Of a stretch of DNA of 22,248 nt, positions 1 through 22,248 are shown one piece after another (position 1 is the stretch's first letter; the number at the start of each line of letters is the position of its first letter). This DNA is from a virus (taxonomy: Duplodnaviria > Heunggongvirae > Uroviricota > Caudoviricetes), in the IMG/VR virus record IMGVR_UViG_2778261418_000019, positions 1-22,248 of that record. One strand, 5' to 3'. Both the position numbers and the translations under genes were made by a program. Under the pieces are notes generated by a model. That model had not been told where the DNA came from, made no database searches, and was given only the letters and a program-made list of their open reading frames with translations.

Positions 1-300
1 GTGCAATATATTAAACTAAGTGAATATAAATTATTTCATCGTTATGATTATGAAGGCGATGTATGTATTAATGTGTTTTCGAATATGGTGATTTATTTTG
101 ATGGCTATGACCGTGTTGTACTTGATCGTAGTACAAATACCTTCACGTATCAAAATATTGAAACTGCAACCCAACAAGAAATAGAAGATTACACTACCAT
201 CAAAGAAGAATTGATCTTCCAGTACAGCACACTGATTGACGTCGAGAAATACATCTCAATTCAAGAAGAAATGAAGAAACTAAACGATATGTACGAATAA
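1..300 (+). CDS. hypothetical protein (99 aa; may be 5'-truncated at window edge, GTG at position 1)
   Basis: ORF track; open frame ends TAA 298-300 and is followed by a hairpin at 303-325. No recognisable motif. Confidence 0.4.
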   Translation: MQYIKLSEYKLFHRYDYEGDVCINVFSNMVIYFDGYDRVVLDRSTNTFTYQNIETATQQEIEDYTTIKEELIFQYSTLIDVEKYISIQEEMKKLNDMYE

Positions 301-302
301 AA

Positions 303-325
303 AAGCCCACTTAATGTGGGCTTCA
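303..325. terminator. bidirectional intrinsic terminator-like hairpin (AGCCCAC-TTAA-GTGGGCT)
   Basis: Stem GCCCAC/GTGGGC with a 4-nt loop. An A-run lies on the 5' side on the + strand, so the minus-strand transcript sees a T-run (TTTTTTAT) after the hairpin; the + strand side is T-rich (TTCATTGTTTCATT). Confidence 0.55.
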
Positions 326-333
326 TTGTTTCA

Positions 334-516
334 TTATACGGCTTTTTCTACATGGTACGCGGCGAAGTGAAAGGAAGTAAATGTACCCGACGCTGCGTTA
401 TTCTTATGTACGGTACGGTATTTGTTATCCTCACCTTTTACTACTGCCCCCATATATACATCGTTAACCATGATATCAGTGATGTTACCGCGTTCTAAGT
501 AAGTTACTGTATTCAT
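334..516 (-). CDS. hypothetical small protein (about 60 aa from ATG at 516-514; ORF track extends to a TTG at 549)
   Basis: Only plausible minus-strand gene in the window. ATG at 516 is preceded on the minus strand by AAGGGA about 7 nt upstream, and the ORF ends at the bidirectional hairpin. The overlapping + strand ORF 316-498 starts inside the hairpin and lacks an RBS. Confidence 0.35.
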   Translation of the reverse strand: MNTVTYLERGNITDIMVNDVYMGAVVKGEDNKYRTVHKNNAASGTFTSFHFAAYHVEKAV

Positions 517-556
517 TATATATCCCTTCGTAGTAGTGTTTTGCTTCAATAAAGAC

Positions 557-584
557 AGTATACACTACCGTTAGTTACTATCAA
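557..584 (-). promoter_or_regulatory. candidate sigma70-like promoter for the minus-strand gene (TTGATA-N16-TATACT on minus strand)
   Basis: Read by eye on the reverse complement: -35 at 579-584, -10 at 557-562, 16-nt spacer. Confidence 0.3.
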
Positions 585-620
585 GTGTTTTCTACTAATA
601 AAATATTTTAGTAACTAGTG

Positions 621-649
621 TTGACGTTAGATACTAATGATCCTAGTAT
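621..649 (+). promoter_or_regulatory. candidate sigma70-like promoter (TTGACG-N17-TAGTAT) for the + strand small genes, overlapped by inverted repeats
   Basis: TTGACG 621-626, 17-nt spacer, TAGTAT 644-649. Inverted repeat GATACTA (630-636) / TAGTATC (644-650) overlaps the spacer and -10; a 9-bp inverted repeat TAGTTACTA (572-580) / TAGTAACTA (609-617) lies just upstream. Confidence 0.3.
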
Positions 650-678
650 CAGTGGTGTCAATACAACGAGGACACAAC

Positions 679-765
679 ATGACGTTCACTATCACTAAAG
701 AGCATGTACTATTTGTAGTCATCATAACCTTGTTACTAATCGTAGGGAGTATCGAAAATGTCTAA
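679..765 (+). CDS. putative 28-aa hydrophobic peptide (MTFTITKEHVLFVVIITLLLIVGSIENV)
   Basis: ATG 679 with GAGGA 6 nt upstream; single predicted membrane-spanning stretch; overlaps the next ORF by 8 nt. Below the ORF-track length cut-off. Confidence 0.25.
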   Translation: MTFTITKEHVLFVVIITLLLIVGSIENV

Positions 766-928
766 GGGTGTATCTACTGATTTGATCATTAAGGCACATG
801 ATTTAGGATTCAAGATTAACGAGATTGATAATCGTGTAACGGGAATGTTTCATATAGTAATTAGTTCCCGTCATAATGAGCGTGAATTATTCAGTATGTT
901 TCTTATGTCTGGTGGCTTGTTCCATTAG
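758..928 (+). CDS. hypothetical small protein (56 aa)
   Basis: ATG 758 preceded by GGGAG at 745-749; open to TAG 926-928. Not in the ORF track (under 60 aa). Confidence 0.4.
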   Translation: MSKGVSTDLIIKAHDLGFKINEIDNRVTGMFHIVISSRHNERELFSMFLMSGGLFH

Positions 929-1055
929 GAAAAGAACATCAATTTACCTAAGAGTGTAACCGATAAGATCACTATTGCCCGATTCGATGGTGAACGTGCT
1001 TTCACTTCATTACTAGAAGTAGTATCCGAAGAAATTACTAACGTACATTAATCAA

Positions 1056-1094
1056 TTAACACTACTAGTACATTTTCGGTACTAGTAGTGTTAA
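1056..1094. repeat. perfect 16-bp inverted repeat (TTAACACTACTAGTAC / GTACTAGTAGTGTTAA) with a 7-nt loop
   Basis: Directly verified: 1056-1071 is the exact reverse complement of 1079-1094; loop ATTTTCG. No T-run follows on either strand. Confidence 0.7.
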
Positions 1095-1106
1095 TATGGA
1101 CACTCT

Positions 1107-1208
1107 ATGAAAAAATTAACCTTTACTTACCTTGCGGCTGCAAATTTCTTTTTCTTCATTGCTGGGATCTTTACATGCGTATTAGTTGTATTGCTGGTGG
1201 ACTTATAA
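1107..1208 (+). CDS. putative 33-aa hydrophobic peptide (MKKLTFTYLAAANFFFFIAGIFTCVLVVLLVDL)
   Basis: ATG 1107 about 13 nt after the 16-bp hairpin; KK followed by an uninterrupted hydrophobic stretch; no clear SD. Alternative frame to the ORF-track ORF 1088-1372. Confidence 0.2.
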   Translation: MKKLTFTYLAAANFFFFIAGIFTCVLVVLLVDL

Positions 1209-1252
1209 CCGAAGTTTTCGACGATCACGACCGAAAGGTAGGGGCGGTCACT

Positions 1253-1372
1253 ATGTCTAAGCATCCCCTACACATCAATAAGCCTTTTAGTGATGGTAAG
1301 ACGTGGCACACTACCTATAACGAAGCACTATTGAACTTACTAACTAGAAAACGCGTGAACATTAAGCTATGA
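1253..1372 (+). CDS. hypothetical small protein (39 aa from ATG 1253; the same frame is open back to GTG 1088 and ATG 1175)
   Basis: ORF-track frame 1088-1372. The GTG start lies inside the hairpin arm, so an internal ATG is more plausible. Its stop overlaps the next start (ATGA at 1369-1372), suggesting translational coupling. Confidence 0.25.
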   Translation: MSKHPLHINKPFSDGKTWHTTYNEALLNLLTRKRVNIKL

Positions 1373-1590
1373 ATGATCTTAATGATCTAAACGTGCTCTA
1401 TATAGATACAGTACGAAAACTTACCGAAGAAGATCTACTACGTGATTTTGGTCTTACAAGTGAGATGATAAACACTTTGAAGGAGATCCCACTTGCAAAT
1501 ATAGGTAAACTAACCGAATGTACTCAGTTACTGTTAAAATCAAACGAGGCTGTACTATGGGAAGCATTAAAAGCATTACCGCAAAGATGA
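1369..1590 (+). CDS. hypothetical protein (73 aa)
   Basis: ORF track; ATG overlaps the upstream stop; no recognisable motif. Confidence 0.5.
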   Translation: MNDLNDLNVLYIDTVRKLTEEDLLRDFGLTSEMINTLKEIPLANIGKLTECTQLLLKSNEAVLWEALKALPQR

Positions 1591-2240
1591 TCAGTACGAT
1601 TCTTAATGATGATTTTCATGTAGGTATGTTGACTGCCGACGCAACAGGCCGCAATGCACTGGCAAACGTCAACGAAGAAGATATAGATACACTTATTCAA
1701 CGCCTGGAAGAAGTGAAAGACTATGTTAGTACACTTCGTACCGAGCGTATAAACGAAGCTAAGAAACTATTAGAATCACTTGTACAAGAGTCTGGTAGCT
1801 TCTCTAGTGTAGAGGAACTGCTTTCTACACTTGCCGTATCTTCTCCTGCTTCCATACCACAAAAAGCATCGAAGCCAAACGGCAATAAAATATTCGAAGT
1901 AGTCATAGTTGATAGCAAGAAGGACGAAAGAAGATCCTATAATGTAATCAATAAGAAGTTACCAGCGGCATTACTCAAGGATGAAGTATACATTCAGTTG
2001 GTTAAGAAGAATCCCGAACTATCAGACGTTGACGAGTTTTTACGGGCGTATAGTGAGGACTATCGCAAAAAATACCCGCTTAATGCGAAGTGGAACGGTC
2101 ATGAGTTCCATCTAAACCAGAAAGGGAAGATGAACGCGAAAGCACAGGAATACTACGCCGAGTACAAGAAGCAGTACCCCAAACAGGCCGACGAGCAAGA
2201 CTTCAAAGAGCTTGTTACTAAAGCCTATAAGGTAGCATAA
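1557..2240 (+). CDS. hypothetical protein, about 227 aa, with predicted coiled-coil N-terminal half and basic Lys/Tyr-rich C-terminus
   Basis: ORF track frame 1518-2240. ATG 1557 has GAGG 7 nt upstream, whereas 1518 is deep inside the preceding ORF. Followed by an 11-bp-stem hairpin. Confidence 0.55.
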   Translation: MGSIKSITAKMISTILNDDFHVGMLTADATGRNALANVNEEDIDTLIQRLEEVKDYVSTLRTERINEAKKLLESLVQESGSFSSVEELLSTLAVSSPASIPQKASKPNGNKIFEVVIVDSKKDERRSYNVINKKLPAALLKDEVYIQLVKKNPELSDVDEFLRAYSEDYRKKYPLNAKWNGHEFHLNQKGKMNAKAQEYYAEYKKQYPKQADEQDFKELVTKAYKVA

Positions 2241-2248
2241 GAAGAATA

Positions 2249-2279
2249 ATAGCTACTACACAGATAAAGTAGTAGCTAT
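2249..2279 (+). terminator. stem-loop (ATAGCTACTAC / GTAGTAGCTAT, 9-nt loop), possible terminator with weak U-tract
   Basis: Perfect 11-bp inverted repeat directly after the stop at 2240. Confidence 0.35.
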
Positions 2280-2348
2280 TACTAAATATCATAGCTATAA
2301 TAATTCACATCAAGCATCACTCCACACAATCACTAAAAGGAATTACTA

Positions 2349-2729
2349 ATGAAGCATCTCTTTGCCCTAGCTGTACTTGCTACTGCTACAATCACTACTG
2401 GCTGCACTACTACAATGCCTGCATTTATGAATGAAGCTGTAGTAGGTGATATTAACGGTCGTACACTAGTATTATTCCCCGTAAATGGTGGCAAAGAGTA
2501 TCGCCCACAATTCAGTAGTGATTGTCAGCCAATGCTATTAGGTGAAGAACGCCCATCTACTGGTAACTGTATTATTGCCGCCGCCCGCCTTACAAACATT
2601 CATAGCTACACCGAACATAAAGCCCACGGCCCCCACAAAAACACCACTAAGATAGTTGATCGTTCAAATAATTACGGTACAGAATTTGAGTTATCGAAAC
2701 CAACTAATTATATAGGCGATAATCTGTGA
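2349..2729 (+). CDS. predicted secreted protein or lipoprotein (126 aa; signal peptide ending ...ATITTG-C)
   Basis: AAAGGAA RBS 8 nt upstream; hydrophobic N-terminus MKHLFALAVLATATITTGC with Cys right after the h-region (relaxed lipobox); five Cys in the mature part. Confidence 0.6.
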   Translation: MKHLFALAVLATATITTGCTTTMPAFMNEAVVGDINGRTLVLFPVNGGKEYRPQFSSDCQPMLLGEERPSTGNCIIAAARLTNIHSYTEHKAHGPHKNTTKIVDRSNNYGTEFELSKPTNYIGDNL

Positions 2730-2818
2730 TGAAGAAAACAATATTTGCCGTACTTTTAGTTATGGGGACTGCATATTACTATGATATAATAAAATATATT
2801 AATCCCACTTATTAAATT
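2729..2818 (+). CDS. putative 29-aa membrane peptide (MKKTIFAVLLVMGTAYYYDIIKYINPTY)
   Basis: ATG overlaps the upstream stop (TGATG at 2727-2731); KK then hydrophobic stretch. Below the ORF-track cut-off. Confidence 0.25.
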
Positions 2819-2908
2819 GCAGTCGCCGTAATCAAAAACACTGTCATTATCTGGCATCAATAATGCCATTGATTCTGATAAAGTAGATAATCCCGAATGG
2901 ATGAATTT

Positions 2909-3289
2909 ATGAAAAAGATTGTACTGTCTGCATTACTGTTAGTAGCCCCTTCGGTACTGGCAGTAAATGTAATACTCCCTGATGATGGTCTGTATCGTTG
3001 CGGTGTTGAATCGTGGGAACAGGTAGGAAAGCGAGTAGTAAAGACTGGTTATTATGGTATGACTGGTTATGTGAGTATTGATAACCGTGCTGTTAGTGTG
3101 AAGTTTAGGGATGTGAATATTTCATTCAGCCCTGTTTCAAAACTTAAAAGCGGTCGCCTGATGGCCTATGCCGTAGATACTGACCAGTACGATATTATTA
3201 TTAGTGCAATCAATGGTAAAACACAGTATATGGTCAGCAATGAGAATAATCCCGTATTTTTGAACTTCTCCAATTGTATTATTGAATAA
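2909..3289 (+). CDS. secreted protein, paralog 1 (signal peptide MKKIVLSALLLVAPSVLA; ORF-track start is 2897)
   Basis: Signal peptide nearly identical to that of ORF 3299-3685; conserved LPxxGLYxC after the cleavage site and NC(I/V) near the C-terminus. Confidence 0.6.
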   Translation: MKKIVLSALLLVAPSVLAVNVILPDDGLYRCGVESWEQVGKRVVKTGYYGMTGYVSIDNRAVSVKFRDVNISFSPVSKLKSGRLMAYAVDTDQYDIIISAINGKTQYMVSNENNPVFLNFSNCIIE

Positions 3290-3298
3290 GGAATAGAA

Positions 3299-3685
3299 AT
3301 GAAAAAGGTTATCGTATCTGCATTACTGTTAGTAGCTCCTTCGGTACTGGCTAACACTCACTCTCTACCAGAGCAGGGATTGTATCAATGTGATGTGAAA
3401 GTAGTTGAAATGCTGGGTGATACTCCAGTAGAAAAATCTTCTTATTCTGGTGCAGGTCACGCTAAAGTTAATAGTGATGGTTTTATCCTTAACTTCGGTG
3501 CAATGACTCACGCCACCGGACCAATAGAATCTAATGATTCAATGACAATGGCTTATGATAATGATAGGCAGCGATACTTCCTTGCAACAATGGGTAGTAA
3601 AGAGCAAAACGATATTACTTTTATCTTCTCATTGAGATCTGATACTCGTAATTACTACTTTCAAAACTGCGTTAAAATAAAATAA
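3299..3685 (+). CDS. secreted protein, paralog 2 (signal peptide MKKVIVSALLLVAPSVLA)
   Basis: AAGGAA RBS 6 nt upstream; tandem paralog of 2909-3289; mature domain diverged. Confidence 0.6.
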   Translation: MKKVIVSALLLVAPSVLANTHSLPEQGLYQCDVKVVEMLGDTPVEKSSYSGAGHAKVNSDGFILNFGAMTHATGPIESNDSMTMAYDNDRQRYFLATMGSKEQNDITFIFSLRSDTRNYYFQNCVKIK

Positions 3686-3696
3686 GGGATATATAT

Positions 3697-3906
3697 ATGT
3701 CAGAGAAACTAATTAAAGCAATCCGTAATATTACGGAATATAATATGAGTATTGAGCGTATCATTGTTAGTACCGAAGACCAGCAACACTATTATAGTAT
3801 TAATCCTTATAAGGAAACTGTAATAAAGGTAGCAGACCAATACGGCAAACCAATTGAAGGAGAAGTAGAAATACCACAAATACCGCCATTATTCGATACT
3901 AACTAA
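3697..3906 (+). CDS. hypothetical protein (69 aa)
   Basis: AAGGGA RBS 8 nt upstream; followed by a strong terminator. Confidence 0.5.
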   Translation: MSEKLIKAIRNITEYNMSIERIIVSTEDQQHYYSINPYKETVIKVADQYGKPIEGEVEIPQIPPLFDTN

Positions 3907-3912
3907 TAATAT

Positions 3913-3943
3913 AGCCCACTAATAAAAGTGGGCTTTTTTATTC
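3913..3943 (+). terminator. rho-independent terminator (AGCCCACT-AATAAA-AGTGGGCT + TTTTTTATT)
   Basis: Perfect 8-bp stem, 6-nt loop, then T6. Stem core resembles the hairpin at 303-325. Confidence 0.7.
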
Positions 3944-3984
3944 CTGCCTAAATACTCCTATACATGCAATAGGAGTATCCCACC

Positions 3985-4371
3985 ATGAATACAATCTACC
4001 TACACTTCCCTGATGGAACGTATAAGGCCATAGAAAGCACCACAGGCCGACAGGAATCAGGATACATACCATCACGCAAGGATAAGCTAATAACCGCTCA
4101 TATCATCACACAGGACGGTTACGAGCTATTCATAGATACCTATACACTAACGCTTAAGTATAAATACATTACATTAAACTACTCACGCTTCACCATAGGC
4201 CGTACTAATTACCCTATCAATGCACTAGATACATTCAGCGGTAGTGAGCTACCACACTTAACCCGACTAAGGGAACTACGCGACGAGATCTTACAGTACC
4301 GTACCGTAGATGGTCTGCCTATCTCTTATCGTTGTGATGTAATCGTTAGTAATATGGTGATACTCAAGTAG
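3985..4371 (+). CDS. hypothetical protein (128 aa)
   Basis: ORF track; AGGAG about 11 nt upstream; no recognisable motif. Confidence 0.5.
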   Translation: MNTIYLHFPDGTYKAIESTTGRQESGYIPSRKDKLITAHIITQDGYELFIDTYTLTLKYKYITLNYSRFTIGRTNYPINALDTFSGSELPHLTRLRELRDEILQYRTVDGLPISYRCDVIVSNMVILK

Positions 4372-4684
4372 ATTGCATAAGAAGTGCATAACGGCATGGG
4401 TGGCATGATTCTGCACTGATAGGTGATACCTATCAACATTATGTACAATTTGTGCGATCTTATCGAAAAAAGATGAAATTAATTAAAATAAAGGTTGACA
4501 AATAAAAATATAATAGGTTCTCCCAAAAAACGGCAAATAGAGCGAGTTTTCGCCGCGAATTGCAAATAAAATTCGTGGAAAATTTTACAAAGAACAAACA
4601 AAACTATAGATAAAATCTATCAGTACAGAAATAGATAGGAAATATCAATCAATGGAAAAGAATAAAAAGTGAATAGGAAATCAC
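4372..4684. other. 313-bp AT-rich non-coding region upstream of the small terminase gene; candidate packaging (cos/pac) and late regulatory region
   Basis: No ORF of meaningful length. Contains an isolated GC-rich core CGCCGCG (4551-4557), an 8-bp hairpin TGATAGGT-GAT-ACCTATCA (4417-4435), a palindrome ATAGAT-AAA-ATCTAT (4606-4620) and a further ATAGATA (4631-4637). Confidence 0.3.
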
Positions 4685-5254
4685 ATGGCAAAAGTAAAAG
4701 ATGATGGAACAAGATATTCCTGGCAAGAAATTGCCGACCGATTCGGTGTGGAACATTCCACAGTATCCCGTATCTGGTCTGGTAAAGGACTGGATATTAC
4801 ATGGCCTAAGAAATTAGTAGACGACTGGTTACTTGCAAACGTAATCGAACCCCTACGCAATGGTGATACTAAAGGTCAAATACAAAAAGCAAACCTACGC
4901 AAACTAGAAGCAGAAGCAGACCTAAAAGAATTAGAACTACGTCAACAATCTGGTGAACTAATTCCGGTAGCAGTAGTACAGCAAACATTATCACAATATT
5001 TCTATCAACTAAGACAGGTACTAAGAAGTATTCCAGCGTCGAGTTATGTAGAACTATTTGAATCACAGGACGCCTTAGAATTAAAAATTAAATTACAGGA
5101 CAAGATAGACCGCCAGCTAGAAGAAATCGGCGGGTATGAATATGAGGGAACATATGAAGACCAACTACCAGAAGATGATGAAGATCCTAACGAGGGCGGC
5201 GAAGTCGATCCTACCTCCGAAGAAACAACTACCCGCAGAGTGGGTAGAGAGTAA
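4685..5254 (+). CDS. terminase small subunit (Nu1-like: N-terminal HTH, coiled-coil middle, acidic tail)
   Basis: AGGAAA RBS; N-terminus WQEIADRFGVEHSTVSRIWSGKG resembles the lambda Nu1 helix-turn-helix; sits immediately upstream of the large terminase. Confidence 0.65.
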   Translation: MAKVKDDGTRYSWQEIADRFGVEHSTVSRIWSGKGLDITWPKKLVDDWLLANVIEPLRNGDTKGQIQKANLRKLEAEADLKELELRQQSGELIPVAVVQQTLSQYFYQLRQVLRSIPASSYVELFESQDALELKIKLQDKIDRQLEEIGGYEYEGTYEDQLPEDDEDPNEGGEVDPTSEETTTRRVGRE

Positions 5255-7049
5255 CCTAGTCTTCCCCGATGGCGAACTACAAGGGCAACGCGTCAAATTA
5301 TTTGCCTTTCAACATAAGCCCATCAACGATATAGTTAATCCACGTGTACGTAAAGTGGTACTAATGAGTAGTGCTCAACTTCTCAAAACAACGGTACTAC
5401 AGAATAGTATGTACTACTTCCTAGCCAATGATCCGAGTAACATGATCTTCGGTGGTGCTACTGGCGGTACTACAAGTAAATTCCGTACTGGTAAATGGCA
5501 GGCAGTCATAGAAGCATGTCCGGTGCTGAAAAATCTAGTTAGTAATAAGAATGATAAGAACTATACGAACAATGACAAGACACAACAAAATTTAGATGGT
5601 ACGTTTACCTACTTCCTGTCATTGGGTAGTAGTGCTTCCCTTCGTGGCCTTAGTTCGCCTCGCGTATTCCTAGACGAGATATCAAACGTAGACGCAGACG
5701 GGGATGAAGGCAACCCATTGAAGCTAGCCGAGCAGAGGACGAAAGCATTCTCTAACCCCCTTATTATGTGTTGTTCTACACCACTAGATGAACACGACCT
5801 GATTACTCAACAGTACGAGCAAAGTAATAAACAGAAGTTTTATGTACCGTGTCCACACTGTAACCACTCTCACGAAATGGTATTCGAGAATGTTAAATTT
5901 GAATGGAAGATCATAGAAGGTGGTCGCCGTCGTATCCCCGATGCAGATACTGCAAGATTAGAATGCCCAAAATGTAATAATGTAATCACCGAAGCAGAAC
6001 GTGTACGAATGATTCGTAGGGGTGAATGGGTAGTAACAGCACCAGAAGTAACCGATATAATGGGATATCACATATCTAGACTCTATTCCCCCATCAACTC
6101 CATAAAATCAATAGTAGCAGACTTTGCCGAAGCACATTATACCTTTGACCTTGCATCATTCTATAACAACGTCTTAGGACTACCATATATTGATAAAGAG
6201 AATACCGACCATGATTTGGTACTGTTAGAGAACCTACGCGATAGTGAAATAGATATTAATACCGTGCCAGATGATTGTCAGGGAATCGTATTTGGCGTAG
6301 ACCAACAGTTAGACCGTTTGGAAGTTACTACACTAGGAGTAAGTGAAAAGAATCTATATGTACTAGATCATAGAAGCATTTACGCAATTGACTGTACTAA
6401 GATCGAAGCACCAGCATGGAATAAGCTAACGGCCTTTGCAAATACACCATTTAAAACTAAATCGGGTAAACCATTGAAGGTACTGGCAGGATTCGTAGAT
6501 AGTTCGAACGGCAACGCAACTAGTACCGTATATCGCTATTGCAGTAGTTCTACTATCTTTAAACCAATCAAAGGTGGTACGTCTAACTCTAACCCACTAT
6601 TCAAAGATAGTACCGCTGGTGGTCACTCCCTGATTAACCTTAACGTAAACTTAGGCAAATCAAACGTCCGTCAATTACTCAACCGTGCTGTATCCGATAG
6701 TGAAAATAGTAAGGAAGTACAAATACATTTCAGTCATTCAGTACCGGATGATTACTTTATTCAGCTTACTTCCGAGAAGCGAGTAATAAAGGCTGGTGCC
6801 TGGGTATGGGTGAAGAAAGTTAGTTCGGCGAGAAATGAAACCCTTGATTGTCTTAATTACTCGCTTATATGTTTCCAGTGGTATCTATCCAAGTTAGGTA
6901 GTCAACCATTCCGACAACTAAGGGAATACAACGCTAAACAAAAAGAGAAAGCAGGACTAAATAAAGAAGTAAATACAGAAGAAGCACCAACTAAGCCAAC
7001 TCCAAAACGAGTAATAAGGCCGCGTAAAGGTGGTGGATTCTTTAAATAA
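5136..7049 (+). CDS. terminase large subunit (GpA-like, with Cys-x2-Cys ... Cys-x2-Cys zinc-finger-like motif)
   Basis: 637-aa ORF; N-terminal LPAEWVESNLVFPDGELQG resembles the lambda gpA N-terminus; CPHCNHSH...CPKCNN motif. Exact start uncertain: several in-frame ATGs at 5136-5178, all inside the 3' end of the small terminase gene. Confidence 0.8.
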   Translation: MNMREHMKTNYQKMMKILTRAAKSILPPKKQLPAEWVESNLVFPDGELQGQRVKLFAFQHKPINDIVNPRVRKVVLMSSAQLLKTTVLQNSMYYFLANDPSNMIFGGATGGTTSKFRTGKWQAVIEACPVLKNLVSNKNDKNYTNNDKTQQNLDGTFTYFLSLGSSASLRGLSSPRVFLDEISNVDADGDEGNPLKLAEQRTKAFSNPLIMCCSTPLDEHDLITQQYEQSNKQKFYVPCPHCNHSHEMVFENVKFEWKIIEGGRRRIPDADTARLECPKCNNVITEAERVRMIRRGEWVVTAPEVTDIMGYHISRLYSPINSIKSIVADFAEAHYTFDLASFYNNVLGLPYIDKENTDHDLVLLENLRDSEIDINTVPDDCQGIVFGVDQQLDRLEVTTLGVSEKNLYVLDHRSIYAIDCTKIEAPAWNKLTAFANTPFKTKSGKPLKVLAGFVDSSNGNATSTVYRYCSSSTIFKPIKGGTSNSNPLFKDSTAGGHSLINLNVNLGKSNVRQLLNRAVSDSENSKEVQIHFSHSVPDDYFIQLTSEKRVIKAGAWVWVKKVSSARNETLDCLNYSLICFQWYLSKLGSQPFRQLREYNAKQKEKAGLNKEVNTEEAPTKPTPKRVIRPRKGGGFFK

Positions 7050-7059
7050 GGAAAATAAA

Positions 7060-7551
7060 ATGGCAATAGTTCGCAAAGTAACCCTAAGAGGCGATATCTT
7101 TAAAGGCGAGACTATTACATTCGATTACCCCGCAGGGTCAGAAGTAGACTTGATTGATCCAAACGGGGTAAAGACCTCATATACATATCCCTTCCCAGAT
7201 ATTGATACTAGTAACTGGGTAGCGGGTGTATGGACTGCAATTATTAACAGTACCGTAGCATATGGTGTACAACAATTCGAAGTAATAGATCCAACTTCTA
7301 AAGCGTCAGAATATAACGACCTGATGCAAATCATCAAAGATATTGATCAAATCATCATGGATAGAATTAAAGGCGGTGGTGTACTAAGTCAATCAATCCA
7401 AAATAAATCATTAACATATGAAAGTAGCGAAATACTTATGAAACTACGCCCTGTATATGTCAGTCGTGCAAATGATTTACTTTCGGATATGAAAGGCTTC
7501 AATACTGGATGTCCTATCAAATCAATTACTACATTTAGGAGATCTAGATAA
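7060..7551 (+). CDS. hypothetical protein between terminase and portal (about 163 aa from ATG 7060)
   Basis: ORF track frame 7030-7551; ATG 7060 has AAGGAAA upstream, whereas 7030 lies inside the terminase gene. Function unknown. Confidence 0.5.
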   Translation: MAIVRKVTLRGDIFKGETITFDYPAGSEVDLIDPNGVKTSYTYPFPDIDTSNWVAGVWTAIINSTVAYGVQQFEVIDPTSKASEYNDLMQIIKDIDQIIMDRIKGGGVLSQSIQNKSLTYESSEILMKLRPVYVSRANDLLSDMKGFNTGCPIKSITTFRRSR

Positions 7552-9047
7552 TGTTCGGATGGAATAAAAAGAAAGTAGAAGAACCTAAACAAAAAGTTTT
7601 AGTACAGAAGCCAGTGAAGCTAATGAAGAATAACCCAATGAAACGAGCAATGACTTCCCTGAATTTGGGATCATCTAGCCCTGTTATCTCATTTGGCTTC
7701 ACTGGTGGTAATCAGGCTGGCAATATTAACGCCATCATTAACCGTACACTACCCGTAATGGTAGCCGTTAGTCGTGAACTATCAATCAAGAACGGTATTG
7801 TAAAAAAATATGTTAGTACGAATAGTGCAGGTGTAACGGGTGCAGATGGCCTATATATTCGCCCTTGTACGCATAGCTCCGACGACGAACAGGTTAACCA
7901 GTCAATCGATAAACAGATTGAAGATGCGTTTTACACGTGGGCCGAAGATCCTAAAGCGTTTTCCCGCTGCGGTACTCTAGATATCAGTACCTTCCAACGT
8001 CTGGTAGAACGTACTCGATCAGTAGATGGTGATTGTTTCATTCGCGTTCACAGTAAGCCAGGAGAGCTACCACAGATTGAGATTATCGATTCTATGCGTA
8101 TCTCGACCTATGAGAACCAATTACTACCAAGTGGTAACTATATTAGTAATGGTATTGAATTTGATATTAATACTAACCGACCTGTAGCTTATTGGGTAAC
8201 ACGTTATAACCCCATCATGTACAACTATATGATTGGTGAGCGTGAACGAGTACCAGCCGACGAGATCCTACACCTATTTCAGCAGGACTATCCAACACAG
8301 CAACGCGGTATTCCAGATGTGCATTCCGGTACTGAAAAGTTAAAAGAGTTAGAGGAATTTATGTCGGCGGCAATTACTTCCCGAAAGGTTGCAGCGTCCG
8401 CAATGGCCTTTATTACTAACCCTGATAGTGATGACGTACAGCTACTGACTGATGATAGTGTATCGTACTATGATCAGGACTATCTAAATCCGGCTGCAAT
8501 CGTAGAACTACAGGCAGGTCAGGATATTAAAACAGTAAACCCAACACAGACTACCGATGGTATACAAGAGTTTATTGATAACCAAATGATGATGATTGCA
8601 ATGGGATTAGATATTACAAAACAATCTCTAACTTCTGATACTAGTAATGCTTCATTCAGTGCTGCAAAGTTAACTGATAAATTACAGCAATCAACATTTA
8701 AAAGCCGTACTAATGCTTTAATTGTATCCGTACTGAAACCTCTTTATATTGCATGGCTAAAATCTGCAATGCTAAATAATAGTACATTAAGCAATTTAAA
8801 TTTTAGTGATTTTAATAAATTAACTCATGCACAATATGTACAGACGCGTCAAATCTCCCTAGATCCATATAAAGACCTTCAAACCGAAGTATTAGCAATT
8901 GATAACGGTTTAAAGAGTAAGGCAATGGTAATTTCGGAGATGGGATACGATCCGGTTATTGTCATGGAAGAAATCAACAAGGAAAATAAAGAAAATGGAA
9001 TTGAACAAGAACCAGACGAGGGCGATCAATCTAACGCAGATCAATAA
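7551..9047 (+). CDS. portal protein
   Basis: 498 aa, immediately after the terminase genes and before the protease/capsid ORF; AGGAG 9 nt upstream; ATG overlaps the upstream stop (TAATG). Confidence 0.75.
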   Translation: MFGWNKKKVEEPKQKVLVQKPVKLMKNNPMKRAMTSLNLGSSSPVISFGFTGGNQAGNINAIINRTLPVMVAVSRELSIKNGIVKKYVSTNSAGVTGADGLYIRPCTHSSDDEQVNQSIDKQIEDAFYTWAEDPKAFSRCGTLDISTFQRLVERTRSVDGDCFIRVHSKPGELPQIEIIDSMRISTYENQLLPSGNYISNGIEFDINTNRPVAYWVTRYNPIMYNYMIGERERVPADEILHLFQQDYPTQQRGIPDVHSGTEKLKELEEFMSAAITSRKVAASAMAFITNPDSDDVQLLTDDSVSYYDQDYLNPAAIVELQAGQDIKTVNPTQTTDGIQEFIDNQMMMIAMGLDITKQSLTSDTSNASFSAAKLTDKLQQSTFKSRTNALIVSVLKPLYIAWLKSAMLNNSTLSNLNFSDFNKLTHAQYVQTRQISLDPYKDLQTEVLAIDNGLKSKAMVISEMGYDPVIVMEEINKENKENGIEQEPDEGDQSNADQ

Positions 9048-10857
9048 TGCAATTGATGAAAACGATAGAACTGTAGAACTCTCTTTTGCCTCCGAAATTC
9101 CAGTAGTACGCGATATTAAAGGGACTCTCTATAATGAGATCCTTTTATGCAGTCCTGAAAACGTAGATTTAAGCCGTCTAAATGACGGTGCACCTGTACT
9201 AGTAGAACATGATGCAATGCGTCAAGTTGGTATAGTTGAAAATGCTCGCGTAGATATGGATAAAGTATGTCGTGCTACTGTACGTTTTAGTGCTTTGGGT
9301 ACTGCAAATACTATCTTCGGAATGATCGTAGAAGGTATTCGCCCTAAAGTATCAGTAGGTTATAACATCCTAGATTACTATCTAGATGGTAATGATCTAA
9401 TCGTTTCCAAATGGCAACCATACGAAGTATCAAGCGTATCCACTCCCGCAGATAATAGCGTAGGTGTAGGAAGATCACTAAATAGTAATGATGAAATTAC
9501 TTTAGAGGATCAACCCCAAATGGAACCAGAACAAAAAGAAGAACTAGTACAGGAAGTAAAAATTATTGAAAAAGCACCACAAGAAGAAGTGCAATCAGAA
9601 GTAGTTGAAGAATCCGTAGTAGTCGAAAGTGAAGAATCAGTAGAAGTAGTAGAAGTTGAAGTAATCGAGGAAGTACAAGAAGATGTACAACCGGAATTAG
9701 TAGAAGAACGTTCTATTGCAGTAACTGATATTCAAGAAAGTATAAATAAAGAAGTAGAAGCAAATCGTATTCGCGAACTTCAATCTATTTCTTCGGTACT
9801 AGGTGTTAGTACCGAAGAAGCAATTAAAAACGGTGTAAGCGTAGAAGACTTTAAACGCTCACTACTAAATAAAGATAACAAATCAATTGATAAGGAAATC
9901 AAACAAATGGATAAAAAATCTCTAATCGCCGAAGGTCTACGTAGTCTAAAAGGCGAAGCAAACGAACTAGCAACCTTCGAAAAAGGTACACGCGGTTATA
10001 ATGCAGATCTTAATGCTATGGTACGTTCTACTGCCGATACCACTTCTACCGTCACTGCCGCAGGTCTTGTAAAAGAAGAATTAGCAGATGCCTATATTCG
10101 CCAACTACTTGCACGTACCGTACTAGGTGAACTACCAGTTACCGTCTTTGGTGGTCTTGCTGGTCGTGGTAATTTCTCTATCCCACGTGCAAAAGGTATG
10201 AACCCAGTAGCACGTTTCTATGGTGAAGATGAAGCAGTATCCGATGGCTTCGAAACCTTCGATAAGATCACTCTAAAGCCTCGCATGTTCGCAGCAGGTA
10301 TCAAGATCACTAAAGCAATGCTACTAAGCAACGCAGCTACCGAACGTTATGTAACTGATGAGCTACTACGCCAATGTTCTAACGGTCTAGAATCAGCAGT
10401 ATTTACACAAATCGCTAATACCGTTCCAGTACAGGAAACCGCAGCAGTAGGTACAGTAACCGAAGCAGACGTACAGAAAGCAATTGAGGCACTAGGTGTA
10501 GCAAACGTTGATATCAACCGTTGTGTTGCAATCGTCCACCCTTCTATGCTCGCTAAACTACGTCAGTATGCAATTTTGGGTAACACCAGTGCAGTAAGTG
10601 CTGTAGCAGGCCATCGCTATGATATGTGGTTGTGTGACGAAGTACGCGTAATTGAATCTACTTTCGTAGCAGCAGATGCAATTCTAATTGGTGACTTCTC
10701 CGAACTAATCTTTACTAACTGGAACGAAGGCCAAGAGCTGGATTTCGACGATACTACCTACCGTGCAGCACAAACTATCGCAATCCGTAGCTTCCAGTAC
10801 CTTGATGTAGCTATTGCACACGAAGAATCATTCGTACAAATCAAACTAAAAGCATAA
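8959..10857 (+). CDS. prohead protease - acidic scaffold-like linker - major capsid protein (HK97-type) encoded as one ORF
   Basis: N-terminal third matches the HK97 prohead protease pattern (RTVELSFASE..., VLVEHD); aa about 190-250 is an E/V-rich acidic low-complexity stretch; the C-terminal roughly 380 aa looks like an HK97-fold capsid protein. Internal in-frame ATG at 9520 with AGAGGA upstream. The 5' end overlaps the portal gene (alternative ATG at 8995). Confidence 0.7.
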   Translation: MSWKKSTRKIKKMELNKNQTRAINLTQINNAIDENDRTVELSFASEIPVVRDIKGTLYNEILLCSPENVDLSRLNDGAPVLVEHDAMRQVGIVENARVDMDKVCRATVRFSALGTANTIFGMIVEGIRPKVSVGYNILDYYLDGNDLIVSKWQPYEVSSVSTPADNSVGVGRSLNSNDEITLEDQPQMEPEQKEELVQEVKIIEKAPQEEVQSEVVEESVVVESEESVEVVEVEVIEEVQEDVQPELVEERSIAVTDIQESINKEVEANRIRELQSISSVLGVSTEEAIKNGVSVEDFKRSLLNKDNKSIDKEIKQMDKKSLIAEGLRSLKGEANELATFEKGTRGYNADLNAMVRSTADTTSTVTAAGLVKEELADAYIRQLLARTVLGELPVTVFGGLAGRGNFSIPRAKGMNPVARFYGEDEAVSDGFETFDKITLKPRMFAAGIKITKAMLLSNAATERYVTDELLRQCSNGLESAVFTQIANTVPVQETAAVGTVTEADVQKAIEALGVANVDINRCVAIVHPSMLAKLRQYAILGNTSAVSAVAGHRYDMWLCDEVRVIESTFVAADAILIGDFSELIFTNWNEGQELDFDDTTYRAAQTIAIRSFQYLDVAIAHEESFVQIKLKA

Positions 10858-10869
10858 GGTACTTTCACT

Positions 10870-11190
10870 ATGAGGCATTTTACTAGTAATCAAATTGATT
10901 CTACTTTTCTAAATGCCTTTGGTGAACCTATCACAATTAACGGGGCGACGTTTACAGCAATTGTAGATAATCGCCCCGTAGTCGTAGATAGCGGTACTGA
11001 AGGGATTGTAGAAAGTACAGAAACATTTCTATCAGTAAAGACTGATGACCTATCTACTTACAGTATCGCAATTGATTCCGTAGTAGGCGTACAGGGTACT
11101 AACTACACTGTATATAATATCTATAATGATTTGAGTGGTATCAGTGAAGTTTACATTAGACCATCAACAATTAATAATTACGGGTGGTAA
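10870..11190 (+). CDS. putative head-tail connector / head completion protein (106 aa)
   Basis: Position directly after the capsid gene, and size; function by synteny only. Confidence 0.4.
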   Translation: MRHFTSNQIDSTFLNAFGEPITINGATFTAIVDNRPVVVDSGTEGIVESTETFLSVKTDDLSTYSIAIDSVVGVQGTNYTVYNIYNDLSGISEVYIRPSTINNYGW

Positions 11191-11191
11191 T

Positions 11192-11584
11192 ATGAATCTT
11201 CTAACTCAAGTACAGAAAACTATTAGAGACAGTTTAAATAATATCATGCCAATTCGTAAAGCAATGAATATTGCAGCAGGGCGTGATCTCTTTATTCTCG
11301 TTTCAACCAATCAAACCTACCAATCTGTAAACTATAATAATCAAAATCAAATGGGTAACTTTAACTTTCAATTCCTATTAGTACCGGAACCTTCAATCAA
11401 TTTACCCGCCGACACCTTCGGTACTATTTTTGATTACTTCCGTACTAATACTATCATGGAATTTGGTAATAATGGTGTACAACTTCATAGTTATGACGTA
11501 GCAGACAGTGAACTAGTAACAGATCCGTCAACTGGTTATCAATCGCTATCTTTTGCAATAAATATTGTAGCGACTCTAAGATAA
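11192..11584 (+). CDS. putative head-tail joining or tail terminator protein (130 aa from ATG 11192; ORF track gives 11135)
   Basis: ATG 11192 directly follows the upstream stop and has a GGTGG upstream; size and position fit lambda gpU / FII-type proteins. Weak. Confidence 0.4.
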   Translation: MNLLTQVQKTIRDSLNNIMPIRKAMNIAAGRDLFILVSTNQTYQSVNYNNQNQMGNFNFQFLLVPEPSINLPADTFGTIFDYFRTNTIMEFGNNGVQLHSYDVADSELVTDPSTGYQSLSFAINIVATLR

Positions 11585-11599
11585 AAGGAATTACAAAAG

Positions 11600-15334
<3,735 letters not shown>

Positions 15335-15341
15335 ATAAACG

Positions 15342-15364
15342 GTAGGGAAAAGGACTTTCCCTAC
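15342..15364 (+). terminator. stem-loop after the fibre gene (GTAGGGAAA / TTTCCCTAC), no clear U-tract
   Basis: 9-bp inverted repeat with a 5-nt loop, 8 nt after the stop. Confidence 0.35.
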
Positions 15365-15394
15365 TAATCCAACTTATATAAGGAAATAAAAAAT

Positions 15395-15853
15395 ATGGCT
15401 ATGTCTATTATGACTGGTGCTAACCTAAAAGTAGAGTTAGGCACTTATACCGCTGGTAGCTCTACCGCTGCCGCAGATTTTCAAGAAATCCCAGAAGTGG
15501 CAGCATTCGCTACTAGTGGTTTTGAATCTACTGTTATTGATGTTGTTACTTACAACTCTGCTTATAATCGCAAGCTACTAGGAACAAAATCCGTGCCTGA
15601 TTGTGAACTAACTGTTAACTATCTAGCAGATAACGCAGTACACCAAAAGTTAGAACAACTTGCAGATGATCAGGTACGTACTCAGGTTAAAATCACCTAC
15701 TACGAAAACGCAACCCGTACAACTGGCTTCTTCGTAATCTACAATGCTTTCGTATCTTCAAACTTGATCGCAGGTAGTAAAGACGAAGTAGTGACTAAGG
15801 CATTTACACTAGCTGTAGATGGTGGTCCAATCCAATCCGGTATTAATGCTTAA
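15395..15853 (+). CDS. major tail (tube) protein
   Basis: 152 aa, AAGGAAA RBS, directly upstream of the chaperone pair and tape measure gene; followed by a strong terminator. Confidence 0.65.
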   Translation: MAMSIMTGANLKVELGTYTAGSSTAAADFQEIPEVAAFATSGFESTVIDVVTYNSAYNRKLLGTKSVPDCELTVNYLADNAVHQKLEQLADDQVRTQVKITYYENATRTTGFFVIYNAFVSSNLIAGSKDEVVTKAFTLAVDGGPIQSGINA

Positions 15854-15863
15854 TAATAAATAA

Positions 15864-15900
15864 GAGTGATGGAGTAATCCACACTCTTTTTTTATTTTAC
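15864..15900 (+). terminator. rho-independent terminator (AGAGTG ... CACTCT stem then TTTTTTTATTTT)
   Basis: Hairpin with extendable inner GGA/TCC pairing followed by T7; immediately after the tube gene. Confidence 0.7.
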
Positions 15901-15915
15901 ACAGGAATTATAAAC

Positions 15916-16992
<1,077 letters not shown>

Positions 16993-17038
16993 TGCAATAA
17001 CTTCCGGTGGTGGTGAATTTGCAAGTGTTATTAAAGAT

Positions 17039-18808
17039 ATGGGACTGAATATCGAAGAGTATGCAAAGTTTGTTAATCAACCAAATGGTGGTATACAGGC
17101 AACATTACATTTAATGGATGCAATGAAAAAGGCAAATATACCAATTGCACAACAGACTTTTGCACTTGAAGCTATTGCTAGTGATGCAAGTAAACTCAGT
17201 ACCGTGTATCGTGAATTGGGAAGTGGTCAGGCAGTATTAAACGATATAGCTAATCAAACTGTTTCAGTTACTGAAAATATGGCCGATGAATATGCAAGGT
17301 TTGATAAGAACCTACAGAACGCAACTGATTCAGGTCAGGTATTATTGATGGAATTTATGTATCCAGTAGTAAGAGAGATGAATGCATTATGGGACTGGTT
17401 TAATAAAGGTTGGGGAACATCTGACTTTATGAAGGCAGTTGATAAACTCAATAAAAAAGGTATTACACCTTCGGGTATGTCATCCAGTCAAGTAACATCA
17501 TTAGGGAAGAATAGTGATGTCTCAGCAGCAGGAAAGGCAAATGATGACGTAGCCTATAACAAAACAGTTGATAACTTCCTAGCGGCAAATAAGAAAGCTG
17601 GTGATCTTGCATTCAAACAACGTGTAGAAAGTCAAAAACGTTTTGATAAGATCCGTAAAGAAGAAGAAGATAAAGCAAAGGCAGCACGCGATAAAGCAGC
17701 CCGACAAGCAGCCTCGGCAGCGGCTAAAGCCAAGGCATTACGTGAGAAAGAAGCTAAAGAACGAATTGCAGCACAACAATCATTAGATAAAATCTTAGTA
17801 GACCAAACTATCGGTACTAATGAACGTCAATTAGCAGAGTTTGACCGTCAACAAAAAGAAATAGTAGAAACTATCAAAAAGAGTGCAAAGACACTAGGAC
17901 TATCAGACGAGAAACTACGCCAGCTATTAAATGATCAAGTTACAGCAGGTGCAGCAGGACGTTTAAAAATTATTAATGATATGTTGGGCTTTAGTGATCC
18001 AAATCAGACTATCAATGATCAGAACGCTCTATTAGCTAGTGGACAAGTTGGGGCCGCAGGTCAAGCCTTTATTGGTAATCAACTAGACCAACAGTTAGGA
18101 CTAGATACTACCTCCTATGATATGGAAGCAATGAATAAAGAACGTGATGCACTATTGAAGCAGAACGAACTATTAATTCAGGATAAGGAATCATTCGAAA
18201 AGCGTAAAGCGGCAATTACTGCCAAATATGCACAACGTGCCGTAGAAATACAGCACCAAGAAACTATGCAATTACTAGAAGGTACTGAATCTGCTTTTAC
18301 ACAAATTGGGAACGGTATGGCGGCGGCATTTGGTGAGTCTAGCGGGGCAGCACAGGCAGCATTTGCAGTACAGAAGGGTATCACCATTAGTATGACCATC
18401 ATGAAGATACAAGAGGCTCTAGCGGGTGCATTGGCTCTAGGTTTTCCACAGAACATCCCAGCTTACGCACAGATTGCAGCTATGGGTATGTCTATCATTA
18501 GTACAGCTAAGGGTGCAAGTGCTGGTCAATTCCATGGTGGCGTAGATGAACTAGATTCATCAATGGATAACAAATCTTTTGTACTAAAAGCAGGTGAACG
18601 CGTAGTACAACCAGAAGCTAACAAAAAGCTAACTAACTTTCTAGATAATCAGGAAAAAGGCGGCGGTACTATGGGCGGTGATACTATTATCAATGCCCCA
18701 TTATATGTATATGGTAGTGATGATGATAAACAATTCCAAGAAAAATTGAAGAAACATCAAAACAGTATTGTACAGGCGGTGCGTGATTCACAGAAACGTA
18801 ACTCATAA
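17039..18808 (+). CDS. tape measure protein, main body (589 aa from first ATG; frame open upstream to 16976)
   Basis: Long coiled-coil-rich ORF with KAA/QAA repeats; C-terminal FHGG...FVLKAGERVV resembles the lambda gpH C-terminal region; no convincing RBS before ATG 17039. Confidence 0.7.
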   Translation: MGLNIEEYAKFVNQPNGGIQATLHLMDAMKKANIPIAQQTFALEAIASDASKLSTVYRELGSGQAVLNDIANQTVSVTENMADEYARFDKNLQNATDSGQVLLMEFMYPVVREMNALWDWFNKGWGTSDFMKAVDKLNKKGITPSGMSSSQVTSLGKNSDVSAAGKANDDVAYNKTVDNFLAANKKAGDLAFKQRVESQKRFDKIRKEEEDKAKAARDKAARQAASAAAKAKALREKEAKERIAAQQSLDKILVDQTIGTNERQLAEFDRQQKEIVETIKKSAKTLGLSDEKLRQLLNDQVTAGAAGRLKIINDMLGFSDPNQTINDQNALLASGQVGAAGQAFIGNQLDQQLGLDTTSYDMEAMNKERDALLKQNELLIQDKESFEKRKAAITAKYAQRAVEIQHQETMQLLEGTESAFTQIGNGMAAAFGESSGAAQAAFAVQKGITISMTIMKIQEALAGALALGFPQNIPAYAQIAAMGMSIISTAKGASAGQFHGGVDELDSSMDNKSFVLKAGERVVQPEANKKLTNFLDNQEKGGGTMGGDTIINAPLYVYGSDDDKQFQEKLKKHQNSIVQAVRDSQKRNS

Positions 18809-18812
18809 TTAT

Positions 18813-18840
18813 AAAGGGGGCTTAGGCTCCCTTTATTCGT
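18813..18840 (+). terminator. terminator-like hairpin after the tape measure gene (AAAGGGGGC-TTAG-GCTCCCTTT)
   Basis: 9-bp stem including one G-U pair, tetraloop, then TTTATT. Confidence 0.45.
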
Positions 18841-18875
18841 ATAAATATAATAGAAATCTATAAAAGGAATTTAAA

Positions 18876-19430
18876 ATGATTAACTTTACTAAAGCAATTA
18901 AAGTATCTGGATTCAGTTTGAAATCTACGCAACCAATGTATGAACATCAATCATGGACAGGTAAAGTTTTACAGCGTGGAACCGGAATACAATACTATGA
19001 AGCAGAATTTACACTAACCTATAACATTTCAGACCGTCACGAAGTAGACCAGTTTTTAGCACTACATTCATTGGGTAAACCATTTCAAATGGACTTAGGA
19101 CACCTATCAACCTATACAGGTACACAAACGGCAGCAGTTACCAGTACCACAGCAAAGGCGGCAGGAAGTGCAACTATCAATACATCTACTCAATCTTTAC
19201 GTGTTGGTGATCGCATCCAGTTTACTAACCATACGAAAATATATTCCATTATTGACCGAACTAATACTAGCGTTACTATCTTCCCTGCATTACGTCAGAG
19301 TGTAGCAACTGGCGAGATCATCAAGTACAGCAATATTACAATCACAGGCATCCTTAAAGCCGAGAATACATACGTTTGTCCAGTTACTAACGTTACTACC
19401 CAAAAATTAACAGTATGGGAGAATCTCTAA
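18876..19430 (+). CDS. minor tail protein (lambda gpM-like / distal tail protein position)
   Basis: AAGGAA RBS; first gene after the tape measure; loose similarity to the gpM pattern (...FLALHSLGKPF...). Confidence 0.5.
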   Translation: MINFTKAIKVSGFSLKSTQPMYEHQSWTGKVLQRGTGIQYYEAEFTLTYNISDRHEVDQFLALHSLGKPFQMDLGHLSTYTGTQTAAVTSTTAKAAGSATINTSTQSLRVGDRIQFTNHTKIYSIIDRTNTSVTIFPALRQSVATGEIIKYSNITITGILKAENTYVCPVTNVTTQKLTVWENL

Positions 19431-20066
19431 ATGGCACTTGATACAATCTCGACTAATGCAAATCTACTAAAATATTGGAACTTAACCCGCAATAGTGGGA
19501 CACCAAAAACTAAACTATCTGATCAAGAAATAATGAGTATGGGTCAGCACGTAACATGCTTTGATGTATTCCCAAAAAATGCAAATGGTATTCACTGGAC
19601 TGATGCTTTTATTAATATCGATATGAATAGTGTAACCTATCTATCTTTCCCCGATATTGTACAGGACTCACTACCAGCATTTAGCGAAGAAAAAGGAATT
19701 AGTAATAATGCCATCTCTTTTAAAGTAAGTAATATTGATAACTCAGTACAGATGCTTGCTCTCTCAGGTGGTCTATTCAAAGCTAAAATTAATATCTATA
19801 TGGTAATCCTTGATCCCTATACTACTACACCACTCTATCAAATGTTGATGTTCTCTGGATTCATTGACTACTGTCAGGCAGTAGCTAACCCAATTGATGG
19901 AAAAACAGAGATGACAGTAAACGTAAATAGTATATTCCAAAAACTAGACGTTCAGACACGTACTATTGCAAGTAATAGCGTATATCAATCATATTACCCA
20001 GGCGATGAGTTTATGTCACTACTAGGACAGGTAAACCAAGCTAACCAAACATGGAAGATGAACTAA
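19431..20066 (+). CDS. minor tail protein (lambda gpL-like position; lacks the gpL Cys cluster)
   Basis: GGGAGA RBS; synteny; weak pattern similarity only. Confidence 0.45.
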   Translation: MALDTISTNANLLKYWNLTRNSGTPKTKLSDQEIMSMGQHVTCFDVFPKNANGIHWTDAFINIDMNSVTYLSFPDIVQDSLPAFSEEKGISNNAISFKVSNIDNSVQMLALSGGLFKAKINIYMVILDPYTTTPLYQMLMFSGFIDYCQAVANPIDGKTEMTVNVNSIFQKLDVQTRTIASNSVYQSYYPGDEFMSLLGQVNQANQTWKMN

Positions 20067-20458
20067 TGGCAAATTTACATAATGAAATAATGAAACATAT
20101 TGAAGATGCACTAGCTAACCCTTATTCCTTCGGTACTAATGATTGTAATATTGTTGCCTTACGAGTAGTTGATACTATTAAAGGTACTAAATGGTCAGAA
20201 GTAGCGGAATACTCATCTTTAAAAGAGGGAGTAGCACAACTACATGAACTAGGATTTAACAGTACACAAGATATTATCATTCAGGAATGTACACAGGTTG
20301 AAATCCCAATTGATGGTGATATTTGGCTAGATCCAGATAACCCATTGCTAATGGCAGTAGTGGTATCTGGTCGCCTATTGGGTGTCAATGATGAACATGA
20401 CGCTTTCGTACTAATCAATAAAAAGAAAAACGGAACTTACTATAGGAGTAACAAATAA
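20066..20458 (+). CDS. possible gpK-like tail assembly protein with minimal NlpC/P60-like Cys ... His arrangement (130 aa; ORF track gives 20051)
   Basis: ATG 20066 overlaps the upstream stop (TAATG); NDCNIVAL near the N-terminus and EHD near the C-terminus; synteny. Confidence 0.35.
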   Translation: MANLHNEIMKHIEDALANPYSFGTNDCNIVALRVVDTIKGTKWSEVAEYSSLKEGVAQLHELGFNSTQDIIIQECTQVEIPIDGDIWLDPDNPLLMAVVVSGRLLGVNDEHDAFVLINKKKNGTYYRSNK

Positions 20459-22248
20459 TGGGTAGTGGTGGTGGAATATTCGGAGCACTAATAACGGCGG
20501 TCATGGTCGCGGCAGCAGTCTACACGGCTGGTACTTCTACACTATTAGTAGCGGCCTATTGGGGAGCGGCAGCAGGAGCACTATCATTAGTCGCTACCAG
20601 TATGCTAGGTCAGGTAGGAGGGCTTACGGGATACTCCGATGTAGCCAGTGCATTACAGCGTTCTACAAGTCCTACAAGTGGTTTACCTGTCATATATGGC
20701 GGTAGTGCACCACATAAAAACGGTGTATCTGGTGGCAGCTTCATTCTAACTGGTGTAATCAATAACTGGTATAACGTAAAAGATGATAGCTCTCAATATT
20801 TCTTTAGTGAGCAAGTCGTGTCAATGACAGGTACGGCAAAACATATTGAACAAATTTACATGGACGATGAACCAGTATTAGCAGTACCGATAACTACAGA
20901 TGGCGTAGTACCGAAAGCTAGTATCGTGTCTAAATTCCAACCGTATCTACAATTGGAAGTTAGATTTGGTGGTAATTACACAACCACAAAAACATTAGCA
21001 AAACAATATGCTGGGCCGAAATGGACTGATAAATTCTTAGGGAAAGGTGTAGTATCTATTTCATCGGTAATCTATAAAACCGAAGATTCCACAATGGATG
21101 GTATCCTCACTAATGATAACTTCAATATGACCGTAGAAATGAAAGGACAGGTAATCTATGATTTTAATAGTGGTACTAATTTCGCTACTTCATGCCCTGC
21201 AAGTCAGGTTTATGATTATCTCGTTAATACTACCTATGGTCTGGGACTAGAACCCGCTTTAATCAATCAGCAATCATTCTCTGAAGTTAGTCAATGGTGT
21301 TTCCAACAGGGACTAACTTCCAATATTAGTATGTCTTATCAGTCAACATATAAAGAGAATATAGAATCAATTCTACAGGCTTGTGGCGGTATTCTTTATG
21401 TACACGCAGGACAAGTTTGTATAACTGTAGACCGTAAAACTCTATCAGTACATACCTATGATGAATCAAATATTATTGGTGATGCAAGCGTATCTACTTC
21501 GGGTAATAATGACTACTATAATACAATTGATGCAACCTATACCGCAGTTAAGAACCAGTATACAAGCGATGTATTGCGTATTCCTTCGGATATTAGCACG
21601 GATGAAGCAATTAAGAGTGATGGTCTAGTTATTACCCTAGCACGTGATTTTAAAGCCGTATACGATGAAGAAGTAGTAGCACGACTAGTAAACGCCGAAC
21701 TACGTAAAACTAAATTCAGTCTACGTACTGTAACCTTTACCAGTGCCGAAGCGTGGGATCTCAAAGTATGGGATAGTATTACTGTTAATATCAAGGAATT
21801 GATGGTAGCTGGTAAGTTTAAGGTATTGAGTAAATCAGTAGCAACAGATCAACAGAACGTAGGCTTCTGTACTGTTACTTGTCTTGAATATCCTGATGCA
21901 ATCTTTGACGGTACAGATCCGGGTGTATGGAGTCCTGGCGGTGTTATCGGTGGTGGGTCAGCACGTATTGTACAACCTCCTACTAATCTAGTAATTACCC
22001 GCAAAGGTGATATTGTATCTGGCTCAGTAGTTAATATGTCGTGGACTGCTTCACCTTCTAGTAATGTTCGTGGTTACTATACATACTATCGCAAAACAGG
22101 TACAACCAACTGGACAGCAGCAGGTCAGACAGTACCGACACAGTTAGAGTTTGATTTATACGGACTAGATCCAGATACAAACTGTGACTTTGCAGTAGCT
22201 GCATATATGGATTTGCCCCTATATTTCCAGACACCTGTTATCACTTAA
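20458..22248 (+). CDS. tail tip protein: gpI-like glycine/alanine-rich hydrophobic N-terminus joined to a gpJ-like central region, ending in a fibronectin-III-like domain
   Basis: AGGAG 8 nt upstream; N-terminal roughly 90 aa resemble the lambda gpI C-terminal segment (...LPVIYGG vs LPVLYGE); downstream gpJ-like pattern; stop TAA is the last codon of the window. Confidence 0.65.
   Translation: MGSGGGIFGALITAVMVAAAVYTAGTSTLLVAAYWGAAAGALSLVATSMLGQVGGLTGYSDVASALQRSTSPTSGLPVIYGGSAPHKNGVSGGSFILTGVINNWYNVKDDSSQYFFSEQVVSMTGTAKHIEQIYMDDEPVLAVPITTDGVVPKASIVSKFQPYLQLEVRFGGNYTTTKTLAKQYAGPKWTDKFLGKGVVSISSVIYKTEDSTMDGILTNDNFNMTVEMKGQVIYDFNSGTNFATSCPASQVYDYLVNTTYGLGLEPALINQQSFSEVSQWCFQQGLTSNISMSYQSTYKENIESILQACGGILYVHAGQVCITVDRKTLSVHTYDESNIIGDASVSTSGNNDYYNTIDATYTAVKNQYTSDVLRIPSDISTDEAIKSDGLVITLARDFKAVYDEEVVARLVNAELRKTKFSLRTVTFTSAEAWDLKVWDSITVNIKELMVAGKFKVLSKSVATDQQNVGFCTVTCLEYPDAIFDGTDPGVWSPGGVIGGGSARIVQPPTNLVITRKGDIVSGSVVNMSWTASPSSNVRGYYTYYRKTGTTNWTAAGQTVPTQLEFDLYGLDPDTNCDFAVAAYMDLPLYFQTPVIT

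Follow-up and report, generated by a model that had tools for sequence, protein, structure and literature searches.

An intercistronic stem-loop and a candidate small membrane-protein gene in a prophage operon of Escherichia

A perfect stem-loop, HP1 (positions 1055-1095), and a 33-codon open reading frame, ORF33 (1107-1208), lie next to each other in a 22,248-nucleotide stretch of viral DNA, referred to here as the window. HP1 is read as a transcribed intercistronic stem-loop of a polycistronic prophage mRNA, with confidence that is evenly balanced; we infer both its transcription and its action at the RNA level. ORF33 is probably a separate, lineage-specific accessory gene whose product would be translated and inserted into the membrane as a single-pass peptide. 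Together, within a group of Escherichia prophages that is poorly characterised, the two features look like an ordinary intergenic stem-loop beside a small membrane-protein gene that had escaped notice. The findings leave current concepts unchanged.

The prophage and its operon

The window comes from an Escherichia prophage of ~33 kb inserted in yegD. It is 99.9% identical to the prophage in yegD of E. coli NZ_CM151386.1, which is ~33 kb long, has a GC content of 38% and carries a serine recombinase at one end. The + strand of the window encodes TerS, TerL, portal, a capsid-protease fusion, tail-fibre proteins and the tape-measure protein. The element that hosts HP1 is a small temperate siphovirus-like prophage. 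Its closest TerL match is 37% identical, and DNA searches of GenBank phages with window positions 1-6000 for near relatives and 600-2400 for distant ones return no relative. Related prophages occur in only 9 of 5,426 complete E. coli genomes and also in many Logan assemblies; scans of genome contigs give no match. HP1 recurs in numerous separate assemblies, two of them complete E. coli chromosomes, and is therefore not an assembly artefact.

The phage attachment site attP is split into the prophage ends in yegD, the cos site is expected just upstream of TerS, and no iterons are found. On these grounds the HP1 region was rejected as attP, cos or ori.

All genes around HP1 lie on the + strand. 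A small divergent gene on the - strand (334-549) precedes the operon start, and a promoter-like site, TTGACG-17-TAGTAT (621-649, + strand, a consensus match only), would drive the operon that contains HP1. The mRNA would start at ~650 and end at the T-tailed terminator at 3913-3934. The only other true T-tailed terminator in the region is at 303-323, with its T-run on the - strand. The first cistron is a conserved 28-aa transmembrane leader ORF (679-765); wherever the sequence of a lineage extends over this position, the ORF is there, with 24-28 codons. PGAP annotates nothing there, and the ORF is absent from the gene calls of the collection. It is followed by a 97-aa gene (758-1051) that ends in a TAA stop (1049-1051); in the window this gene is interrupted by an in-frame amber TAG at 926-928, where lineages L001 and L012 have TGG.

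HP1 comes next, directly abutted by a weak, predicted 5-bp mini-helix (1096-1108), and ORF33 then leads into a 65-aa gene, gp65 (1175-1372). A 73-aa gene (1369-1590) and a gene of ~227 aa that ends at 2240 (stop codon 2238-2240) precede a second stem-loop, HP2 (2247-2281), and a block of variable small genes (2349-3906) extends towards the terminator. Past the terminator are a 128-aa gene (3985-4371) and, from 4685, the terminase genes, all on the + strand.

The gene callers start the 65-aa gene at the ATG at 1175, and it is conserved in 12 protein clusters at 75-98% identity, with a dN/dS of 0.11-0.15. A mechanical 94-aa ORF (1088-1372), which begins at a GTG inside the 3' arm of HP1, was rejected as the gene: it is conserved only from the ATG at 1175; upstream of this point its frame is unconserved, and L013 and L020 have it either closed or without a start. 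Searches with the neighbouring gene products give no family matches except a faint FlhD-like match of the 73-aa protein, and a PDB sequence search is empty. The AlphaFold model of gp65 is confident (pLDDT 89.5), and a fold search with it returns no significant match.

The stem-loop, its natural variants and its sister copy

HP1 is built from two arms of 100% complementarity, ATTAACACTACTAGTAC (1055-1071) and GTACTAGTAGTGTTAAT (1079-1095), which form a 17-bp stem around the 7-nt loop ATTTTCG (1072-1078). The preliminary description of this DNA, made from the letters alone, had reported a hairpin with a 7-nt loop and arms at 1056-1071 and 1079-1094; a repeat finder recovers this hairpin with one further pair. 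ACTAGT occurs twice, as that description had said, with one copy per arm (1064-1069 and 1081-1086). The 5' end of HP1 lies 3 nt past the TAA stop of the 97-aa gene. In the folding check that had been proposed, HP1 is the dominant structure of 1046-1112, at -24.4 kcal/mol (z = -6.7), and 0 of 200 shuffles match this stability. When the whole window was shuffled 100 times with its dinucleotide content preserved, perfect stems with a loop of 3-10 nt reached at most 7-11 bp per shuffle, against the 17 bp observed. HP1 is far beyond chance.

The GC fraction near HP1 is 0.38, and five of the 17 stem pairs are G-C. Past the stem, the + strand continues with ATATGGACACTC and the - strand with TGATTAATGTAC, in both cases with no T-run; HP1 is also missing from the terminator-scan list. 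It was rejected as an intrinsic (Rho-independent) terminator for these reasons, in agreement with the earlier view that the hairpin is no simple terminator. Rfam 15 covariance models give no match at E <= 1 across 1040-1210. The exact HP1 pattern has 0 matches in IMG/VR, and the degenerate pattern CTACTAGTAC-N4-10-RTRCTRGTAG has 22, in unrelated contexts that include coding Ser/Thr repeats. By our own estimate these 22 matches are roughly at chance level, and HP1 is therefore not a widespread mobile element.

Clade A, to which the window belongs, contains four forms of HP1. The window carries the perfect 17-bp stem (V1), L003 and L011 have an apical G to C change (V2), L001 has the loop CGGAAAT and the 3' arm ATACTGGTAGTGTTAAT (V3), and L012 and nine others combine the V3 sequence with one basal T.T mismatch (V4). 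Over a 93-nt segment, V3 folds at -20.4 and V4 at -16.5 kcal/mol; over 67 nt, L012 folds at -16.3 kcal/mol. E. coli 02B21CPO003B (NZ_CM151386.1) has the V2 hairpin together with the amber allele of the 97-aa gene, and E. coli WGI31CT (NZ_CM135810.1) has V4 together with an intact copy of that gene. A single arm transition in V3 and V4 gives a U.G pair on the + strand RNA, and the commonest variant has ACTGG in place of one ACTAGT. Apart from transitions, the loop of V3 and V4 is that of V1 in reverse complement, in prophages that are 96-97% identical, and in BLAST the window HP1 aligns best to the opposite strand of the L012 prophage. The apex of HP1 has thus flipped.

Judged from these sequences, the flip is a sign of replication template switching or of recombination within the palindrome. 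Template switching can create, repair and maintain perfect stems, and it can produce multi-base compensatory changes and inverted loops without selection (PMC8794818). Since the flip is seen between near-identical prophages, template switching acts on HP1, and double substitutions in a stem of this kind are therefore not proof of selection. The flip also provides a clean bacterial-virus example of a template-switch mutation on a hairpin.

In clade B1 (L020), HP1 occupies the same place as a 12-bp stem, AGCTACTAGTAC / CCACAA / GTGCTAGTAGCT, with a folding energy of -22.4 kcal/mol (z = -5.9). Compared with the window stem, two of its pairs are changed on both sides (A-T to G-C and C-G to A-T), and it contains one U.G pair; like the wobble in the most frequent form of clade A, this one can pair only in + strand RNA. 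A covariation count over six distinct sequences finds 86% of cells paired and 2 double-change pairs, a number that 96 of 500 shuffles reach, and with six sequences this covariation is thin and statistically uncompelling. The core of the 5' arm, CTACTAGTAC, is invariant in all six variants. Clade B2 (L065) retains the 5' arm next to a decayed 3' arm (-5.8 kcal/mol, z = 0.14); ORF33, its Shine-Dalgarno (SD) sequence and the neighbouring genes are intact there. At least one natural genome can thus do without HP1. The perfect, apically mismatched, flipped, G.U-containing, 12-bp and lost forms constitute a natural series, which bears on how a stem-loop without a U-tract directly after a stop codon affects phage mRNA.

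Both HP1 and ORF33 are missing from clade C (L017, L018, L054 and the Enterobacter locus L066), where the upstream gene overlaps the 65-aa gene. The distant relatives L024 and L027-L030 show the same direct overlap, again without HP1 or ORF33. Because the flanking genes overlap directly in these lineages, HP1 and the first two-thirds of ORF33 represent a lineage-specific insert of ~120 nt. Where the insert is absent, the two overlapping genes are probably translationally coupled.

HP2, which the repeat finder also detects, has a perfect 13-bp stem (arms 2247-2259 and 2269-2281) with a 9-nt loop and begins 6 nt past the stop codon at 2238-2240. Both stem-loops contain the core CTACTA..TAGTAG. 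The pattern CTACTA-N(1-25)-TAGTAG occurs in the window exactly twice, against 0.09 expected; the rest of the prophage holds one more CTACTA/TAGTAG match, which arises by chance inside the recombinase gene and forms no stem. Matches to HP1 and HP2 are limited to the prophage itself, in two of 5,426 complete E. coli genomes, those with a prophage of this clade.

Clades A, B and C all retain the HP2 stem, (A)ATAGCTACTAC / GTAGTAGCTAT(T), as do part of clade D (L015) and, with only 45% identity in the 97-aa protein, an Enterobacter hormaechei prophage. Around this constant stem sequence, both the loop and the flanks have diverged. Homologous HP2 stems measure 10-13 bp, always lie 4-8 nt past a stop codon and are followed by a TATAAT-like hexamer; in the window this is TATAAT, with no acceptable -35 alongside. 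Gene content 3' of HP2 varies between lineages, and no small ORF lies behind it. HP1 and HP2 are thus two related stem-loops, each at a junction of conserved and variable gene blocks. The HP1 of L020 has AGCTACTA/TAGTAGCT in common with HP2, which suggests that HP1 derives from HP2.

A neutral origin of HP1 is a serious rival, albeit an unlikely one, in view of the flip and of the decayed stem of L065. HP1 would then be a DNA palindrome left as a scar or by-product when the ORF33 segment was inserted, perhaps a copy of HP2; template switching would keep its stem perfect and flip it from time to time, and it would play no part in regulation. The inversion of the loop between such closely related prophages fits this explanation, as does the restriction of HP1 to lineages that carry the insert. 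However, the stem survives the divergence of clades A and B, over which synonymous sites of the flanking genes are near saturation (pS 0.65-0.78). Moreover, both mismatches tolerated in the natural variants are G.U pairs on the transcribed strand, and the HP2 stem sequence is kept over a much deeper divergence.

The intergenic position of HP1 on the coding strand and the start of these stem-loops 3-8 nt after stop codons favour an intercistronic RNA element over a leader specific to ORF33. The variable stem lengths, the loops that change and flip freely, the G.U pairs that form only on the + strand and the missing U-tract support the same reading. Stem-loops in bacterial and phage mRNAs shield upstream mRNA from 3' exonucleases and define processed ends; they can also partly attenuate read-through and slow ribosomes near a stop codon. 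As such an element, HP1 would act at the RNA level on the + strand, either as a barrier to 3'-to-5' exonucleases or as a processing boundary that sets the abundance of upstream and downstream mRNA. It may also be a partial attenuator. Moderate confidence attaches to this role, which is assigned by likeness to well-studied bacterial and phage mRNAs.

A processing boundary could in principle be made by RNase III cutting the mRNA between cistrons, as in T7 early mRNA or at lambda sib. The 17 bp of perfect double-stranded RNA in an intercistronic position of a coliphage operon would suit this enzyme. Typical RNase III substrates have about two turns of double-stranded RNA, roughly 20 bp or more, and often an internal loop. 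HP1 has no internal-loop architecture, and the homologous stems of 12 bp (HP1 of L020) and 10-13 bp (HP2) argue weakly against cleavage, which makes a processing site of this type improbable.

The symmetry of HP1 could also serve a DNA-binding protein, and the preliminary description had suggested a protein-binding palindrome. An operator would account for the perfect dyad and for the invariance of CTACTAGTAC in six of six variants. A site with fixed spacing is unlikely, however: the conserved half-sites are 15 nt apart in HP1 and 10-14 nt apart in HP2 variants, close relatives have the loop in the opposite orientation, and the commonest variant carries ACTGG instead of one ACTAGT. In addition, HP2 contains no CTAG, and HP1 lies ~400 bp downstream of the only promoter-like site. 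An operator is thus a very improbable reading. The ACTAGT half-sites resemble the host trp operator; this likeness to a TrpR site was set aside because the spacing varies, HP2 lacks the motif and the commonest variant has lost one of its two copies.

ORF33, a candidate small membrane-protein gene

The predicted product of ORF33, MKKLTFTYLAAANFFFFIAGIFTCVLVVLLVDL, is 33 aa long and consists of an N-terminal KK followed by ~28 hydrophobic residues. The 17-bp stem and the ATG are separated by 11 nt, with the ATG starting at the 13th base past 1094; the stop of the 97-aa gene lies 56 nt before the ORF, and the ORF overlaps the 65-aa gene by 34 nt in a different frame. Three lineages have an open 33-codon frame at this position: the window, L020, with the homologue MIRKFKFTAVQAAFAFFSLAGVVLCVLIALLVA, and L065, with MISKFKFTLVQAASTFFLMAGVVLCVLIALLAA. 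An SD-like GGA is found at 1098-1100 in the window, and clade B has AGGA 7 nt upstream of the start, at a conserved distance.

Nei-Gojobori estimates, computed on the ~22 codons that do not overlap the 65-aa gene, give a pS of 0.38 and a pN of 0.15 between L020 and L065, and a pS of 0.78 and a pN of 0.39 between the window and L020. The other two frames contain stops in these lineages, and their pN is at or above pS. On this comparison, ORF33 is likely to be a genuine unannotated small membrane-protein gene, with the caveat that the sample is small and that T-rich DNA readily yields hydrophobic ORFs. The 33-codon ORF with KK and a transmembrane-like stretch that had been pointed out earlier thus probably marks a real gene, given that pS exceeds pN in a diverged lineage.

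No gene caller calls ORF33, PGAP included, and it has no exact match among called genes. Homologues are missing from NCBIfam and Pfam (E <= 1), from PHROGs (E <= 0.1) and from 1.84 billion representative proteins. Clade D encodes another 28-aa transmembrane peptide, MIFNDIPTLLDLIFAVIITPVILLLVWL, which is unrelated to ORF33. It has an AAGGAG SD sequence and an ATGA overlap with the upstream gene, whose product is shortened to 76 aa in clade D, and it ends 69 nt before the 65-aa gene.

If translated, ORF33 would give a small, conserved membrane protein overlooked by all gene callers, in an operon that also holds a second small transmembrane ORF (679-765). Small membrane peptides of prophages are often involved in superinfection exclusion, lysis timing or host manipulation. 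Translation of ORF33 would begin from its own weak SD sequence and run across the start of the 65-aa gene, and HP1 may insulate its initiation from translation of the 97-aa gene.

A closer tie between the two features is conceivable, and we consider it quite unlikely: HP1, coaxially stacked on a helix that covers the SD sequence and AUG, would damp translation of ORF33, whose membrane peptide may be harmful, or couple it to upstream translation. The mini-helix at 1096-1108 is predicted to pair the SD-like GGA and bases 1 and 2 of the ORF33 start codon, with an equivalent in L020 and a longer version in L065. Both the window and L020 have this 5-bp helix directly 3' of HP1; in L020 the AUG has a predicted probability of 0.02-0.04 of being unpaired. 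The innermost pair is G-C in L020 and U-A in L065, the lineage in which the longer helix accompanies the loss of HP1. Nevertheless, the helices are weak (about -1 to -4 kcal/mol), the AUG bases in the window are 32-81% unpaired, and no ORF lies behind HP2. A switch that frees the 3' arm of HP1 to pair with the ribosome-binding site of ORF33 (-7.2 kcal/mol in the window) was rejected, as this alternative pairing is not conserved in L020. Hairpin and ORF do not form an obligate unit, given that L065 keeps ORF33 without the hairpin.

That description had also proposed the layout of a type I toxin locus or of a structured regulatory leader. A transcribed RNA structure is indeed the simplest reading of HP1, but the toxin half of the proposal is extremely improbable. 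It would make ORF33 a toxin, HP1 its 5' hairpin and an antisense RNA the antitoxin. ORF33 is small and hydrophobic with a basic N-terminus, and a structured leader lies upstream. Against this, the - strand at 900-1500 has no promoter-like or terminator-like signal (a consensus scan only, and a weak test), and no promoter-like site lies on the + strand at 878-1106. The locus is not autonomous, as ORF33 sits inside an operon and shares 34 nt with the next gene. Its product matches no toxin family in the databases searched, HP1 is dispensable in L065, and the related hairpin HP2 follows another stop codon with no small ORF after it. Of the four testable defining features of such loci, only the small hydrophobic ORF is present.

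Comparison with known systems

The locus shares individual features with several known systems. Like the toxins of Hok/Sok, Ldr, Ibs and TisB, ORF33 encodes ~30 aa with one predicted transmembrane helix downstream of structured RNA. It differs from these type I systems in the lack of antisense-gene signals, of an autonomous locus and of any family match. RNase III sites in T7 early mRNA and lambda sib resemble HP1 as intercistronic hairpins in coliphage mRNA, but stems of the HP1 type are shorter (12-17 bp), perfect and without an internal loop.

Phage morons are accessory genes inserted between conserved genes (Hendrix/Juhala). ORF33 resembles them as a small accessory gene that occurs in some lineages only, between genes that overlap elsewhere. 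Unlike a moron, it has neither its own promoter nor a downstream terminator, follows a stem-loop and overlaps its downstream neighbour.

Promoter-early stem-loop (PeSL) cassettes belong to T4-type phages, with ~50 per genome (PMC2839356, PMC4122927). HP1 and HP2 are likewise related to each other and lie just past stop codons at the borders of variable ORFan genes, and the lineage-specific indel of HP1 and ORF33 begins exactly at the stem-loop. However, HP1 has no sigma-70 promoter, only two copies occur in the whole ~33-kb prophage, no sign of recombination between them was seen, and the host element is a small temperate siphovirus-like prophage, not a T4-type phage. Because they lack a promoter and number only two, HP1 and HP2 are not members of the PeSL family. 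They might instead form a phage-specific family of stem-loops recognised by sequence through the core CTACTA/TAGTAG and act as junction markers that capture small genes, a reading that we regard as distinctly unlikely. Such elements would double as regulatory RNAs and as hotspots of recombination or template switching in small temperate prophages of Enterobacteriaceae. HP1 would be a copy of an ancient HP2 that arrived with ORF33 between two formerly overlapping genes. If true, this would amount to PeSL-like gene acquisition outside T4-type phages.

The intercistronic reading of HP1 brings it nearest to the stabilising stem-loops found between cistrons or near 3' ends, such as those of the REP type. 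Hairpins of the REP type sit after stop codons; in other cases, 3' ends are trimmed back to a hairpin. HP1 is similarly stable, lacks a U-tract and lies near a stop codon inside an operon, which contains two copies in the form of HP1 and HP2. It differs in being AT-rich and perfectly paired, and it is not a dispersed host repeat, with an occurrence in 2 of 5,426 E. coli genomes. By analogy, the closest functional counterparts of HP1 would be intercistronic stabiliser or attenuator hairpins.

Small transmembrane peptides of the operon

The operon begins with a 28-aa transmembrane leader ORF (window 679-765; MTFTITKEHVLFVVIITLLLIVGSIENV), which is preceded by the SD sequence GAGGA at 668-672 and shares 8 nt with the start of the next gene. 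A leader of 24-28 aa is kept in all lineages with sequence over that position, including the distant ones and Enterobacter. PGAP leaves the position unannotated, and the ORF is absent from the collection's gene calls.

Clade D prophages, a lineage of relatives represented by locus L013, carry neither the hairpin HP1 (1055-1095 in the window) nor a conserved ORF33, the 33-codon membrane-peptide candidate at 1107-1208. They encode a 28-aa transmembrane peptide (L013 3390-3476; also in L014, L015, L019, L022, L023, L026 and L031), which is unrelated to ORF33 and ATGA-coupled to an upstream gene shortened to 76 aa. The interval that separates the upstream gene from the 65-aa gene thus holds, in this clade, another small membrane peptide of independent origin from ORF33's.

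Amber codon in the 97-aa gene

Within the window's 97-aa gene (758-1051), an in-frame amber TAG at 926-928 divides the reading frame into a called 56-aa product and an untranslated remainder. The amber allele is common to the related loci L002-L011 and widespread among public assemblies; close relatives (L001, L012 and L055-L063) have TGG (Trp) at this position. The window contains no tRNA gene and therefore no phage-borne suppressor of this amber codon.

Further hairpins

HP2 (window 2247-2281) is a perfect 13-bp hairpin, with a stop codon 6 nt before it. Its loop and flanks diverge between clades, while the stem sequence is kept in all of them, in clade D by some members (L015). On its 3' side, TATAAT at 2293-2298 is followed by a stretch of variable gene content. 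Another perfect 13-bp hairpin lies inside the capsid-protease gene at 9789-9819 (TTCTTCGGTACTA / GGTGT / TAGTACCGAAGAA), and its stem exceeds the longest stem of all 100 shuffles.

Prophage context and encoded proteins

The entire prophage spans about 33 kb in yegD, as seen in locus L064 (14418-47641; NZ_CM151386.1, about 1811417-1844640). There it encodes a serine recombinase and, at its far end, a GIY-YIG nuclease and a glycoside hydrolase, the latter on the - strand. Nearly all its non-structural genes are hypothetical, and repressor, replication and antitermination genes were not recognisable in this interval.

The AlphaFold model of the 65-aa protein (window 1175-1372) is confident (pLDDT 89.5), with three beta strands and one helix; comparison with the PDB gave no significant match by fold or sequence. 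The 73-aa protein (1369-1590) faintly resembles FlhD, with E = 0.027 against Pfam PF05247 and E = 0.013 in NCBIfam; both matches score far under curated cut-offs. Among the structural genes, the capsid gene (8959-10857), assigned to the PHROG 'major head and protease protein', appears to be a fusion whose N-terminal part is protease-like, and the N-terminus of the 1244-aa tail-fibre protein (11600-15334) matches a major-tail-protein family.

Follow-up and report, generated by a model that had tools for sequence, protein, structure and literature searches.

The segment at positions 4511–4614 of the window, which is the whole 22,248-nucleotide stretch of viral DNA analyzed here, is probably the cos site of a group of lambda-like, uncharacterized, low-GC temperate phages of Enterobacteriaceae, as judged from comparative sequence analysis. 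The evidence consists of the conservation, uniqueness, orientation and rigid internal spacing of this module, its covariation with the class of the small terminase subunit (TerS), and the homology of the adjoining terminase and head genes to those of lambda. A first-pass annotation had proposed that the gap before the small terminase gene is a cos or packaging site with a GC-rich core as the nicking site. That proposal is borne out insofar as the core is the most conserved part of the putative site, the module is unique and its geometry is lambda-like, but no contig was found to end at the core in IMG/VR, in metagenomes searched with a TerS profile, in GTDB genomes, or in Logan assemblies searched with three TerS variants. 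One relative, L055, starts ∼50 nt rightward of where the core lies. This end was not counted; the contig begins with an apparent amplification primer, which we take to be a random-amplification primer.

The gap extends over 313 bp (4372–4684) and has a GC content of 31%, as compared with 38.7% for the window. It is flanked by a 128-aa ORF (3985–4371), for which no family matches were obtained, and by the terS-like ORF at 4685–5254. The gap is non-coding: scans of it gave no credible ORF, no tRNA and no Rfam match. The description of a long AT-rich gap directly 5′ of the small terminase gene was correct. The GC-rich core, which had been placed at 4541–4564, corresponds to the 24-mer GAGCGAGTTTTCGCCGCGAATTGC (58% GC) at 4540–4563, a displacement of one nucleotide. 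It had also been called the lone GC-rich element of the gap, which it is not, since a second patch, CGGCATGGGTGGC at 4392–4404, is 75% GC. Conservation of this second patch was absent in relatives. A candidate sigma-70 promoter at TTGACA (4494–4499) was rejected; its spacing to TATAAT is 9 nt, and it is not conserved in relatives.

The genes that follow the gap encode the terminase:

4685–5254, + strand: terS, 189 aa, with an N-terminal helix-turn-helix, a coiled-coil middle and an acidic C-terminus
5136–7049, + strand: terL, GpA-type (ATPase plus endonuclease), a 637-aa ORF with matches to GpA_ATPase and GpA_nuclease

The true start of terL may lie downstream of 5136. TerL matched GpA_ATPase (PF05876) at 2e-50 and GpA_nuclease (PF20454) at 2.2e-42, and its E. 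coli homologue carries the RefSeq name 'terminase gpA endonuclease subunit'. Along its entire length, TerS matched phrog_57 ('terminase small subunit', 1.6e-20), a PHROG that was also matched by lambda Nu1 (1.3e-76). In Pfam, TerS gave only a weak HTH_23 match together with a weak precomputed match to DUF1441; it did not reach the threshold for Phage_Nu1, against which distant members of the family scored 17–21 bits, below the cut-off of 30. An hhalign comparison of TerS with a single Nu1 sequence returned a probability of 5%, with the aligned architecture co-linear. The best match of the TerS helix-turn-helix among solved structures was the RppC helix-turn-helix (6hlk, E 0.022). An AlphaFold2 model of TerS (pLDDT 62) was too poor for fold comparison, and Foldseek returned nothing significant. 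A gpW-like gene (phrog_5774) is located 3′ of terL, the downstream genes include a lambda-family portal followed by a capsid gene or domain, and a weak gpFII-like Phage_attach match is located 3′ of the capsid gene; the order of the head genes is therefore that of lambda. The GpA domains of TerL and the membership of both TerS and Nu1 in phrog_57 support, at the level of remote homology, the earlier description of the terminase pair as lambda-like, 'Nu1-type plus GpA-type'.

Relatives of the element were sought in a collection of 50,697 phage records. A DNA search with 3900–5400 found nothing similar there, and neither did a tblastn search with TerS. TerL was at most 37% identical to any record in the collection and ∼26–30% identical to the lambda-group enzymes in it; the best match (DCP80, 37%) is a 141-kb T4-like record and was set aside as uninformative. 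The relatives proved to be prophages. Twelve IMG/VR loci encode a TerL that is 73–97% identical to that of the window, and further relatives were found in Pseudocitrobacter faecalis DSM 27453 (one) and in 5426 complete E. coli genomes (two). The assemblies of the runs SRR3957099, SRR5330895 and SRR29225529 encode a TerS identical to that of the window. In E. coli 02B21CPO003B (NZ_CM151386), yegD is the insertion site of the element, which adjoins a serine recombinase. A scan with a TerL profile added relatives at 38–58% identity. The resulting comparison set contained ∼45 related prophage loci, and the core alignment contained 21 distinct relatives. TerS homologues were confined to Enterobacteriaceae, and the prophage group is present in E. 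coli, Citrobacter, Salmonella, Klebsiella, Raoultella, Pluralibacter and Pseudocitrobacter.

Alignment of these loci revealed a conserved module within the gap, whose parts are listed below with positions relative to the predicted nick (4544|4545) where given:

4511–4614, + strand: the whole conserved cos-like module (match to model R1, 67 bits, E 4e-19)
4515–4523, + strand: motif 1, AGGTTCTCC, a candidate cosQ-like termination signal, nearly invariant as [AT]AGGT[TA]CTCC in all four TerS classes
4541–4560, + strand: candidate cosN, AGCG|AGTTTTCGCCGCGAAT, including an 11-bp palindrome, TTCGC-C-GCGAA (4549–4559)
4544–4557, + strand: motif 2, G|AGTTTTCGCCGCG, the shared core
4561–4589, + strand: AT-rich, I2-like spacer with poly-A/poly-T runs, in which CGTGGA (4574–4579) represents the family-wide (Y)GTGAR block; the spacer also contains GAAAATTTT (4578–4586)
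4590–4604, + strand: candidate TerS binding site AAGAACAAACAAAAC, an R3-like cosB element, with the core 9-mer AACAAACAA at 4593–4601 (+49 to +57)

R1 is a sequence-only covariance model of the ∼108-nt module, built from alignment A5. It matched once per locus in every relative with a TerL at least ∼43% identical, always on the terminase strand and 5′ of terS. Five loci of one sub-lineage (L007, L009, L054, L123 and L124) matched only from model position 22–33 onward and contain no recognizable motif 1, and L049 retains only the right part of the module, motifs 1 and 2 having been lost by a deletion between direct repeats. Elsewhere, R1 gave a single weak, partial match of 14 bits in an E. coli prophage (L045). 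It did not match lambda, N15, 21 or relatives below ∼41% TerL identity. Distant relatives (TerL 44–58% identical, down to ∼43%) retain the arrangement [AT]AGGT[TA]CTCC, 21–25 nt, (C)G|AGTTT(T)CG(C/G)C.

The core is more constrained than the terS gene beside it, because pairwise identity among the 21 relatives is 0.82–1.0 at 15 of the 16 positions of GAGTTTYCGCCGCGAA (4544–4559; the exception is the Y, at 0.49), as compared with 0.61 at four-fold degenerate sites of terS, itself a highly conserved gene, and because the longest run of columns with an identity of at least 0.9 in the terS coding sequence is 8 (402 nt examined). In the wider family, positions +1 to +7 (AGTTTYC) are conserved and positions +7 to +13 are GC-rich and variable. 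The core occurs once in the window. A scan of IMG/VR for the exact core returned 18 matches, nine of which are in unrelated coding sequences; matches without a terS gene are ascribed to chance because of this location. The core sequence was not found in the papers searched. The dyad at the core is weak across the family; it is centered at +9/+10 with 3.3 of 8 positions matching against a background of 2.1 ± 0.5, and the nicks could not be placed by the dyad-symmetry scan. The distant classes do not retain the CGCCGCG palindrome. We predict a top-strand nick within a few bp of 4544|4545.

Motif 1 stands 27–32 nt before motif 2, with 21–25 nt between them, and its position suggests a cosQ-like termination signal. 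A helix formed by motif 1 (CTCC) with motif 2 (GGAG) was considered and rejected upon inspection by eye; relatives bearing TAG in motif 2 keep CTCC, with no covariation. On the other side of the core, the distance from motif 2 to the +49 motif and to the second block, AAAACAAACAAAA, is free of insertions and deletions in close relatives, save for a 1-nt shift in L053. The 9-mer GAAAATTTT within the spacer is not conserved in relatives, and no repeat of AACAAACAA was found in the gap. In four relatives (L079, L080, L089 and L092), the module is located 600–700 nt 5′ of terS with a 206-aa reverse-strand ORF between them, and the class-A motif is retained. The module is therefore an autonomous unit and not a terS leader. 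Decayed copies are also present: in L054 the terS gene has become a pseudogene and the core bears a G-to-T substitution, and in L049 the core is deleted.

The relatives fall into four classes according to the helix-turn-helix of TerS. Motifs 1 and 2 are common to all four, and each class has its own 9–11-mer. Counted from the A of AGTTT, this motif starts at +48 to +50 in 25 of the 26 sequences, although the spacer has diverged. The pairs are:

TerS helix-turn-helix FGVEHSTVSRIW, paired with AACAAACAA (window 4593–4601)
TerS helix-turn-helix YGYDESTVR.W, paired with CCCGNNCCG
TerS helix-turn-helix YGYDVSVISREW, paired with ACATAACAATAA
TerS helix-turn-helix YGYDPSVVSRDW, paired with CCCACGACAGG

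Among close relatives the TerS helix-turn-helix is invariant, and AACAAACAA is located at +49 to +57 in all 10 class-D relatives (starting at +48 in one). L037 has substitutions in the helix-turn-helix (...ERFGVEISTASRIW), and its site reads AACACGCAA. Identity within and between classes is 0.74 and 0.69, respectively, for motif 2, 0.64 and 0.42 for the R region (+44 to +63), and 0.60 and 0.47 for the neighboring spacer, such that the contrast is moderately sharper in the R region. Since the classes are clades and the spacer diverges as well, part of this contrast, and of the covariation with TerS, reflects phylogeny. Taken together, the segment at 4590–4604, with AACAAACAA as its core, is the best candidate for the TerS site from these alignments.

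In lambda, cos spans ∼200 bp and contains cosQ, cosN and cosB, with the I2 segment between cosN and cosB. The order of elements in cosB is R3, I1, R2, R1; the site is cut by the terminase gpNu1/gpA, and the virion ends are 12-nt 5′-protruding. Lambda, 21 and N15 have cosQ and cosN in common, and TerS specificity resides in cosB (PMC4669245). R3 is located at bp 50–65 in lambda and at bp 48–60 in N15, the distance from the R site to the cut is 47 ± 2 bp, and the spacing between cosN and cosB is critical (PMC9026076). The I2 segment of lambda is AT-rich and contains poly-dA/dT over ∼bp 18–50 (PMC4856287). The window module resembles this organization in several respects. It lies directly 5′ of a terS of the Nu1 PHROG and a GpA-type terL and is oriented as they are, its GC-rich core gives way to an AT-rich spacer containing poly-A/poly-T, and a motif specific to the TerS class is located ∼49–57 bp from the predicted nick, corresponding to the lambda R3. 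As in lambda, the core motifs are common to the specificity classes and the TerS site differs. GAAAATTTT is present in both, at bp 34–42 in the window and bp 33–41 in lambda. A short conserved motif that may be a counterpart of cosQ is also located ∼25–30 bp 5′ of the core: AGGTTCT in the window (4515–4521, −30 to −24) agrees at 5 of 7 positions with the lambda cosQ bases, GGGTCCT, and the two are in the same register only if the nick is at 4544|4545. An exact GGGTCCT is present in the relative L052. At −32 to −21 from the nick, lambda, 21 and N15 have CGGGTCCTTTCC in common, and the phage 21 record annotates this block as the site for terminal cos cleavage.

The module differs from lambda cos in that its core does not contain the lambda cohesive-end sequence GGGCGGCGACCT, the three R repeats and an IHF site were not found in the window gap, and terS starts ∼141 bp from the predicted nick as compared with 191 bp in lambda. 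A local alignment of 4480–4700 with lambda cos scored 19, against 18.4 ± 2.4 for shuffled sequences (126 of 300 shuffles scored at least as high), and homology to lambda cos was rejected at the sequence level; the shared GCGRGTTTTCGC is at the level expected by chance. The simple cos of N15 has a single critical R3 (bp 48–60), no IHF site, and a terS start at bp 89. The window is like N15 in having a single candidate TerS site at ∼+49, no recognizable IHF site and a short distance to terS, and the gap is compatible with a simple, N15-like cosB. N15 keeps the lambda cosQ and cosN almost unchanged, unlike the window family, and an equivalent of the accessory rR2 site proposed for N15 (PMC4669245) was not identified in the window. 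The PICI elements of E. coli (such as EcCICFT073, in which Rpp proteins redirect TerS) provide another parallel in that cosQ and cosN are shared and a different cosB sets specificity via a helix-turn-helix protein. However, PICIs have lambda-identical cosQ and cosN and no terminase, whereas the window site belongs to a complete prophage that encodes its own terminase; IMG/VR yielded no satellite with the window core but without terS. From these comparisons the module appears to work like lambda cos without being a lambda-type cos in the strict sense.

The first-pass annotation had also pointed to two short palindromes and to ATAGATA elements as possible terminase or IHF binding sites. Both palindromes are present where they had been placed:

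4417–4435, + strand: palindrome TGATAGGT-GAT-ACCTATCA, outside the conserved module, ∼80 nt 5′ of motif 1
4606–4637, + strand: palindrome ATAGAT-AAA-ATCTAT (4606–4620) and a second ATAGATA (4631–4637), lineage-specific and just past the module

When the gap was subjected to dinucleotide shuffling, 4.4% of the shuffled sequences contained a perfect inverted repeat with 8-bp arms, and 8% contained three or more inverted repeats with arms ≥6 bp long. ATAGAT/ATCTAT is present three times against an expectation of 0.29, a count reached in none of 500 shuffles. On these numbers the repeats in this sequence exceed chance. A 25-nt inverted repeat (4409–4433/4606–4630) brackets the module and has the two palindromes as its cores. 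A MITE-like origin of this repeat was rejected, as a target duplication is lacking and relatives without the arms still have a conserved module core. In close relatives with an identical TerS helix-turn-helix, the ATAGAT palindrome and the second ATAGATA are either exchanged for an unrelated palindrome, GAAAGGT-TTT-ACCTTTC, at the same place or missing. The palindrome at 4417–4435 is restricted to relatives with the same upstream ORF (3985–4371), and it shows one compensatory change, GGT/ACC to GAT/ATC (L005/L008). The IHF consensus had only 1-mismatch matches in the gap, and the window contains 54 such matches against 40 ± 6 by chance. The proposed role as terminase or IHF sites does not fit this lineage-specific distribution, the replacement in relatives with an identical helix-turn-helix or the near-chance frequency of IHF matches; the palindromes and ATAGATA repeats are probably neither TerS nor IHF sites, though they are possibly functional in this lineage.

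Three other explanations of the conserved block were weighed against a cos site. The block could be a transcription signal of the late (terminase–head) operon, either a terminator or attenuator hairpin that is read through by antitermination, or a late promoter or activator site. In the window, a hairpin formed by CCGCGAATT and AATTCGTGG has a predicted energy of −12.2 kcal/mol (z = −3.9). Most close relatives have a hairpin followed by 5–8 T, and 81% of cells in the 21-sequence alignment pair. In addition, no sigma-70-like promoter was found on the + strand of the gap, and an unconventional signal must therefore be present somewhere. However, the alignment contains no compensatory pairs, and shuffled sequences pair equally well; RNAalifold returned no consensus structure, and Rfam gave no match. 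In L034, L037, L047 and L050 the core is unchanged but the hairpin is weak or missing, and the 3′ arm in the other TerS classes is the conserved (Y)GTGAR block, which could not pair with the core. The T-run is only 4 nt long in the window and its closest relatives, and a terminator scan called none here. Motifs 1 and 2 are separated by ∼30 nt from start to start (± 2), which is not the geometry of −35 and −10 elements. Moreover, four relatives have the module 600–700 nt from terS across a reverse-strand gene, and tracking of the TerS helix-turn-helix is not expected of such a signal. We therefore consider a transcription signal to be unlikely.

The comparative evidence (covariation, uniqueness and position) speaks for recognition by terminase and not for a type of end, and no ends were observed at the core. 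The module could accordingly be a terminase recognition site without cohesive ends, serving pac-like headful initiation or generating short direct terminal repeats. This is rather improbable given that TerL is of the GpA type and carries a nuclease domain of its own, that TerS belongs to the Nu1 PHROG, and that the portal, gpW-like and FII-like genes are in lambda order; by terminase phylogeny, cos sites are the packaging sites of the GpA-type group. A rigid spacing like that of lambda between the R-like site and the core, and a conserved motif in the cosQ position, are likewise features of cos rather than pac. Lastly, the gap could be ordinary AT-rich intergenic DNA in which the GC patch and palindromes arose by chance. 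Short palindromes are common in AT-rich DNA, as the shuffles with an 8-bp arm illustrate, and the GC-rich patch at 4392–4404 is unconserved. Against this, conservation of the core and module exceeds that of the terS coding sequence, and one module is present per element in ∼45 loci, down to 43% TerL identity. Chance is refuted as an explanation of the module at 4511–4614 and, for the gap as a whole, is highly improbable; for the two palindromes it is possible.

A working model for a cos site at 4511–4614 can be outlined by analogy with lambda, from which we infer cleavage, the nick positions, the length and polarity of the overhang, and the assignment of proteins to motifs. The N-terminal helix-turn-helix of TerS would bind the class-specific 9-mer AACAAACAA (4593–4601). 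Bound TerS would then position the GpA-type TerL ∼48 bp upstream on G|AGTTTTCGCCGCG (4544–4557), across the rigid AT-rich spacer. Staggered nicks introduced by TerL at the core, with the top-strand nick near 4544|4545, would generate cohesive ends, and packaging would run rightwards through terS and terL. AGGTTCTCC (4515–4523), ∼25–30 bp 5′ of the core, may act as a cosQ-like signal when the translocating motor meets the next cos.

There is, in our estimate, about an even chance that the module represents a new cos family, with the core G|AGTTTYCGCC and the upstream motif AGGTWCTCC, in widespread ∼30-kb low-GC prophages in which the TerL cut site stayed constant while at least four TerS/cosB specificity pairs were exchanged. 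If so, packaging specificity would be a swappable cassette made up of the TerS helix-turn-helix and the 9-mer at +49. The cohesive ends could differ from those of lambda in length or polarity. The module is an ordinary kind of element in an uncharacterized phage group, and the lambda model is extended by it rather than changed. If confirmed, the site would supply the packaging signal for an enterobacterial prophage group without a cultured relative and would fix the start of the virion chromosome. It would also provide a four-way natural series in which a Nu1-type helix-turn-helix reads a site at a measured distance from the cut, as well as a ∼100-bp tag with which such elements, or satellites borrowing their terminase, could be found.

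The conserved module, a candidate cos packaging site upstream of the small terminase gene terS (window 4511-4614), is flanked by a 25-nt inverted repeat (window 4409-4433 and 4606-4630) with arms that are 80% complementary. Both arms have changed jointly between the window (TTCTGYACTGATAG) and the related prophage loci L001 and L031 (TTCGGTACTRATAG), and the repeat is missing in most relatives. A strong bidirectional terminator-like hairpin, with arms AGCCCACT and AGTGGGCT separated by a loop and T-runs on both strands, is located at window 3913-3934, immediately 3' of the ORF at 3697-3906. The terminator parts of the Rfam Trp and Thr leader models match this hairpin weakly, and L001 carries two near-copies of it, at 1558-1599 and 2084-2120.

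The surroundings of the module vary among relatives. In L080, the cos-like module and terS are separated by an inserted 206-aa reverse-strand ORF (1945-2565, - strand), for which no match was found in Pfam; the same arrangement is seen in L079, L089 and L092, and in all four loci the module is displaced by the inserted ORF to 600-700 nt upstream of terS. In L010 and L052 the module is preceded, at a distance of about 130 nt, by a tandem array of about nine copies of the hexamer CCCTTA. In some relatives (L123 456-1181, L125 350-1075), a gene for an HNH endonuclease (PF01844) lies about 2 kb upstream of terS. The 240-aa ORF at this position in the window (1518-2240) showed no relation to the L123 and L125 endonucleases by BLASTP and gave no family match. 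Within terS itself, L005 and L008 (3508-4110) share a 12-residue tandem duplication, EGTYEEQLPEDD, in the acidic C-terminal tail of the protein.

In the E. coli locus L045 (NZ_CM151386), yegD is interrupted by the prophage (9238-11564 and the whole locus), with a 532-aa serine recombinase at the prophage boundary and no replication or repressor genes in its annotation. The element is about 39% GC, its host belongs to the Enterobacteriaceae, and among 5,426 complete genomes of E. coli only two carry it. The module model also matches L045 a second time, weakly and only in part (14 bits, E 0.012), at 13678-13727, outside the window, where GGGGTTTCGGCACC is followed by an AT-rich stretch and T8, without motif 1.

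The module itself is altered in several relatives. L049 (PPYF01375696.1, ~1170-1230) has lost about 90 nt containing motif 1 and the GC-rich core, as compared with its near-twin L034, in which both of the AGTATATTAAA direct repeats bounding the deletion are found; the deletion either occurs naturally or stems from assembly. In the sub-lineage comprising L007, L009, L054, L123 and L124, ATGATTCTT lies upstream of the core where motif 1 (AGGTTCTCC) is expected, and module-model matches begin only at position 22-33. Despite this replacement, terS and the large terminase gene terL are apparently intact in most of the five. In L054 (OGJN01000019.1, 2854-3081), the terS frame is disrupted after 27 codons, and the same locus carries the sole G-to-T change seen in the core CGCCGCG. 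From the broken terS together with the core change, L054 looks like a decaying prophage.

Follow-up and report, generated by a model that had tools for sequence, protein, structure and literature searches.

Background

Does the long open reading frame that follows the portal gene in the window (the whole 22,248-nt stretch of viral DNA analysed here) join a prohead protease, an acidic scaffold-like segment and a major capsid protein in one gene, and does such a gene make one protein or two? The best explanation we have for the gene at positions 8995-10857 is that it is the head-maturation module, in a single reading frame, of a siphovirus-type enterobacterial prophage of ~33 kb. Features are listed in Table 1, and residues are numbered from the ATG at 8995 throughout.

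Table 1 Features of the capsid gene and its surroundings in the window
Feature	Position	Strand	Basis
Portal gene, lambda-family, directly upstream	7551..9047	+	PF05136, E 3.5e-61
Longest ORF, TTG start, 632 codons and stop	8959..10857	+	Mechanical ORF list
Probable true CDS, 620-aa protease-linker-delta-MCP (major capsid protein) polyprotein	8995..10857	+	PGAP start, homologue lengths, N-terminus conservation
Prohead serine protease domain, aa 1-165, assemblin / HK97 gp4-like fold	8995..9489	+	
His72 codon, predicted catalytic histidine	9208..9210	+	Invariant (n=112); aligned to HK97 gp4 His65
Ser120 codon, predicted catalytic serine, VSVGY motif	9352..9354	+	Invariant (n=112); aligned to HK97 gp4 Ser114
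AGAGGA, Shine-Dalgarno-like, 10-nt spacer to internal ATG	9504..9509	+	Anti-SD duplex of -5.8 kcal/mol
Internal in-frame ATG (Met176), predicted start of 445-aa protease-less linker-delta-MCP product	9520..9522	+	Conservation
Acidic Glu/Val-rich low-complexity linker, aa 176-240, hypervariable in length	9520..9714	+	Composition, indels among relatives
Delta/scaffold-like segment, aa 241-344, ending at Arg344	9715..10026	+	Profile alignment to HK97 gp5
Predicted mature HK97-fold major capsid protein, aa 345-620, ~30 kDa	10027..10854	+	PF05065, 8GTA, TIGR01554

Reading frame, start codon and distribution

The initial annotation described a single ORF of 632 aa. The frame from 8959 to 10857 has no internal stop codon, so this part of the description stands; its length and start do not, since the real start is most likely the ATG at 8995, which gives 620 aa, rather than the TTG at 8959. 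The ATG is the start chosen by RefSeq/PGAP in an E. coli prophage that is 97% identical. The lengths of the close homologues (more than 100, 590-621 aa) fit this start, and in an alignment of 112 sequences both Met1 and Arg9 are conserved family-wide. The 620-aa protein is matched end to end by phrog_617 (E 6e-89). With this start the first 53 nt of the gene lie within the end of the portal gene, whose stop is at 9047. A blastn search of phage genomes gave no relatives at the nucleotide level.

A missed stop codon or frameshift near 9400-9600 could have joined two genes artificially during sequencing or assembly, and one relative (L092) has an in-frame TAA in the linker and is called as two genes. 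Against this, independent assemblies of Escherichia, Shigella, Citrobacter and Salmonella yielded more than 100 close homologues in which the frame is open, and the same holds for 111 distant cluster representatives, 80 retrieved loci and cultured phages. Cultured members of the family include R4C, ECO1230-10, ep3, VP882, phiHAP-1 and PPpW-3. Since hundreds of independent assemblies keep the open frame, a missed stop or frameshift is excluded, and we give such an artefact a negligible probability. The two halves of L092 are in the same frame, and its stop lies downstream of the conserved internal methionine discussed below, a pattern suggestive of a prophage in decay that has acquired a nonsense mutation. 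We also considered L092 as a natural split at that methionine and rejected it: the stop is in the linker downstream of the methionine, probably arose by nonsense mutation and gives no information on this point.

Relatives likewise carry the protease domain and the capsid domain in a single ORF without interruption. Using the protease domain as query we obtained 5076 cluster representatives (at 50% identity); among the best 150 of these 5076, 111 are 540-700 aa long with the protease domain at the N-terminus. In species-representative genomes we counted 519 loci. The initial annotation had implied an unusual layout, and in this it was mistaken: the family is large, and the protease-capsid fusion is well known and widespread, with names given to it by the curators of NCBIfam, PHROGs and the actinophage annotation scheme. 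The NCBIfam model for a 'prohead protease/major capsid protein fusion protein', NF045541, aligns with aa 20-301 (E 2.7e-36), but the score of 125 bits is far under its cut-off of 525 bits, and the window gene is a relative of this narrow model rather than a member. There is also a match to phrog_4523, 'major head and protease protein' (E 6e-41), and the JGI product name for relatives is 'HK97 family phage major capsid protein/HK97 family phage prohead protease'. Members of the enterobacterial clade are named 'phage major capsid protein', because the capsid part is all that Pfam and NCBI pick up in them.

Protease domain

The initial annotation proposed an HK97-type protease at the N-terminus, and the evidence supports it: the region is a prohead protease of the assemblin fold, with predicted proteolytic activity. 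The profile comparison that it had suggested was successful only in part. On the window protein itself PF04586 (Peptidase_S78) scores 16.1 bits (E 0.013), below its cut-off of 21 bits, and TIGR01543 scores 19.4 bits, below its threshold of 59 bits; on distant full-length relatives PF04586 is found together with PF05065. An AlphaFold model of the domain, calculated from a 94-sequence alignment, has a pLDDT of 85.5 and the assemblin / prohead protease fold, and it matches dozens of 'prohead protease' models in BFVD. His72, Ser120 and seven more residues are invariant across 112 diverse relatives (22-56% identity), and the same histidine and serine are invariant in the 94-sequence alignment. In an hhalign comparison with HK97 gp4, which at the sequence level is weak (E 0.04), His72 aligns with His65 and Ser120 with Ser114, which we take to be the catalytic residues of gp4.

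The sub-threshold scores of PF04586 and TIGR01543 would also be expected if the protease were dead, that is, if the assemblin fold served as a scaffold or spacer only and any processing were done by another enzyme. This we regard as very improbable: nine invariant residues in 112 sequences, two of them at the catalytic positions of gp4, argue for an active enzyme, and neither the head module nor the annotated prophage contains a second protease gene.

Capsid region, delta-like segment and cleavage

The initial annotation had called the C-terminus capsid-like, and the profile searches it proposed bear this out. PF05065 (Phage_capsid) matches aa 358-617 with 59.3 bits against a cut-off of 24.2 bits (E 5e-16), and TIGR01554 is likewise above its threshold (60.8 against 27.5 bits). 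The capsid structure 8gta_A matches aa 362-613 of the single window sequence at E 3e-6 and the family profile at E 3e-75; the profile also matches HK97 gp5, RcGTA and other capsid proteins (E 1e-18 to 1e-24). These matches identify the C-terminal region as an HK97-fold major capsid protein. The single-sequence AF2 model of the whole protein (pLDDT 33) was unusable.

Between linker and capsid lies a segment resembling the delta domain. Positions 238-605 of the family profile align with residues 7-378 of 3qpr_A, which is HK97 gp5 including its delta domain, while the hhalign alignment against gp5 alone covers the capsid core only. Helices in aa 241-344 come from single-sequence AF2 with pLDDT below 55 and were given no weight. 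The segment ends with a nearly invariant arginine, Arg344, present in 104 of 112 sequences, after which we predict the maturation cleavage, at ...NAMVR|STADTT..., so that the mature protein would begin at Ser345 and that of roseophage R4C, by the analogous prediction, at Ser353; the exact site is a sequence-based estimate. By analogy, the mature capsid protein is probably just the C-terminal part of the precursor: the virion capsid chain in 8GTA comprises only residues 362-629, the last 268, of the 629-aa product of gene 006 of roseophage R4C, although the ends of this chain may have been set by the extent of the authors' model and not by a measured N-terminus.

Acidic linker and internal start

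The Glu/Val-rich low-complexity linker noticed at first is real. It has 23 Glu and 16 Val in 65 residues and a net charge of -20, and its only repeat is a single short one, of 9 nt in two copies. The linker opens with the internal in-frame ATG at 9520, preceded by AGAGGA, that the initial annotation had pointed out. We confirmed this site: an in-frame start with a putative ribosome-binding site lies past the protease domain, it is conserved in close relatives, and equivalents are nearly universal in the wider family. In close relatives (73-99% identity) Met176 is strictly conserved despite the hypervariable, indel-rich linker around it, and nine enterobacterial relatives retain GAGGA or AAGGA 10-13 nt upstream of the ATG. 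The internal Shine-Dalgarno (SD) duplex in this clade is moderate, -5.4 to -5.8 kcal/mol, and not stronger than that of the annotated start.

In the wider family an ATG is found 3-45 codons past the protease domain in 73 of 77 distant loci, or ~95% (binomial p 5e-9), and for 77% of these post-protease ATGs the anti-SD duplex is at least as strong as -5 kcal/mol. The same level is reached at 20% of the other codons in the same linkers and, in a first pass over 67 loci, at 17% of other internal ATGs (Mann-Whitney p 2e-20). An SD core 4-10 nt upstream is present at 83% of post-protease ATGs and at 5.5% of control ATGs, and the spacing peaks at 6-10 nt, as in real ribosome-binding sites. The purine-rich acidic linkers yield SD-like strings by composition, which the within-linker control addresses but does not remove from these statistics. 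Of the two SDs, the internal one is the stronger in 47 of the 67 loci (p 9e-5), a comparison that is suggestive only, the upstream start having been picked heuristically. The raw frequency of Met in the linkers is not raised (2.6%); the signal is rather that each linker has almost exactly one Met, that this Met carries an SD, and that the linkers are otherwise almost Met-free (0.36%).

The conserved Met176 and the family-wide SD and ATG sites together imply a nested product, as in lambda C/Nu3. We infer from the sequence that the ATG at 9520 is used and gives a protease-less product, and the same applies to the ratio of the two products.

One product or two

Our preferred explanation, to which we assign a probability of roughly 70%, is that this one gene encodes a self-processing protease-tether-delta-capsid polyprotein with two nested products. 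Two translations would be made, the 620-aa protein of 68 kDa from the ATG at 8995 and a 445-aa protease-less precursor of ~49 kDa from the SD and ATG at 9504-9522, and the two would assemble together on the portal by way of the delta and capsid parts that they have in common. The covalent link would bring sub-stoichiometric protease domains into the interior of the procapsid, replacing the C-terminal targeting peptide used by free HK97 gp4. Once enclosed, the protease would cut off itself, the tether and the delta segment, with cleavage predicted after Arg344, and the resulting mature capsid protein of ~276 aa would expand during DNA packaging.

The gene may instead make the 620-aa protein only, with the internal methionine and SD silent and 415 protease domains in each T=7 shell. 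Databases and annotators handle the gene as one product, the SD of the annotated start is of similar strength in the enterobacterial clade (-5.4 against -5.8 kcal/mol for the internal one), the internal spacer of 10-13 nt is long, and by a rough, uncomputed estimate 415 copies of 344 extra residues would sterically fit a T=7 procapsid. However, a silent site does not readily account for a Met176 that stays invariant amid a hypervariable linker, nor for an ATG at this place in almost all distant loci, mostly with a well-spaced SD in near-Met-free linkers, nor for a spacing peak like that of real ribosome-binding sites. We consider a single product unlikely, though it is the alternative we take most seriously.

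A limited literature search found no published description of an internal start in protease-capsid fusions, and the family-wide nested start is the sole part of the finding that may be new. That an internal ribosome-binding site and ATG are near-universal and functional in this large family, and previously undescribed, is a claim that we put forward tentatively, at somewhat less than even odds. If it is true, such 'fusion proteins' are nested two-product genes that make a minority of full-length protein and a majority of internally started capsid precursor, and protease dosage depends on how strong the two initiation sites are relative to each other.

Implications

In current annotation of this enterobacterial prophage clade the maturation protease seems to be absent from the genome; it corresponds to the first 165 residues of the 'capsid' gene. 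The same correction applies to published phages such as roseophage R4C, with its protease-containing precursor of 629 aa. Gene callers and capsid-protein phylogenies would best handle the three segments separately, and where particles are produced from such genes two primary products and self-cleavage are to be expected. The conserved internal start suggests that limited protease may be delivered to the procapsid simply by tethering it covalently to few capsid subunits, which would extend to the capsid gene itself the principle of nested genes seen in lambda C/Nu3 and herpesvirus UL26/UL26.5.

Comparison with known systems

A homologue with a solved capsid is gene 006 of roseophage vB_DshS-R4C, which has ~30% identity and the same domain layout. 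Its neighbourhood has the same order, running from the small and large terminase genes through the head-tail joining protein and the portal to the fused capsid gene. GGAGG (-9.5 kcal/mol) accompanies an internal Met189 in this homologue, and its capsid (8GTA) is T=7. The linker of R4C is Pro/Ala-rich, whereas that of the window gene is Glu/Val-rich. In the R4C papers the protein is called 'major capsid protein' only, with no mention of protease or cleavage.

Other fusions resemble the window gene in layout. Protease, scaffold and capsid in one gene are treated as a standard annotation (PMC6536676). The actinophage scheme, which also annotates a protease/scaffold/capsid fusion, is likened here to the clade of the window gene on the basis of layout. 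In the Paracoccus fusions the protease is ClpP (S14) and the capsid protein is of the Mu gpT type, and these are therefore an independent fusion event.

Lambda C is a protease of another family (S49/ClpP-like), and a Pfam scan of the window protein at E<=10 gave no family of the S49 type. The window gene would work like C/Nu3 but does not look like its homologue; its internal start is predicted from sequence. In gp17/gp17.5 of the archaeal virus HFTV1, lambda C/Nu3 and HSV-1 UL26/UL26.5 an in-frame start after the protease gives an abundant shorter product, which shares its C-terminus with the rarer full-length protease (bioRxiv 10.64898/2026.09.13.751334). The shared C-terminal part is a separate scaffold in these three systems, whereas in the window gene it is the delta segment and the capsid protein itself.

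With HK97 the window gene shares the protease fold, the positions of the catalytic His and Ser and the capsid fold; its middle segment aligns, in the family profile, with the delta domain of gp5. The portal and terminase in the window are of the lambda type (PF05136, gpA) and not of the HK97 type. HK97 has separate gp4 and gp5, whereas the window gene has no stop between its protease and capsid parts; compared with that pair it has an inserted acidic linker of ~65 aa, and its protease is without the C-terminal tail of gp4 (~60 aa), having a covalent tether instead. The internal SD and ATG are placed where a gp5-type gene would start.

Reading frame and start codon

The initial annotation proposed one 632-aa reading frame. 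On inspection of the sequence the frame is free of stop codons throughout, so that this part of the claim stands; the start does not, as ATG 8995 is the likelier true start compared with TTG 8959 and gives a protein of 620 aa. We prefer ATG 8995 because PGAP selected its equivalent in an E. coli prophage of 97% identity (L001, a RefSeq relative), because the lengths of over 100 homologues of 73-99% identity fall within 590-621 aa, and because Met1 and Arg9 are conserved among distant relatives in an alignment of 112 sequences. From this codon the fused gene overlaps the last 53 nt of the portal gene, which is read in another frame, and the Salmonella, Citrobacter and further Escherichia relatives retain an overlap of about 47-56 nt. 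If translation is coupled to that of the low-abundance portal, the full-length product could remain scarce.

One relative (GCA_030736455.1, 3001-4872) has an in-frame TAA within the acidic linker, and gene callers therefore split the gene into a 'protease' of 221 aa and a capsid protein of 389 aa with a GTG start. Both halves share one frame and the TAA comes after the conserved internal Met; it probably arose by nonsense mutation as the prophage decayed.

Coordinates of features in the window. Empty cells, strand not given.
Feature	Position	Strand	Remark
Run of small ORFs	1088-4371		Upstream of terminase genes
Lambda-family portal gene	7551-9047	+	Upstream neighbour of fused gene
Longest ORF, fused gene	8959-10857	+	TTG start, 632 codons; ORF listing
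AGAGGA, SD-like	9504-9509	+	Sequence; upstream of ATG 9520
In-frame internal ATG, Met176	9520	+	Sequence
Second in-frame ATG, Met305	9907-9909		Delta-like segment
Tail fibre gene	11600-15334		1244 aa
Major tail (tube) gene	15395-15853		152 aa
Tape measure, first ORF	16600-16992		130 aa
Tape measure, second ORF	17039-18808		589 aa

Domains of the fused protein

An HK97-type protease had been suggested for the N-terminus. Direct models gave no match of this region above cut-off (PF04586, 16 bits against a cut-off of 21; TIGR01543, 19 against 59, both searched with the fused protein), and more sensitive methods were therefore needed to test protease-family similarity. A phmmer search of residues 1-175 against 1.84 billion cluster representatives returned 5076 matches at E<=1e-3, and 111 of the best 150 of these are 540-700 aa long with the domain at the N-terminus. 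A profile search with those sequences led to full-length relatives, most with precomputed PF04586 and PF05065 assignments, which JGI names 'HK97 family phage major capsid protein/HK97 family phage prohead protease'. Residues 20-301 are covered by NCBIfam NF045541 ('prohead protease/major capsid protein fusion protein', E 2.7e-36), and the fused protein is also hit by phrog_4523 ('major head and protease protein', E 6e-41). In the 112-sequence alignment His72 and Ser120 are invariant, as are Glu48, Leu50, Gly79, Tyr123, Glu144, Asp153 and Arg160. A statistically weak hhalign alignment to HK97 gp4 (E 0.04) places His72 on His65 and Ser120 on Ser114, reportedly the catalytic residues of gp4 according to Duda, Oh and Hendrix in 2013. 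No second protease gene was found in the head module. Although the direct family models fail, distribution, transitive homology and catalytic residues converge, and we assign the N-terminal part by homology to the prohead proteases, with predicted activity.

Of the 65 residues at 176-240, 23 are Glu and 16 are Val, and the net charge is -20, in agreement with the Glu/Val-rich low-complexity linker described earlier; indels change the length of this tether even between E. coli strains. Over segment 241-344, the family profile can be aligned to HK97 gp5 from chain residue 7, so that the delta (scaffolding) domain is included, and a low-confidence single-sequence model suggests that the segment is helical. 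It ends at Arg344, present in 104/112 sequences and about 10 residues ahead of the N-arm motif GG-LV. HK97 gp5 is cleaved during maturation between Lys103 and Ser104; by analogy, we predict at roughly even odds a cleavage between Arg344 and Ser345, which would yield a 276-aa capsid protein.

The capsid-like C-terminal region was recovered by PF05065 (residues 358-617, 59 bits, cut-off 24.2) and by TIGR01554 (60.8 bits for the fused protein, also above cut-off). A single-sequence search matched the capsid protein of roseophage R4C (PDB 8GTA, E 3e-6); the family profile matched it at E 3e-75, together with HK97 gp5, the capsid protein of RcGTA and some 25 further solved capsid proteins of the HK97 fold, and hhalign gave 97% probability against gp5. 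Sequence comparison thus identifies this part as an HK97-fold capsid protein.

R4C gene 006 (MK882925, 5455-7344), annotated 'major capsid protein', encodes 629 aa and resembles the fused gene in its protease-linker-delta-capsid layout and in having the same neighbouring genes. The virion chain in 8GTA (268 residues) is exactly residues 362-629 of its product, so about 361 residues from the N-terminus are absent from the mature R4C shell, at least as modelled. The structure paper (PMC10276861) and the genome paper (PMC6836515) are both silent on a protease and on cleavage.

Internal translation start

The in-frame ATG 9520 with AGAGGA upstream, pointed out in the initial annotation, is present and conserved in close relatives, with equivalents in distant loci. 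Met176 occurs in all close homologues while its flanking residues and the downstream linker vary freely, and in nine enterobacterial loci GAGGA or AAGGA lies 10-13 nt upstream at the DNA level. The second in-frame ATG, at Met305, also follows an SD-like (Shine-Dalgarno) string (AAGGAA, -6.2 kcal/mol); this ATG is not retained in the family at large, and the string is probably a by-product of Lys/Glu codons.

We sampled 80 fused-ORF loci from species-representative genomes, out of 519 confirmed, and located the end of the protease domain by motif in 77. An in-frame ATG lies 3-45 codons past the domain in 73/77 loci and at codons 47-59 in the other 4. The linkers are otherwise nearly free of Met (0.36%), and loci with at least one Met are in excess (binomial p 5e-9). 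Anti-SD duplex energy upstream of linker ATGs averages -5.9 kcal/mol, compared with -2.6 kcal/mol for non-ATG codons of the same linkers. In a first pass of 67 loci, the means were -5.5 for linker ATGs and -2.4 kcal/mol for other internal ATGs of the same ORFs (Mann-Whitney p 2e-20). An SD core at a 4-10 nt spacer accompanies 83% of linker ATGs and 5.5% of control ATGs, and the spacer distribution peaks at 6-10 nt. The internal site is stronger than the upstream start, which was chosen heuristically, in 47/67 loci (Wilcoxon p 9e-5). The strongest SD in the R4C gene precedes its Met189: GGAGGacgcaATG (GGAGG). These patterns make it fairly probable that the internal start is used for translation. 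Most simply, the family would have retained the ribosome-binding site of an HK97 gp5-type gene while the protease gene ahead lost its stop codon, and nested products would therefore result.

Prophage setting and tail genes

The window covers the late region of a ~33-kb prophage. In the complete genome L001, a closely related prophage is inserted in E. coli yegD and adjoins a serine recombinase gene. The gene order is small terminase, gpA-type large terminase, head-tail joining protein, lambda-family portal and fused gene, followed by FII-like connector, tube-fibre fusion, tail tube, tail assembly chaperone, tape measure and distal tail proteins. GC content is 35-44% throughout (1-22248), far below the E. 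coli host value of about 51%. The element is present in only 2/5426 complete E. coli genomes; its close relatives are spread over Escherichia, Shigella, Citrobacter, Salmonella and Enterobacter, and the capsid genes in the last four genera are 73-99% identical. The small ORFs ahead of the terminase genes (73-240 aa) carry only hypothetical-protein annotations in the RefSeq relative.

The N-terminal ~140 aa of the 'tail fibre' protein are paralogous to the adjacent tube protein (32% identity, E 8e-21; both match phrog_158), and we therefore read it from sequence as a tube-domain/fibre fusion placed ahead of the tube gene. Fibres could be displayed from a tube-like ring. A duplicated major tail protein is also present in the actinophage clusters that carry a capsid-protease fusion (Giantsbane preprint). 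The tape measure is divided between two ORFs that lie 46 nt apart in different frames, covering phrog_13674 positions 1-137 and 156-756, and is annotated alike in L001; a frameshifted pseudogene, a programmed event or a true two-part protein could each account for this.

Proposed processing and comparison with known systems

We consider the fused protein to be a self-processing polyprotein, with a probability of about 0.9. Its domains are identified, and the catalytic residues, the fused frame and the internal SD with its ATG are conserved. Two primary products would be translated from the gene. The protease would be encapsidated by covalent tethering because the full-length product would co-assemble through its capsid part, and autoproteolysis would then remove residues 1-344. 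The mature capsid protein would be the C-terminal part only, which a relative supports. In contrast, HK97 gp4 (225 aa) is encapsidated via a C-terminal targeting tail, whereas the fused protease domain ends near residue 165 without one.

The impression that such a fusion is unusual was not borne out, given the 5076 protease-domain matches and the naming of the architecture in NF045541 and PHROG 4523. Since the fused architecture is already curated, the gene is not a new kind; it is a rather diverged relative within it, and in its clade the protease domain goes unnamed by Pfam and NCBI. A limited literature search found no description of a nested start in protease-capsid fusions, and, judged from sequence, the family-wide nested start may be the sole new element. 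Paracoccus prophages carry an independent ClpP-gpT fusion (PMC6536676). Lambda C/Nu3 and HSV-1 UL26/UL26.5 are established nested protease/scaffold genes, and those of the archaeal virus HFTV1 were recently shown by initiation profiling (bioRxiv 10.64898/2026.09.13.751334).
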